A stretch of DNA of 64,000 nt, from the NCBI GenBank assembly GCA_036231405.1, contig JAZAHK010000003.1, positions 220,416 through 284,415 of the forward strand, given 5' to 3'. Each line of letters opens with the position of its first letter. Position 1 is the first letter of the stretch. The notes beneath the pieces are model-generated. The model did not search any database. It saw only the letters and a list, made by a program, of their open reading frames with translations, and was not told where the DNA came from. Origin of the DNA: Nitrospinota bacterium (GTDB taxonomy: Bacteria; UBA8248). Positions 1 to 64,000 of the stretch are shown in pieces. Made by a program: the position numbers and the translations under genes.

Positions 1-219
1 ATCGCAAGCTATAAATGCATTAAGACTTTCGATTTTATGAACTAAGCCTTTAGATATAAGGAAATCTAAGGCACGATAAACTGTCGGTGGAGCAGAAAAA
101 CCACTATCCCTTAGTTTATCTAAAATTTCATAAGCAGACATTTTAACACGTTCTTCTTTCAACAAATTAAAAACAAATTCTTGATTGGCAGTAAGTGTAA
201 TATCATGAAGTTTATTCAT
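1..219 (-). CDS. zur: Fur-family zinc uptake regulator Zur (runs off the window edge; absent from the ORF track)
   Basis: Manual translation from ATG at 219: MNKLHDITLTANQEFVFNLLKEERVKMSAYEILDKLRDSGFSAPPTVYRALDFLISKGLVHKIESLNAFIACD. SAYEILD/PPTVYRALDFL/VHKIESLNAF is the Zur signature; it lies directly downstream of the ZnuA-like gene. Confidence 0.9.
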   Translation of the reverse strand, partial: MNKLHDITLTANQEFVFNLLKEERVKMSAYEILDKLRDSGFSAPPTVYRALDFLISKGLVHKIESLNAFIACD

Positions 220-244
220 TTCTTCCCTTGAAATAGTGGAAATG

Positions 245-1168
245 CTAATTTAGGGCCTTTAAAATAGTCTTTACATTATAACGCATATAATCTATATAGT
301 TCCCAGCCATGCCATTTTTTTCTGAAAGAGCATCAGAATAAAGATTTCCCCCTATTTGCACACTTGTTTGCCTTGCAATTTGTTGAACTAATCTATTATC
401 GGCAATATTTTCAAAGAAAATAGCTTTCACTGAAGTCTTTTTTATCTGCCGTATAAGTGTGGCAACCTTAGAGGCACTTGCTTCAGATTCAGTCGATATG
501 CCCTGTGGAGATAGCATTTCAATTCCATACTCTCTTGCTAGATATCCAAATGCATCATGACTAGTAATGACTTTTCGATTTTTTTTTGGAATAGAATTTA
601 TAGAACTACGTATAAATTTATCTAAATTATCTAAATCTAACGTATATTTTTTTAAATTTTTCATATAATACTTTTTCGATGGAGGATCAATTCGAGATAT
701 TCCTTCTGCAATATTAGCAACGTAAATTTTCATATTAGGCACACTAAACCAAACATGCGGATCCCATCCATCAGCATGATTAATGTTGTGACCATGATGT
801 TCTTTTTGTCTTAATTTTTCAATATTTTTTGCTGCAATAAGGATTACGCCTTGATATCCAGATGCCTTAACCAATCTTTTCATCCAACCTTCAAAACCTA
901 TGCCATTCATCACTACAAGATCCGCCGAAGAAATTCTCCTCGCATCACTTGGAGTTGGTCTAAACATATGAGCATCCATATTCCTTTTCACAAGTGAGGT
1001 TACATGTACTTTTTTCCCTCCTATCACAGAAACTATATCTTCTAGAATAGAAAAAGTTACTACTATTTTTTTGCGATTACCTATATCTTCCTTGACTGAA
1101 GCACTAGATAAATTTAAAAAGATGATACAAAAAAATCCTACAAAAAAAGCTAAACCCTTAAAAAACAT
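245..1168 (-). CDS. Zn/Mn ABC transporter substrate-binding protein (ZnuA/TroA family)
   Basis: Signal peptide; motifs DAHMF, His-rich loop HHGHNINH, DPHVW, TSHDAFGY and YSDAL; Zur box upstream. Confidence 0.92.
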   Translation of the reverse strand: MFFKGLAFFVGFFCIIFLNLSSASVKEDIGNRKKIVVTFSILEDIVSVIGGKKVHVTSLVKRNMDAHMFRPTPSDARRISSADLVVMNGIGFEGWMKRLVKASGYQGVILIAAKNIEKLRQKEHHGHNINHADGWDPHVWFSVPNMKIYVANIAEGISRIDPPSKKYYMKNLKKYTLDLDNLDKFIRSSINSIPKKNRKVITSHDAFGYLAREYGIEMLSPQGISTESEASASKVATLIRQIKKTSVKAIFFENIADNRLVQQIARQTSVQIGGNLYSDALSEKNGMAGNYIDYMRYNVKTILKALN

Positions 1169-1202
1169 GACGTAAACTACTCCAAAAAAAAATTAAGAGA
1201 AT

Positions 1203-1232
1203 TGTTATATTATAACATACGAAAATTGTCAA
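1203..1232 (-). promoter_or_regulatory. Zur box overlapping a sigma70-type promoter of the znuA-like/zur operon
   Basis: Perfect 7-1-7 palindrome TGTTATA-T-TATAACA at 1203-1217. TTGACA on the minus strand at 1232-1227 is followed 17 nt later by TATAAC inside the palindrome. Confidence 0.8.
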
Positions 1233-1253
1233 TTTTTAAAATGATTAAAAACT

Positions 1254-2027
1254 CTAAAGATTTAAACTTGAAAAACTTCTTATAAAAAGGACTATGGCGA
1301 CAGCTATTAAAACAATTTTCACAAAAAATTCAAATCGATTTTGATTGATTTTTCTTCGTAATTTCAATCCAATCCAATACCCTAAGAAAACAGGAACAAG
1401 AACTAAAATTGCATGTAAAAAGAGAGTCTTTGTATAAATTCCCTGCGAAAAAAAACTCAAAATCAATAGTCCCGATATTAGAGCATTAAAAACATTAACT
1501 AAGAAAATAAATGTATCTTTTTTCCATGAAAACATGGAAAAATAAATAAGTGTCGATGGTCCCGGTATCCCTATCATCCCTCCTAGAAATCCGCTTAAAA
1601 ATCCAAAAACTCCTCCAAGACCCCATTTTCTCACCAAATTTGAATTCACTTTTGGGGTTGGAAAGATTCTTCTTAGAAAAACAAAAAGAGCAATAGCAAA
1701 TGCTAAAATCAATCTCACAATATTTGGGTTCAACCAATTCAATAAAAAAACGCCTGCAGGAACACTACACAACCCAATAATCAGAAACGGGATAATATTT
1801 TCAAGATTTCTCCATTCTTTTAATCCTATTGTTACATTCATGACATTTGTAGAAAAAAGTGAAATTGACATCAATGCAACCGCATGTACTGGACTAATGA
1901 ATAAGGAAAGAAAGGGAATAGTCGCGATTGGAAGGGCAAAACCAATGGAACCCTTAACAATTCCTGCTATAAAGAAAAGAGGTGAAAAAACAGCAATCAT
2001 ATAAAAAGACATAAAAACCAGATACAT
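1254..2027 (-). CDS. TauE/SafE (TSUP) family membrane exporter
   Basis: About 8 TM helices with duplicated motifs AGIVKGSIGFA and GFLSGFLGGMIGIPGP. Confidence 0.85.
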   Translation of the reverse strand: MYLVFMSFYMIAVFSPLFFIAGIVKGSIGFALPIATIPFLSLFISPVHAVALMSISLFSTNVMNVTIGLKEWRNLENIIPFLIIGLCSVPAGVFLLNWLNPNIVRLILAFAIALFVFLRRIFPTPKVNSNLVRKWGLGGVFGFLSGFLGGMIGIPGPSTLIYFSMFSWKKDTFIFLVNVFNALISGLLILSFFSQGIYTKTLFLHAILVLVPVFLGYWIGLKLRRKINQNRFEFFVKIVLIAVAIVLFIRSFSSLNL

Positions 2028-2069
2028 CCTTTTGGGCTAATAAAATATTGAAATTACAAAGTTCTCAAT

Positions 2070-2924
2070 CTAATCAAAAGGATCTCTTCTAACCTTAGAT
2101 TCACCTAAAAGGCTAGCGCGAAGCAAGTGTATTAGTACATTTGTTTCAGGTATCAATTGTATAAAAAAATCTAACTTTTGGTTCAGTAACGAGATTTCAT
2201 CATTACCAAGTTTTGTTCTATCAAGAACAAATTCATAAGGGAATTCCTGGGCAGCTGCAGCAGCAGCACCTTTTGAAAGATCAATAGTTATCTTATATCC
2301 TTCATTAGACTTTTGCTCTGAAACAAAAGGAAAAACAAGTTCTATATATTCCGGATAAAACGACAGTGCTCTCCAAACATCAGGGATCCCCTTGTTTTTA
2401 TGCTGACCGAAAATCCCATCTAAAAAATTAGTAGACATATTCTTTGGATCTATTAATACTGGAAGGGGCATTCCCTCAGGAGGTCCTAAAGGAATAATCT
2501 CTAAATCAGTATCAGAACCAGGAGAAGTTCCACCAATACTCATCCCATTCAAGGAAGCTTTTAAAGCTATTGCTAAAATTAAATCTTTCGGCCCCAAATA
2601 ATTATACATATCCAGAATACGAGAAATAGAAAGTATCTTTTCCTGATCATATCCGTTGTCTAACAATTCTTCACCAAAATCAGGAACATCTTCCGGCATT
2701 GGAGGGATCATCCTCATACGAACATTTTGGGCACACCTTTCAAAATACTGGGCGGTCAAATTATTACGAATTTTCTCCCAAAAAAAATCAAGAAAATTTT
2801 CGTGAACCGCAAGTGTCCTAAACATTAAACCTATTTTCGTTGAACGTATAACCGATTGAATATCAGTAAAAATTTCCTCGACTCTATCACTTGCTTCTTC
2901 TTCTCTAACTTCCAAAAATTCCAA
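2070..2924 (-). CDS. DehI-like protein (group I haloacid dehalogenase family, helical two-repeat)
   Basis: N-terminal VREEEASDRVEEIFTDIQ, MFRTLA..FLDFFW and NYLGPKDLIL, plus a second repeat VWRALSFYPEYI, resemble DehI-family proteins. TTG start after GGGAG. Confidence 0.6.
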   Translation of the reverse strand: MEFLEVREEEASDRVEEIFTDIQSVIRSTKIGLMFRTLAVHENFLDFFWEKIRNNLTAQYFERCAQNVRMRMIPPMPEDVPDFGEELLDNGYDQEKILSISRILDMYNYLGPKDLILAIALKASLNGMSIGGTSPGSDTDLEIIPLGPPEGMPLPVLIDPKNMSTNFLDGIFGQHKNKGIPDVWRALSFYPEYIELVFPFVSEQKSNEGYKITIDLSKGAAAAAAQEFPYEFVLDRTKLGNDEISLLNQKLDFFIQLIPETNVLIHLLRASLLGESKVRRDPFD

Positions 2925-2955
2925 ATTACAACTCCCTTTAAAGGTCGTATGATTT

Positions 2956-3627
2956 TTACTGTGTAGGATCAGTAGAATCAGGAACAGGGAATTCGGTTGG
3001 CCAATTTTCTAACATTGTCTCCATGAAAGCTTTTACTTTATCTGGACTCAAATAGACTGACTTTTTTATTTTATCTACCTCAGACTGATCTTCAACTTGT
3101 ATTCCAAGTGAATCCATGAATCGGTTCCACAAGTTAAAGGTTCCACTCATAAGCGTAAGTTCTACAATCTCATTATCAGAAAAACTATTTTTGACTTTTT
3201 CAAAAACATCGTCTCTGGAACGTGCTGTATTTTTTGTTACATGTTCTGCCCATAACACTGCAGCTTTCTCACGAGCTGATAAAATAGAGGAATCCATATA
3301 ATCATCTCTAACTATAGCTGCAACCTGTTCATCAGTTATTCCTGCCGCTTGTCCAAGCGAAGTATTATGCGCAAGTCAATAATCACACCCGTTAACCTGA
3401 CTCGTTTTAATAATTACCATTTCCTTAATTTTCGATGAGAGACAACTCCCTGCACCTTCTCTTTGCATAACTGCAGTAAAAAGAAGAAAAAACTTCGATA
3501 CCATTGGGATATTCCCTAAAACTCTTACAGAGTGAGGCACTCTCCCAATCATTGCCGTGCTTGCGTCATACAAATCTTTAGTAACTCCTTTTGCATCATC
3601 TAAATCCACCATTTTTATTTTAGACAT
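2956..3627 (-). CDS. AhpD/carboxymuconolactone decarboxylase-like selenoprotein (CxxU), 223 aa; joins track ORFs 3376..3627 and 2956..3297
   Basis: TGA at 3378-3376 falls in NGCDY*LAH, the second Cys of the AhpD CxxC motif. The 26 intervening codons are open and in frame (LAHNTSLGQAAGITDEQVAAIVRDDY). A hairpin follows the TGA, and tRNA-Sec is present in the window. Confidence 0.9.
3345..3360 (-). promoter_or_regulatory. Putative bacterial SECIS element
   Basis: mRNA UCGCUU-GGAC-AAGCGG forms a stem-loop with a G-initiated apical loop starting about 21 nt after the UGA. Confidence 0.7.
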
Positions 3628-3675
3628 CTGAAAAGTCCTCCTTAAAAACCGAAAATTAAAACGTATTGTATAACT

Positions 3676-4278
3676 TCATACTTCCTTCGTAAAAACGTTC
3701 ACATACCAATCTTCAAATTTTCGAAACGCAATAGATCTGTGACTAATATTATTTTTATCTGAATGTGACAAATCTGCGACAGAGCATTTATAATTTGGCA
3801 AATAAAAAACCGGATCATAACCGAACCCATTTTGTCCTTTTGTAGATTCAGTAATTAATCCATCAAGAGACCCTTGAAAAGAATAAAATGTTTTATCAGG
3901 ATTGTAAAAAACAACTACACTTACAAATTTGGCAGTACGCTTTTCAACCGGTATCCTTTCTAATCTTTTCAGAAGCAGGGCATTTTTTTTTCGATCAGAA
4001 AGACCCGGCCCTCCAAACCGTGCAGAGAAAACACCAAGTTCATCGGGGATTGCATCCACTTCTATACCAGAGTCATCTGCAAGAACTGACATCCCAGTTA
4101 ACTCACATGCAGTTTTTGCTTTTAACAAAGCATTTTCAAGATAATTCAAACCTGTTTCCTCAACTGTAATTTTTTGATCTATATCGCTAAGAGTTAAAAT
4201 ATCAAACGGTACGGATGACAGTATATTTTTCACTTCATTTATTTTATGTTGATTATTGCTGAAGAAAAGAATTTTCAT
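3676..4278 (-). CDS. rdgB: Non-canonical purine NTP pyrophosphatase (Ham1/RdgB)
   Basis: Motifs SNNQHKINE, ENALLKA, ADDSG, GFGYDPVF and KNNISHR; overlaps the rph stop. Confidence 0.95.
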   Translation of the reverse strand: MKILFFSNNQHKINEVKNILSSVPFDILTLSDIDQKITVEETGLNYLENALLKAKTACELTGMSVLADDSGIEVDAIPDELGVFSARFGGPGLSDRKKNALLLKRLERIPVEKRTAKFVSVVVFYNPDKTFYSFQGSLDGLITESTKGQNGFGYDPVFYLPNYKCSVADLSHSDKNNISHRSIAFRKFEDWYVNVFTKEV

Positions 4279-5012
4279 TTTTTTGGAAAATAAATCGACT
4301 GTAATTCAATAAGTTCACGTATCCCTTTTTGTGCCAAAGATATTAAACGTGACATATCACTTTTAAGAAAAGGAGTTCCCTCCGCAGTTCCCTGCAATTC
4401 AACAAAATGACTTTTCTCAGTCATTACAATATTCATGTCGACATCTGCTCTCACATCTTCACTATAATCAAGATCAAGAACACAATTTTTATCCACAATA
4501 CCTACACTAATCGCCGCTACTAAACCTTTTAACGGGTTCTCAGAAATCTTCTTTTCTTTCAAAAGTTTGTTCACTGCTCTACAAAGAGCAATATACCCAC
4601 CCGTAATAGAAGCGCATCTTGTTCCACCATCTGCTTGAATCACATCACAATCGACATACACTGTGAAACCATCGAGCGGCTTCAGATCAACAACGGCCCT
4701 TAAGGAACGTCCTATTAATCTCTGGATTTCTACTGAACGCCCAGCTCGAGCCCTATCACGAGAAATTCGATCTGAACCACTCCCAGGTAGCATAGCGTAT
4801 TCTGAAGTCAGCCATCCTTCCCCTGAATTCCTCTTATGTCTAGGAACCCTTTCCTCTACAGAAGCAGTACATAGGACCCGTGTATTTCCAATTTGGAAAA
4901 GTGCACTCCCAGCACAAGTTTTCACATAATCGACTTCTAAACTAATTTTTCTAATTTCATCTGTCTTTCTTTTATTCTCACGGCAAAAATTAGTTTTTCC
5001 ACTTTTTTTCAT
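4275..5012 (-). CDS. rph: Ribonuclease PH
   Basis: Motifs GWLTSEYAMLP, EIQRLIGRSLR, DCDVIQADGGTRCASITG and ELQGTAEG. Start moved to ATG at 5012, which follows a GGAG SD. Confidence 0.96.
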   Translation of the reverse strand: MKKSGKTNFCRENKRKTDEIRKISLEVDYVKTCAGSALFQIGNTRVLCTASVEERVPRHKRNSGEGWLTSEYAMLPGSGSDRISRDRARAGRSVEIQRLIGRSLRAVVDLKPLDGFTVYVDCDVIQADGGTRCASITGGYIALCRAVNKLLKEKKISENPLKGLVAAISVGIVDKNCVLDLDYSEDVRADVDMNIVMTEKSHFVELQGTAEGTPFLKSDMSRLISLAQKGIRELIELQSIYFPKK

Positions 5013-5093
5013 AAAGACCACTCCATTCCACACGTAAGAAATATTCTGAAAATTATTTAAGAATTTAAATGTATTTAAAGTACAGGTTATATT

Positions 5094-6086
5094 TTATCCA
5101 CCGATTGCACTCATTGTTCTGGTTGGTTGTACAAATTCCTCTTGTCCTATTAAATGACCAGGAGTCTTAGTTAGCAACACCCCTGCCAACCATTCTTTAA
5201 TAAAATTATCATCTTTATTTCCACGAAGTAATTTCTTTAAATCATGTTCTTCATTTGAAAACAAACAAGTACGAATCATCCCTTCTGCAGTAAGTCTCAT
5301 CCTATTACAATCTTTACAAAATGGACGTGTAACTGACGGAATAATGCCAATCTCTCCCTTCCCATCCTTATATCGATATTTTGTAGCAGGATCAGAAATA
5401 TTTCCAGAAATTAATTCAAGATCGCAATTTTTCGATAGACCATCAAGAATTTCTTCAGCGGAAAGAACCTTATCAGGAACCCAAGTCTTATCTGCGTCAA
5501 GAGGCATATATTCTATGAAACGTACAATATGACCCGTTTCTCTAGCCCAGTTCGCAAAACGAGGAATTTCTTCTTCAGACAAACCTCTAATTGCAACCGC
5601 ATTGATCTTGATTGGACTAAAACCTACATCAGATGCGGATTGTATCCCTTCTAAGACCTGTGTGAACTGATTACGTCTAGTCATAAACAGAAATTTTTTT
5701 TCATCAAGAGTATCTAGACTAATATTAATCCTTCGCAACCCAGAATCGAATAATTCCCTCGCAACTGCAGGAAGTAGAATTCCATTTGTTGTTAATGCAA
5801 GATCCATATTTGGCTGTACATTTAACATACCTGAGACAAGTAAAGGAAGATCCTTTCTTAGCAGAGGTTCCCCTCCTGTAATATGATAACTGTCAAAACC
5901 TAAATCGGTGGTAATACTAACAACTCGTAATATTTCCTCGTAGGACAAGACTTGATCATGAGGTAACCATTCCATTCCTTCCTCTGGCATACAGTAAAAA
6001 CAGCGAAAATTACAGCGATCTGTTACTGAAATTCTCAGATCATTATGTCCTCTTCCATATTTATCGAAAAGCTGAATTTTTGACAT
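5094..6086 (-). CDS. moaA: GTP 3',8-cyclase MoaA
   Basis: LRISVTDRCNFRCFYCMP, C-terminal FCKDCNRMRLT...C, and terminal MSAIGG. Confidence 0.96.
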   Translation of the reverse strand: MSKIQLFDKYGRGHNDLRISVTDRCNFRCFYCMPEEGMEWLPHDQVLSYEEILRVVSITTDLGFDSYHITGGEPLLRKDLPLLVSGMLNVQPNMDLALTTNGILLPAVARELFDSGLRRINISLDTLDEKKFLFMTRRNQFTQVLEGIQSASDVGFSPIKINAVAIRGLSEEEIPRFANWARETGHIVRFIEYMPLDADKTWVPDKVLSAEEILDGLSKNCDLELISGNISDPATKYRYKDGKGEIGIIPSVTRPFCKDCNRMRLTAEGMIRTCLFSNEEHDLKKLLRGNKDDNFIKEWLAGVLLTKTPGHLIGQEEFVQPTRTMSAIGG

Positions 6087-6099
6087 TTAATTTCACCTT

Positions 6100-8055
6100 T
6101 TATTTTTCAAATTCCTCAACGACAGTACCAGACAATTCTGTATTATATCCACCTAAAGAAGAAACATTTGCATGAAACTTTTGATCTCGTAAAACAGAGA
6201 TCAAATCAGTCCCAATCTTTGAATTTGCAAATTCTACGGGGAAAACAAAATCAAACCTTTCATTTTGCAAAGGAATAAAATCTAATCCTAGTAGATTTGC
6301 AGCAGAGCGAATACCTAATCCTGCATCTGCGCGTCCAGACGAAATGGCCATTGCGACCCCAATATGTGTAGTTTCAACTTGATCATATCCTATGAAATCA
6401 GAAGACTTTAATTTTTCCTTTTCAATAAAATGATCAAAAAGAACTCTCGTCCCTGCACCGGACTGACGATTCACAACAGATAATTTTTTTAAGGTAAGAT
6501 CCGAAAAAACTTTCACATTCTTAGGATTTCCAGACCTTACCAAAATACCTTGTTCTCTTTGTACAAAATTCACTACAACAACCTCAGTATCGGGCATATA
6601 CCTCCTAATATAAGTCCAATTGTATTCTCCACTAGAAGGATCTAGAAGATGGGCGCCTGAAAAATGAGCTCCTCCATTTTTTAGAGCGGTCAACCCAGCC
6701 ATAGAACCCACAGAAGAAATCGACAATTGGAGGCCGAACTTACGCTGTAATTCTACAGTTAACAAATCTAAAGCATTGTCATGACTTCCAACCATAAGGA
6801 TATTTTTTTCAATTTGCTCTAATGGTCTCAGAAGTTCAATCTCCAACTCTTGCCCTGATTCCAATCCCTCTGAGTTTCGTGGAATCCTCACTATACCATC
6901 CGCCTCCACCAGACTACTAATAACACTAGCACCCCGCTTGGCTGGTATTGCGAGCATTTTGCCCTTGACCCTAGCCATTTTTACTCTCAAAAATTCTTCC
7001 ATACCAAGTCTTGAAGCAGTTTTACGGCCCAAGGTAGCCTTAACCTTCACGGGAACCGCAACATTCGTTCCAGTTAAATACGAAAGAATAGGCTTAACAA
7101 ATTCAGTCATCGCTAAAACTGCTGATACGGGATAACCAGGAATTCCAAAAACAGTTTTTCTGACACCTGAACTATTCGGGCATATTCCCATAATTGTTGG
7201 TTTCCCTGGAAAGATTGCAACACCATGAACTAATAATTTCCCTAACTTTTCTACTATCGAGGAGGTAAAATCCTCTTTTCCAGCAGAAGAACCTGCGTTC
7301 ACTAAAACAACATCAAAATTTTCAACTGCGTCACCTACAACTCTTTCAATCTCTTCAAAGTTATCTTTGAGAATCGGAAAAACTGTTGGAACTGCACCCC
7401 AATCTCGAATCAAATTCGACATAACAACAGAATTAAACTCCAGTAATTCCCCGTCCTTCAAATCTGTCCCTGGATAGACAAGTTCATCGCCTGTAGGAAT
7501 GATTGCAACTTCAAGGCATTTTCGAACTACAATATTTAAAACTCCAGCTGCAAGCAAAGCACCTAGATCAACCGCAGACAATTGATGCCCTGCAGGGAAA
7601 ATTAATTGGCCTTCAACAATATCTTCACCTGCAACACGAACATTTTGCCAAGGTGAAATTGAAGATTCGAGTTGTATTTCACCTTCCCTAATCTGATTCA
7701 CATTCTCAATTATAACAACTGAGTCTGTATCCTCAGGCAAAGGATCTCCTGTATCTAACGGAAAAACATCTAAATTGATCTTGTACGACTTTGGATTTAC
7801 CGTACTGACACCAAAAGTTTTTTTAGCCTCTATCCCATATCCATCCATTGCTGCTGCGTGGAAATGTGGACTAGAAATGAGAGCATATATAGGATCATGG
7901 GTAACTCTTCCAAAAGAATCCTGAACAGATATAGTCTCAAAAGAAAATTTTTGTACCTTTCCTATATCTTCATAAAGTTTCTCTAATGCTTTTTCTCTAG
8001 GAACATTCTCAAGATAATATTTTCTGCCGGTCAAAGGTAAAAGTGAATCAGACAA
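6100..8055 (-). CDS. Molybdopterin biosynthesis MoeA fused to a C-terminal periplasmic-binding-protein-like domain
   Basis: MoeA motifs AAMDGY, PTGDEL, GSSAG and GIPGYPVS, followed by GSHD...GSMAGL...VNRQSGAGTR (PBP domain). Confidence 0.9.
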   Translation of the reverse strand: MSDSLLPLTGRKYYLENVPREKALEKLYEDIGKVQKFSFETISVQDSFGRVTHDPIYALISSPHFHAAAMDGYGIEAKKTFGVSTVNPKSYKINLDVFPLDTGDPLPEDTDSVVIIENVNQIREGEIQLESSISPWQNVRVAGEDIVEGQLIFPAGHQLSAVDLGALLAAGVLNIVVRKCLEVAIIPTGDELVYPGTDLKDGELLEFNSVVMSNLIRDWGAVPTVFPILKDNFEEIERVVGDAVENFDVVLVNAGSSAGKEDFTSSIVEKLGKLLVHGVAIFPGKPTIMGICPNSSGVRKTVFGIPGYPVSAVLAMTEFVKPILSYLTGTNVAVPVKVKATLGRKTASRLGMEEFLRVKMARVKGKMLAIPAKRGASVISSLVEADGIVRIPRNSEGLESGQELEIELLRPLEQIEKNILMVGSHDNALDLLTVELQRKFGLQLSISSVGSMAGLTALKNGGAHFSGAHLLDPSSGEYNWTYIRRYMPDTEVVVVNFVQREQGILVRSGNPKNVKVFSDLTLKKLSVVNRQSGAGTRVLFDHFIEKEKLKSSDFIGYDQVETTHIGVAMAISSGRADAGLGIRSAANLLGLDFIPLQNERFDFVFPVEFANSKIGTDLISVLRDQKFHANVSSLGGYNTELSGTVVEEFEK

Positions 8056-8083
8056 TTTGATTCTCCATTTCTCATAAATTTAT

Positions 8084-9325
8084 TTAGTACAGCAAAACTT
8101 CCACTTCTGTTTCGGCAACTAATCCATCAAAATCCGAGGGGATAATGACATAACCATCTGCTTTTGTCATAGTCGAAATCATTGCAGAATTTCCCATTAA
8201 AGGAGACGCAACAAAATTCTCTCCCTCTAATTTCAAGGAAACACGAACCATATCTTCTCTACCTGAGGCAGAAGGTAAATTTCTAGATAATAGGGCATGA
8301 ACTTTTCCACTTTTTGAAACAAAAATATCTTTCTCTCCTCTCAACCTTCTTATTACAGGAACTACAAATTTATGAAAAATCATCATTGCGGAAACTGGAT
8401 GACCAGGAATTCCTATCAATATTTTGTTGCCATTATCAATGTCTAGACGTCCAATAATGGTTGGCTTCCCTGGTTTAATAGAAACTCCATGAATTAAAAC
8501 ACCAGGATCTCCTAAGGAATTAATAGCAGAAACCGTATAATCTCTCATACCCATTGAACTTCCTCCTGAAACAAGAACAATGTCTACATCTCCAATAACT
8601 TTTTGTAGCCTTTTTTTTATGAGATCTAAATTGTCTGGGAGAATATCTTCTACTATTGGAATACAGTCCATCTCAGTAACAGCTGCCGCTAGTGAAAATC
8701 GGTTAATATCACGTATTTGCCCGAGTTTTGTCTTTTGTCCTGGACCGACCAATTCATCTCCCGTGGGCAAAATAGCAATTTTAGGTCGAACACTAACTTG
8801 AACTTCTGTAATCCCCACACCGAACAGAGCTCCTATATCATGGCTTTTAAGTGGGGTCCCAGATGTTAAAAATTTTTCGCCTTTTTTAAGATCATCTCCC
8901 ACGCTTAACATATTTTCACCAACGGAAATTGTCTTCAGTACCTCAAGAGTTTTTTCATCCATCAAATTCGTATATTCTTGCATTATCACGCAATCTGATC
9001 CTTCTGGAAGCATTCCACCAGTACTAATTTTCGCTGCTTGCCCTCTTTGTAATTTAAATTTTGGAGCTTCTCCCATTTGTATATGTCCGATAACTTCTAA
9101 ATAAGCTGGAATTGAATCACTAGTACCAAAGGTGTCGGACGCATTCAAGGCATAACCGTCCATGGTTGCTCTTGAAAAATCAGGGAGATCCACCGGACTA
9201 TATATGTCCTCGGAAAGAATACGAGATATAGCAGACCCCGCATCTAAAACTTCAGATTTCAGAGGAAAAAATTCAGTTATCGTTTCCATTACTTTTTCAG
9301 AAGAAACAACTTTAAAAAATTCCAA
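8084..9325 (-). CDS. moeA: Molybdopterin molybdotransferase MoeA
   Basis: Motifs RATMDGYA, ISTGGMLPEG, SGGSSMG and KPGKPT. Likely TTG start at 9325 after AAGGA; the track start is 9364. Confidence 0.92.
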   Translation of the reverse strand: MEFFKVVSSEKVMETITEFFPLKSEVLDAGSAISRILSEDIYSPVDLPDFSRATMDGYALNASDTFGTSDSIPAYLEVIGHIQMGEAPKFKLQRGQAAKISTGGMLPEGSDCVIMQEYTNLMDEKTLEVLKTISVGENMLSVGDDLKKGEKFLTSGTPLKSHDIGALFGVGITEVQVSVRPKIAILPTGDELVGPGQKTKLGQIRDINRFSLAAAVTEMDCIPIVEDILPDNLDLIKKRLQKVIGDVDIVLVSGGSSMGMRDYTVSAINSLGDPGVLIHGVSIKPGKPTIIGRLDIDNGNKILIGIPGHPVSAMMIFHKFVVPVIRRLRGEKDIFVSKSGKVHALLSRNLPSASGREDMVRVSLKLEGENFVASPLMGNSAMISTMTKADGYVIIPSDFDGLVAETEVEVLLY

Positions 9326-9453
9326 TATCAATCCTTCATTTACGAAAAAAGGAAAATGCCACACTAAAGTAGATAACTAAAAAATGTTTTTAAAATGTAT
9401 ACGCAAGAAAACCAACAGATTGAAAAACGAAAAATCTATGGAAAAAATAAAAA

Positions 9454-9663
9454 TTAATTTTTGTTTACAGATTCTTCCTCTGAAGAAGACTTCTCATCTC
9501 CATTCTCATTCAATGATTCAGAGTCCTCGTTAATCCCTTTTTTAAAGCTTCGAATCCCCTTTGCAAGTCCTGAACCTATATCAGGGAGACGTTTTGCACC
9601 AAAGACCAAAACACATATGGCTAAGATGACTAGGAGTTCTGTAAAACCCATATTAAAAGGCAT
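9454..9663 (-). CDS. tatA: Twin-arginine translocase TatA/E subunit
   Basis: [43 protein letters not shown]. Confidence 0.95.
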
Positions 9664-9694
9664 CTCTTAAAAACCTCCTTTAGTTTTTTTGGAT

Positions 9695-10873
9695 TTAGAC
9701 TTCAGAAAAAACATTAGTACACGCAGAAAGACCAGCACCAACGTCTTCATTATAACCCATTTGCTTAAATATAACTTCAAGTGCTGAAAGAAAATAGACT
9801 ACATTAGCCTGAGTTGCGCCATGACCCATCATTCCTACACGCCAAATTTTTCCAGCTAACGGACCGAGTCCACCTCCGATTTCAATATTGAATTGATTTA
9901 AGAGAGTTTTCCTTATCGCACCATCATCCAAACCTTCAGACAAAGAAATCGTATTTAGTGTGGGCGTCCTTGCACCCTCTTTTGCAAACATAGAAAGCCC
10001 TAGAGCTTCAACACCCCTTTGCAAAGCTAAACTTGCAAGATCATGTCTCACAAAACGTTTTTCCAAACCTTCTTCAAAAATGATTCTTAAAGCTTCTCTT
10101 ATTGCATAGTTCATAGTAATCGGACCAGTATGATGATACACACGATCGTTCCCCCAATATTTTTCCACCATACTCACGTCAAAATACCAGCTTGTAACTT
10201 TGTTTTTCCTTTCACGAACTTTACCGAGAGCTCTCTCCCCAAAAGTAATAGGGGCTACTCCAGGTGGGCAGGACAAACATTTTTGTGTTCCACTATAAGC
10301 TATTTCAACTCCCCAGTTATCAATTTCAACCGGGACTCCTCCAAGAGAAGTAACACAATCTAGTAATAATAAAGCTCCTTGTTCCCTACAAATTGAGCCT
10401 ATTTCTTCCATAGATTGAAGGACTCCGGTACTAGTCTCAGCATGAACTATCCCAACTAAAGCTACTCCCGGATTTGATTTTAAGGCCTTTTCAAGATCGC
10501 TCGGGTCTATTGGTTGACCCCAAGGAGCCTCAACACGAATAACATTCGCACCAAATCGAGTTGCAACATCTGCCATCCTTTCTCCAAAAACTCCATTGAT
10601 ACAGATAATTGCTTTGTCACCATCCTCTATGACATTGCAAATTGAAGCCTCCATAGCGGCACTTCCAGTCCCAGAAACTGGAAAAGTAACCTCATTTTTT
10701 GTATTGAAAAGTTCGCGCAACATATTCTGACAATCATCCATAACCTTTAGGAAATAGGGATCTAAATGACCAATTACATGTGAACTCATTGCTTTTAAAA
10801 CACGAGGATGAACAGGACTTGGTCCAGGACCAAGAAGAAGACGCAAATCCGGATTTAATTCATCAACCAACAT
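9695..10873 (-). CDS. Class V aminotransferase (alanine-glyoxylate/serine-pyruvate type)
   Basis: Motifs LLGPGPS, VHAETSTGV, PLP lysine in SGTQKCLSCPPG, and YHHT. Confidence 0.92.
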   Translation of the reverse strand: MLVDELNPDLRLLLGPGPSPVHPRVLKAMSSHVIGHLDPYFLKVMDDCQNMLRELFNTKNEVTFPVSGTGSAAMEASICNVIEDGDKAIICINGVFGERMADVATRFGANVIRVEAPWGQPIDPSDLEKALKSNPGVALVGIVHAETSTGVLQSMEEIGSICREQGALLLLDCVTSLGGVPVEIDNWGVEIAYSGTQKCLSCPPGVAPITFGERALGKVRERKNKVTSWYFDVSMVEKYWGNDRVYHHTGPITMNYAIREALRIIFEEGLEKRFVRHDLASLALQRGVEALGLSMFAKEGARTPTLNTISLSEGLDDGAIRKTLLNQFNIEIGGGLGPLAGKIWRVGMMGHGATQANVVYFLSALEVIFKQMGYNEDVGAGLSACTNVFSEV

Positions 10874-11194
10874 AACTACCTCTCAATTAAGGGCGACGGG
10901 CACCCACAAAAAAGTAAAACTAGATAAAATGTTTAAAATACAATATTTTCGGATAGTATCATAAAGAACAAAAAATTTTAAAATATTGTACAGATAAAAT
11001 CAGAACAAAAATATGTAAATTTTGAAATTAGATTGACTTTATATAAGCCAGAGACAAAAATTAGGATTATTTTCTTAAGGAAATTTTAAATCGATACCTT
11101 GTAATTAGTGCTATCAAGGTCTCCTTGCAATGAATAATATAAATTTTTTAAAAATTTACTCTTATACTTCAATCTAGTAGTGAGGACTAATTCA

Positions 11195-12871
11195 ATGCCA
11201 AAAATGACAGGCGCACAATATCTTGCCGAAGCGCTAAAAGCTTATGAAGTTACACATTTATTTCATGTTCCAGCAATTCTTAGAAAAACTATGGTAGAGC
11301 TGGAAGAAAGAACTCTAATTAATAGAGTACGTAGTCATGGAGAGAAGTCCGCAGCGTATATGGCAGACGGATATGCTAGAGCAACAGGCAAACCTGGAAT
11401 ATGTGCTGCCCAAGTAATCGGGGCAATGAACCTGGCAGCGGGATTGCGTGATGCTTTTTTAGCAAGGTCCCCTATCATTGCTTTTACCGGAGGAAGACTT
11501 CCAGAAACAAAATTTAGGCAAGTATATCAAGAAATAGATGATGTCCCAACTTTTGATCCTGTAACAAAATTTAATGCCACAATAGACGATGTATCTAGAA
11601 TTCCCGATATGTTAAACCAAGCCTTCCGCAGCGCTACTTCGGGTTCTCCTGGACCAGTACATTTACAATTTGCAGGAAATGAGGGGCAACTGGATCAACA
11701 AGAAGCTGATATGACATTACAAGTCGATAAAAACTGTATAAAACTACCTCCACACAGGCCAGTTGCTGATCCAGACAGTATTTCTGCCGCTGCAGAAATA
11801 CTCGGAAATTGCGAAAAACCTGTTATGGTAGTTGGAGGTGGGGCTAAATCTTCAAAGGCATCTAAAGAAATTTTACTCCTTGCGGAAAAACTAAATATCC
11901 CAGTCGTAACTTCATTGAACGGAAAGGATGTCTTCCCTTCTACACATAGTCTTTCAGCTGGGGTAGTAGGAACATACTCAAGGGAAAGCGCGAATAAAAC
12001 GGTTCTTGAGTCAGACTTAGTTTTCTTTATAGGAACTCAAGCTGGTGGTATGACTACTCACTTTTGGGCAGTCCCTCCAATTGGAAAATCTGCAATTCAA
12101 CTAGATATTGATCCAGAGGCTCTCGGAAGAAATTATCCTCTTAAGGTTGCTCTAAACGGAGATGTGAAAGCAACCCTACAAAAATTAATTGATGTTTGCG
12201 ACCCTTCTTCTGCAAACAAAAGAGACTCCTGGGTAAAAACAGTGAAAAGAATAGTTAAAGAATATTACGGCACCTACTCTGAACTCATGAATTCTGAAGA
12301 TGTTCCAATGAGACCAGAAAGAATTTGCAAAGAAATGACAGATCATCTTCCATCAGACGCTATGGTTGTTGTCGATACAGGACATTCTGGAATGTGGATG
12401 GGCGGAATGTATGACCTAAGAGAAACTACACAAAATTATATGAGAAGCGCTGGACATCTAGGTTGGGCCTTTCCTGCTGCGCTAGGTGCAAAATGTGGCG
12501 TCCCAGACAGACCTGTTATTTGTTTCACCGGAGATTCGGGCCTTTGGTATCACATTGGAGATATAGAAACGGCAGTACGTTGGAATATTAACGCAGTTAT
12601 CCTTGTAAACAATAACCACTCTGGAAATCAATCTAAAAGAGGATTTGATAGAATCTACGGTGGAGAACAAACAGAAAAAGCATTTGAACTTTGGGGTCTA
12701 AGTAAAGTCAATTTTGCTAAAATTGCAGAAGACATGGGAGCATTAGGAATTCGGGTCGAAAAACCAGGAGAACTGAAAAGTGCATTTGACCAAGCATTTT
12801 CAGCAAATCGTCCTGTAGTCTTAGATGTAGTCAGTGAAATTAATGCTTTAGCTCCATTAGCACATAGTTAA
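11195..12871 (+). CDS. ThDP-dependent enzyme, acetolactate synthase-like family
   Basis: HGEKSAAYMADGYARATG, GPVHL and the ThDP motif GDSG...NN. ATG at 11195 follows GAGG; the track start is 11180. Confidence 0.88.
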   Translation: MPKMTGAQYLAEALKAYEVTHLFHVPAILRKTMVELEERTLINRVRSHGEKSAAYMADGYARATGKPGICAAQVIGAMNLAAGLRDAFLARSPIIAFTGGRLPETKFRQVYQEIDDVPTFDPVTKFNATIDDVSRIPDMLNQAFRSATSGSPGPVHLQFAGNEGQLDQQEADMTLQVDKNCIKLPPHRPVADPDSISAAAEILGNCEKPVMVVGGGAKSSKASKEILLLAEKLNIPVVTSLNGKDVFPSTHSLSAGVVGTYSRESANKTVLESDLVFFIGTQAGGMTTHFWAVPPIGKSAIQLDIDPEALGRNYPLKVALNGDVKATLQKLIDVCDPSSANKRDSWVKTVKRIVKEYYGTYSELMNSEDVPMRPERICKEMTDHLPSDAMVVVDTGHSGMWMGGMYDLRETTQNYMRSAGHLGWAFPAALGAKCGVPDRPVICFTGDSGLWYHIGDIETAVRWNINAVILVNNNHSGNQSKRGFDRIYGGEQTEKAFELWGLSKVNFAKIAEDMGALGIRVEKPGELKSAFDQAFSANRPVVLDVVSEINALAPLAHS

Positions 12872-12882
12872 AACTAAAGAAT

Positions 12883-13080
12883 TCAGTTTTCATCTAAAAT
12901 GATACCTTCGTAATCTGGGATGGCTCCTTTCCCCTTTTTCGCAGCAAGTGGTTTTCTCTTAAATTCTATAACGAGAGTGTTTTTTTGATTAAAAGCTCTT
13001 GTCATTATTGTAACAATTCCACGATCTAATTTCGTTCTTGACTCCCTTTTCTCAATTATTTCTGATTCGGCATATATTGT
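12883..13080 (-). pseudogene. MaoC-family (hotdog) dehydratase C-terminal remnant
   Basis: TIYAESEIIEKRESRTKLDRGIVTIMTRAFNQKNTLVIEFKR matches the C-terminal half of MaoC. The N-terminal half and a proper start are missing; the fragment begins a few nt after the acyl-CoA dehydrogenase stop. Confidence 0.65.
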
Positions 13081-13087
13081 CCTATGT

Positions 13088-14239
13088 CTAGACTGGAAAA
13101 CGCTCAAGCAAACGTCGAGCAATAATAATCCTTTGTATTTCGTTAGAACCTTCTCCGACTGTTAGAAGTTTACAGTCACGAAAATAGCGTTCAACTGGCA
13201 ACTCTTGAATAAATCCCATTCCCCCGTGTATCTGAATAGCCTCACTTGCGCAAAATTCAGCCGTCTCTGAAGCGAAAAGTTTTGCCATGCCTGCTTCGAG
13301 ATCACAACGCTTATTATCACTTTTTAAATTAGCTGCTTGATAAGTCATTAATTTTGATGCATGGATACGAGTCGCCATTTCGGATAATTTTGATTGAATC
13401 AATTGATGATGTGCAATAGGTTTCCCAAACGTCTCTCTTTGTTGTGCATATTTAACAGAGTCTTCAAAAGCAGCTCTTGCCAAACCAACACTTCTCGCAG
13501 CTACATTGATTCGACCCCCTTCTAAGGCACTCATTATCATAGGAAAACCTTCATTCTCCTTCCCAAGAAGGTTCTCAAGCGGTACTCTTGTATCTTCAAA
13601 AATTAATTCGCTTGTTCTAAGACCACGATATCCCATTTTTTTTAGATGTCGACTCACCTCAAATCCAGGACTTCCTTTATGCACAAGAATTCCTGATATT
13701 CCCTTTGCTTTTGGTAGTTCAGGATCGGTTCGAACCAAAACACAAAACATATTCGCATGCTCAGCATTCGACGTCCACATTTTTGTTCCATTAATCACCC
13801 ATTGATCTTCTTCTTTTTTCCCTTGAGTTCTAAGAGCAGCAGCGTCGGAACCTGATCCAGGCTCACTTAACGCCATGCCTGAATGCCATTCGCCTGTTGA
13901 CATTTTGGGTAAATAATTTTTCCTTTGTTCATCCGATCCATAATGTAAAATCATCCAAGAAGTCATCATATGTGTACCAAGAATTCCCGCAACACTCATC
14001 CAGCCTACAGAAAGTTCTTCCATAGCAATTGCGTAGCAGACTTCGTCCATTCCACCTCCACCATATTCTTCTGGGATTGTTAGCCCGAAAAATCCTAACT
14101 CCTGCATTTTTTCAACGATACCAATGGGATAACGATCCTCAAGTTCATATTCCATTGCCACAGGTTTGATTTCGCGATCAACAAATTCTTTAATCATTTT
14201 TTGTACACTTGTTTGCAATTCATTAAATTCAAAATCCAT
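13088..14239 (-). CDS. Acyl-CoA dehydrogenase
   Basis: Motifs ALSEPGSGSD, NGTKMWTSN, RETFGKPI, QIHGGMG and catalytic GEGSNEIQR. Confidence 0.95.
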   Translation of the reverse strand: MDFEFNELQTSVQKMIKEFVDREIKPVAMEYELEDRYPIGIVEKMQELGFFGLTIPEEYGGGGMDEVCYAIAMEELSVGWMSVAGILGTHMMTSWMILHYGSDEQRKNYLPKMSTGEWHSGMALSEPGSGSDAAALRTQGKKEEDQWVINGTKMWTSNAEHANMFCVLVRTDPELPKAKGISGILVHKGSPGFEVSRHLKKMGYRGLRTSELIFEDTRVPLENLLGKENEGFPMIMSALEGGRINVAARSVGLARAAFEDSVKYAQQRETFGKPIAHHQLIQSKLSEMATRIHASKLMTYQAANLKSDNKRCDLEAGMAKLFASETAEFCASEAIQIHGGMGFIQELPVERYFRDCKLLTVGEGSNEIQRIIIARRLLERFPV

Positions 14240-14284
14240 TTCATACTCTCCAGTAATAATGAAACTATGAAAAATTCAACAGAA

Positions 14285-15463
14285 TTAAATTATTCCTTCT
14301 TCTTTATATTTTTCAATGTCTTTTTTCGAAATCCCTAAATTCTCTAGGATAATATCCGTATGTTCTCCCAAAACAGGAGGATGTTCCAATCGAGGCAAAA
14401 TATTATTAAATGAAACAGGAAATCTACACATCTTTACATTCCCATATTTCCCGCTGACTTCTTTAAAAATTTCTCTAGAAATTGCTTGAGGATGATTACA
14501 TACTTCATCAAGACTGTTAACGCAACCGCAGGGGACACCAAACTCAAGAAAAATTTTTCTCCAATCTTCACGTTCCTTCGTTTTCAAAACCGGTAGAAAA
14601 ACTTCTAATAATGCGTCTATATTTTTATATCTATTAGAATTCGATGAAAAACGTGAGTCCTTAATCCATTCCTCATGATCTAGAGCTCTAGCAAAATTAT
14701 GCCAAGTTGCCTCACTTGCACAAGCTATCGCAATCAATTTGTCGTGTTTTGCAGGATATGCGCCGTAAGGTGCAAGCAAATGATGCCCAGTTCCTATTCG
14801 TTCTGGCATATAGTTGTCTTCAAAAAAATGGAGAGGAAAATACCCAAGCATACTTACCATGCAATCAAACATTGAAACATCTATTTCTTGTCCTAGACCA
14901 TCCTTATCCCTTTGTTTAAGAGCCATCATACAACTCAATGCGACAAATAATCCTGTAACACCATCACAAATAGAAAGTGCCATTTTTGCAGGTTCTTCTT
15001 TCGAACCTGTCATTTCAATAATTCCTGTTTCTGCTTGAATGAGGCCATCAAAAGCTTTCATACTTTTATAAGGTCCATCCTGTCCATATCCGGAAGTGTG
15101 AACATAAATAATATCTTTCTTCATTGCCTTAACATTTTCATAATTGTATCCAAGCCTATCTATTGATCCTGGGCTAAAATTTTCCAAGAAAATATCAGCA
15201 TCTAGAATCAACTTATTTAGGATTTCTTTTCCATTCTTATCTTTTAAATTAAGAGTAAGACTCTTCTTGTTTGGATTAACCCAAAAGTGAACAGAACCCT
15301 CACCATTTACAACGTTATCCCAATGACGAACCATATCCCCTTTTTCGGGAACTTCAATCTTGATAACCTCCGCACCAAAATCCGCAAGATGACGAAGTCC
15401 AATAGGGCCACTTATGGAAACACCAAGTGAAACTATTTTAATTCCTTCAAGAGGAAGCGACAT
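14285..15463 (-). CDS. CaiB/BaiF family III CoA-transferase
   Basis: Motifs LADFGAEVIKIE, NKKSLTLNLK, ENFSPG, SGYGQDGP and PPVLGEHT. Confidence 0.93.
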   Translation of the reverse strand: MSLPLEGIKIVSLGVSISGPIGLRHLADFGAEVIKIEVPEKGDMVRHWDNVVNGEGSVHFWVNPNKKSLTLNLKDKNGKEILNKLILDADIFLENFSPGSIDRLGYNYENVKAMKKDIIYVHTSGYGQDGPYKSMKAFDGLIQAETGIIEMTGSKEEPAKMALSICDGVTGLFVALSCMMALKQRDKDGLGQEIDVSMFDCMVSMLGYFPLHFFEDNYMPERIGTGHHLLAPYGAYPAKHDKLIAIACASEATWHNFARALDHEEWIKDSRFSSNSNRYKNIDALLEVFLPVLKTKEREDWRKIFLEFGVPCGCVNSLDEVCNHPQAISREIFKEVSGKYGNVKMCRFPVSFNNILPRLEHPPVLGEHTDIILENLGISKKDIEKYKEEGII

Positions 15464-15497
15464 ATCGATTCTTTCCTTTAAAAAGTTAATTTCGATT

Positions 15498-15833
15498 TTA
15501 AATCTTTCTCAAATACTCTTGAAAATCAAAAGTCAGGAAAGACAAGAACTTTAAAGTTAAATCTAACGCAATAAATTCTAAGTCCTCTTCATCATCCGAA
15601 ATTTCATCTTTTAACTCTTCAAAAACTTGAAAAATCTTTTTCACATTATCACTTATAGGTGACTCACTAATCTTATTGGTTGGTTGAATATCTTTTTCAA
15701 TGAAATTAGCAAAGGAATTGACCTCGTAGGAAACAAAACAAAAAACATGATAGACCGCCTGTTCAATCTCTTCCTCTCCTTTGCAATCCTTCCTTAAGTC
15801 GTTTAATTTTGCAAGTATTGATTCTACTTTCAC
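15498..15833 (-). CDS. Hypothetical acidic protein with a two-fold internal repeat
   Basis: 111-aa ORF with a GTG start after GAGG; the two halves have similar residue patterns. Confidence 0.7.
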   Translation of the reverse strand: MKVESILAKLNDLRKDCKGEEEIEQAVYHVFCFVSYEVNSFANFIEKDIQPTNKISESPISDNVKKIFQVFEELKDEISDDEEDLEFIALDLTLKFLSFLTFDFQEYLRKI

Positions 15834-15970
15834 TTGATGTCCTCATTTTTTACTTTTAAAATACCTAAAAAACATTATTCTAATAAAATAGATTATAATG
15901 TTGCTGTTTTATCTTTGCGAGGCTTCACCTTTAAAGAGTGTCAAAAATTTACATACAACAGGATTGAATC

Positions 15971-16774
15971 ATGAATAATACAGACCTAGTTTCCTACGAA
16001 CAAAATCTTAATAAATTTTTGAGATTAAATACATTTCCTGTGGCCATTAAATTCTTGAAAAACTTTGAAGAGATTCCAGATAGAACGAAAAGACCTATGA
16101 AAGATTTCAAAAATCAATTCACGACTTGCCAAGCAATTGGTATGGCTAGGAAATATGGTTGGGTAATCGCTCTTGGAAAGGAAGATAGTAGTTGTATTCT
16201 TGGAGCTATGGCCCTTGGATTAGAAAAGAAATTAGATCACTACACAGAAGGAAATTTATGTATAAATTTATATACAGAAAACCTGAATGCAGGCCGTATA
16301 AGCGAAGAAAGTGTCCCAAGACTTAATGAAAACGAATACGTCGGAGTTATTGTTGGACCCCTTAACCGAACAACTTTTATCCCTGACTGTATCGTAGTAT
16401 ATGGGAATAGCGCACAAATTATGAGATTAGGGCAAGCTTGGCTTTGGAAAAGAGGCGGAACTATGAATAGCGAGTTTAGAGGTAGGGTTGATTGTGCTGA
16501 CATAGCAATTGCTCCATTTATTTCTAGAAAACCTCAGATGATAGTTCCCTGCACTGGAGATAGGATTTTTGGGCAAGTACAAGATCATGAAGTAGCTTTT
16601 AGTTTCCCATTCGAATTGAGTGATGAAATAATGGAAGGATTGGAAGGAACACACAAAGCTGGTGGCGCTAGATATCCAGTCACAAACTGGATGAATTATA
16701 CAGGCAATTTTCCAAGTTCATACGAAAACTACAAAGAAATGATTCAAAAAGAAGAGAATGACGAAAAAATCTAA
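15971..16774 (+). CDS. DUF169 family protein
   Basis: Motifs [40 protein letters not shown] and PCTGDR. Confidence 0.8.
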
Positions 16775-17028
16775 ACCTTAACTCCGGTATTACGTAACTC
16801 TGATAAGACCTTTGAGATTCCTTTTTTTGCGATTGTTCTAATGCCGCGGGCAGAAACTTTTAAGGTTACCCATCTGTTTTCTTCTGCAACCCAAAATCTC
16901 TTTTTATGTATATTAGAATTGAATCTTCTTCTAGTTTTCTTGTTTGAATGGCTCACATTGTTACCAAACATCACACTTTTACCTGTTACTATACATCGAT
17001 TGTGAGAAAGGGTCTTAATCTTAGGCAT
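16771..17028 (-). CDS. rpmB: 50S ribosomal protein L28
   Basis: [21 protein letters not shown] and [11 protein letters not shown]. Confidence 0.96.
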
Positions 17029-17029
17029 A

Positions 17030-17179
17030 TTATTTCACCTCACGAAACAGAACATGTTTTCTGCAAAAACTACAATACTTCTTAAACTCCAGTCTGTCAG
17101 GAGTTGTTCTCTTATTCTTTGTAGAAGCGTATCTTATTTTCTCGCAATCTACACACTCAAGTAGAATTTTATCTCTCAT
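17030..17179 (-). CDS. rpmG: 50S ribosomal protein L33, zinc-ribbon (C+) form; absent from the ORF track
   Basis: Manual translation [52 protein letters not shown] at 17032-17030. Confidence 0.95.
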
Positions 17180-17262
17180 GATACAAAAACCTTCCGCTAA
17201 GAAACGCTCACACCGAAAAAACGTGAAAGATACATCAAGTTTGAGATAAAACGCAAGTAGGA

Positions 17263-18252
17263 TTAACTCGGTTTTTTCAAAAATCCGTCGACAGGTAGTT
17301 CCGTCCCTAAGTTTTGTTCCTTAGCAAGCTTGAAAAGTTCTGAGCCAAGAGCAACATCCTCAGAAGCAACTCCTTGACTTAAAAATAAATTTATTTCTTC
17401 TTCAGAAGATCTTCCTGACATTGTACCACTTGCCAATAATCCTATTTCAACCACCTGCCCCCAATTAATTATCTTTGAGTTTACAGCCCCAACTAAATCA
17501 CCACTTTCAAAAGTAGCGCCTTCTATATTATCGGTAACTATACGACCACGTGAAGCCTTTCTGAATGTTTCATCATCAATCTCTCGATTAGAAATGCGAT
17601 TCGACCCAGCTGCAATAATTGTTGAACCTGGTTCAATATGTTTTCCCTCAAAAACAGGATCACTGGCATTAGTCATCGTACAAATTATTTTTGAACCACG
17701 CACTGCCTTTGATGGATCATCGACAGCAATTAGTTCAGGATTCACTTTTTTTTGCATTCTACTAATAAACGCATCTCTTTTATCCTTATTACGACTATAA
17801 ATTTTGACTCTTTTAATTTCTCTAGCCAGACAAATCGCCTCAAGTTGTGTACCTGCTTGCCTACCAGTACCAATCAAACAGGCTTCTTCTATCAACTCAT
17901 TTGACATATACTTTGCAGCAACACCACTTGCAGCACCAGTTCTAAGTTGTCCAAGTAAGTTGGCTTCCATTAAGGCAAGAAGTTCTGAACTACTTGCATC
18001 CCATAGTAGAAAAATGAAACGTACACCTATCCCAGGAAAAGCAGTGTAAGTTTTTAAGCCTAAATACCCCTCATTTTCTCGGATCAAACTTGCAAACATT
18101 ACGTGCATCATCCCCTCAGGAACATATATTCTTCTTCTAGGTTGGTTTGTTGCCTTTCCTTTCCCCTGTAATTTAAAACATTCATCAACCACCCTCATCA
18201 CATCGGGCATTGTAACGAGCGATTCTATTTCGTTTTCGTTCAAATAGAGCAT
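17263..18252 (-). CDS. Ornithine cyclodeaminase/mu-crystallin family protein
   Basis: Motifs GQLRTGAASGVAAKY, IGTGRQA, AAGSN and SQGVASED. Confidence 0.9.
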   Translation of the reverse strand: MLYLNENEIESLVTMPDVMRVVDECFKLQGKGKATNQPRRRIYVPEGMMHVMFASLIRENEGYLGLKTYTAFPGIGVRFIFLLWDASSSELLALMEANLLGQLRTGAASGVAAKYMSNELIEEACLIGTGRQAGTQLEAICLAREIKRVKIYSRNKDKRDAFISRMQKKVNPELIAVDDPSKAVRGSKIICTMTNASDPVFEGKHIEPGSTIIAAGSNRISNREIDDETFRKASRGRIVTDNIEGATFESGDLVGAVNSKIINWGQVVEIGLLASGTMSGRSSEEEINLFLSQGVASEDVALGSELFKLAKEQNLGTELPVDGFLKKPS

Positions 18253-18294
18253 CTAAAAACTCCTTTACTCATCTGTCAATTAATAGATAAAATT

Positions 18295-19401
18295 CTATAC
18301 TCGAAATTCTTCTATCTTATTCATATCTATTGAAACCCCGAGACCCGGCGAACTTGGAACGCTGATTTCTCCATTATCAATTTCTAGAGGAAGATTGACC
18401 ACATCATCAATCATTTTATATGGACCCACAGATTCAATCGCACTTAATACGGATTTGGAAGTGGAAGCAAGATGAATCTCGGCAATAGTCTGAGGAGTAA
18501 GACCAAATCCATGACCAATCACAATCTCCAAACCTGCCCCTTCAAGCATACTGATCATTTCCCTTACTTTAAAAACTGAACCTTGCTTCATGATTTTGAG
18601 TTTAACGATATCAGCAGCTTCTCGCTTGACAACTTCAAACAAGCTACAATAGTCGGTGACACATTCATCTGCCATAATTGGAATCTCTACAGAGCGTCTA
18701 AGTTCTGCCATATCGTCTAATTTTTTTCTATCAAAAGGTTGTTCAAAAAGCCGAATATTAGCACTGGAAACTTCTTTAATAAAATTTTGAGCATCTTGAA
18801 TACTTCTATATGACTCATTAGCGTCTACTCTGATTTCAAAATCTTTGCCGCCACCTTCTCGAACAGCCAAAACCCTTTCTATATCACTACTTACTCCTCC
18901 GTTCAGTTTTACCTTGCATGCTCTCCAACCTTTTTGTCTAAATTTTTTAGCCTCTAGAGATGCGTCTTCATTAGAAAGAACGCCAATCCATGCATTAAAA
19001 AAAACTTTTTCAACTACAGAACCTCCCAATAACTCAGAAAGAGAAACACCTAATGATTTAGCATGTATATCTGTCAACGCAAGCGTAATAGCAGATTTAC
19101 CTTCCCATAACCCATAAAGAGCAGAATCTAGATTATAAGAAATCCTTCTAAAGTTCCGTGGATCCTCCCCAATCAAGATGGGAGATAGATTTTTTTCAAC
19201 GATTTCCGCAATATCGTTTCGATTTAATTTTGTATAACCCTCAGTTGGTTCAATATCACCAATTCCATCTAAGCCATTGTCTGTCTTTACGTGTACAACC
19301 ATCCCTTCTTGTATATTATGATTATGCCTTGCATTACGAAAAAAACCTTTCATCGGCATATCTATTTTGTACACATCGATAGAGGAAATTTTCATTTTCA
19401 A
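18295..19401 (-). CDS. Enolase-superfamily enzyme (muconate cycloisomerase/dipeptide epimerase-like)
   Basis: KxK motif (CKVKL), metal ligands in DANE, EQP and ADE, KLKIMK, and PGLGV. Confidence 0.88.
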   Translation of the reverse strand: MKMKISSIDVYKIDMPMKGFFRNARHNHNIQEGMVVHVKTDNGLDGIGDIEPTEGYTKLNRNDIAEIVEKNLSPILIGEDPRNFRRISYNLDSALYGLWEGKSAITLALTDIHAKSLGVSLSELLGGSVVEKVFFNAWIGVLSNEDASLEAKKFRQKGWRACKVKLNGGVSSDIERVLAVREGGGKDFEIRVDANESYRSIQDAQNFIKEVSSANIRLFEQPFDRKKLDDMAELRRSVEIPIMADECVTDYCSLFEVVKREAADIVKLKIMKQGSVFKVREMISMLEGAGLEIVIGHGFGLTPQTIAEIHLASTSKSVLSAIESVGPYKMIDDVVNLPLEIDNGEISVPSSPGLGVSIDMNKIEEFRV

Positions 19402-19435
19402 ACTCTTAAATTAAGAAAAAGAAAGATAAATAAGA

Positions 19436-20401
19436 TTAAATGTTTAAAACTGATTCCCCGAATAATTCGTCTGTCTGAATTACCCTATCAGTCAAACCTT
19501 GTTCATGTGCGTACAAAGCAAGTTTTTCTAAAGTCTTATGATTTCTTTTTACTCCATACGGCCAGTAATTGTCTCCAAAAATAGAACGTGTTTCCTCCAT
19601 AAAAGCCGGTAAAAAAGGAATCATAGCAGAAAGCGCCCCTGTATCGTTCAAATTTTCTATTGTTTTTTTTCTACTCTCTTCGAGGGCGTCGTATATATTT
19701 TTCAATAACCACGGAAATTTTTCATTGAGCTGTTTTTTCAAAACAACACAATGCATTATAGGATGAATTTGAGTCTTTTTATAATAATCTATTTCATCCT
19801 TTTTATAGTCAGGAAACAAGCGGAAAACTTTATCAGGACTCCTCAAAAATGCTTTAGGAACCTGATGTATAAGAGCAGCATCTATTTCACCTGTTTCAAG
19901 CATATCTGACAAGTTTTTATCGACAGGTATAAAACTTATTTTACAGCCGCTTGGCATTTCTATAGGGACCCTGGGTTCTTTCGCAGCAACCCATTCTACA
20001 GTTTTAATATCCAGGTCCTACTCTTCTTTCAATATTCCTATTATCCATACAACTGCAGTCATACCCCATTCTCTAATTCCTATTTTCTTTCCGTTCAAAT
20101 CAGAAGGGGCCTTGATACCTGAACTGGTATTAGCATAAACCATAGAATGTCTAAAAACACGACTGGGAAAAGCTGGAATCCCTACGAATGGGGAGTTGCC
20201 CTTCCCAAGTAGAAATAGGTGTGCGCCCATTGACATCTCAGACAAATCAAATTCTTGGTATCTGCACATTCGATAGAAAATATCACTAGGGGGAAATTTT
20301 AAAACTCTTAGATTCACACCTGCAGGTATCATTCCATCAGTATCTAAAAAATGTGTTCGATCATAATTTCCAAATGCTCCAGTTAATTCCAAATCTGACA
20401 T
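19436..20401 (-). pseudogene. 4,5-dihydroxyphthalate decarboxylase-like protein interrupted by a single in-frame TAG
   Basis: Track ORFs 20018..20401 and 19436..19957 are in the same frame and joined by open codons (GILKEE*DLDIKTVEWVAAKEPRVPIEM). Motifs YDRT, EFDLSEMS, FPSRVFRHS, HPIMH and YWPYG. Confidence 0.8.
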
Positions 20402-20650
20402 TAAAGTAATTCCTCATTTTTAGAGAATAATTTAGTAAAAGAAGAAGATACAGATCTCTCATAAACCGAAGTGAAGAGCAAGAAATCTTTATTTTCTAAG
20501 AACTAGATTTTAATGCTCATCACAACCAAAAAAAAAAAAAATCCAGATAGGTTTTTTAATTGAAACTGATACAATGTACAAAATTTGAATCGGAAAGAAA
20601 ACTAGCCTCACTTAAAGAACTATTTTCTAAAAATATATGAATGGAAAAAG

Positions 20651-22258
20651 ATGAATAACGCAGATTTAATTGTTAAAACGTTAAAAAAAGCAGGAGTCAA
20701 ATACGGATTTGGGATACCAAGCGGCAATGTTCTTCCGTTGATGGAAGCTATGAGGAAAGGTGGTATAGACTTCATCCTAACAGCACATGAGGGTTCGGCA
20801 AGTTTTGCTGCCGACGTGATGGGTCGTCTTACTGGCAAACCTGGGTTTTGTATCTCGACTCTCGGTCCTGGGGCAACAAATCTTTCCACAGGGATAGGCA
20901 GCGCATTTCTCGATCGTTCTCCAGTTATAGGGATTACGTGTAATCTGAAAACTGATCAAATAGGACGTCGTATACAAATGTACATAGATCATCATAAACT
21001 TTTTGAACCTATCACAAAGTCTAGTTTTGCTTTTAGAAAGAACAAAGTGGCTTCTACTCTTAAAAAGAGTATAGAGATAGTTAAAACTGATCCTCTTGGG
21101 CCCGTACATCTAGACCTTCCAGAAGATATAGCACTCCTAAAAACAACCGAAAAAGTTCCCTTAATACCGAAAAGAACATATATGAAAAAAACTTCAAATC
21201 GATCTCTTCAAAAAGCAATCAAAATCCTAAGCGGATCTGAAAAACCGATTGCAATTCTCGGTGCCTCAACCACAAGAATGAGAAATCCTGATCTTATTAT
21301 AAAATTTTTAGAGAAATTCCAAATTCCCTTTGCTTCTACAACAATGGCCAAAGGTATAATTTCAGAGGAGCATCCTCTTTCTCTAGGATGTATAGAAAGA
21401 GGAAAAAGGCAGTTTCAAAGAGAATTTTTGAGTACTTCTGATCTAATAGTAGGATTAGGGTATGACGTCATAGAAGTAGAGTACGAAGCATGGATTAGAG
21501 ACACTGCTTTACTCAACATAGACATAGAAAATGCAGATACTGATAAGTCCGTCAAAATTGTGCATGAAGTTGTTGGTGACCTTGATTTCTCAATACAGAG
21601 CTTATCTAAACAAATAGGAAAAAAGGACGTATTTCACTGGAATAAAGATACAGTTTCCAAACATAAAGTTAATTTCCAGAAAGCTTTAAGACCAAGGACA
21701 AAAGGTTTTGCAGCACACGAAGCAATCGATATCGTCCGACATGTTTTACCAAAAGATGGAATTATCTCTTTTGATGTTGGAGCACATACCCACCAAATTG
21801 CAAGTCAATGGACTGCATATGAACCAAAAACTTTTTTAATTACAAATGGATGGTCTTCCATGGGGTTTGGGTTGCCTGGAGCAATTTCTGCAAAATTAGC
21901 TTCTCCTGAACGCCCAGTTGTTGCTTTGATTGGAGATGGTTGTTTCCAAATGACATGCGGAGAACTTACTGTAGCCAAAAGATTGAACATTACTCTTCCC
22001 GTCGTTGTATTAGATGATAGTTGGCTCTCTTTGATCCAAGTAAAACAAGACAGGAGATCCTACGAGTTATATGGGACAAAACTAAATGAAAAATCTCCGA
22101 AATCACCACCTTCTCATTACTTTGGAGTTCCTGCTTTTGGGGCAAATACTCCGGATAGCCTTGAGAAATTATTGAAAAAATCTTTTAAATTACAAGGGCC
22201 TTCAGTAATAGAAGCAAAAGTAAATCCTGAACATTATATGGAAACAGTTTTTGATTGA
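20651..22258 (+). CDS. ThDP-dependent enzyme, acetolactate synthase-like
   Basis: FGIPSG, HEGSASFAAD, TLGPGATN, DVGAH, SSMGFGLP and GDGCFQM. Confidence 0.9.
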   Translation: MNNADLIVKTLKKAGVKYGFGIPSGNVLPLMEAMRKGGIDFILTAHEGSASFAADVMGRLTGKPGFCISTLGPGATNLSTGIGSAFLDRSPVIGITCNLKTDQIGRRIQMYIDHHKLFEPITKSSFAFRKNKVASTLKKSIEIVKTDPLGPVHLDLPEDIALLKTTEKVPLIPKRTYMKKTSNRSLQKAIKILSGSEKPIAILGASTTRMRNPDLIIKFLEKFQIPFASTTMAKGIISEEHPLSLGCIERGKRQFQREFLSTSDLIVGLGYDVIEVEYEAWIRDTALLNIDIENADTDKSVKIVHEVVGDLDFSIQSLSKQIGKKDVFHWNKDTVSKHKVNFQKALRPRTKGFAAHEAIDIVRHVLPKDGIISFDVGAHTHQIASQWTAYEPKTFLITNGWSSMGFGLPGAISAKLASPERPVVALIGDGCFQMTCGELTVAKRLNITLPVVVLDDSWLSLIQVKQDRRSYELYGTKLNEKSPKSPPSHYFGVPAFGANTPDSLEKLLKKSFKLQGPSVIEAKVNPEHYMETVFD

Positions 22259-22281
22259 TTAAAAAAAAATAAGGCAATCTA

Positions 22282-24063
22282 ATGGAATTTGAAAAAGTTG
22301 GGATAGTTGGTGTAGGCACCATGGGTTCTAATATCGCTATTTTATCTGCCAAAGCAGGATTCAATACACTCATTACAGATGAAAATGAAGAAAATTTGAA
22401 CTATGGTTTTCAAAATATTAAAAAATTTCTATCCGCCGGAATTACAAAAAGGAAACTTACCGCGATTCAAAAAGAATCAATTGAAAGCTCTATTGAAAAA
22501 ATAGAAACAATCCAAGGACTGCGCGATTGTGACATAATAATCGAAGCAATAGTCGAAGATCAAAAAGCTAAAAATAAACTTTTAAAAAATTTAAACTCGA
22601 TTGTAAAAGAAGAAACTATTTTTGCATCAAATACGAGCACTCTATCAATCAGTAACATGGGATTACATTCTGGTCGACCAGATAGAACAGTTGGGACCCA
22701 TTTTTGTCTTCCAGCAGCCTTAAATAAAACAGTTGAGATTTCGCCAGGCATGCACACGAGTGAAAATACATATAAAAAAACGTTTAAATTTTTAGAAAAA
22801 TTGGGACAAATTCCTACGAAAACAAAAGACTCTCCTGGTTTTATTTTAAATTATTTCCTATCCCCTTTTTTAAATGATTGTATTCATCTCGTTGAAATTG
22901 GATATACCAATCCAAAGGACCTAGACACTGCGGTTAAGCTTGGGCTTGGTTATAAAATAGGGCCTATGGAATTGCTTGACATTGAAGGTCTAGACATTCA
23001 TAGAACCGTCTCTCTATCTCTTTACGAACAACTTAAAGATCCTAGGTATATACCTCCAGATTTAATTAATAAGATGATTGACTCTGGTCATCTCGGAACG
23101 AAAACTGGAAAAGGGTTTTATAACTATAAAACACCAGGTTTTTTTGGGACAGCTGAGAGAGAAGATGAATCTGTACAAAAAAAAGAAGAGATCCATTTTC
23201 CTGAAAATATAAAAAAAATTGGTGTCGTAGGCTTAGGAACTATGGGTAGTGGTATCGCACAAGTTTGTTTAACTTCGGGATTTGAAGTGCTCGGAGTAGA
23301 AGAGAACGAAGAAGTTTTAAGTAGCGGGTTAGGAAAAATAGAGGGAAATCTAGAAGTCGCCGTTCAAAGAGGAAAACTAGACTCCTCTTCTAAATCAGAG
23401 ACTTTAACTCGCCTACAAGGCTCAACTGAAATAAATTCTTTGGCTGAGTGTGACTTGGTTATTGAGGTCATAATCGAAAATATTGATGCAAAGATCAAAA
23501 TATTTAAAGAACTTGACAGAATAGTAAAGAAGGATTCTTTCCTAGCAACAAATACTTCGTGTCTATCTGTCACATCCATTGCCTCTGCAACAAATAGACC
23601 TGATAAGGTGCTCGGACTACATTTTTTCAATCCCCCATACGCAATGAAACTTGTAGAAGTAATACAAGCAATTCAAACTTCTGGAGAGACTTTCGAATTT
23701 GGCAAAGAATTTTGCAAACAAATAGGAAAAGTACCTATTCCTGTTCAAGATCGACCTGGTTTCCTCGTTAACCGTCTTTTAATTCCATATCTGAATCATG
23801 CTGCCCAAGCATTCGATGAAAAATTAGCTACCCGAGAAGATATGGACAGAGTAATCAGTTCGGGATTAGGTTATCCTATGGGGCCACTCACACTGATGGA
23901 TTTGGTAGGAATTGACGTTCAGACATTTGTTTCAGAAGCAATGTTTGAAGAACTTGGGGAATCTCGTTTTATGCCACCGCCTATATTAAGTCGTATGACT
24001 TCTGCAAAATGGTTAGGCAGAAAATCAGGGAGTGGATTTTACGAGTATAAAAAAATAAGATGA
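22282..24063 (+). CDS. 3-hydroxyacyl-CoA dehydrogenase with two complete tandem units
   Basis: Two GxGTMG Rossmann motifs, two [S/T]NTS motifs, HFCLP and HFFNP, PGFILN and PGFLVN, and two GxKxGxGFY. Confidence 0.9.
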   Translation: MEFEKVGIVGVGTMGSNIAILSAKAGFNTLITDENEENLNYGFQNIKKFLSAGITKRKLTAIQKESIESSIEKIETIQGLRDCDIIIEAIVEDQKAKNKLLKNLNSIVKEETIFASNTSTLSISNMGLHSGRPDRTVGTHFCLPAALNKTVEISPGMHTSENTYKKTFKFLEKLGQIPTKTKDSPGFILNYFLSPFLNDCIHLVEIGYTNPKDLDTAVKLGLGYKIGPMELLDIEGLDIHRTVSLSLYEQLKDPRYIPPDLINKMIDSGHLGTKTGKGFYNYKTPGFFGTAEREDESVQKKEEIHFPENIKKIGVVGLGTMGSGIAQVCLTSGFEVLGVEENEEVLSSGLGKIEGNLEVAVQRGKLDSSSKSETLTRLQGSTEINSLAECDLVIEVIIENIDAKIKIFKELDRIVKKDSFLATNTSCLSVTSIASATNRPDKVLGLHFFNPPYAMKLVEVIQAIQTSGETFEFGKEFCKQIGKVPIPVQDRPGFLVNRLLIPYLNHAAQAFDEKLATREDMDRVISSGLGYPMGPLTLMDLVGIDVQTFVSEAMFEELGESRFMPPPILSRMTSAKWLGRKSGSGFYEYKKIR

Positions 24064-24094
24064 AATTTCATTAATCAAAACTACAGAGTCAAGG

Positions 24095-25045
24095 ATGCAT
24101 CGAAAATTCACTAAACCAACAGTTGTAATAAGTAAATGTCTGGAATTCGAAGCATGTAGATATAATGGGCTAAAAATAAGTTTTGACCCACTTACTTTAA
24201 TGATGCCTCACATTGATTTTGTTCCAGTTTGCCCGGAAGTCGAAATTGGTCTTGGAACACCTAGAGACCCTATAAGAATAGTTAAAAAGAAGAATTTAAC
24301 ACTTGTACAACCTTCAACAAATAAGAAACTTACTCTCGCTATGAATCAATTCACAAACTCATTTCTAGATAATTTGAAAACTGTGGATGGTTTCATTTTA
24401 AAAGCGAAATCACCTTCTTGCGCAATAAAGGATGCAAAGTATTACTACAAAAAAGATAAAGAACAAAGTGCTGGTGAAGGACCAGGCCTATTTACAAAAA
24501 AAGTTGTCAAATTATTCCCATGTCTAGCAATAGAAGATGAGGGAAGACTTAGCAATTTTCACATTAGAGAACATTTCCTGACTAAGCTTTTTGCCCTATC
24601 ATCATTTAGAAATACTAAAAGAACAAAAAAAATATCTGCATTGATTAAGTACCATGTAGATAATAAATTTTTAATGATGGCTTATAACGAAAAATTGATG
24701 AGAATTCTAGGAAAAGTCGTTGCCTCTTATGATAAATTTAATTTAAAAAAAGTGTTTAAATTATATGAGAAGAATCTACAACTGGTATTCGAAAAACCGT
24801 ATAAACGAAAAACTAATATTAATGTCTTGATGCACGCGATGGGATTTTTCTCTAAACTTTTAACTAAGAAAGAAAAAAAAATCATATTGGATCTTTTTCA
24901 ACAATACTCAGATAGAAGAATCCCATTGTCCGATCTTATACAAATTATCCGTTCTTGGATTACAAGATATGAGAACATCTATCTTCAGAATCAGACCTAT
25001 TTCGAACCATATCCGTTCAAATTAATGGATATTTCAAATTTCTGA
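24095..25045 (+). CDS. DUF523-DUF1722 (YbgA-like) thiouracil/thiouridine desulfidase-family protein
   Basis: SKCL...CRYNG, PVCPEVEIGLGTPRDPIR, KSPSC and EDEGRL; C-terminal NVLMHAMGFF...YLQNQTYFEPYP. Confidence 0.85.
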   Translation: MHRKFTKPTVVISKCLEFEACRYNGLKISFDPLTLMMPHIDFVPVCPEVEIGLGTPRDPIRIVKKKNLTLVQPSTNKKLTLAMNQFTNSFLDNLKTVDGFILKAKSPSCAIKDAKYYYKKDKEQSAGEGPGLFTKKVVKLFPCLAIEDEGRLSNFHIREHFLTKLFALSSFRNTKRTKKISALIKYHVDNKFLMMAYNEKLMRILGKVVASYDKFNLKKVFKLYEKNLQLVFEKPYKRKTNINVLMHAMGFFSKLLTKKEKKIILDLFQQYSDRRIPLSDLIQIIRSWITRYENIYLQNQTYFEPYPFKLMDISNF

Positions 25046-25084
25046 AAAGGGAATTTGTGAAAATTTTAGATACGGGAGAAAAAA

Positions 25085-26116
25085 ATGAAGTGTATTCGTT
25101 TTCATGAATATGGAGGACCTGAAGTTTTAAAGATAGAAGATATAAAAGAGCCTTCTCTTAGTCCCGGAAAAGTTTTAGTTAAAGTAAAAGCCGTCGGACT
25201 TAATCACCTTGACCTCTGGGTAAGAAAAGGATTGCCAGGAATCAAATCTATAATGCCACATATAGGAGGTTCAGATTTTACGGGAGAAATAGTTGGATTA
25301 GGAGAAGGAGTCAACGATTTAGAAGTTGGACAATCTGTAATAGATTTTCCTTTGGAAAGTTACGGAGGAGTCCCATTCTACTTGTGTGATGACCCTCCTG
25401 AAGGTAGATTTGAAATTATTGGAGAACAATCGAATGGTGCATGTTGTGAGTATATTAATGTTAATAGGCCTAACATATTACCTTTACCCAAAAATCTTAC
25501 TTTCGAAGAAGGGGCTGCTATTCCTATTGTATTTATAACAGCTTGGAGGATGCTAACTGAAAGAGCAAAATTGCAGATGGGTGAAACTTTACTCATTCAA
25601 GGCGCAGGAAGCGGCGTGGGTTCAGCTGCAATACAAATTGGAAAACTGATTGGAGCGAAAGTAATAGCCTGTACGAGCAATGAAAAAAAAGCCAAACAAG
25701 CTGTCGATCTAGGGGCAGATGAAATAATTAACTACAAAACTGAATCTATTAGTGAAAGAGTTAGAGAAATTACAAAAAAAATTGGTGTAAATGTTGTTCT
25801 AGAACATGTAGGCGATGCTACTTGGAAAGAAAGTATAAAGAGCACTGCGTATCACGGTCGAATTGTAACGTGTGGAGCAACCACGGGATTCAAAGGAGAA
25901 ACAAACCTTGCTCTACTTTTTGCAAAACAACTCTCTGTCTTAGGAAGTACAATGGGAACTCTTCCTTCATTTAAAAAGATTTTATCGTTGTTTGAAGAAG
26001 GAAAATTAAAACCAGTCATCGACCGCATTATGAAACTTGAAGACTGCAAAAAGGCTCACGAATTATTAGAAGAAGGGAAGCAATTTGGGAAATTAGTCTT
26101 AAAAGTTAATGAATAA
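25085..26116 (+). CDS. Medium-chain dehydrogenase/NADPH:quinone oxidoreductase family
   Basis: GGPEVL, LNHLD, PHIGGSD, GAGSGVG, GRIVTCGAT and GKLVL. Confidence 0.9.
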   Translation: MKCIRFHEYGGPEVLKIEDIKEPSLSPGKVLVKVKAVGLNHLDLWVRKGLPGIKSIMPHIGGSDFTGEIVGLGEGVNDLEVGQSVIDFPLESYGGVPFYLCDDPPEGRFEIIGEQSNGACCEYINVNRPNILPLPKNLTFEEGAAIPIVFITAWRMLTERAKLQMGETLLIQGAGSGVGSAAIQIGKLIGAKVIACTSNEKKAKQAVDLGADEIINYKTESISERVREITKKIGVNVVLEHVGDATWKESIKSTAYHGRIVTCGATTGFKGETNLALLFAKQLSVLGSTMGTLPSFKKILSLFEEGKLKPVIDRIMKLEDCKKAHELLEEGKQFGKLVLKVNE

Positions 26117-26130
26117 AAATTAGAGGCCAT

Positions 26131-27282
26131 ATGTTAAATATTCCAGGTGTCATGAACGAGAATTTTTACCCTGACATTCCAATCTCCGAGTATGAGAGAA
26201 GACATATACTCACAGAAGAGAGAATGGACTTAGATGGTATTGATTGTTTAGTCATTTTTGGAGGAAGAGATAATCATTTGGCAAATCCAGAATCAAGATG
26301 GATTACAGGCTTAAACGATCGACATCTTTTTATGATAGTTTTCCAAAGAGAAGGTATTGCCACGATCTTTACTAAATCCAATAGGGCGTTAGAAAGTCTT
26401 CAGAAAAGAACTATATTCAAAGATATTAGATTAACCCAAACTACTTATGAAAAAACACTGATCGAGCACCTTAGAAAAATTGATCTACAAGAAGGGAAAA
26501 TAGGATTTTTAAGAGCCAGAAATAATTTTCAGTTTCCAAAACTCAATTTAAAAGAAATTCAATCGGAACTTCCAAAGATACATTTTGAACTGGAACTTGA
26601 TAATTTTTCTGAATTAATACATCAAAAAAGTTCTACTGAACTTGTTTTCTACCGCTATGGGGCTAAATGCACTGATATTGCAGCAGAAACGTATATCCAA
26701 AAAATTGAGGCCAATAAAACAGAAAGAGAACTGTTTGGGGAACTATTTAAATCAGGATTCAGTGCTGGAGGGATAACAGAATTTTGTGCTGTTTCCATAA
26801 ATTCTAACCTACAAAGTTGTACCGAACCTACAATCAATCCTTCATTAAAAAAAGTGTCTAAAAAAGATTTCATTTTAAGCCAGTTGAGTGTGTCTTACGG
26901 AAACTGCCCTGGTTATATTCTTTTTCCTTTAGTTATTGGTCCACCAGATCCTATTTTTGAACAAGTTTTTTCGCTTTCTGCTAATACAATTAGAACGATT
27001 TCTCCTCTCATTAAACCTGGGAGAACTATTAAAGAAATTTTTATGGAGGCTAGAGAATTATCCACTTCAAAGTTTGAAATTACTGAATTCATTTCAGAAG
27101 GAAACAACCATTACAACAGTTTCACAAATTTCTCAGAAGAACTAAAAGAAAATCAATTGATAATAGTGCAACCTAGGTGGTCAATCGAACAAAAAGAAAT
27201 CCCACCTTTAATAGGTTCCCTTCACGTAGTTACAGAAGAAGGTGGGAAAAAATTCCAGAATTTTGAATCAGAACTAAAATAA
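26131..27282 (+). CDS. Degenerate M24/creatinase-fold protein
   Basis: N-terminal EYERR...GIDCLVI, KSSTEL, IKPGRT and VVTEEG; metal-ligand positions are not conserved. Confidence 0.6.
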   Translation: MLNIPGVMNENFYPDIPISEYERRHILTEERMDLDGIDCLVIFGGRDNHLANPESRWITGLNDRHLFMIVFQREGIATIFTKSNRALESLQKRTIFKDIRLTQTTYEKTLIEHLRKIDLQEGKIGFLRARNNFQFPKLNLKEIQSELPKIHFELELDNFSELIHQKSSTELVFYRYGAKCTDIAAETYIQKIEANKTERELFGELFKSGFSAGGITEFCAVSINSNLQSCTEPTINPSLKKVSKKDFILSQLSVSYGNCPGYILFPLVIGPPDPIFEQVFSLSANTIRTISPLIKPGRTIKEIFMEARELSTSKFEITEFISEGNNHYNSFTNFSEELKENQLIIVQPRWSIEQKEIPPLIGSLHVVTEEGGKKFQNFESELK

Positions 27283-27337
27283 TTTAAAATCAAACTCTGA
27301 CCTTTTCTCATTATAAAAAGGGGTGTATTTTCTTAAT

Positions 27338-27434
27338 GGGAGCACATCGGTGCTGGTGTGCCGCCTGGACTTCAAATCCAGTGGACGGGTCTAAACAATT
27401 CGTCGGTGGGTTCGACTCCCACGTGCTTCCGCCA
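27338..27434 (+). tRNA. selC: tRNA-Sec (anticodon TCA)
   Basis: 97 nt; 8-bp acceptor stem GGGAGCAC/GTGCTTCC ending in GCCA; anticodon arm CTGGA-CTTCAAA-TCCAG; long variable arm; GTTCGAC T-loop. Confidence 0.96.
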
Positions 27435-27460
27435 CTCTAGGGATTCCCAAACTCAATCAA

Positions 27461-28453
27461 CTACTTTCTAGATAATTTCAAAAACCAGTCTGCAGTTTCT
27501 TTTTTGATCGTTTCAGATGTCCAAAGAGGAGCATCTTCCCAATCCTTAAGATTATCTAACATAATTTTCACTCCAGAAGAGAATGAAATTTTTGCTTCCC
27601 ATCCCAAAAAATTTTTAATCTTTGAAACATCTGCGTGAGTACAATCAGGTTCTCCAGGTCTTTTTGGGATGTGTTCAACATTTTTACAATCTAAAAGTTC
27701 AACAAGCCTGTTGACACTTTGCGGATCACCAGACCCAACGTTAAAAATTTCTTGTTTAACTTGTGATTCTGCAGCTTTTAGAAATGCATCAACAACATCG
27801 GAAACAAAAGTAAAATCTCGAAGTTGTGTTCCATCTCCTACCACTGTAAGTGGCTTCCCATTAATTTTCTGTGCAAGGAAAACTCCAAAAACAGCGCCAT
27901 AAGTTCCGGTTGTTCTAGACCTAGGTCCATACACGTTAAATAGTCTAAGTGAAACAACCGGCAAATCATATATTTTTCCCCAATGTAAAACACATTCTTC
28001 GCCTAAATATTTAGTGAGTGCGTAAGGGTACTCTACCTGAATTATTGAAGATTCTGATGTGGGGTAAAGTTTAGGGATCCCATAGCAGGAAGAGGAAGCT
28101 GCGTATATAAAACTCTTTATATCATTTCTTCTTGAAAGTTCGAGAACATTCATTGTTCCTAGAGAATTTACGCGAAAATAATTCTCAGGATTACTTATGG
28201 ATGGAACAATATCCGCCAAACCAGCCAAATGAAAAACCCAGTCAATATTATAAAAATATTCAGAAATCTCTTCTTTTTCGGTGATGCTAGCATCAATAAT
28301 GGCAAGATTTTTATATGTTTTAGCTTTAGAAAGATTATCTGACCTACCAGTAGAAAAATCATCTATAACCACGACTTCATGATTCTCTGATAAAAGAGCA
28401 TCTACTAAATGACTGCCAATAAAACCAGCCCCGCCTGTTACAAGTGTTTTCAT
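27461..28453 (-). CDS. NAD-dependent NDP-sugar epimerase/dehydratase
   Basis: TGGAGFIGSHL, YALTK, LRLFNVYGPR and GDGTQLRDF. Confidence 0.92.
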   Translation of the reverse strand: MKTLVTGGAGFIGSHLVDALLSENHEVVVIDDFSTGRSDNLSKAKTYKNLAIIDASITEKEEISEYFYNIDWVFHLAGLADIVPSISNPENYFRVNSLGTMNVLELSRRNDIKSFIYAASSSCYGIPKLYPTSESSIIQVEYPYALTKYLGEECVLHWGKIYDLPVVSLRLFNVYGPRSRTTGTYGAVFGVFLAQKINGKPLTVVGDGTQLRDFTFVSDVVDAFLKAAESQVKQEIFNVGSGDPQSVNRLVELLDCKNVEHIPKRPGEPDCTHADVSKIKNFLGWEAKISFSSGVKIMLDNLKDWEDAPLWTSETIKKETADWFLKLSRK

Positions 28454-28479
28454 TTACAAATCCATTTCTTTTTATGACC

Positions 28480-29589
28480 CTATCTTTTCTTGCCATAGAA
28501 AGAAAAAACAGAATCTATTGTAAAGTCTAATTCGACATCAGTTAGATGCTGATGAGCTGGCAGTGTTATAATTTCGGAGCAATCCCTTTCTGCAAAAGGA
28601 AAATCTCCTTTTTTGTAACCAAGATATTCAGATGCTTTCTGAAGGTGAACAGGGATCGGATAATGAATCTTAGCTTCAACTCCACGTTCTTGTAAAAATT
28701 GTAGAAGTTCATCCCTTTTTTCCGCTCTAACTATATATAAGTGAAACACATGCTTTACACCTTCCCTCCTCACAGGAACCCGAACATTACCATCTAATAA
28801 AGCAAGCGCTTCATCGTATTTTTTTGCATTTTGTATTCTTTTTTCAGTGATAAATGTCGTTTGTTCTATTAAGCGATTACCTATAACGGCTTGCAAAGTA
28901 TCCATCCTACAGTTAACACCAAAAATACCAATTTCATCCCTATTAATCATCCCATGGTTTCTGTAAAGACGAAGTTTTTCAGATAGTTCATCATTCCCAG
29001 TCAGAACTACTCCAGCATCTCCCCATACATTAAGATTCTTAAGTGGATGAAGACTAAATGAAACTGCATTTCCCCAAGAACCAACCATCAAATCGTTTAT
29101 GGAAGCACAAATTGATTGACATGCGTCTTCAACAATAAATAAATTGTGTTTTTTGGCTATAGAAATTATTTCAGGCATGTCCGCTACATTTCCCGTGTAA
29201 TGTACAGGAACAATTGCTTTAGTTTTAGGGGTGATAGCCTCCTCTATTTTACTAGGATCAATAACAAACCCATCTTCACTATCAACAAAAACTGGAGTTG
29301 CACCCGTCATAACGATCGCACCTACGGTAGCAATAAAAGTCATAGTAGTTGTGATAACTTCATCGCCAGGACCGATTCCCAACATTTTCAAAGGAAGCGC
29401 AATTGCATCTGTGCCAGTACCCACACCAATTGCGTGCTTTGCTCCCATGAGAGACGCAAAACTTTTTTCAAATTTTTCTAGAGAGTCTCCCAGGGTAAAA
29501 TCTCCAGATTCAACTAGTACTCTTACGTCTTCTATATAATCTTCTATATCAGAAAATTGCCTATCCAGATAAGAAAATGGAACTTTCAT
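28480..29589 (-). CDS. DegT/DnrJ/EryC1/StrS sugar aminotransferase
   Basis: GTGTDA, PVHYTG, EDACQS, SLHPLKN (PLP Lys) and HYPIP. Confidence 0.92.
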
Positions 29590-29608
29590 TTTGAAATAAC
29601 TCCACTAA

Positions 29609-30727
29609 TTAAGAATTAAAAAAATCTTCAATTGTTTCAATAACATGGGAAAGTTGTTCTTCGTTAAGACCTTGGTAAATAGGCAAACTTAGAATTTTTT
29701 TTGCCTGCTCTTCTGCAACAGGGAAACTCCCTTTCTGGTACCCCAATTTAAGACCAATAGATTGTAAGTGGATAGGAACAGGATAATGGATTGCAGTTTG
29801 AATTCCTCTTGAAGAAAGAAAACTCTTCAGTTCATCACGTTTCTCAGTTTGAATAATATATGTGTGGAAAACTGATTTTTCTTTCTCAGTCGGGACGGGA
29901 AGAATCAAATTATCAAAATGAGAAAGTCCATTCTCATAAAAAATTGCGTTTGAGATCCTTTGTTCAGTCCATTCTTCTATATACTTCATTTTCACGAGTA
30001 GAATCGCAGCTTGTAAATTATCTAATCTACTATTTCCACTCCAAAACTCACAGTCATCTCTTGTTCTCAGACCTAAATTCCTCAAAACTTTCATTTTATC
30101 GAACAAATCCTCATTATCTGTGGTGATAATGCCTCCATCCCCGATAGCACTTAATGTTTTTAACGGGTGCAAGCTAAAACAACCAGTAATCCCAAAAGAA
30201 CCTACCTTCTTTCCATTATATTCCGCTAAGAACGCCTGAGCGGAATCTTCTACTATATGTAATCCGTATCGATCACTAATTTCAACTAAAGGAGCCATTT
30301 TTGAAGGTCTACCGGTTAAATGAACTGGCAAAATAGCTTTTGTTTTTTTAGAAATCTTTTCCTCAACCTTAAAAGGATCAATATTAAGGTCATCTCCAAC
30401 ATCAACAAAAACAGGTTTTGCACCTAAAAGAGCAATAGCACTAGAGGTTGCTACAAAGGAATTGGGGACAGTGATCACTTCATCATCTTCGCCAATATCC
30501 AAGGCGCGCAAAGAAAGTATTAGGGCATCAGTTCCTGAATTCACACCAATTGCATATTTAGTTTCACACTTTTCTGCAAATTTCTCTTCAAACTTTGAGA
30601 CCTCTTCACCAAGAATAAAATTGCCATTTTGGATAACATTAGAAATCTCTTGAATTATCTCATCATGGACAATCGAATTTAGAGAGGCTACATCTACGTA
30701 AGGAACGTTAATTTTTCCAGAACTCAT
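29609..30727 (-). CDS. DegT/DnrJ/EryC1/StrS sugar aminotransferase
   Basis: NSGTDAL, PVHLTG, EDSAQA, SLHPLKT and NSRLD. Confidence 0.92.
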   Translation of the reverse strand: MSSGKINVPYVDVASLNSIVHDEIIQEISNVIQNGNFILGEEVSKFEEKFAEKCETKYAIGVNSGTDALILSLRALDIGEDDEVITVPNSFVATSSAIALLGAKPVFVDVGDDLNIDPFKVEEKISKKTKAILPVHLTGRPSKMAPLVEISDRYGLHIVEDSAQAFLAEYNGKKVGSFGITGCFSLHPLKTLSAIGDGGIITTDNEDLFDKMKVLRNLGLRTRDDCEFWSGNSRLDNLQAAILLVKMKYIEEWTEQRISNAIFYENGLSHFDNLILPVPTEKEKSVFHTYIIQTEKRDELKSFLSSRGIQTAIHYPVPIHLQSIGLKLGYQKGSFPVAEEQAKKILSLPIYQGLNEEQLSHVIETIEDFFNS

Positions 30728-30782
30728 GAATAGAGCCTTGTGGTTAGTAAAATTTCTAGTTTTATTTTAAAAAAAAATTCCG

Positions 30783-31892
30783 TTAAACAAAATTGATGTG
30801 TTCCGGCTCGGGCAAACTTGAGGAAGGATCCAAAGTAAATTCACCTTTCTTATATCCATCTAAAAACTCGTTGACCTTGTGCTGCAAGCAAAGCGTTCCG
30901 CACATCTTTTGAGCATTAAATCTTGGAGATGCTAGATAATTCACTATTTCCCAATACTTATCACTTTGTATAATATCTTTGAATCTTTGGTCTACAATGT
31001 TACCCATATGAAATTTTTGATATCTATCATTAAAAAGCATACCACAAGGAGCTACAAGACCTGACCCCGAAAGCTGGAGCATAAATGGAGGTCCATAGCA
31101 TCTTTGATAACTTCTAATCCCGCTAGCCTCAATCTTTGACCATTTGACTACAACCTTGTAATCTTCATCAGATAGGTCTTCAGCTTCTTTCAGTTTTCCA
31201 TATAGACTTTCGTATGCATCATAATCAACTCCAAGATCTCCATCTTCATTGTCGCTACAATGTTTAATAACTAGGTAATCTGGTCTTAGTTCTTTTCCTA
31301 ATTTAGCTAAAGGAAGAATCTGATCCCCATATTCAGGCATCAAAACCATTTGAAGACCGATCGTGACTGGCAAATTATTTTCTTTTTTGATTTCAACCAT
31401 ATCTTTAATATTCTCACACACTCGATGAAACCATTCCTCTTTCGCACCCATGATCTGTGCATATCTTTTCGGTTCTCCAGCAGAAATATTTACTCTGAAA
31501 TAAGTTAGATGGGGAAGTATTTCCTCAGCTTTTCTTTTATTTATAACTAATCCATTTGTGCCAACTGCCATCGAAATACCAAGTTCACTTCCTCTTTTTA
31601 CAGTATCCATAAAAACAGGCGAAATCGTACTTTCTCCATCTGAAACTAAACTTATTCCTTTTACTCCAATCTCTGCAGAATCTTCTAAAAAAGAATAAAT
31701 AACATCTCTATCTATTCTTTTCCTTAAATTTTCTTGAAGCATGGCATAACAAAAATGACAAGCATAATTACAAGAACGAGTAAGAGCCATATCAATGGTT
31801 ATTGGCGCGATACGTTCTCCATTTTCCCAAGCTTTGATTCGCTCTGCGTGCCACTCAATTTTCGTACCATCTAAAATGAGATCGGTAGTAAT
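30783..31892 (-). CDS. Radical SAM protein with a SPASM/twitch-type C-terminus; probable ATT start
   Basis: CNYACHFC motif and C-terminal CYG...APCG...CGTLC. The frame is open 34 codons upstream of the track ATG (31790), reaching ATT at 31892, 6 nt after AGGAGG. Confidence 0.85.
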   Translation of the reverse strand: MTTDLILDGTKIEWHAERIKAWENGERIAPITIDMALTRSCNYACHFCYAMLQENLRKRIDRDVIYSFLEDSAEIGVKGISLVSDGESTISPVFMDTVKRGSELGISMAVGTNGLVINKRKAEEILPHLTYFRVNISAGEPKRYAQIMGAKEEWFHRVCENIKDMVEIKKENNLPVTIGLQMVLMPEYGDQILPLAKLGKELRPDYLVIKHCSDNEDGDLGVDYDAYESLYGKLKEAEDLSDEDYKVVVKWSKIEASGIRSYQRCYGPPFMLQLSGSGLVAPCGMLFNDRYQKFHMGNIVDQRFKDIIQSDKYWEIVNYLASPRFNAQKMCGTLCLQHKVNEFLDGYKKGEFTLDPSSSLPEPEHINFV

Positions 31893-31919
31893 ATTGAACC
31901 TCCTAAATGTTTATAATTA

Positions 31920-32648
31920 TTAAATTCTTCTAATAGAATTCAAATCTTTGACCTCTTCAAGTTCTACATACAAACTTTCTTCTAATTCCTTTTTTAGAAC
32001 ATTCTCGAAATTGATTAACAATTGAGCAAAATCCATATTATCAGACCTATTTAGTGAACGGATAATCAATTTCACATCTTTCTCAATTTCAACTACTTCA
32101 AGTTGTTCATCACTTTGAGTCTCTAACAAAAATTTATCTAATAAACACTTTACCCTTTTCAGTCTATCGGCACTACTTAAACTTAACCAACCTTCCGAAA
32201 ATTGTCTATCGAAAAAATTAATCGTTGGTTTATAGTTTTTTTCTACACAATATTCTTTAAAAATTTCCCGAATTAACTTTAAAGGATATCTGAAAATAGG
32301 ATCCGCATTTTCAGGTGTGACAATTCCTGGAACAGGCACACAAACGGAACGATCTCTCAAGTTATCTTCTATGATGATGCAAGCGTGATCTGCTGCTTCT
32401 TGTATAGGCAACTCGATGATTTGTTTACAAAAAAGTTCCATTAATTTTCTTATATAAGAAGAACTTCCGTCCTTATGGAGGGCTTTTTTTACAATATGAG
32501 TCATTGGATCAATTAAAACAGAAAGAGTAACTCCATTCCAAGAAGAAGATAAAAGAACTAGATTCTTTTGTTCTTTGAGAAAACCTTCCATATTTAAGGA
32601 CGCATTCATACTACCTAATGATTTCTCATATGCGGGATGAACATTCAT
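31920..32648 (-). CDS. Hypothetical protein with NifU/IscU-like and Nfu-like segments
   Basis: LSVLIDPMTHIVKKA...ELFCKQIIELPIQEAA resembles the IscU core; WLSLSSADRLKRV...LEVVEI...FENVLKKEL resembles Nfu. Canonical Cys motifs are not evident. Confidence 0.55.
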   Translation of the reverse strand: MNVHPAYEKSLGSMNASLNMEGFLKEQKNLVLLSSSWNGVTLSVLIDPMTHIVKKALHKDGSSSYIRKLMELFCKQIIELPIQEAADHACIIIEDNLRDRSVCVPVPGIVTPENADPIFRYPLKLIREIFKEYCVEKNYKPTINFFDRQFSEGWLSLSSADRLKRVKCLLDKFLLETQSDEQLEVVEIEKDVKLIIRSLNRSDNMDFAQLLINFENVLKKELEESLYVELEEVKDLNSIRRI

Positions 32649-32968
32649 TGTAAGCTACCTGATATTTGAATCTCGATTCCATTATCAAAGCTTATAGTTT
32701 TCAAATTAGCAAATGATGATAATGTTTTTTTAAGTGCCATCAAATCTATTTTCTGAACAATTTCTTTACTTAAAAATATCTTAAATTCCTCTTTCCCAGA
32801 AATTTGTACTGATTCGATAAGGTTCAAAATACTTTTCTCATGGTCTTCGTCTGGAACCCACATATCAAGCATATCAAATGATTGCCTAAAACCTCTGAGT
32901 TTGTTGTCTATATTATTCACATAATCGGCTAATAAATCTTCGTAATTAAACTTAATTTCTTTATCCAT
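32645..32968 (-). CDS. Hypothetical protein
   Basis: 107-aa ORF translationally coupled to the next gene by an ATGA overlap. Confidence 0.75.
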   Translation of the reverse strand: MDKEIKFNYEDLLADYVNNIDNKLRGFRQSFDMLDMWVPDEDHEKSILNLIESVQISGKEEFKIFLSKEIVQKIDLMALKKTLSSFANLKTISFDNGIEIQISGSLQ

Positions 32969-32974
32969 AAATAT

Positions 32975-33697
32975 TTAATCTTCCTGAATTGTATTTTTCT
33001 TATCAAACCGAAGTTCACAAAAAAGAGAAAAAATTGTTTTAATCACAGCAAACAGATTGTCTCTTGTAAACGATTTTGAATTTCCATGTTCTCTTTTCCC
33101 GTTAAGAATCCCAATCTCGGTATAACTATACCCTCTATAAATCAACCGAATAAGTATAGAAGCCATATAAGCATGGCCCGTAGTTTCTATCGGAACCGAG
33201 CGGAGCAGTCTCGTACTAATGATTGTATGACCATTGAAATATTTTAATCTGCATCCAAATAAAATATTTAAAATGTATATAAAAACTTTGGAAATAATTC
33301 TCCTGGATAGAGGCCTTACCAAAGGATTCGTGAAAAAAGAAATCACCATATCCTTTTTCCCAGTGTGTCCAAGTAACTTGGCCAAAGATTCCTTTGGCAA
33401 CTCATTGTCACCAGGAACCATTACACAAAAATCACAATTAGATAATTCAACTCCCTTCCTAAAACTGTACCCCATTCCTGAACGAACTTTATTATCAAAC
33501 GACTTAACAAATTTATTTTGTATACTAAGATTTTTAGCCAGATTACCTGTATTATCTTCACTTGCATCGTTAAAAACTAATATCTCAAAATCTTTAATTT
33601 TTTTCTGTGACATAGCACTTATTATTGTTTGAACCGTTGAATCCAAACTCTTTTCTTCATTATAACAGGGAACGATAACTGAAATTGAATAATCCAC
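32975..33697 (-). CDS. GT2 glycosyltransferase (polyprenol-phosphate/DPM1-like)
   Basis: SVIVPCYNEE, NDASEDNT, GYSFRKG, PGDNE, RPLSRRIIS and REHGNSK. Confidence 0.88.
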   Translation of the reverse strand: MDYSISVIVPCYNEEKSLDSTVQTIISAMSQKKIKDFEILVFNDASEDNTGNLAKNLSIQNKFVKSFDNKVRSGMGYSFRKGVELSNCDFCVMVPGDNELPKESLAKLLGHTGKKDMVISFFTNPLVRPLSRRIISKVFIYILNILFGCRLKYFNGHTIISTRLLRSVPIETTGHAYMASILIRLIYRGYSYTEIGILNGKREHGNSKSFTRDNLFAVIKTIFSLFCELRFDKKNTIQED

Positions 33698-33707
33698 TTA
33701 GGAAATC

Positions 33708-34787
33708 TTAAAAAGGACCTTGAAAAATAGGTTTCTCTTCTTTTGAAAAGGATTTACGATTTTTATTCGAACCCGAAGAAACTTTATCTGAGGTTTTATC
33801 GTAGTTCATTAATTCTTTTATTGAAAAAACTATTTCATCCTGTCCAAAATAAAAAATCTTTTCTAATGCAGGACTACAAGGAGTAGGGACATCTGCAAGA
33901 GCTAGCCTACTAACAGGAGCATATAATTCATTCCAAAGTGTTTCCGAAACCCTAGCCACTATCTCAGCATTAACGCCAAAGCTTAATGAACCTTGGTCTA
34001 ATACTAGAAGTCTACCTGTTTTTGCGACTGATTCTAAAACCATTTCTTGGTCCCAAGGCTGAATTGTCTGTAAATCAATGACTTCAACGTTTACTTTTTC
34101 TTCAGAAACAATTTTCGCGGCCTTCATAGCTTCACTTGCCATCAAAGAAAAAGCTACAATAGTGAGATCTGCCCCTTCTTTTAATTTCATAGCTTTACCT
34201 AAAGGAATGTCAATAGGATTAATAGGAATTTCACCTTCGTGGCCATATAACCACCTATGTTCTAGAAAGATCACAGGACTTTCATCAGAAATACTAGACA
34301 TAAGTAGACCCTTAGCATTTGCTGGATTACTAGGCATAACTACTTTAAGGCCAGGAACTTGCGCAAACATTGAATGGAACGATTGTGAATGTTGTGCAGC
34401 CTGACCCCATCCCCTTCCTATGATCGCTCTAATTGTCATAGGACATGACGTCCTACCTCCAGACATATAACTCCACTTCGCAGCATTATTGACAATTTGA
34501 TCCATCGTGAGCATTAGAAAATCGTTTCTTGCATGAACAAGTACAGGCCGAGTCCCAGAAAGAGAAGAACCAACTGCAACACCTGTCATCGTATTTTCTG
34601 AAAGTGGGATATCGAAGACACGATCACTACCAAACTTTTTAAAGGCATCTAATGTCGTACCGAAAAGACCTTTAGGATCATCTACACCTGCTCCCATAAT
34701 GAAAACATTAGGATCTATCTCCATAGCTTGGACTAGAGCTTCACTTATTGCTTCAGAAAAAAGAACATTTCTCACATCGTTTATCAT
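33708..34787 (-). CDS. ThDP-dependent 2-oxoacid dehydrogenase E1 beta-like subunit
   Basis: RVFDIPLSEN, DQIVNNAAK, AAQHSQ, PGLKVVMP and PVIFLEHRWLY. Confidence 0.9.
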   Translation of the reverse strand: MINDVRNVLFSEAISEALVQAMEIDPNVFIMGAGVDDPKGLFGTTLDAFKKFGSDRVFDIPLSENTMTGVAVGSSLSGTRPVLVHARNDFLMLTMDQIVNNAAKWSYMSGGRTSCPMTIRAIIGRGWGQAAQHSQSFHSMFAQVPGLKVVMPSNPANAKGLLMSSISDESPVIFLEHRWLYGHEGEIPINPIDIPLGKAMKLKEGADLTIVAFSLMASEAMKAAKIVSEEKVNVEVIDLQTIQPWDQEMVLESVAKTGRLLVLDQGSLSFGVNAEIVARVSETLWNELYAPVSRLALADVPTPCSPALEKIFYFGQDEIVFSIKELMNYDKTSDKVSSGSNKNRKSFSKEEKPIFQGPF

Positions 34788-35777
34788 TTAATAAACACCT
34801 TCAAATAAATCAGTTTTCGAAGGAAATGGACTATTCTTAGCGAAATCGAAAGCAGCAGTAATATTTTCATCAGTTATATTTCTAATTTCTTCCAATTTTT
34901 TTTCTTGAATATTTTGTTCTTTTATTAAATAACTTTCAAAACTTTTAATTGGACATTTCTCAATCCAAGAATCTAATTCATCTCTAGTACGATACCCAAC
35001 GTCGATATCTTCATTAGGCCCCACATGATCTAGCCATCTATATGTCCTACATTCTATTAGAGTAGGACCATCACCATTTCTTGCTTTACTAATAGCCTCT
35101 CTTGAAGCATTCAGAACATCCATAATATCATTGCCATCTGTTCTGACACCAAACATATTAGAGAATTTTGCACGCTCAAAAATATTGTCTAAAGGTTGTC
35201 TCTTTGGAAGAGAAGAATATGTGGCGTACAAGTTATTTTCACAAACAAAGATTACTGGTAAATTACGTAGAGATGCAAATTGCAAACTTTCATAAAAAAC
35301 TCCCTGTTCTGTCGCCCCGTCACCAAAAAAAGCAACTGCCACATTCTTCTTTTTTTTGAGTTGATATGTCATCGCAGAACCTAATGCCAGTGGAATAGAA
35401 CCTCCAACTATCGCAGAAGCACCCATCATTCCAACTTCAACATCAATGAGATGCATAGAACCACCCTTACCAGAAGCACATCCATCTATTTTTCCATATA
35501 GTTCCGCTATCATCGAAGGCAAATTACCACCTTTTGCAAGATAATGGCCGTGGCACCTATGGGTACTATAAACATGATCTTCATGATTTAAAAATTCACA
35601 TACTCCAACCGCACACGCTTCCTGCCCTATTGAGAAATGAACGGGGCAACGCATTTCTTGTTCTGGATAAGATTCTACTATTCTTTCTTCTACTCTTCTT
35701 ATCTCATACAATTTTTTATAGATGCTAAGATTAGATTTCTCATTGAGAATCAATGAATTTTCTGAATCTTTATTCAT
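34788..35777 (-). CDS. ThDP-dependent 2-oxoacid dehydrogenase E1 alpha-like subunit
   Basis: HFSIGQEA, STHRCHGH, GKGGSMH, GDGA...ENN and TYRWLDH. Confidence 0.9.
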   Translation of the reverse strand: MNKDSENSLILNEKSNLSIYKKLYEIRRVEERIVESYPEQEMRCPVHFSIGQEACAVGVCEFLNHEDHVYSTHRCHGHYLAKGGNLPSMIAELYGKIDGCASGKGGSMHLIDVEVGMMGASAIVGGSIPLALGSAMTYQLKKKKNVAVAFFGDGATEQGVFYESLQFASLRNLPVIFVCENNLYATYSSLPKRQPLDNIFERAKFSNMFGVRTDGNDIMDVLNASREAISKARNGDGPTLIECRTYRWLDHVGPNEDIDVGYRTRDELDSWIEKCPIKSFESYLIKEQNIQEKKLEEIRNITDENITAAFDFAKNSPFPSKTDLFEGVY

Positions 35778-35792
35778 TACAAAACTCCAAAA

Positions 35793-36806
35793 TCAAATTT
35801 TCAAGAGATTTTCCATATGCTTGGAGACCATTTTAACGTTGAAATATTTCCGATTATTTAATGTATCTACAAGTAAACCAGAGCGTATTGCATCAGATAA
35901 CTCGATGATAGCATCATCTATTTTTCTTTTTGCAGAAAATCCAATAGTCTCCTTAATTTTGTCAGAACAAATGTGGTAGGAACGATTATCATCTGTAGGA
36001 GTCTGCACTATTTTCACATCGTCTTTACCAACATACTTTTGAACTAGATCCGCCAACTCGGAAACCTTATGATTTTGTGCTCCAACATTAAATGCCTCTC
36101 CAGCAATCAAGGATGATTCGACTTTAACAAGTAAAGTATACAAGTCAGTTAAGTCTTCTATATGTATGTTTGGCCTTTTTTGCTCTCCTCCAAAAACACT
36201 AATACTTCCTGTATTTACTGCTAAATTAGTAAGAATATTCACAACCAAATCTAGTCGCTGTCTAGGAGAATATCCACATACTGTAGCTGAACGGATCGCA
36301 ACAGTAGTAAAATCTTCTGACTGATTCTTAAATAAAAATTCTTCCCCAAGTGCCTTATATTTCGAATAATCAGTTAAGGGCTCAAGACTAACTTCCTCTG
36401 TTACATTTTCTTCTGCTTTAATGCCGTAAACACTTGAACTTGAAGCGTAAACAAAACGTTTTACTCCTGAATCTTTAGCGGCTGAAACTAAATTACAAAG
36501 AGCATCATAATTAATTGATTTTCCAAGTTCAGGATTTAATTCGTAGCTTGGGTCATTCGCAATACAAGCAAGATGGATAACAACATCAACATTTTTTAGA
36601 CAATTTTCCATCAAGCTTCTATCCCTTATATCTCCTTGAATCTCTTCCAAAAAGTGGCCAGATTTGCAATGAGAAAATAAATTTTTTTCAAAAAGATACA
36701 AATCAACTACTCTTACTTTGTAACCTCTGCTGAGAAGTTTAGGAACTAAAATGCTACCCACATAACCCGCACCTCCAGTGACTAGAACCGTTAATTTTTC
36801 GCTCAT
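35793..36806 (-). CDS. NAD-dependent NDP-sugar epimerase/dehydratase (extended SDR)
   Basis: TGGAGYVGS, HLACIANDP, ASSSSVYG, YSKYK and RLDLVVN. Confidence 0.9.
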   Translation of the reverse strand: MSEKLTVLVTGGAGYVGSILVPKLLSRGYKVRVVDLYLFEKNLFSHCKSGHFLEEIQGDIRDRSLMENCLKNVDVVIHLACIANDPSYELNPELGKSINYDALCNLVSAAKDSGVKRFVYASSSSVYGIKAEENVTEEVSLEPLTDYSKYKALGEEFLFKNQSEDFTTVAIRSATVCGYSPRQRLDLVVNILTNLAVNTGSISVFGGEQKRPNIHIEDLTDLYTLLVKVESSLIAGEAFNVGAQNHKVSELADLVQKYVGKDDVKIVQTPTDDNRSYHICSDKIKETIGFSAKRKIDDAIIELSDAIRSGLLVDTLNNRKYFNVKMVSKHMENLLKI

Positions 36807-36858
36807 TTTTTTCCTTATTGATTAAAATTTTTGAATCTATGTATTCACTTCTTCGGGC

Positions 36859-37455
36859 TTAAGAGAGATCTCCTGCCTGGTAAAAACCATAATCCAAAAT
36901 AGCATGACATATTGAAGTATGAACTAATTCGACAAAACCATAAAATTTTGAAGGGACATAAAAATTGATTTCACCCATACTTCTAAGTTTATTTTCAGGG
37001 GAAAATCCAGATAAGGTCACCACCTTACAACCTAGATCTAAGGAAGCTAAAACTCCTTTGTGTATATTAGTCGAGTTTCCAGAACTACTTATTGCAAAAA
37101 TAATATCATTTGTCCTACAAGAGCCAATAATTGATTTTTCAAAAACAAACTCGAAACCAAAATCATTTGATATACAGGTGATCATTGACGCATCACTAAA
37201 ACATCCAGCTTTAATCCCTCCATTTTTCCAAAAATCAACTGCCATATGACTTGCAATCGAAGCACTACCACCATTCCCTATAAAATAGATTTTTCCTCCC
37301 CCTTTATGTGCAGAATCGATGATTTCTACTGCATTAGAAAAGCCCTTCTCAAGCTCTAAGACATTCCCGCTTTTATCCGAAACTTGAGTATTTGAGAAAA
37401 GAGAGGATAAATCTTCAAAATAATCTTCAAAATTTCTTTTTGGATTATCATTCAT
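36859..37455 (-). CDS. SIS-domain phosphosugar isomerase (GmhA-like)
   Basis: FIGNGGSASIASH, TCISND, ISSSGNS and VELVH. Confidence 0.85.
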   Translation of the reverse strand: MNDNPKRNFEDYFEDLSSLFSNTQVSDKSGNVLELEKGFSNAVEIIDSAHKGGGKIYFIGNGGSASIASHMAVDFWKNGGIKAGCFSDASMITCISNDFGFEFVFEKSIIGSCRTNDIIFAISSSGNSTNIHKGVLASLDLGCKVVTLSGFSPENKLRSMGEINFYVPSKFYGFVELVHTSICHAILDYGFYQAGDLS

Positions 37456-39014
37456 TTCAAAAGCACCGTTAAGAACTTAAATAAATCGACCGGTTTAACA
37501 ACTGAGCGGTTGCCTACAATAGAAACGGCCATTGCACCTACGGCATTACCTATAAAGCCAACCATTTCCATAGGAAATCCTGCCTTCACACATGGTGCAG
37601 TCACAGAGATATATGCATCCCCTGCTCCAATTGTATCAACTACTTTTGATGAAAAAACAGGAGTATGAAAAACCTTCTCAGAAAGAGAATAAGAAATAGA
37701 TCCCAAATGCCCTCTTGTGATTGAGGACTTCTTAATATTTAATTTTTCTACGGTTTTAATCAGCAAATCTTCAATCTCACCAAATCTATCGGTTGTTGCC
37801 AATCTAAACTCGGGCTCATCTACACAAAGATAATCGATGCGCGGATATTTAGTAATCAAATTGTAACCAATATTATCACTATTCGTCTGAGTATTCACTG
37901 CAAGAAAATTAGATTTTTCACATATTACCCTAACTACATTCTCACCGATAAAACCGTGCCCATAATCCAAAACAAGAGTCATATCATATTCCTGCAAAAC
38001 ATCTTCAAGATATTCAACAATTTGGTTCTGAAAAGTCTGGGAGGAAGATCCCTCTTTCAAAAATCCTATCTCAAACATCTTCCTTAAAAACGCATTCTCT
38101 ACAAACCTTTTCTTCACTATTGTTCTTTTATCATCCTCATAAAAAAACTTTGGTGTTATATTTGAACTTAGGTTCTGTCTTATAAAATCCTCTCTGCTAT
38201 CTATAGAACCAAGCCCAGTCAATAAATCAACTTTTTCACAAAAACCTGCGACATGATTTGCTCCTGCTAAAACACCTCCCGCAAAAACTTCCTCATCTAA
38301 GAAACGAGTAGTAATTATCGGCTCTTTAGATGACTTGCCCATAGGCTTACAATAACAGTATTCATCTATAATGGTTTCGCCAATTACCAAAACCTTCATA
38401 TCTCTCAAATTTTTCAGATTTTTAATTATCTCTTCAGAAGAATAAGAGTTTTGAAAATTAGCAAAAAATGTTTTCACTTCATCCGAATACATCCCAAAAT
38501 GATTGTTTATTAACTCTGAAGAACTGTAAGTAATTTCTCGTGTGATATGCAAACGCCCACCAATATTCTCGACTGCATCTAATTCTTCTTTTATTCCACC
38601 AGTAATATCTTTATCGGGACTCGAATAGTCCTCTCCTTTAACGTATACATCTGGCTGTATTCTTTTTATGGCTTCAACTGCGGTCGGATTATGGTTTATT
38701 ACAACGTAGTCTACTGCTTCTATCGAGGATAAAGCTTCAGAACGGATATTTTCATCAAAAACTGGACGATTAGGACCCTTGTTCACATAAGCATCTGAAG
38801 TCAGGGAAACAACAAGAATATCACCCTGCTTTTTAGCAGCTTGGAAATGAAAAATATGACCAGGGTGTATAAGATCAAATACCCCATGGCATTGTACTAT
38901 TATTTTATTTTCACTTTTGAGTTTGGAAATAAGAAAACTCAAATCTTCGTAAGAGAGAATCTTCTTCTTTTCCTCGTTCGATTTATCTAGTGGCAATTTT
39001 AAAATTCCTGACAA
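37452..39014 (-). CDS. Bifunctional nucleotidyltransferase plus PfkB kinase (HldE/RfaE-like, reversed domain order)
   Basis: N-terminal HGVFDLIHPGH, NKGPNRP and YVKGEDY; C-terminal VIGETIID, DYGHG and DTIGAGD. Confidence 0.88.
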   Translation of the reverse strand: MSGILKLPLDKSNEEKKKILSYEDLSFLISKLKSENKIIVQCHGVFDLIHPGHIFHFQAAKKQGDILVVSLTSDAYVNKGPNRPVFDENIRSEALSSIEAVDYVVINHNPTAVEAIKRIQPDVYVKGEDYSSPDKDITGGIKEELDAVENIGGRLHITREITYSSSELINNHFGMYSDEVKTFFANFQNSYSSEEIIKNLKNLRDMKVLVIGETIIDEYCYCKPMGKSSKEPIITTRFLDEEVFAGGVLAGANHVAGFCEKVDLLTGLGSIDSREDFIRQNLSSNITPKFFYEDDKRTIVKKRFVENAFLRKMFEIGFLKEGSSSQTFQNQIVEYLEDVLQEYDMTLVLDYGHGFIGENVVRVICEKSNFLAVNTQTNSDNIGYNLITKYPRIDYLCVDEPEFRLATTDRFGEIEDLLIKTVEKLNIKKSSITRGHLGSISYSLSEKVFHTPVFSSKVVDTIGAGDAYISVTAPCVKAGFPMEMVGFIGNAVGAMAVSIVGNRSVVKPVDLFKFLTVLLK

Positions 39015-39056
39015 TAATATCTAAGAAAGAAAAACAAAAAAATCTAAATTCACACC

Positions 39057-40523
39057 CTAAAATTTTCTAACTCTATTGAATTTAGTATATAAAAAAATTA
39101 ATAAAATACCTACTAAAGTCACCGGTAAAGAACGATGTTTAAACATTAAGACCCAATCATCAACCCTAAAAATTGAGGAAAACAAGAATCCATTAAAATC
39201 CCATAAACACGATTCTGAAACATGACCGTTTGATTGAAGCGGCGTATTTGTAAAGCAAAATTTGAGGTGTCTATCATTAATGGAAACCCCAATAAAATAT
39301 GTAATGAAAGATATAAATCCCAAAAACAAGTAAAAACATCGACTAGCAATAGAAAATTTCGAAAAATGTTTTATTGAAACAATGAAAAATACTGCGGAAA
39401 AAACTGATATTGGGAGTAAATATCTAGGACCCCAACTCCAGCCACCAAACCATTCTATCGATTTAGAGTATCCGATCATCAGGAGTATAGAATAACCAAG
39501 TGCCCCAACTATAAAATAAATTCCTTGCTTAGTAATTTCAGTCCTACGAAAAATCAAATAAAAACCGAGAAAAAAGCTTGGGGCGAAAAAAATTATTCCG
39601 CGCGCAGGCGAAAATAAATGACCTAACATTCCCTTTAAGAAACTACCGGGAAATAACCCTTCTAACTCTCCGCTTTTCAATCCAACCATCGCCGTATAAC
39701 CATATTGAAGGAAATTTCCCCTTCTTAGAAAGTTTTCAAGAAACGAAACGGATAAACCTAGAACTATTGCGATACCACCCAAAACTAAAATCATATTTAG
39801 AAAAAAACCGATTAAAATACTTTGTGACTCATATTTTTTTTGATAAAAGAAATCCCATAAAACTATACCGATAAAGAGAAACGTAAAAACAAAAGAAAGT
39901 AATGGGTTAAGCCAAACAGCAAATGCCGTAGAGAGGAAAAATAAAAAAAATATTTTTTTAGGAATTTCTTTTACTTTAGATAGAAGAAAGCTCAGACAAT
40001 ATATGGAAACAAAACTCATAAATGACCAAGTTAATTCTCCGTAGTAATCCTTAGCATGCGGAATTATCATACTTCCAAAAATTAAGAAGAAGGTTGAATT
40101 CGTTGACTCAAGTTCATTGAATGAAAAAATTGTTTTAAGTGACAGGAAAAAAATTACACAAAGAAAAAAAACAACAATCTTATTATAACGTCGTACAATT
40201 TTTTCAATTCTTTCGAAACGATTTTTTCTAAACTCTAAGGTGCCTACTTTTAAATCTGTTGTAACTCTAAACCAAACATCTCCCAACAAATATAGTGGGA
40301 TCGAAAGAATTGGTTGACCCAAACTATACGGATCGGATGTCAATTTTCCTTCTTCCATTATCGTACGAAGAGCTTCCCATCTTTTTCCTCCATCTCCACT
40401 AATAACACCTTTATCGGAAAAAATTAGAATCACGAAAATAATAGAAAAGAAAACACATAATCTTTTCTTGCTAGAATTTTTTTTAAGAGGACAGGTCAGT
40501 GACAAATTAAGTTGCTCCTTCAA
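39057..40523 (-). CDS. Polytopic membrane protein, probable GT-C glycosyltransferase
   Basis: About 11 TM segments, an acidic residue in the first loop (SGDG), and LFSPARGIIFFAP and WFGGWSWGPRYLLP motifs. Confidence 0.6.
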   Translation of the reverse strand: MKEQLNLSLTCPLKKNSSKKRLCVFFSIIFVILIFSDKGVISGDGGKRWEALRTIMEEGKLTSDPYSLGQPILSIPLYLLGDVWFRVTTDLKVGTLEFRKNRFERIEKIVRRYNKIVVFFLCVIFFLSLKTIFSFNELESTNSTFFLIFGSMIIPHAKDYYGELTWSFMSFVSIYCLSFLLSKVKEIPKKIFFLFFLSTAFAVWLNPLLSFVFTFLFIGIVLWDFFYQKKYESQSILIGFFLNMILVLGGIAIVLGLSVSFLENFLRRGNFLQYGYTAMVGLKSGELEGLFPGSFLKGMLGHLFSPARGIIFFAPSFFLGFYLIFRRTEITKQGIYFIVGALGYSILLMIGYSKSIEWFGGWSWGPRYLLPISVFSAVFFIVSIKHFSKFSIASRCFYLFLGFISFITYFIGVSINDRHLKFCFTNTPLQSNGHVSESCLWDFNGFLFSSIFRVDDWVLMFKHRSLPVTLVGILLIFLYTKFNRVRKF

Positions 40524-40707
40524 AATTTTTTAATACAATTTTAATTCTATATCAGTTCTTCTTCATTTTCCTATGCATAAAAAAAGATGAGAAAAAACAG
40601 TTTGCGTAGATTTATATCTACTATGCTCTTGACTTTTTCCAAAATACATATTTACTGAAGATTACTTTAATAATCCTCTGAATCTAATTTTGGGAAACAA
40701 ATAATTT

Positions 40708-42033
40708 ATGAATATATGTGTTGTCGGCTGTGGTTATGTAGGTCTTGTTACTGCTGCAGCGTTTGCAGATTTTGGAAATGAAGTGGTTGCACTTGATATT
40801 GATAAAAAGAAAATTAAGTCGCTTTCATCTGGGGGATGCCCCATTTATGAGCCCGGACTGAAAGAGTTACTCGAAAGAAATAGAAAAGCAAAACGAATCC
40901 GTTTCACTACTTCTATTTCCAATGCAGTACAGAAAAGTGAAATAATTTTTATTTGTGTAGCAACCCCTTCTAAAAAAGATGGAAGCACAGATCTTTCACA
41001 AGTTAAAGCTGCAGCATCACAGATTGCCAAGAACGTAAAATCTCAGACAATAGTTGTCAATAAGAGCACAGTTCCGATAGGAACAGGAGAACTTGTAGAG
41101 AAAGTAATAAGAAAAAACTTAAAAAAACCAGTTCCGTTTGATGTAGTTAGTAATCCTGAATTTCTTCGAGAAGGACAGGCTATAAGAGATTTTTTTGAGC
41201 CGGACAGGATTGTAATAGGCTCCAATTCAAATACAGCAGCGGTGAAGGTAAAAGAGTTATACAAAACACAAAAGTGTCCGGTTATTTCTACAGATTTATA
41301 TAGCGCAGAACTAATAAAGTACGCTTCCAATGCTTTTTTAGCTACAAAAATAAGTTTTATAAACAGTATAGCCAATATTTGTGAAACAACCGATGCAAAC
41401 ATAGATGATATTGCTGTCGGTTTAGGGGCTGATAAGCGCATAGGGCAAGATTTTCTTCAAGCTGGACTTGGCTTTGGTGGATCATGTTTCCCCAAGGACT
41501 TACAATCATTACTTAGTACATCCATCGAACTCAAAGACCCTTTAAAGATAATAAAAGAGGTCATTGAACAAAACAAAGTAAGGGTGCCTAGAATTTTGGA
41601 TAGAATAGCTAAAAGAATTGGCACCAAGAAAAAACCTAAATTTTCGGGGAAAACAGTCAGTGTACTAGGACTTGCATTTAAACCAAATACTGATGATTTA
41701 CGAGAAGCCAAAAGTATAGAACTATGCAATGCGCTACTTAAAGAAGGAGCAAAAATTAAAGTATATGATCCTATAGCAATGGAAAAAGCAAAGGCTATTT
41801 TAAAGAGCAAAAAAGTGACCTTTTGTAGGAATCCTTATGATGCTACTGAAAAATCAAATGCCGCTATCTTCATTACGGAATGGCCTGAATTCAAACAATT
41901 AAATCTAAGACGACTAACAATGAAAATGATTAATGCAATAATATTTGATGGTAGGAATATTTATGATATTAATGAAATGAAAAAAGCAAATATAGAATAT
42001 CATAGTATAGGACGACCTAGTTATTATCCGTAG
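40708..42033 (+). CDS. ugd: UDP-glucose 6-dehydrogenase
   Basis: GCGYVGL, KSTVPIGT, SNPEFLREG, GFGGSCFPKD and FKPNTDDLRE. Confidence 0.93.
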   Translation: MNICVVGCGYVGLVTAAAFADFGNEVVALDIDKKKIKSLSSGGCPIYEPGLKELLERNRKAKRIRFTTSISNAVQKSEIIFICVATPSKKDGSTDLSQVKAAASQIAKNVKSQTIVVNKSTVPIGTGELVEKVIRKNLKKPVPFDVVSNPEFLREGQAIRDFFEPDRIVIGSNSNTAAVKVKELYKTQKCPVISTDLYSAELIKYASNAFLATKISFINSIANICETTDANIDDIAVGLGADKRIGQDFLQAGLGFGGSCFPKDLQSLLSTSIELKDPLKIIKEVIEQNKVRVPRILDRIAKRIGTKKKPKFSGKTVSVLGLAFKPNTDDLREAKSIELCNALLKEGAKIKVYDPIAMEKAKAILKSKKVTFCRNPYDATEKSNAAIFITEWPEFKQLNLRRLTMKMINAIIFDGRNIYDINEMKKANIEYHSIGRPSYYP

Positions 42034-42052
42034 TTTATTTGTCTTATATATT

Positions 42053-42985
42053 TCAAAGAGAATCGACAAAAAGAGCAATCCCATTCTTAAGACTGAATTT
42101 AGGTTTCCAGCCTGTTTTTTTATAGAAACTAGCCGATGACAAACTTATACTGTCCAATTCTCCCGATCTAAGAGGTAATTTTTCTACACTAGTTGGTTCT
42201 TTACCAAAACATCTGACTAAACAATCAAGAACTTCTTCCACCTTAGTAGCTATACCAGTACCCAAATTAAAAATTTCTCCTTGAAATTCTAACTCCGAAG
42301 CAATTTTAAAAGCATTAACTACGTCAGAAACATAAATATAGTCTCGACATGCTTTTCCATGACCAAATAGTTTCAAGGTTTCTTGATTATTAATTTTTTC
42401 TGTAAAAATAGAAATAACTCCAGATTCTAAATCTGACCTTTGTCTCGGTCCATAAACATTCCCTAGTCGAAAATTAACCGTTGAAAAATCAAATAATCTT
42501 GAATAAAGAGAAACATAATATTCTGCAGCCAATTTGCTAGCTCCATATTGTGAAATTGGTTGAACTTCATGATTTTCGTCTACAGGAATTTTAGTAGGAC
42601 TGCCATAAGCAGCACCTCCTGTAGAAGAATAGATGAACCTAGGCTTATGTTTTAATTTCTTTAGGGATTCAAGTAATAGCAAAGTACCGATAACGTTCAC
42701 ATTTGAATCTAAGCTCGGATCATTAACGCTTCTCGTAACACTTGATTGAGCTGCCAGATGAATTACCAACTCTGGGATAAAGTCAGAAACAACTTTTTGC
42801 AGAAAACCTTTCTCAGTAATATCCCCTTCTATAAAATCGCAAGAAGATGGAATATTAGAAATTTGTCCTGTTGAAAGGTTATCAATCACTAATACGTCAT
42901 GTGACGATTCGATAAAAGACTCACAAACATGGCTTCCAATGAAACCCGCACCACCAGTAACCATGCACTTAACCATAATAAACAT
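42053..42985 (-). CDS. NAD-dependent epimerase (UDP-glucose 4-epimerase-like)
   Basis: TGGAGFIGSH, HLAAQ, SSTGGAAYG, YGASK and NVYGPRQ. Confidence 0.9.
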   Translation of the reverse strand: MFIMVKCMVTGGAGFIGSHVCESFIESSHDVLVIDNLSTGQISNIPSSCDFIEGDITEKGFLQKVVSDFIPELVIHLAAQSSVTRSVNDPSLDSNVNVIGTLLLLESLKKLKHKPRFIYSSTGGAAYGSPTKIPVDENHEVQPISQYGASKLAAEYYVSLYSRLFDFSTVNFRLGNVYGPRQRSDLESGVISIFTEKINNQETLKLFGHGKACRDYIYVSDVVNAFKIASELEFQGEIFNLGTGIATKVEEVLDCLVRCFGKEPTSVEKLPLRSGELDSISLSSASFYKKTGWKPKFSLKNGIALFVDSL

Positions 42986-43133
42986 CCTTTAAAATTTTGC
43001 ACAAATAAAAAAAATAGAATAGATTAGTCCTTAGTAATATCCTTTAGAATCAAAGATTCTAAACAATACAGCCGTAAGGCACAACTTATTGAGTATTTAT
43101 TCACCGGAGAAAATTTCATGAAGCGGAAAATCT

Positions 43134-44255
43134 ATGAAGACTAGCTTTTTTATCAGAATTTTGGTTTGTGTCCTCCTATTTTTTTCAATCATATCATGTG
43201 AGAATAAAATTAAGAGTACAATCATTCATGAAAATAAAATATCTAGACATGGACATACAGAAATTTATGGTAACAATAAAATTATTATAATTGCAGGACT
43301 TACGAAAAAATTACCTATAAATTCTATTGAAATTTTCAACATAGAAAAAAACATTTTTGAAAAAAATATATCTCTTCAATTCTTAAAAAGAGGATGGCAT
43401 AGAACATCTAAACTGCAAAAAGACTTTTTTTTGATTTCTGGCGGTTGGACCAATGGAAATTTAGCATTAAGGGAATCGGTCATAGTTGAAATGCCTTCAT
43501 TTCAAATTAAAACAAAATCAGATTTAAATATCGGAAGATATGATCATACATCAACCCCAATTTCAGGCACTAAAATATTAATAACAGGTGGAAATGATGG
43601 GAAAAAAGCGCTTCGTTCAATGGAAATATTTGATTTCAAAAAATCAAAATTCACTATGAGCAAGCAACCAATGTACCTGAAAAGACAGCAACATACAGCA
43701 ACATTATTAAAAAATAATAATATTCTTATCTTAGGTGGCACCTCTGATAACAAAACCTCCTACGCAGAAATATACGAATTAAAACAATCTAGAACTAAAC
43801 TAGTAAAAACACCTTTAAATAATCCAAGAAGCAGACATACTTCAACACTCTTGATTGATGGGCGAGTTTTAATAACAGGTGGTTTGGGGCCAAAACGAAC
43901 ACTTAACACTGCAGAAACTTTTAACCCTAAAGAAAAAAATGTAACTTTACTAAAAAATAGAATGGCAGAATCACGACAACAACATACTTCAACATTGCTG
44001 CCAGATGGGAGAGTTGCCATTATTGGTGGATGGGGAGGTGTTGGTAAAACTTTAGATTCTGTAGAGATCTTTTATCCAACTCTAAACTGCTTCAAAAAAT
44101 TTGGTTTTCTCTCACAACCTAGAAGGTTTCATAGCGCGTCCTTAATTGGGAATAACAGAATTTTAGTCGTTGGAGGTGCTTCAGATGACAAAGTGCACTC
44201 TAACTCAGAAACCATTTCTCTTGGGGAAAAAAAGAAAAAAATATCTTGTAATTAA
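43134..44255 (+). CDS. Kelch-repeat beta-propeller lipoprotein
   Basis: Lipoprotein-like signal ending IISC; repeated R..HT.TLL.DG.VLI.GG units (6-7 copies). Confidence 0.85.
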   Translation: MKTSFFIRILVCVLLFFSIISCENKIKSTIIHENKISRHGHTEIYGNNKIIIIAGLTKKLPINSIEIFNIEKNIFEKNISLQFLKRGWHRTSKLQKDFFLISGGWTNGNLALRESVIVEMPSFQIKTKSDLNIGRYDHTSTPISGTKILITGGNDGKKALRSMEIFDFKKSKFTMSKQPMYLKRQQHTATLLKNNNILILGGTSDNKTSYAEIYELKQSRTKLVKTPLNNPRSRHTSTLLIDGRVLITGGLGPKRTLNTAETFNPKEKNVTLLKNRMAESRQQHTSTLLPDGRVAIIGGWGGVGKTLDSVEIFYPTLNCFKKFGFLSQPRRFHSASLIGNNRILVVGGASDDKVHSNSETISLGEKKKKISCN

Positions 44256-44422
44256 AAACGAAAAATTGATTTTCTGCAATTTAGGATTCTCTTTGTTGGT
44301 TGTCGTAAAACCCTTATCCTCTATTAATATCTTTTTTTTTCATATATTCTACTTTCATTAACTCTTAATTCTTTAATAACATTAGATCTATTTGAATCTC
44401 AGGTTTAAACGGGGGGATTATA

Positions 44423-45580
44423 ATGAAACTTCCTTTTGATGAAAACAAATTAGAAACATTAATGGACGAAATTGGTGCGGATTTAATTCTAGTATCGTCT
44501 AAAGAAAATGTTCAATATTTTTTAGGGGGATATCGATTTTTTTTCTTCGCACATAAAGACGCTCTTGGAATAAGCAGGTATCTTCCATTGTTAGGATATC
44601 CGAAATCACAGAAAGAAAAGTCATTCTACATTGGAAATGCCATGGAGGATTTCCAACATGAGGTAGAACCACTCTGGGTTGAAAATATACTGAACAATCA
44701 ATGGTTAACTGAAAAAGCTGGTGTAGATGCCGCTCTTTTCATTCGTAAAATCGGCCTTGGAAATGGAACAATTGCTGTAGAAAAAGCATTTCTCCCTGCA
44801 GACACATATGATTCTTTACAAAAAGAATTACCAAACGCAAATTTCATTGATGCAGCTTGGGCTCTAGAAGAATTAAGAGTTATCAAAACACCAGAAGAGC
44901 TGAAAAAATTAAAGAGTGCCTCAGAAAAAATTATAGAGTGTATGACAGATGTAATGCAAACTACTGCGCCTGGGACATCCACTTATGAGATTGTTGAAAC
45001 CATGCGTCGAAAAGAAACAGAAATGGGCTTAAGTTTTGAGTATTGTTTAACTGCTACTGGCCCAAGTTTTAACCGTGCTCCATCAAATGCAAAATGGGAA
45101 AATGGAAACATCATTTCACTTGATTCAGGAGGAAATTTGGATGGATATCTGGGAGATCTCTGCCGAATGGGGATTATGGGATATCCTACACCTTTAATGA
45201 CTGAACTACTAGATGAAGTTAAGTCTATACAAACCGCAGCGCGTGCAACCGTAAAACCAGGTGTAACTGGAAAAGAAATTTTTGAATCTGCCTTAGAAGA
45301 ACAGTCAAAATGTAATCACAAAGATGAAATAGTCTTTCTAGCTCACGGCATGGGAATGATACAACACGAAGCACCTCATTTAACTTCGGAAGGAGTAGTT
45401 CCATATCCTGGAACTTACGCAAACCGACCACTATCACCTGGGATGGTACTCTCTATAGAAACAGACATGAAAAATCCTGATGTAGGGTTCGTTAAGTTGG
45501 AGGACACAATTGTAGTAACTCAAGATGGACACGATGCATACGGAGATGAAAGACGTGACTGGGTTATAAACCAAAATTAG
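44423..45580 (+). CDS. M24 family metallopeptidase (Xaa-Pro-like)
   Basis: IKTPEEL; ligands in LDSG, GDLCR, HGMG, SIET and LEDT. Confidence 0.85.
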   Translation: MKLPFDENKLETLMDEIGADLILVSSKENVQYFLGGYRFFFFAHKDALGISRYLPLLGYPKSQKEKSFYIGNAMEDFQHEVEPLWVENILNNQWLTEKAGVDAALFIRKIGLGNGTIAVEKAFLPADTYDSLQKELPNANFIDAAWALEELRVIKTPEELKKLKSASEKIIECMTDVMQTTAPGTSTYEIVETMRRKETEMGLSFEYCLTATGPSFNRAPSNAKWENGNIISLDSGGNLDGYLGDLCRMGIMGYPTPLMTELLDEVKSIQTAARATVKPGVTGKEIFESALEEQSKCNHKDEIVFLAHGMGMIQHEAPHLTSEGVVPYPGTYANRPLSPGMVLSIETDMKNPDVGFVKLEDTIVVTQDGHDAYGDERRDWVINQN

Positions 45581-45611
45581 ATTACTGGATAATTGAAAAG
45601 GCTTACAAAAG

Positions 45612-46787
45612 ATGGATTTTGGGATAACCCCTGCAAATGAAGATCTGGTAGAAAAAGCAAAGACCTACGCAAAAGAAATATTCCAAAAACGTGCCGGAAA
45701 ATATGACCGAGAAGGTTGTTTTCCAAGGGAAAACTTCGAAGACCTATCTAAGTTTGGGTTCACAAGTCTCACACTTCCAAAAAAGTATGGTGGAAGAGAT
45801 TTATATTCAGATCCTTCAACCTATGCGATGGTAATTTACGAGTTATCTAAGGCGTGCACTAACACCGCAATGCTCTTTCATATGCATAGTTCTATAACAC
45901 ACGTAATCACTTTGTTAGGTACCGAAAAACAATCAGAATTTTATGCCAATGAGGTTAAGAATGGAAAAATTTTTGCAAGTTGGGCAAGTGAAAACACTTC
46001 TAGTCTTCACGGTCAAATGGTAATGGATACTAAAGCAAAGCTTACAAAGAATTGTTACCTTGTAAATGGGAAAAAATACTTCTGTTCAATGGCAGGAGAA
46101 GCAGACTACTACGTTTTATGGTGCCAATTGGAAGATGAAAAAGATTTATCGAAAAGTATTGTTCTGCTTGTTTCCCCTTCAAATTCACCTGGTTTTATTA
46201 TTCAAGATAAATGGAATGCTTTCGCAATGCGCGGAACGATGAGTCATTCCATGCTTTATAAAAATGTAAAAATTCCCGCTGAAAACTTAATAGGGACCCC
46301 GGGTGATGCAATTAGACCAGATGTTCTACCTAAGTTTGGATTTGGCTATTCTGCAGTTTATCTTGGAGCTGGTGGCGGCGCTTTTGACTGGGTAACAAAC
46401 TATGCCAAAAAAAGAAAATTAAAACCTGATAATGTCCCTATCGCAAATTTTCCAAACATACAGACTCGTATTGGGAAAATGAAAGTTCAACTTGAAAGTG
46501 CGCTACTTATGATTCAAAGAGCAGGATGGTTAATCGGCACAGAAGGTGCTGAAAATGCATACGGAGCTATAAATGAAGCAAAGTATGTGGCCGCTAAAAC
46601 TGCCGCAATGATCACAGAAAACGCAATGCAAATTGCAGGTGCTCCTAGTTTGTTACGAGACACTCCTCTGGAACGTTTTCATCGTGAGGCTAGAGCCGGG
46701 CTTGTAATGCCTCCCAACTTAGAAAAATCACTTGAGCTAAGCGCAAAAATTTTTGTAGAAGGAACTGCAAGCTCCTTAATGACTTGA
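45612..46787 (+). CDS. Acyl-CoA dehydrogenase-fold flavoprotein, paralog 1
   Basis: FPRENF, MHSS, NGKKYFCS, AMRGTMSH and LERFHREARAG; no GEG catalytic motif. Confidence 0.85.
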   Translation: MDFGITPANEDLVEKAKTYAKEIFQKRAGKYDREGCFPRENFEDLSKFGFTSLTLPKKYGGRDLYSDPSTYAMVIYELSKACTNTAMLFHMHSSITHVITLLGTEKQSEFYANEVKNGKIFASWASENTSSLHGQMVMDTKAKLTKNCYLVNGKKYFCSMAGEADYYVLWCQLEDEKDLSKSIVLLVSPSNSPGFIIQDKWNAFAMRGTMSHSMLYKNVKIPAENLIGTPGDAIRPDVLPKFGFGYSAVYLGAGGGAFDWVTNYAKKRKLKPDNVPIANFPNIQTRIGKMKVQLESALLMIQRAGWLIGTEGAENAYGAINEAKYVAAKTAAMITENAMQIAGAPSLLRDTPLERFHREARAGLVMPPNLEKSLELSAKIFVEGTASSLMT

Positions 46788-46814
46788 AAATTTAAGAGAT
46801 TCGGAAAGAAAATA

Positions 46815-47972
46815 ATGGATTTGAACACAAACCCAGAAAATGAAGACTTATTAGAAAAGGCAAGAGAGATTTCCACTAGTGTTTTGGCACCTAACGCAGA
46901 CAATCACGATGCCAACGCGGAATTTCCCAGAGAAAATTTTAGAACTTTAGTGGAGACCGGATTTACAAAATTAACTCTTCCGATTGAAGATGGAGGAAGA
47001 GACTTATACAGTGATCCTATAACATATATAATGGTATTCTATGAACTAGCTAAAGGGTGCGGTAGTACTGCTATGACTCTTCATATGCATAATTCAGTAA
47101 TGTTTTCTTTAATGAAATTAGGAACTGAAGAACAAATCTTACGGTACCGTAAATTTGCAAAAAGTGGAAAAATTTTCGCAAGCCACGCTGCTGAAATTAC
47201 TACAAATGCACAGTGGAACAGAGATATTTCTACAATTATTTCGAAAAGAAATAATCAATTTTTCTTAAATGGAGAAAAATATTTCTGCACAATGGCTGGA
47301 GAAGCCGATTTTTACGTTATCTGGGCTCTTTTGGAAAATTCTCTTAACACTTCTGAAGGCTTACGATTTGCTGTGGTTGATTCAAAAAAAGAGGGATTTT
47401 CCATAGCACATCGTTGGGATGCGTATGCAATGAGAGCAACAACAAGTCATTCTATGAAATATCAAAATGTTCAATTAGATGAAGAAGATATTGTAGGAAA
47501 AGCAGGGGATGTCGATAGAATTGATCTCGTTCCAAAATTCGGTCTTGGATATTCTGCTATTTACTTAGGCATAGGTGCTGCTGCACTTGAATGGACTACT
47601 TCCTATGCGAAAAAAAGAAAATTAAAACCAGATAATGTCCCTATCGCAAGTTACCCACAGGTACAACGACTACTTGGAGAAATGAATATTTCACACGAAT
47701 CTGCAAAATTAATGATACAAAGAGCAGCGTGGAAACTTGAAAAATTTAGTACCGAAGAAGCATTTTTAGCAATCAATGAAGCTAAGTATGCTGCTTCAAA
47801 AGCATCTGCTTTTATTACCGATAAAGCTATACAAGTTTTGGGTGGACCCGGCCTTTTTAAGGATTATCCAATTGAGAGATTTCATCGAGATGCTAGGGCA
47901 GGTCTAGTAATGCCACCAAATTCCGATAGAGCACTTGCCTCCATAGCAGAATACTATTTAAAAGAGGGATAA
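46815..47972 (+). CDS. Acyl-CoA dehydrogenase-fold flavoprotein, paralog 2
   Basis: FPRENF, MHNS, NGEKYFCT, AMRATTSH and IERFHRDARAG. Confidence 0.85.
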   Translation: MDLNTNPENEDLLEKAREISTSVLAPNADNHDANAEFPRENFRTLVETGFTKLTLPIEDGGRDLYSDPITYIMVFYELAKGCGSTAMTLHMHNSVMFSLMKLGTEEQILRYRKFAKSGKIFASHAAEITTNAQWNRDISTIISKRNNQFFLNGEKYFCTMAGEADFYVIWALLENSLNTSEGLRFAVVDSKKEGFSIAHRWDAYAMRATTSHSMKYQNVQLDEEDIVGKAGDVDRIDLVPKFGLGYSAIYLGIGAAALEWTTSYAKKRKLKPDNVPIASYPQVQRLLGEMNISHESAKLMIQRAAWKLEKFSTEEAFLAINEAKYAASKASAFITDKAIQVLGGPGLFKDYPIERFHRDARAGLVMPPNSDRALASIAEYYLKEG

Positions 47973-48023
47973 AACGAACACCTAAACTTTCAGGATATTG
48001 CAAGCTAGAAAAGGGGAAGATAT

Positions 48024-49691
48024 ATGCTTAAACAAAATGGCTCCGGCCTTTTTTTAGAAACACTGTTAGACGAGGGAGTAAAATGTATCTTCGGGAATCC
48101 TGGAACTACGGAACTTCCTCTTATGGACGCTCTAGTAAACGAAAACAGACTAGATTATATACTTTGCTTACATGAATCAGTTGCAATAGGAGCTGCAGAG
48201 GGGTATGCATTTGCAACTGGTGGTGTTGGCGTTGTCAATATCCATGTTGCCCCGGGACTAGGGAATGCAATGGGAATGCTTTACAATTCTAAAAGAGCAG
48301 GAACTCCTTTACTTGTCACCGCTGGAAATCAAGGTCAAGAAGGCCAACTGTCAGAACCTATTCTATGGGATGATCTTCCAAGATTGGCTACACCCTTCAC
48401 AAAATGGTCTCATGAAATTAGAAGAGTTGAAGATCTTGAACAGTGTATTCGCAGAGCAATAAAAGTAGCCTTAACGCCTCCTACCGGACCAGTTTTCCTT
48501 TCCCTTCCTGGAGATGTAATGCTCTCTGAAGCGGTAGAACTAACAGGAAGTCCTACACGATTATCGAACAGAATTTGTGCTGGGGAAGATGTAATAGAAA
48601 GTGCTGTTCGTCTACTGTTACAAGCAAAAAAACCTTGCATAGTAGCAGGTTCTCGTGTTTTTAGATCTTCGGCTTGTAACGAACTAGTCGAAGTGTCAGA
48701 ACGTATAGGAGCATTAGTCTACGGTGACAATAAACCAAACACCGCTTTCTTCCCAGCTTCTCATAAGCTTTATTGTGGGGAATTGCCAAATACAATTGTA
48801 CCACTTCTTGATGAACTAGAAAGTTCAGATGTTGTCTTCTTTATTGGAACAGAAGCCTACACTTTATCCTACCCACCTAGCATTCCTCTTAAGCCAAGAG
48901 GAGCCCAAGTCATTTATCTAGACTCTGATCCATGGGAAATTGGAAAGAATTTCCCGGTAGAAGTTGCAATGCTCGGAGATCCGAAAACCACTCTATCAAG
49001 AATGCTTGAGGTAATTGAAAAACTTGCACAAGATAGTGACGAAAAATTTATTGAAGAACGTCGTTTTAAAGCAGAAAAAATTGCCTTAGAAAAAAAACAA
49101 AAGATAACTCCCAAAATCGAATTAAGTGAGGACAGGGGAATGTCTCGCTCTTCTTTTATTGCCACAATTGGTGAGTCAATTCCAGAGGGAACTGCAATTG
49201 TAGATGAATCACTCACTACTGGTTGGGCAGGAATGCGTCAAGCTATTGCAAAAAAAGCTGGACACTACTTTGGGACGAAAGGTGGTGGCATAGGATTAGG
49301 ACTCCCCACTACCTTGGGAGTCAAGAAAGCATTGCCAGATACTCCTGTAATCTGTATTTCAGGAGATGGGTCTTCAATGTACACTTTCCAAACACTTTGG
49401 ACTGCTTCTCACTACGGTTTAAATGCTGTTTGGATAATCGCGAACAACGGAAGCTACAGAATCCTAAAAGAAAGAGCAGTAAATTTAGGAAGGAAAACGA
49501 ACGAATTCCGTAAATTCGTTGCGATGGATCTTCAAAACCCATCTATTGATTTTCAAAATCTTGCAAAAAGCTTAGGAGTTTCTTCAACAAGAGCTGAAAC
49601 TCCCAAAGAGCTTAAAAAAGCAATTAACGAAGCGCTGCAATCAGGGAAACCGTATTTGATTGATGCTCTTATTATTAACGATGAATTATAA
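48024..49691 (+). CDS. ThDP-dependent decarboxylase, benzoylformate decarboxylase-like
   Basis: FGNPGTTELP, LHESVA, NIHVAPGLGNAMG, GGGIG, GDGSSMYTFQTLWTA and NNGSYRIL. Confidence 0.88.
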   Translation: MLKQNGSGLFLETLLDEGVKCIFGNPGTTELPLMDALVNENRLDYILCLHESVAIGAAEGYAFATGGVGVVNIHVAPGLGNAMGMLYNSKRAGTPLLVTAGNQGQEGQLSEPILWDDLPRLATPFTKWSHEIRRVEDLEQCIRRAIKVALTPPTGPVFLSLPGDVMLSEAVELTGSPTRLSNRICAGEDVIESAVRLLLQAKKPCIVAGSRVFRSSACNELVEVSERIGALVYGDNKPNTAFFPASHKLYCGELPNTIVPLLDELESSDVVFFIGTEAYTLSYPPSIPLKPRGAQVIYLDSDPWEIGKNFPVEVAMLGDPKTTLSRMLEVIEKLAQDSDEKFIEERRFKAEKIALEKKQKITPKIELSEDRGMSRSSFIATIGESIPEGTAIVDESLTTGWAGMRQAIAKKAGHYFGTKGGGIGLGLPTTLGVKKALPDTPVICISGDGSSMYTFQTLWTASHYGLNAVWIIANNGSYRILKERAVNLGRKTNEFRKFVAMDLQNPSIDFQNLAKSLGVSSTRAETPKELKKAINEALQSGKPYLIDALIINDEL

Positions 49692-49871
49692 AAAATATGA
49701 TTGCGTTATACATAATAATCACATAATCAAAAATAAGACATATTAATAACTATCTTGACCTAAGGGCAAGATAAATGAGAAAAGGGTGTATAAACCTATT
49801 TATTTTAATCGACTACTATTAAATAGTCTAAATTATATGACCTAAACCGTTATATTTCGTGAGGAAAACAG

Positions 49872-50966
49872 TTGTTTAGCGCAGAAAAGATGATAATCCT
49901 AACCTATAGTAGTTTCGCTTATGCTGCTCTACTCTTCCTTCTTGCTAGTGGGCTCTCTCTTATTTTTGGAGTTATGAGAATTGTGAATTTAGCCCACGCT
50001 GCTTTTTTTCTTTTTTCTGGCTACATTGCCCTTGAGTTCTATAACATAATATACGGAACTGTCAGTTTAATACCTCGTTTCATACAAATCATTTCATGGA
50101 CAGTATTATATTTTGTGTGGAAATCAATTTCCAAAAAAATGAGCGGTGGTAGGTCAGCTCTACTTTTACTTGTAATTTACTTAATTATAGAAATCTTTTC
50201 ATTGTCATTTTGGTCTTTTCCAATTTATGAAAATCTTTTTTTTGTTAAGGTTCCGGTCAAATCTGTAGCAAATTTGAGTATTTGGATGCTAATTGGTGCT
50301 CTTATTTTTACAATCATTATCATTTCTTTAGCTGGTTTTTTTGTAGAACGTGTTTTTCTCAGACAACTTGGACAAGACACAATAGCTCAGGTTCTTGTAA
50401 CTATAGGTTTTGCTTTTATTTTACAAGATGGTTCTTTGTACATGTGGGGTGGAGATAACTACTTCTTTGATCTACCTAAATTACTTGGCGGAAGTTTTAC
50501 AATGCAAGGAATGACTTTTGAGAAATTCAGACTGTTTCTTATCTTTGTAGCAGCCATAGTTGCAATCGCACTATATTTCTGTATTGAGAGAACTAAGCTT
50601 GGGGCCATTATGAGGGCAACCGTAGATGACCCTGAAATGGCAAGAGGAGTAGGAATCAATACGAACATAGTATCCATGAGCATTTTTGCAATCGGGACAT
50701 CACTTGCTGCTATCGGTGGAATCGTAGGTGCATCTTTCCTAGGTGTTTATCCCGGACTAGATTTTGAAATTCTCCCTTACGCCTTTGCTGTTGTCATTAT
50801 AGGAGGGATGGGAAGTCTTGGGGGTGCTCTCGTTGGAAGTATCATTGTGGGTTTAATAGAAAATTTTGCTACCGCCTTTTTCCCTGAATTAAATTATTTT
50901 GCCCTTTTTGCACCTATGGCAATCATTTTGGCGGTAAAACCGACCGGATTATTTGGTAAGGGGTAA
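49872..50966 (+). CDS. Branched-chain amino acid-type ABC permease (LivH-like)
   Basis: ASGLSLIFGVMRIVNLAH, TKLGAIMRA and IIGGMGS. Confidence 0.9.
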   Translation: MFSAEKMIILTYSSFAYAALLFLLASGLSLIFGVMRIVNLAHAAFFLFSGYIALEFYNIIYGTVSLIPRFIQIISWTVLYFVWKSISKKMSGGRSALLLLVIYLIIEIFSLSFWSFPIYENLFFVKVPVKSVANLSIWMLIGALIFTIIIISLAGFFVERVFLRQLGQDTIAQVLVTIGFAFILQDGSLYMWGGDNYFFDLPKLLGGSFTMQGMTFEKFRLFLIFVAAIVAIALYFCIERTKLGAIMRATVDDPEMARGVGINTNIVSMSIFAIGTSLAAIGGIVGASFLGVYPGLDFEILPYAFAVVIIGGMGSLGGALVGSIIVGLIENFATAFFPELNYFALFAPMAIILAVKPTGLFGKG

Positions 50967-50969
50967 GTT

Positions 50970-52061
50970 TTGAAAAGTATAGAATTATTAATATCTGCTA
51001 TTGCACTGGGTTTAGGGATTATATGTTATCTCAAGTTAGACAAGAAGAATATAATTCTAAAAAAATTCGTGATGTTGTTTTTTGGCCTTTTGACAATTGG
51101 GTGTTTAACACCATTTATTGATAAATACGTACCTCTTTCTCAACTTATTATGAACGAGATCCTTGTTTTTGGGGTTTTGGCAATGAGTCTAGATATTCTT
51201 ATGGGATACACCGGCTTGGCTTCACTGGGGCACGCTGCATACTTTGGAGTATCTTCTTATGCATGCGCAATAGTGATGACAAAAACAAGTTGGGTGACAT
51301 CATTTGCTGCCTATACCTGGGCACAAAGCAACGGTCTTGGAATAATCTTCTTATTGGTATTAGCAATCGTTGTTGCAATTTTTTTCGCAGCCTTTTTTGG
51401 TCTTCTTGCAATAAGGGCAACAGACGTCTATTTCTTGATGATCACTTTATCTTTAGCTATGGTAGTTTGGGGACTTGCATACCGTTGGAGTGCTGTAACG
51501 GAGGGAGACAATGGGATCAACGTCCCAGGAAGACCGTCCTTGTTTGGGATAAATTTAGATAACGATTATAATTTCTACTTTTTTACACTAGGTATTTTTC
51601 TTCTTTGTTTCAGCGTTATGTATCTTTTCGTGAACAGTCCATTTGGTAAAACTTTAGTCGGTATTAGAGAAAGTGAAGAGAGAATGAAGATGCTAGGTTA
51701 TAACACCTGGCTTCATAAATACATAGCTTTCATCGTCGCGGGTATTTTTAGCGGAATTGCAGGTTTTTTATGGACACTTTTTAATTTATTCGTAAGTCCT
51801 CCTGATTTAGAATTGATTACCTCTGCGGAAGCACTTTTTATGGTTGCATTGGGAGGGCCAGCCACCTTGCTAGGACCGGTCATCGGCGCTAGTATTATTA
51901 AAATACTACAACAATTTGTAAGTATATACGTAGAACGATGGCCCTTAATACTTGGAGCCATCTACATTATAACAATTATGGTTAGTAGATTGTACAAGGT
52001 AGAAGGGATACTTGGCATCGTAAGTAAAATACGTGGTTCTTCAGCATCTTCAAAAGAGTAA
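50970..52061 (+). CDS. Branched-chain amino acid-type ABC permease (LivM-like)
   Basis: GYTGLASLGHAAYFG, YFLMITL, SPFGKTLVGIRE and LGGPATLLGP. Confidence 0.9.
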   Translation: MKSIELLISAIALGLGIICYLKLDKKNIILKKFVMLFFGLLTIGCLTPFIDKYVPLSQLIMNEILVFGVLAMSLDILMGYTGLASLGHAAYFGVSSYACAIVMTKTSWVTSFAAYTWAQSNGLGIIFLLVLAIVVAIFFAAFFGLLAIRATDVYFLMITLSLAMVVWGLAYRWSAVTEGDNGINVPGRPSLFGINLDNDYNFYFFTLGIFLLCFSVMYLFVNSPFGKTLVGIRESEERMKMLGYNTWLHKYIAFIVAGIFSGIAGFLWTLFNLFVSPPDLELITSAEALFMVALGGPATLLGPVIGASIIKILQQFVSIYVERWPLILGAIYIITIMVSRLYKVEGILGIVSKIRGSSASSKE

Positions 52062-52106
52062 TACGTATAATTTAAGATACTTTTTTTAATCAAAGGAGGG
52101 TTCTAA

Positions 52107-53363
52107 ATGTTGAAAAGACTAGTCGTACTAGTAGCTGTTATCGCGCTTAGTTTTACTTTTGCGGTAAAAGACGCGACTTCGGCGGAAAAAGAATTTCGAA
52201 TTGGTTGGCTTGCAGCAGTGACTGGTTGGGCAGCACAAATTGGTAAGGATATGACAAATGGTTTTAAGATGTACTTGGATCAACAAAATTACAAATTTGG
52301 TCCACTGAAAGTGAAATTTATAGTTGAAGATAATTTGGCAAAACCACCTGTAAACGTTAGAAAAGCAATGAAACTAATTAAACGTGACAAAGTTCATCTT
52401 TTCTCGGGTGGTCTACTTGCTAGTACAGGGTATGCACTTGCTCCTTTAGCTGAAAGAACTAATGTACTATACATTTCTCCAATTCCAGCTGCTGATGATT
52501 TAACACAAAGAAAAAGATATAAAAACTTTATGCGTTTAGGTTTCACTAGCAGTCAAAATAGTCACCCACAAGGTCAGTGGGCTTGCGAACAAGGATTTAA
52601 AAAGGTTGTAACTATTGCTGCAGATTACGCTTTTGGTTATGAAACCGTAGGTGGTTTTCAAAAAACTTTTGAAGCGTGTGGCGGTAAAATTATCAAAAAA
52701 TTATGGCCCAAAATAGGAACGAAAGATTTTGCTCCTTATCTTGCAAAGTTTCCAAAAGATTTGGATGCCGTTTTCACATTGATGGTAGGTGGAATGTCAC
52801 TCTCCTTCCCGAAACAGTTCAGGGGAGCAGGATTTAAAGCTCCTATGTTAGGCGGAATCACAAGCGCGGATGAGTTCATCTTGCCCAATATGGGAGATGA
52901 AGCAATTGGATACATTACTGCTGGTCAGTACAGCGCTGCATTAGATACAAAAAAGAACAGAGCATTCGTAAAAGAGTATCAAAAGCGCTACGGAAAAATG
53001 GCTTCTTATTACTCAGAGAGTTGCTATACAGCAGCATTGTTCATACATAAAGCGTTAGCAAAAATTAATTATAAATACGACAGAGACAAATTCAAAGATG
53101 CTATGAGGTCACTAAGAGTAGACGCAATTAGAGGACCTGTTTACCTAGACAAATTTGACAATCCTGTTCATAACGTTTACATACGAAAAGTAGTAAGAAT
53201 CTCTGGTGACCATAAAGGGTTAGGTGTTAAGCCAAACTCTCTATGGAACAAAGTTATCAAAACTTACCCTGCAATAGGACAATTCTATCCTGATTCAGCA
53301 GAGAAATTTCTAAAACAGCCTGTTTACAGCAAGAATTTTCCTCCATGCAAACATTGTAGATAA
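52107..53363 (+). CDS. ABC substrate-binding protein (LivJ-like, aromatic/organic-acid-binding type)
   Basis: Signal peptide, ADYAFGYE and GTKDFAPYL; SD AAGGAGG. Confidence 0.88.
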   Translation: MLKRLVVLVAVIALSFTFAVKDATSAEKEFRIGWLAAVTGWAAQIGKDMTNGFKMYLDQQNYKFGPLKVKFIVEDNLAKPPVNVRKAMKLIKRDKVHLFSGGLLASTGYALAPLAERTNVLYISPIPAADDLTQRKRYKNFMRLGFTSSQNSHPQGQWACEQGFKKVVTIAADYAFGYETVGGFQKTFEACGGKIIKKLWPKIGTKDFAPYLAKFPKDLDAVFTLMVGGMSLSFPKQFRGAGFKAPMLGGITSADEFILPNMGDEAIGYITAGQYSAALDTKKNRAFVKEYQKRYGKMASYYSESCYTAALFIHKALAKINYKYDRDKFKDAMRSLRVDAIRGPVYLDKFDNPVHNVYIRKVVRISGDHKGLGVKPNSLWNKVIKTYPAIGQFYPDSAEKFLKQPVYSKNFPPCKHCR

Positions 53364-53373
53364 GACGTAACTC

Positions 53374-53412
53374 CGTTTGCCGCTTGATTTTTTCAAGCGG
53401 CAAACGATTTTT
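53374..53412 (+). terminator. Intercistronic hairpin (intrinsic terminator or stabiliser)
   Basis: Perfect 14-bp stem CGTTTGCCGCTTGA/TCAAGCGGCAAACG with a T5 loop, followed by ATTTTT. Confidence 0.75.
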
Positions 53413-53425
53413 AATGGGATAGAAA

Positions 53426-54178
53426 TTGGATAATCAGGAAGTATCTTTACAACTTGAAAATGTAACTAAAGAGTTTGGTGGTCTGACGGCCGTCGACGAC
53501 GTTTCCTTTACTTTAGGTCCAGGAGATAGAAGAGGGATACTTGGACCAAATGGCGCCGGGAAAACTACCCTTTTTCACTTAATAACTGGGGTAATACCTG
53601 TAAGCAGAGGAAGAGTCACCCTTTTTGAACAGGATGTTACGAACTGGCCTACTCACAAAAGGGTTGAATTGGGTCTTGCTAGAACATTTCAGATAACCAG
53701 CCTGTTCTCCGGCCTAAGTGTTTATGAAAATGTACTTCTAGCAGTCCAAGGACTCAGCAAAACAAAAATGGTCATGTTTAGGCCGATATCTAAATTCAAA
53801 ACCATACATGATAAAGTGGAAGAACTACTTACCACATCCCAGTTCTGGGGAAAAAAAGATACACAGATTAAAAATCTTTCCCATGGAGAACAAAGACAGT
53901 TAGAAATAGTTCTTGCACTAGCAAGCGACCCTAAAGTATTGATGCTTGATGAACCTACAGCAGGACTGGCAACAGGAGAATCAGCAGAAATGGCAAATTT
54001 TCTAAATACCTTAAGTAAGGATATTGCTATTTTAATTATCGAACATGATCTGGATGTTATTTTTGAAGTTGCTGAACATATCTTGGTCTTGCATTATGGA
54101 AAACTTTTAACGGATGGCAGTGTGGACGAGGTTAAAAATAATCAACAAGTACAAGAAATTTACTTAGGACAGGGATAA
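53426..54178 (+). CDS. ABC ATPase (LivG-like)
   Basis: GPNGAGKTT, ARTFQ, LSHGEQR, LDEP and IEHD. Confidence 0.93.
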   Translation: MDNQEVSLQLENVTKEFGGLTAVDDVSFTLGPGDRRGILGPNGAGKTTLFHLITGVIPVSRGRVTLFEQDVTNWPTHKRVELGLARTFQITSLFSGLSVYENVLLAVQGLSKTKMVMFRPISKFKTIHDKVEELLTTSQFWGKKDTQIKNLSHGEQRQLEIVLALASDPKVLMLDEPTAGLATGESAEMANFLNTLSKDIAILIIEHDLDVIFEVAEHILVLHYGKLLTDGSVDEVKNNQQVQEIYLGQG

Positions 54179-54885
54179 TGACCACATTACTAAGTGTGCA
54201 AGAAATCCATACTTACTATGGAGACTCTTATGTTCTGCAAGGCATGAGCATAGAACTGAAAGCTGGAGAGGCATTAGGAATCCTGGGAAGAAATGGAATG
54301 GGAAAAACTACCTTAGTTAATTCCATTATGGGCTTCGTACCTCCTAGGGATGGAAAAATATTATTTAAAGATAGGGAAATTACTAAAACTTCGAGTTATG
54401 AAATTTCAGATATTGGCATAGGTCTCTGTCCTCAAGGGAGACGTATTTTCCCAACGCTTTCCGTAAGAGAAAATCTCATTGTTGCTGAACAACAAAAGGG
54501 GAAGTTGCTTTGGAATACAGACGCGATTTACGATCTTTTTCCAAGACTAGGAGAAAGAAGACTACAACAAGCAGGTTCTTTGTCGGGCGGAGAACAACAA
54601 ATGTTAGCTGTTGGCAGAGCACTCATGACAAATCCTGACTGTTTAATTTTAGACGAACCTTCAGAAGGGCTCGCTCCTCTTATCATTCAAGATCTCGGAA
54701 ACGCTATAAGCTCTCTTAAAGAAAAAGGCCTTTCAATACTCCTAGTTGAGCAGAATGCTCCATTTGCAATTAAGACGGTAGACAGGGTGAACGTTATAGA
54801 AAAAGGTAAAGTTGTGCTCGATACATCTCCAGAAGAATTATGGGCCAATGAGCAAGTAAAAAAACAATATCTAGGAATCGGATAG
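54178..54885 (+). CDS. ABC ATPase (LivF-like)
   Basis: GRNGMGKTT, LSGGEQQML, LDEPSEGLAP and VEQN. Confidence 0.93.
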   Translation: MTTLLSVQEIHTYYGDSYVLQGMSIELKAGEALGILGRNGMGKTTLVNSIMGFVPPRDGKILFKDREITKTSSYEISDIGIGLCPQGRRIFPTLSVRENLIVAEQQKGKLLWNTDAIYDLFPRLGERRLQQAGSLSGGEQQMLAVGRALMTNPDCLILDEPSEGLAPLIIQDLGNAISSLKEKGLSILLVEQNAPFAIKTVDRVNVIEKGKVVLDTSPEELWANEQVKKQYLGIG

Positions 54886-54899
54886 TCTTACTTCGTAGG

Positions 54900-57191
54900 T
54901 TAATCCTTTAAACTCTCTACAATTCTATCAGGTGACAGGGGAAGTACAGTAAATCGTTTCCCCGTAGCGTCAAAAAGAGCATTCGCAACTGCTGCAGCTG
55001 TAGGGACATTTACCTGTTCTCCAACACCTTTAGCACCATAAGGTCCATTTGAATAATGATCTTCAACTATATATCCTTCAATACAATCAGGAATATCTAG
55101 TCCTGTCGGAGCTAAATATCCGTGCATGTCAGGATTAGACATTACGCCGTCTTTTTGAACAATTTCCTCCATTAGGCAAAAACCAAGACCCATATAGACC
55201 CCGCCTTCAATCTGCTGCAAAACTCCCATCGGGTTAATAGCCTTCCCAACATCATGTGCAGCCCAAATTCCAATAACTTCAACCTCTCCGGTTTCAGGAT
55301 CTAGAAGAACTTCTGCAATCTGAGAACCAAACCCATATACTTCGTATGGTTCTCCTAACCCTGTTTCTTTATCAATTTTTGCAGGTGGCGCGATGCTATC
55401 TGAAGCACCTAAAAGTTTTAATTCATCAGAAACAAATCCTTTAGCAATATCTTGAAGACTAATTTCTTTCCCTAAAAATGATTTAGAACGAATAACCCCA
55501 TCAAACAATTCTAAATCTCCTGGATTTGCTTCTAGCAAAAAACCCGCTAACCGAAGTAATTCATCTCGAGCTTTTACAGACGCGTTAAAAACCGCTTTCC
55601 CACCTTGCATCGTAATACGGGAACTTGAACTTGTTCCTCCAAAAGGATCAAGAGAGGTGTCTACATTTTCCATCATAATTTGGTCGAAAGGAATATCTAA
55701 AGTTTCAGAAGCAATTTGATTTAAAACTGTTTTGCTTCCTTGACCAAAATCAACCACTCCAGCGGCTATTTGAATTTTCCCTTTTGAGGTCAGAAAAACA
55801 TGCGCTTCCGCAGGAGAATAAGCATTCCCTGTACCATACAAACAACTTGCAATTCCTATCCCTCGTAACCTTCCATCAGCGTTCTTTCTATTTCCATTTT
55901 TTTTCAATTTCCATTTTGATGCAATCTCAACTTTATTAAGAGATTCGACCAGCCCAACACTTTCAGTCAAAACTTGATTCCACGCTGTTTTAGTATTCTT
56001 CTGAAGACCATTCTTCGTTCGAAAGAGGATAGGATCAATGTCTAGCATACTTGACAATTCATCTATTTGTTGCTCACAAGCAAAATGGACTTGTGGACAA
56101 CCTGGACCCCTCATCTGACCACCATAAGGATTATTAGAGTGAACACAGAAAACATCGACCTTCACATTCGGTATCTGATAAGGGCCTGGGGAATGATATA
56201 ATGCCCTCTTAAAGGCAGGTGGAGTATCCCCTCCATTAGCGACATAGGCCCCTTTATCCAACCAGACTTTAATTTCACATGCCATCAATTTTCCATCTTT
56301 CGTAGAACCAAGACGGCTTCGGACAACTGAAGGATGTCGTTTGGTTGAACCGATCATACTTTCTTCTCTAGAATATACAAGTTTTACAGGACGGCGTGAT
56401 GCACGAGCCAAAAGAGCAGCTCTTAAACAAACATCCAAACTAGCTTCACTCTTACCTCCAAACGCACCGCCTGGAGTAGTCTGTTTGAATCTTACAGAAC
56501 CTTCTCCAGTCAGTCTTAGAATACGAGCCACATTTTGACGTACAAGAAAGGGCTGCTGAGTGGAACCCCATATTTGATAGTCTCTTTCAGTAAGTGGCAT
56601 AGCAATAGCAGATTCTACCTCTAAATAAAAATGATCAATTGCAGGAGTTCTATATTCTTTTTCCACTACAACATGAGAAAGCTCAAAACCTTTTTTCAAA
56701 TCTCCCTTCCGAATTTTTCCATGGTTTAGAAGATTCCCATCTGGAAAAAGAATTGGAGCATTTTTTTTCAGACCATCAACCGGATCATCGGTTACTTTCA
56801 AAACTTCATATTCCACAACAATTTTTTTTAATGCTTCATCTGCAGCTTCATGAGTTTCAGCTGCAATCAAAGCAACGACATCGCCCATATAACGAACTCG
56901 ATCTCGGGCAACTAACGGAGTACTTCTGATGTGCTCAGTCATTCTAAGTTCTTCATTGAAATCATTGCCCGTAATAATAGATACAACACCTGGAACCTTT
57001 TTTGCTTTTTTTGTATCTACGGAAAGAATTCGAGCGTGTGCATGAAGCGTTCTAAGTGCACGTCCTACTAGAACATCCCTTGGGACGATATCGTCCAAAT
57101 AGAATGTCTCACCTGTTGCCTTTTCTTTGGAGTCAATAAATGGTTGTATCGTTCCAACTACGGTACCACCCATATCCTTTGCTTCAGCCAT
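54900..57191 (-). CDS. Xanthine dehydrogenase-family molybdopterin-binding subunit
   Basis: HARI, GGAFGGK, MRGPG, GQGS, QIEGG and GAKGVGE. Confidence 0.92.
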   Translation of the reverse strand: MAEAKDMGGTVVGTIQPFIDSKEKATGETFYLDDIVPRDVLVGRALRTLHAHARILSVDTKKAKKVPGVVSIITGNDFNEELRMTEHIRSTPLVARDRVRYMGDVVALIAAETHEAADEALKKIVVEYEVLKVTDDPVDGLKKNAPILFPDGNLLNHGKIRKGDLKKGFELSHVVVEKEYRTPAIDHFYLEVESAIAMPLTERDYQIWGSTQQPFLVRQNVARILRLTGEGSVRFKQTTPGGAFGGKSEASLDVCLRAALLARASRRPVKLVYSREESMIGSTKRHPSVVRSRLGSTKDGKLMACEIKVWLDKGAYVANGGDTPPAFKRALYHSPGPYQIPNVKVDVFCVHSNNPYGGQMRGPGCPQVHFACEQQIDELSSMLDIDPILFRTKNGLQKNTKTAWNQVLTESVGLVESLNKVEIASKWKLKKNGNRKNADGRLRGIGIASCLYGTGNAYSPAEAHVFLTSKGKIQIAAGVVDFGQGSKTVLNQIASETLDIPFDQIMMENVDTSLDPFGGTSSSSRITMQGGKAVFNASVKARDELLRLAGFLLEANPGDLELFDGVIRSKSFLGKEISLQDIAKGFVSDELKLLGASDSIAPPAKIDKETGLGEPYEVYGFGSQIAEVLLDPETGEVEVIGIWAAHDVGKAINPMGVLQQIEGGVYMGLGFCLMEEIVQKDGVMSNPDMHGYLAPTGLDIPDCIEGYIVEDHYSNGPYGAKGVGEQVNVPTAAAVANALFDATGKRFTVLPLSPDRIVESLKD

Positions 57192-57298
57192 TTAAACCTC
57201 AATCGAAAACAAAAAATTACGCAGTTTAATTTTTTATAAACACTTGTATTATAATAGGAAAAATTAAGAAACACTAACCATTCAAAAAGGAAAATGAA

Positions 57299-58075
57299 GT
57301 GCTAGCTAGTAAAACATTTTACTTTAGAATCTTCCTAATTCTTCTTCTACTAGAGGTTGCAGGTTGTACGAATCTCCATACCAATCAAGAGAAAAATATT
57401 TCCTGGTCAAATTGGGGAGAAATTATTTCCTTGAATACAAAAAGTAAGAGTTGCATAACAATCGCAGCACCTCATGGAACAAACGATGAAAAAACCGATA
57501 TTCTGGTTAGAGATATCTCAAAGCTTGGAGGTTTTTCTGCCATAATCGCAACCGGTTTCGTTGAGGGTAGCGGATACCTTAGAAATAGAATAAATGTAAA
57601 TCGCCCTACTGAAAAATTTAAATCAGGTTCATCAAAGATGCATTATTTCTCTAAAAGATCCCAATCAGTTTACAATGAGTACCTAAAACAAGTTTTAAAA
57701 GTTCATACGGAACCTATGACAGACCTCTATATAGAGATTCATGGACAGGCAAAATTTCCGCAAGAAATAGAAATTGCGACAAAGGGAATTACATTAGAAG
57801 ATGCAAAATTCTTCATGCAACTTTGGGGGAAAAACAAGACCACTACAAAGAAAACTAAAAAGATTTTTGATAACTTTGAACTTCGTATCGAACCTCTTCA
57901 TTCTATATATTATAGAGCGACCGACAATAAAGATTTTGGAACGATTTCCAAAGTAGAGAAAGCTCTTCATATAGAATTACCTAGAGTCTTGAGAACGGTT
58001 CCTGAATATAGAAAAATAACTGGCCAAATAATAACGAAAGTACTGTTAGAATTTAAAGAAAGGATGTGCAAATGA
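57299..58075 (+). CDS. Putative lipoprotein with zinc-hydrolase-like motifs
   Basis: Lipobox VAGC; IAAPHG..DE, NVNRPTE, EIHG and LHIEL resemble the N-formylglutamate amidohydrolase/poly-gamma-glutamate hydrolase fold. Confidence 0.5.
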   Translation: MLASKTFYFRIFLILLLLEVAGCTNLHTNQEKNISWSNWGEIISLNTKSKSCITIAAPHGTNDEKTDILVRDISKLGGFSAIIATGFVEGSGYLRNRINVNRPTEKFKSGSSKMHYFSKRSQSVYNEYLKQVLKVHTEPMTDLYIEIHGQAKFPQEIEIATKGITLEDAKFFMQLWGKNKTTTKKTKKIFDNFELRIEPLHSIYYRATDNKDFGTISKVEKALHIELPRVLRTVPEYRKITGQIITKVLLEFKERMCK

Positions 58076-59214
58076 AGAGAATGAAAAGAATAAATATTTC
58101 AATCATTTTATTTGCATTTTTTTTCTCCTGCGATACTGCCTTTTCAATTGAAATAGTCTCTAAAAATATCTTATATATTGAAAAAAAACGTGAAATATGG
58201 GGGAGGAAAATTCGATGGGAAAATTGCCCTAAAATTATTCCATCAAGAAAGATTGTGGATGTAACGCCTTATTACGGAAACAAAGAGATGTGGAAAAAAA
58301 CAGTAAAACCATATTATAAATACGCAGAAATTGTCTCGTATCTGAGTGATTTATATATAATTAGCAAACCTGCCAACATCAAAATAGCAAAATGTGCGTT
58401 AAATTGGTTGGATATGTGGGCAGTGAATCTAGCCATGACTGCACAATCCATCGTAGGAAATCAAAGTATTTACGTTCGCAAGTGGCTATCCGGTTCAATT
58501 GCAATGTCTTATTTTAAACTACAAAATTTAAAATCTTTAAATCACAAAAAGAAAAAACGAATCGAAAAATGGATCTCTATTTTAGCTGAACTAGTTGCTG
58601 ATTCGGCTACCGGTTCTTCAAGTGCTAGAAACAATCATGCTTATTGGAATGGCTTTACTAATATGATCAACGGGATTGTCTTAAAAAGAAAGGACTTTAT
58701 TGAAACAGCTGTCTCTCAATATAAAATTGCAATAGATGAAATGCTGGTGGATGGAGTTCTACCCTTAGAATTAGCAAGAGGTAAAAATTCGCTCCATTAC
58801 CATAACTTCGCACTAGAACCACTCATTTTTACTGCGGAACTTGGTTCAAGAGTTGGCATTGATACTTATAAAATAAAGTCAAATTTACTCTTTAGTGACA
58901 AAATTCTTAATATCCACACACTTACGAATCTGATTATTAAAACCATCCAGAATCCAGATTATTTTAAACGGTACAAGGAAGAAAGTCTTGCAGTTAGGAA
59001 AAAGGGAACCATTTCAAAATTCTTCAATGATCCAGATTTATCTTGGATGGAAATATATTTTTCAAGATTCAAAGACAAGCGATTAATTCCTTACCTAAAA
59101 CGTCTCCGTGACTTTAACGATTTTGAAAAATCTCGAAATAGAGGTTTGCGAAACTGGAGAATTGGCGGAAATGCAACTCTTCTTTGGGGCACAAAAATAC
59201 TACTTCCTCAATAA
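58066..59214 (+). CDS. Alginate lyase-family (PL5/AlgL-like) polysaccharide lyase
   Basis: Signal peptide, NNHAYW (cf. NNHSYW), DGVLPLELARG, LHYHNFALEPL and RIGG. Confidence 0.85.
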   Translation: MQMKRMKRINISIILFAFFFSCDTAFSIEIVSKNILYIEKKREIWGRKIRWENCPKIIPSRKIVDVTPYYGNKEMWKKTVKPYYKYAEIVSYLSDLYIISKPANIKIAKCALNWLDMWAVNLAMTAQSIVGNQSIYVRKWLSGSIAMSYFKLQNLKSLNHKKKKRIEKWISILAELVADSATGSSSARNNHAYWNGFTNMINGIVLKRKDFIETAVSQYKIAIDEMLVDGVLPLELARGKNSLHYHNFALEPLIFTAELGSRVGIDTYKIKSNLLFSDKILNIHTLTNLIIKTIQNPDYFKRYKEESLAVRKKGTISKFFNDPDLSWMEIYFSRFKDKRLIPYLKRLRDFNDFEKSRNRGLRNWRIGGNATLLWGTKILLPQ

Positions 59215-59955
59215 GAAAAAATTTTCACCTTTTCGATGTTCTTCAAAATCATATTCACTAATAGCAGAAAAAAATTCTCTAGAACATCCGGGAACGACTT
59301 TGTCGTGAAGTTCAATAATCAGTAACTGAACCTTAGATATCCAATTAGTATTGGAAGAGAAAATATTCTTCTCTGCACCTTCCACATCCAACTTGAGGAT
59401 ATCAATTTCTCTAATAGAATAATCAATCATGAATTTTTCAATGGATATTCCTTCATAAAAATGCTTTGAAGGTTGTGGAAATTCAGAAAAATGGAAAGCC
59501 CACTTTTCCGCATTTGGATTCAATAACCACAAATCTTTAGATTCACTCCAAAGGGCCTTATTTAATGGAATGATATTTTGAAAATCCCTTGTATTATTCG
59601 ATAAAACTTCAAAATTAGAATTCTCTGGTTCCATCGCAAATACTTTAGAACTTGGGAAACGACACGCAAAATAAACAGAACTTAGTCCTATATTCGCTCC
59701 GGCATCTAAAACAAACTCCGGATTTTTGGGCAACAAATGGCTATCATATTGATCCTTTATAAAAACTTCATCAAAAACTCTAAAATCGGTAGATTTTCCT
59801 CTTAGAGTTATAGAAGTCCCTTTAAAAAGTGAGCTTTTGAAGGAAAAGTTTTTTGAAAAATATTTCACAAGTTTGCTTAGAATAAGCAAAAAAATTGATT
59901 CATAGAAGTTTGTCTTAAAGACAAATCTCTTATATTTTTTTAGAGACACTCTCAT
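59200..59955 (-). CDS. FkbM family methyltransferase
   Basis: LDAGANIG, AMEP, LKLDVEGAE and IELH. Confidence 0.9.
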   Translation of the reverse strand: MRVSLKKYKRFVFKTNFYESIFLLILSKLVKYFSKNFSFKSSLFKGTSITLRGKSTDFRVFDEVFIKDQYDSHLLPKNPEFVLDAGANIGLSSVYFACRFPSSKVFAMEPENSNFEVLSNNTRDFQNIIPLNKALWSESKDLWLLNPNAEKWAFHFSEFPQPSKHFYEGISIEKFMIDYSIREIDILKLDVEGAEKNIFSSNTNWISKVQLLIIELHDKVVPGCSREFFSAISEYDFEEHRKGENFFLLRK

Positions 59956-59988
59956 ATAACCTTTTTCAGCAATTTTGAAAAAACAAAT

Positions 59989-60978
59989 TCAACTTAGTAA
60001 AGTAAGCGCTTTCTCAAATCTAACGGCCGATGTATGATCTCTTAGGACTCTTGCTTTTGCCCTAGCAGCAATTTTTTTTCTTTCCTCTTCATTTTCCAGA
60101 TAGAATTTTATTAATTCTTTAAGTTCATCTCGATTTTTAAAAGTAATAATTTCCTTCCCCGTCTCTAATACCAAATCCATATCCGGTTTATGATTAGAAA
60201 GAACAAACACTTCTGCCCCTGAATAAATTATTGGTTTGTCGTCTGGACACCTAACAGAATTGCCTCCATTGATCAGATTAATAAATATTTTTGTAGCTTT
60301 CGCAATTTTTAATTTTTTTAAACCAAAAATCCCTTCACTAGAAGCAATCTTCGAAAGAATCCAAGGATCTTTAGAAATATCCCATCTTGGTCCCCATATT
60401 TTAAAATCAACGTAATCTTCCGTTAGTCCAGAGAAAAATTCTTCGCGGTAACCATAGTGCCCCCCTATGAACACAACATCTGAACTGTAGGTGGATATTT
60501 CTTCTGTCTTTAAAGACTGTCCATAAAAAGAAGGATCATAAGAATGCGGCATAAAAACAACATTATCAAATCCGAACAAAGATAATTCATCTCGGAAATA
60601 TGTATCTTTTGTTATAAAAAGATCGAATGCGGCTACCTTTTTAAAATCTATTGGATCTTGTTTCGATCCATACGGATTGTCACCGTAAAAACAAATAGTC
60701 CTACAATTACTCTTTCTTTTAATTTCAAGAATCGTTTCAGGAAATATATATCCGCCACGAAAAACGAACAACACATCGAAGTTGGAAGCTTTTTTCACTA
60801 ATTCACGGTTCATCCAAGGGATCCAGTTCCTTCTAAAGTTTTTATAGAAAAAAGAATCCGTCCTGTAAAAAAAAGGAACAACTTCGTGCCCCAATGAACG
60901 TATTCCATTGAAATAATCGTAAGATTCGGACGCGCCAGGCTCAAAATACTCCTTAGGAGTGCAATAAAGAACTTTCAT
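59989..60978 (-). CDS. Glycosyltransferase (CgeB/Glyco_trans_1_2-like)
   Basis: DVVFIG, KIWGPRW, KIFIN and GKEIITF...ELIKFYL...RKKIA...HT. Confidence 0.8.
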   Translation of the reverse strand: MKVLYCTPKEYFEPGASESYDYFNGIRSLGHEVVPFFYRTDSFFYKNFRRNWIPWMNRELVKKASNFDVLFVFRGGYIFPETILEIKRKSNCRTICFYGDNPYGSKQDPIDFKKVAAFDLFITKDTYFRDELSLFGFDNVVFMPHSYDPSFYGQSLKTEEISTYSSDVVFIGGHYGYREEFFSGLTEDYVDFKIWGPRWDISKDPWILSKIASSEGIFGLKKLKIAKATKIFINLINGGNSVRCPDDKPIIYSGAEVFVLSNHKPDMDLVLETGKEIITFKNRDELKELIKFYLENEEERKKIAARAKARVLRDHTSAVRFEKALTLLS

Positions 60979-61069
60979 AACTCATAATACTCCACAAATT
61001 TCTTTAAGCTAGAACTTCAGAAATATGAAAACATCATGATAGCAATGGAGATGATCGTAAACAAGGTTT

Positions 61070-61146
<77 letters not shown>

Positions 61147-61302
61147 ATTAAAATATAAAACGAAAAGGATTCTAAAGTTACTTAAGAATGCGAGCATACT
61201 CACACATAGATCTACAGTCAATAGTACATCTTGTCGATTATATAAAATTTTGTAAGACTATCTAAAGTAACTATATATAAAATATCTGGTCAAAGGATTT
61301 TC

Positions 61303-62526
61303 TTGGAAAATAATAATTATGATATTGCAATCATTGGTGGAGGAATTATAGGACTCTCCACTGCTTTGCAGTTTTCGAATTCCTATCCTCGTTTACGACT
61401 CCTTGTCCTAGAAAAGGAAAGTGAAGTCGGATTACATCAATCTTCGAGAAATAGCGGAGTGATCCACTCAGGAATTTATTACAGACCTGATTCAATGAAA
61501 GCAAAAACATGTGTTTCTGGAGCTAGAAAAATGATCGAATTTGCACAGGAACACAAAATAAAATACGAAATATGCGGAAAAGTGATTGTAGCTACTAATC
61601 AAATGCAAATCCCTAGGCTTGAAGAACTATACAAACGAGCAAAGGCAAACGGAGTGGAAGGAATAGAAATGATCGGTAAAGAAAAACTTCGTGAAAAGGA
61701 GCCCTATGCAAAAGGAATTAAAGCATTGTGGGTTCCTGGTACTGGAATTATTGATTATCCAGGAATTGTCAAAACCTATGCAAAACTTATCAGACAAAAC
61801 GAACAAAATATACAAACAAGTCAAAATGTAAAAAAAATTGAAATAAAAAATAACCAGATTTATATACATTGTAATAATGGAGAATTTCGTAGTTCATATC
61901 TCATTAATTGTGCAGGCCTGTACGCAGATCGTATAGCAAGTATGGCAGGGGCTGTTCTACCACTTAAAATTGTGCCTTTTAGGGGAGAATATTATCAAAT
62001 AAAACCATCAAGGAAAGATTTAGTTAAAGGATTAATATATCCTGTCCCAGATCCTTCTTTTCCTTTTCTTGGAGTCCATTTCACAAAACGAATTGATGGA
62101 ACTGTCGAAGCAGGTCCAAACGCTGTTTTAGCATTTGCAAGGGAAGGCTATAAAAAAAATAATTTTAATTTTAAAGATCTTTTAGAGACAATTACTTACA
62201 GAGGATTCCTGAAACTGGCCAGACAATACTGGCAGGTAGGAATTGGTGAGATGCACAGATCCTTTAGCAAAGATGCGTTTACCAAAGCATTAAAAGAATT
62301 GCTTCCAGAAATTCGAAAAGATGATCTAATCAAGGGAGGTTCTGGTGTAAGAGCCCAAGCAATAGATAAACATGGAAAACTTATAGATGATTTTTCTATC
62401 ATCCGTACAGAAAGAGCATTACATGTATGCAATGCTCCATCACCCGGCGCCACTTCCTCTATTGCAATAGGGGAAACGATCTCAACAATGTTAACAAAAT
62501 CATTCCCAGAATTAATAAAACCTTAA
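61303..62526 (+). CDS. lhgO: L-2-hydroxyglutarate oxidase
   Basis: IGGGIIG, HQSSRNSGVIHSGIYY, PFRGEY, PVPDPSFPFLGVH, GVRAQA and NAPSP. Confidence 0.92.
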   Translation: MENNNYDIAIIGGGIIGLSTALQFSNSYPRLRLLVLEKESEVGLHQSSRNSGVIHSGIYYRPDSMKAKTCVSGARKMIEFAQEHKIKYEICGKVIVATNQMQIPRLEELYKRAKANGVEGIEMIGKEKLREKEPYAKGIKALWVPGTGIIDYPGIVKTYAKLIRQNEQNIQTSQNVKKIEIKNNQIYIHCNNGEFRSSYLINCAGLYADRIASMAGAVLPLKIVPFRGEYYQIKPSRKDLVKGLIYPVPDPSFPFLGVHFTKRIDGTVEAGPNAVLAFAREGYKKNNFNFKDLLETITYRGFLKLARQYWQVGIGEMHRSFSKDAFTKALKELLPEIRKDDLIKGGSGVRAQAIDKHGKLIDDFSIIRTERALHVCNAPSPGATSSIAIGETISTMLTKSFPELIKP

Positions 62527-62608
62527 AACCTGATAAAGTTATACTTTGTTTAAAAAGTGATTTTTCAATTAAAGCAATTTAAGCGGTAGTACGACGGCAG
62601 GATAATTT

Positions 62609-63622
62609 TTATGTGGCAGCTGAACCATTCGAAGAATTAACATTTCCGTATATTTTCTCTGAAAAATGACAGGATACTGTGTGACCCGGACTCATTTCAA
62701 GGACAGGAGGCTCCTCCTGTTCACAAAGATCTTCCTTATATGGACACCTTGTATGAAAACGACATCCACTTGGAGGATCCACAGGACTAGGAACATCTCC
62801 TTTTAAAAGTATTCGGTCGGTCTTCACAGTTGGGTCTGGAACAGGAACCGCGGACAATAGTGCTTCAGTATATGGATGTTTAGGAGATGATACCAGTTCA
62901 TCAGCTTCTGCAAGCTCAACTATTTTCCCTAAATACATTACTGCGATCCGATCACTAACATGCTGAACAACAGCGAGATCATGGGCAATCATTACATAGG
63001 CGATACCCAAGTCTTTCTGTAAATCTTCTAGCAAATTGATTACTTGTGCTTGAATAGAAACATCTAACGCACTTACGGGTTCGTCTCCAATGATTAACTT
63101 TGGATTTAAAGCTAGTGCCCTAGCGAGACCAATTCGCTGTCTTTGACCTCCTGAAAATTCATGTGGATATCTACGAATATGCTCAGGACGCAATCCAACC
63201 CTATGAAGTAAGTCTACGACTTTTTGCTTCTTTTCCTCACCCTTTGCAACATTATGAATAGTAAGTGGCTCACCAACAATACTCCCAATAGTCATTCTAG
63301 GATTTAGTGAAGCGTAAGGATCCTGAAAAATTATTTGCATATCTCTTCGGCGTTTTCTCAATTCCTCGTTACCAAGATTACAAATATTTTCACCTTCAAA
63401 ATAAATTTCACCTGAGGTTGGCTCAATTAAACGTAGAATGGAACGACCAGCTGTGGATTTACCACATCCACTTTCACCAACAAGACCAAGAGTCTCGCCA
63501 GGCTTAACGTAAAAACTGATATCATCGACAGCTCTAACATAGTTCCTAACGCGGGAGAAAACACCACCTCTAACAGGAAAATATTTTACTAAATTTTTGA
63601 CTTCTAAAAGATTTTCAGTCAT
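62609..63622 (-). CDS. Oligopeptide/dipeptide ABC ATPase (OppF/DppF-like)
   Basis: [31 protein letters not shown] and C-terminal GCRFHTRC...C...CH. Confidence 0.93.
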
Positions 63623-63763
63623 TTTCCTTGCCTAATCTCAGTAAAGAACATTGCTTATTAGGTTGGTAAAAAGATAAATTAAAACTAAGATAAACTGTAC
63701 TCTATCAATTCATAACATAATATCGCAAGTGTGAATTAAATAAAAAACTTCTAGGTAAAAACA

Positions 63764-63792
63764 TTGACCCAAAGATACACATTTGTTACCTT
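63764..63792 (+). promoter_or_regulatory. Putative sigma70 promoter
   Basis: TTGACC, 17-nt spacer, TACCTT with an extended TG, upstream of the ORF at 63860. Confidence 0.45.
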
Positions 63793-63859
63793 CACGACTC
63801 TATATAGATTACTGAATATAATTTAGGCTAGAAGATTAAAGGAAAAAACGGAGGAAATA

Positions 63860-64000
63860 ATGTCCCCTGAAGATAAGCTTAACGAAAATAATGAAAAAGA
63901 AGATATAACCGAGGAAGCTAGCGCCCCTGCTGAGGAAGAACAAACCGAGGAAGCTAGCGCCCCTGCTGAGGAAGAACAAACCGAGGAAGCTAGCGCCCCT
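63860..64000 (+). CDS. Partial CDS with an acidic low-complexity N-terminus
   Basis: SD GGAGG then ATG: MSPEDKLNENNEKEDITEEASAPAEEEQTEEASAPAEEEQTEEASAP..., open to the window end. Confidence 0.7.
   Translation, partial: MSPEDKLNENNEKEDITEEASAPAEEEQTEEASAPAEEEQTEEASAP
63908..64000 (+). repeat. Perfect 36-bp in-frame tandem repeat (TEEASAPAEEEQ), at least 2.6 copies
   Basis: ACCGAGGAAGCTAGCGCCCCTGCTGAGGAAGAACAA starts at 63908, 63944 and 63980 (partial). Confidence 0.95.

Follow-up and report, generated by a model that had tools for sequence, protein, structure and literature searches.

The window, the 64,000-nucleotide stretch of DNA analyzed here, carries on its reverse strand two short open reading frames, 3376-3627 (83 aa) and 2956-3297 (113 aa), which lie in one frame and raise the question of whether the TGA that separates them ends a gene or encodes an amino acid within one. 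Translated as a whole, 3627-2956 gives 223 codons whose sole internal stop is a TGA at codon 84 (3378-3376), in the context ...SQVNGCDY-U-LAHNTSLG..., and both translation and ORF coordinates agree with the split described in the initial annotation. A Shine-Dalgarno sequence, AGGAGG (3637-3642, reverse strand), is located 9 nt 5' of the ATG at 3627. The Pfam CMD domain (PF02627) matches residues 46-128, a range that spans the TGA, with 47.5 bits versus a cut-off of 23, and the product also scores over the cut-off of TIGR00778 (AhpD core, NCBIfam). Its best NCBIfam match is TIGR01926 (full-length, residues 2-180), with 76.6 bits versus a curated cut-off of 81.8, and neither NF053654 (YciW-related; 58.2 bits versus 310) nor NF041238 (CFYUT (seleno)proteins; 39.5 bits versus 175) is reached. 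Together, translation, Pfam and NCBIfam matches, predicted fold and homolog conservation confirm, at the level of sequence, that the two short ORFs are one gene (2956-3627, reverse strand) for a predicted small redox enzyme of the AhpD/CMD fold, and that its internal TGA specifies selenocysteine (Sec84).

The immediate value of this result is the repair of a selenoprotein gene annotation. Mis-annotation of the class had been noted at the outset and was indeed encountered, as gene callers either truncate the protein at the catalytic residue or enter Trp there. Two of four listed RNA runs were examined: the first yielded one 174-nt contig over 3224-3397 with 1 difference, which reaches only 19 letters past the TGA, does not bridge, and carries neither strand nor level, and the second had no match to the gene. 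A scan for promoters and terminators gave counts at chance level (19 versus 21.0 and 3 versus 3.4).

Codon counts in homologs place the TGA (3376-3378, reverse strand) at the second Cys position of a CxxC motif. Among 83 close DNA matches (>150 bits; the copy in the window is among them, and some loci are counted twice), this column holds TGA in 75, TGC in six, TGT in two and TGG in none, so that the expectation of Cys or TGA is borne out in every one of them; a Cys codon also occupies the column in all 31 distant DNA matches. In proteins, the 120 listed of 188 homologs show Cys (82), Trp (18), Ser (2), Leu (2) or a gap (16). Since the best match of each of the 18 Trp proteins is a TGA locus, in three cases at 96-99.6% identity, Trp at this position is most likely an artefact of the code applied by gene callers. 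The same TGA recurs in records of Alphaproteobacteria, SAR324 and Verrucomicrobiales, and the closest named relatives are Nitrospinaceae / Nitrospinae records. Within the same family, all 36 other genomes searched have a match, with TGA in all but four of the matches listed (198 more matches exist).

Conservation does not drop past the TGA, as it should if translation ended there; mean identity over 71 TGA-locus proteins is 53% on its 5' side and 63% on its 3' side. Comparison to a 91%-identical ortholog revealed 29 synonymous and 5 non-synonymous differences in codons 1-83, and 51 and 13, respectively, in codons 85-223, a pattern that indicates purifying selection on both halves of the gene. 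Codons 85-110, which are in neither called ORF, account for 10 synonymous and 4 non-synonymous differences. Genome-wide, TGA behaves as an ordinary stop that ends 200 of 995 ORFs of at least 300 aa, with a median of 11.5 codons to the next TAA or TAG, and yet codons 85-223 stay conserved; the TGA at codon 84 is therefore not there by chance. The locus thus presents an in-frame UGA that is aligned to the Cys of its homologs and conserved on both flanks, as is expected of a selenoprotein.

A bacterial SECIS-type hairpin was identified by folding and covariation at 3345-3360 (reverse strand). It starts 21 nt past the UGA and has a 5-6 bp stem and a 4-nt GGAC loop, in line with the SECIS rules as given in PMC13188914 (3-9 nt loop, 4-16 bp stem, G in loop positions 1-2, 16-37 nt from the UGA). 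Its free energy was calculated as -13.7 (60 nt), -7.8 (47 nt) and -6.2 kcal/mol (isolated 31-mer), versus a threshold of -7.5 kcal/mol, and in no case was the hairpin more stable than shuffled sequences (z between -0.22 and -1.76). Folding energy, being within the shuffle range, was dropped as evidence for a SECIS element, and covariation alone is counted.

Among 64 distinct TGA-locus sequences, the five stem pairs are 95.6% intact, and the loop-closing pair 24-29 appears either as U-A (48 sequences) or as C-G (16 sequences), a swap that costs a Gln-to-Arg substitution. None of 500 shuffles reached as high a pairing and slid controls gave 24-60%, although the shuffle test overstates significance because the TGA loci are kin and not independent. 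The contrast between Sec and Cys forms does not depend on the shuffle count: in 8 Cys loci that encode a near-identical peptide, pairing is 65% and the loop-closing pair is broken in seven. The loop itself (3351-3354, reverse strand) reads GGAC here and in the closest orthologs, and 60 of the 64 TGA loci have GGT there (GGUC loop).

The machinery for selenocysteine insertion is in place. The tRNA-Sec (selC, anticodon TCA) that had been reported from the window is located at 27338-27430 on the forward strand and scores 75 bits versus a gathering score of 47. Profiles for selA (568.6 bits), selB (391.8 bits) and selD (334.7 bits) all exceed their curated cut-offs, so that selA, selB, selC and selD are all in the genome, and an absence of selA or selB, which would have spoken against the reading, was not seen. 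The selD gene itself carries one TGA. With regard to gene order, the genes on either side of selC are unrelated to it, a sugar-nucleotide cluster being placed tail to tail with it, and a different contig carries selA and selB.

In 32 other genomes with the TGA locus, selA was found in 29 and selB in 27. Neither was found in three of these assemblies, which are likely incomplete because two of the three retain tRNA-Sec and a TGA-bearing selD. Where the locus has the Cys form, selA and selB are present in all eight genomes, and three of the five checked also carry TGA paralogs; the Cys form is thus not imposed by a missing Sec system. An alphaproteobacterial Cys-form clade (L030, L031, L033-L038), whose genomes keep selA and selB and in which the hairpin has decayed, constitutes a natural Sec/Cys control pair. 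On a quick tree, assessed without a root, the Sec/Cys character requires a minimum of 4 changes; 38 of the 97 forks in this tree are unresolved, and no order of events is drawn from it.

In light of these data, it is highly improbable that the TGA truly ends translation (leaving a pseudogene or two peptides), stems from a sequencing error, or is read as Trp or Gly, even with Trp at column 84 in 18 of the 120 listed homologs and a downstream ATG at 3297 that could begin the 113-aa ORF. TGA is the usual stop across the genome, the same TGA recurs in three further groups of bacteria, codons 85-110 are conserved although they lie beyond both called ORFs, and the hairpin covaries. An alternative code in which TGA stands for Trp or Gly is ruled out by the absence of TGG from all 83 loci, by the normal TGA stops, and by the tracing of Trp proteins to TGA loci. 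With codon, hairpin and machinery identified, we infer read-through with near certainty: SelB with Sec-tRNA would bind the hairpin 21 nt past the UGA and insert Sec at codon 84.

A structural model predicted from a 65-sequence alignment (pLDDT 92, pTM 0.89) has an AhpD-like fold. Its best structural match is alkyl hydroperoxide reductase from D. radiodurans (PDB 6k40; Z 20.3, rmsd 2.8, 183 aligned), followed by 2oyo (Z 19.8), 2prr (19.2), 2pfx and 6e8l (18.9), 3c1l (18.6), Bmp8 (18.3), PA0269 (16.3) and M. tuberculosis AhpD (11.7), with structural matches covering residues 1-189 of the model. A two-helix extension at the C-terminus (approximately residues 180-215; 2983-3090, reverse strand), which carries a near-invariant W209, is mostly outside this range.

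The alignment of locus proteins locates the active-site motif, C81-D-Y83-U84-L-A-H87-N88, at 3364-3387 (reverse strand). C81, Y83, H87 and N88 show no variation among the proteins of 71 TGA loci and 8 Cys loci, which puts His three residues (+3) and Asn four residues (+4) past position 84 in all 79. Glu69 (3421-3423, reverse strand), which aligns to the relay Glu36 of PA0269, is E in 66 of the 71 TGA loci and in all eight Cys loci. The UGA had been placed at the second Cys of an AhpD CxxCxxH motif; the second-Cys column holds, whereas the canonical AhpD motif is CxxCxxxH (PMC3141380) and CxxUxxH is the spacing of this subfamily.

The gene is not alone in its genome. A profile of the subfamily detects eight CxxU genes, with TGA at the site in all eight and CxxUxxHN in six, and a ninth, short one besides. 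The eight further CxxU AhpD/CMD paralogs (genome G000) are located at C31:5218-5868, C28:52780-53433, C28:49869-50492, C46:95462-96040, C46:220037-220708, C28:67695-68246, C20:6552-7148 and C6:101596-101787; one has the canonical CxxUxxxH, one is without His, and identities, available for seven of them, are 22-56%. The notion that all CMD genes here encode Sec is wrong, as TGA is found in 6 of 20 Pfam CMD matches and the eight of eight holds for the subfamily profile only. The database proteins P0004, P0015 and P0122-P0138 are approximately 290-360 aa long and consist of a C-terminal half-domain and a second full repeat in which both Cys are absent. They are possibly two-domain proteins cut at a Sec codon of the first repeat; a metagenome scan for P0122-type two-domain forms returned distant matches only.

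A read-through screen of the 2.09 Mb genome suggested about 30 selenoproteins. Twenty of the 21 candidates scanned match an NCBIfam family, including GrdA, GrdB-type, UGSC, OsmC-like, SelW-like, peroxiredoxin-like, DsbA-like and methyltransferase Ogt families, and the remaining candidates were recognized by motif. Glycine/sarcosine/betaine reductase selenoproteins are usually associated with anaerobes, and GrdA and GrdB-type members are encoded in this small genome at C40:2017-5128. A strong hairpin also accompanies the gene for an O6-methylguanine-DNA methyltransferase at C33:38290-38829 (reverse strand), in which Sec takes the position of the active-site Cys. Five paralogous OsmC-related selenoproteins share a hairpin (C46:89451-90029, C16:25939-26478, C12:2509-3051, C3:161226-161771 and C15:9423-10010); this five-copy 'GxGFU' group was considered as a new family and rejected, since the one copy of five that was scanned scores 175.5 versus a cut-off of 95 for NF041052, OsmC-related (seleno)protein. 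Nor is the selenoproteome a new record, since BSepDB lists three genomes of the UBA8248 lineage with 48-54 selenoproteins each (PMC13326102), versus approximately 30 suggested here, and the entry with 54 is one of the named relatives mentioned above, and the selenoprotein richness of this group is thereby already published.

What, then, would Sec84 do? In AhpD, the second Cys is the attacking residue. By analogy, the selenolate of Sec84, at the start of helix 82-94, would attack an oxidized substrate, either a peroxide or a partner protein's oxidized cysteine or disulfide, and Cys81 would resolve the intermediate to yield a Cys81-Sec84 selenylsulfide, which a cellular thiol system would re-reduce. 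Glu69, Tyr83, His87 and Asn88 could supply a modified AhpD proton relay. The gene had initially been described as encoding a 223-aa Sec redox enzyme; the length stands, as does Sec, through homologs, SECIS and machinery, and for the term 'redox' the fold and motif make peroxide or disulfide reduction by Sec84/Cys81 the probable chemistry. Counter to this explanation, Asn88 occupies position +4, where the relay His is said to be invariant. No peroxiredoxin or thiol reductase recurs among the 99 neighbors of related loci that were scanned, of 129 extracted. The genome encodes nine or more CxxU paralogs, this one included, and they probably differ in substrate.

Upstream of the gene, Ham1/RdgB (rdgB; 3676-4278) and rph (4275-5033), identified by Pfam and locus comparison, are conserved throughout the family and mark the orthologous locus. 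Downstream, after a gap of 31 nt, is a homolog of the D,L-2-haloacid dehalogenase DehI (2070-2924; E 6e-17 to 3bjx), followed by a TauE/SafE-family membrane protein assigned by Pfam (1254-2027); all four are on the reverse strand. The DehI homolog is found near the gene in 12 of the 78 loci examined, the window's own included, and is kept adjoining in the closest relatives. It carries Val at the catalytic Asp column, here and in all 7 other readable loci, and was consequently rejected as an active hydrolytic dehalogenase. Elsewhere, neighbors of homologs include transporters, amidohydrolases and dehydrogenases, and in one Rhodospirillales record the homolog is directly followed by a fusion of a pyridine-nucleotide oxidoreductase with a SelD-like domain (L011:1030-3294, reverse strand).

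Two other chemistries were considered. Deiodinases are selenoenzymes, and the protein could by analogy be a Sec reductive dehalogenase like the AhpD-fold debrominase Bmp8. In that case, the selenolate would take Br or I from an organohalide of marine origin, with Cys81 resolving the selenenyl halide and His87 protonating the carbon. The sequence of Bmp8 (PDB 6ohi) contains C-x-Y-C-x-x-H and shares the +3 position of His, as opposed to +4 in PA0269 and four further AhpD-like proteins, and its fold matches that of the model over 174 residues (Z 18.3, rmsd 2.6). This spacing is, however, common, as 53 of 149 distant representatives have His at +3 and 19 have it at +4 only; the protein is 17% identical to Bmp8, and six other structures have equal or higher scores. 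In addition, according to the PDB title, C82A was the variant used for the substrate complex of Bmp8, a mutation of its first Cys, whereas Sec here is at the second. The adjoining DehI homolog is suggestive, but its Val at the catalytic Asp column and the different neighborhoods outside the closest relatives weaken this argument, and no bmp bromopyrrole cluster is present at the locus, whose neighbors are rph, rdgB, the DehI homolog, TauE and ZnuA. We thus regard Bmp8-like dehalogenation as quite unlikely, and it is equally doubtful that the CxYUxxHN subfamily, with its numerous paralogs per genome in this marine lineage, would as a whole represent selenium-dependent reductive dehalogenases, Sec counterparts of Bmp8 performing deiodinase-like chemistry on the unrelated AhpD fold. 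If true, dehalogenation would link the use of selenium in the sea to the turnover of organohalides.

It also appears unlikely, if somewhat less so, that the Sec protein has another redox role that does not involve peroxide, for instance the repair or reduction of some particular small metabolite, of a metal(loid) or of a target damaged by hypohalite, within catabolic pathways encoded beside homologs. The transporters, amidohydrolases and dehydrogenases at those loci would fit such a role, as would the substrate specialization suggested by at least nine divergent CxxU paralogs in a 2.1-Mb genome, and the subfamily has invariant residues and a C-terminal extension of its own. No single substrate is directly pointed to, however, and among the 99 of 129 neighbors scanned no one family is found repeatedly in different lineages, rph-rdgB being the exception within the family. 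Of the chemistries considered, reduction of a peroxide or disulfide is the likeliest.

In PA0269, which has weak peroxidase activity, the proton relay is formed by Glu36, Cys48, Tyr50, Cys51 and His55, the last of which is called invariant (PMC3141380), and the AhpD cycle proceeds from a sulfenic acid to a disulfide (PMC4674687). E69, C81, Y83 and U84 align to E36, C48, Y50 and C51 without gaps, and the helix-pair core is shared both with PA0269 (Z 16.3) and with M. tuberculosis AhpD (Z 11.7). The protein differs from both in that the second Cys is Sec, His is at +3, Asn is at +4, and ahpC is not a recurring neighbor. The top fold matches (6k40 and the TIGR01926 peroxidase-related proteins 2oyo, 2prr, 2pfx and 3c1l; Z 18.6-20.3 over residues 1-189) are Cys-only enzymes. 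In PA0269, 2gmy, 2pfx, 2prr and S. pneumoniae AhpD, His is at +4, in contrast to +3 here, and alignment to 2pfx and 2prr requires a one-residue gap past the motif. Thus, the relay Glu and a Cys-x-x-Cys in the helix pair are present, but as His is absent from +4 we do not file the product as a canonical AhpD. Bmp8, a dehalogenating CMD homolog (PMC7918430; PDB 6ohi, 6ohj), has the same fold and the C-x-Y-C-x-x-H spacing, which is not specific, and differs by its low identity (17%) and by a complex mutant that affects the first Cys, with Sec here at the second. The shifted relay His is thus common to the subfamily and a debrominase. Since the subfamily also offers natural Sec/Cys pairs, with Cys forms in Sec-competent genomes, the role of Sec in AhpD-fold enzymes would be cheap to test.

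The closest parallel is with the AhpD-like CxxU selenoproteins, which, as the initial annotation had it, are a described class. They were reported in 2005 by Zhang, Fomenko and Gladyshev from 27 sequences (PMC1088965), are abundant in the ocean, with 299 'AhpD-like 1' (COG2128) sequences in GOS (PMC2398784), and are listed under TIGR01926 in a 2026 review (PMC13188914); the portions of the selenoproteome literature examined give no tested substrate for them. As compared by descriptions and not by member sequences, the protein differs from the 2005 class in a TIGR01926 score just below the cut-off, in being approximately 40 residues longer, and in its C-terminal extension. It shares Sec at the second Cys, the AhpD/CMD fold, a UGA with a downstream bacterial SECIS, and widespread Cys homologs. 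From its sequence and modeled fold, the product is predicted to work like AhpD, within the broad AhpD-like selenoprotein class, and its CMD/AhpD domain with a CxxU motif makes the gene an added member of an enzyme class known from marine bacteria since 2005.
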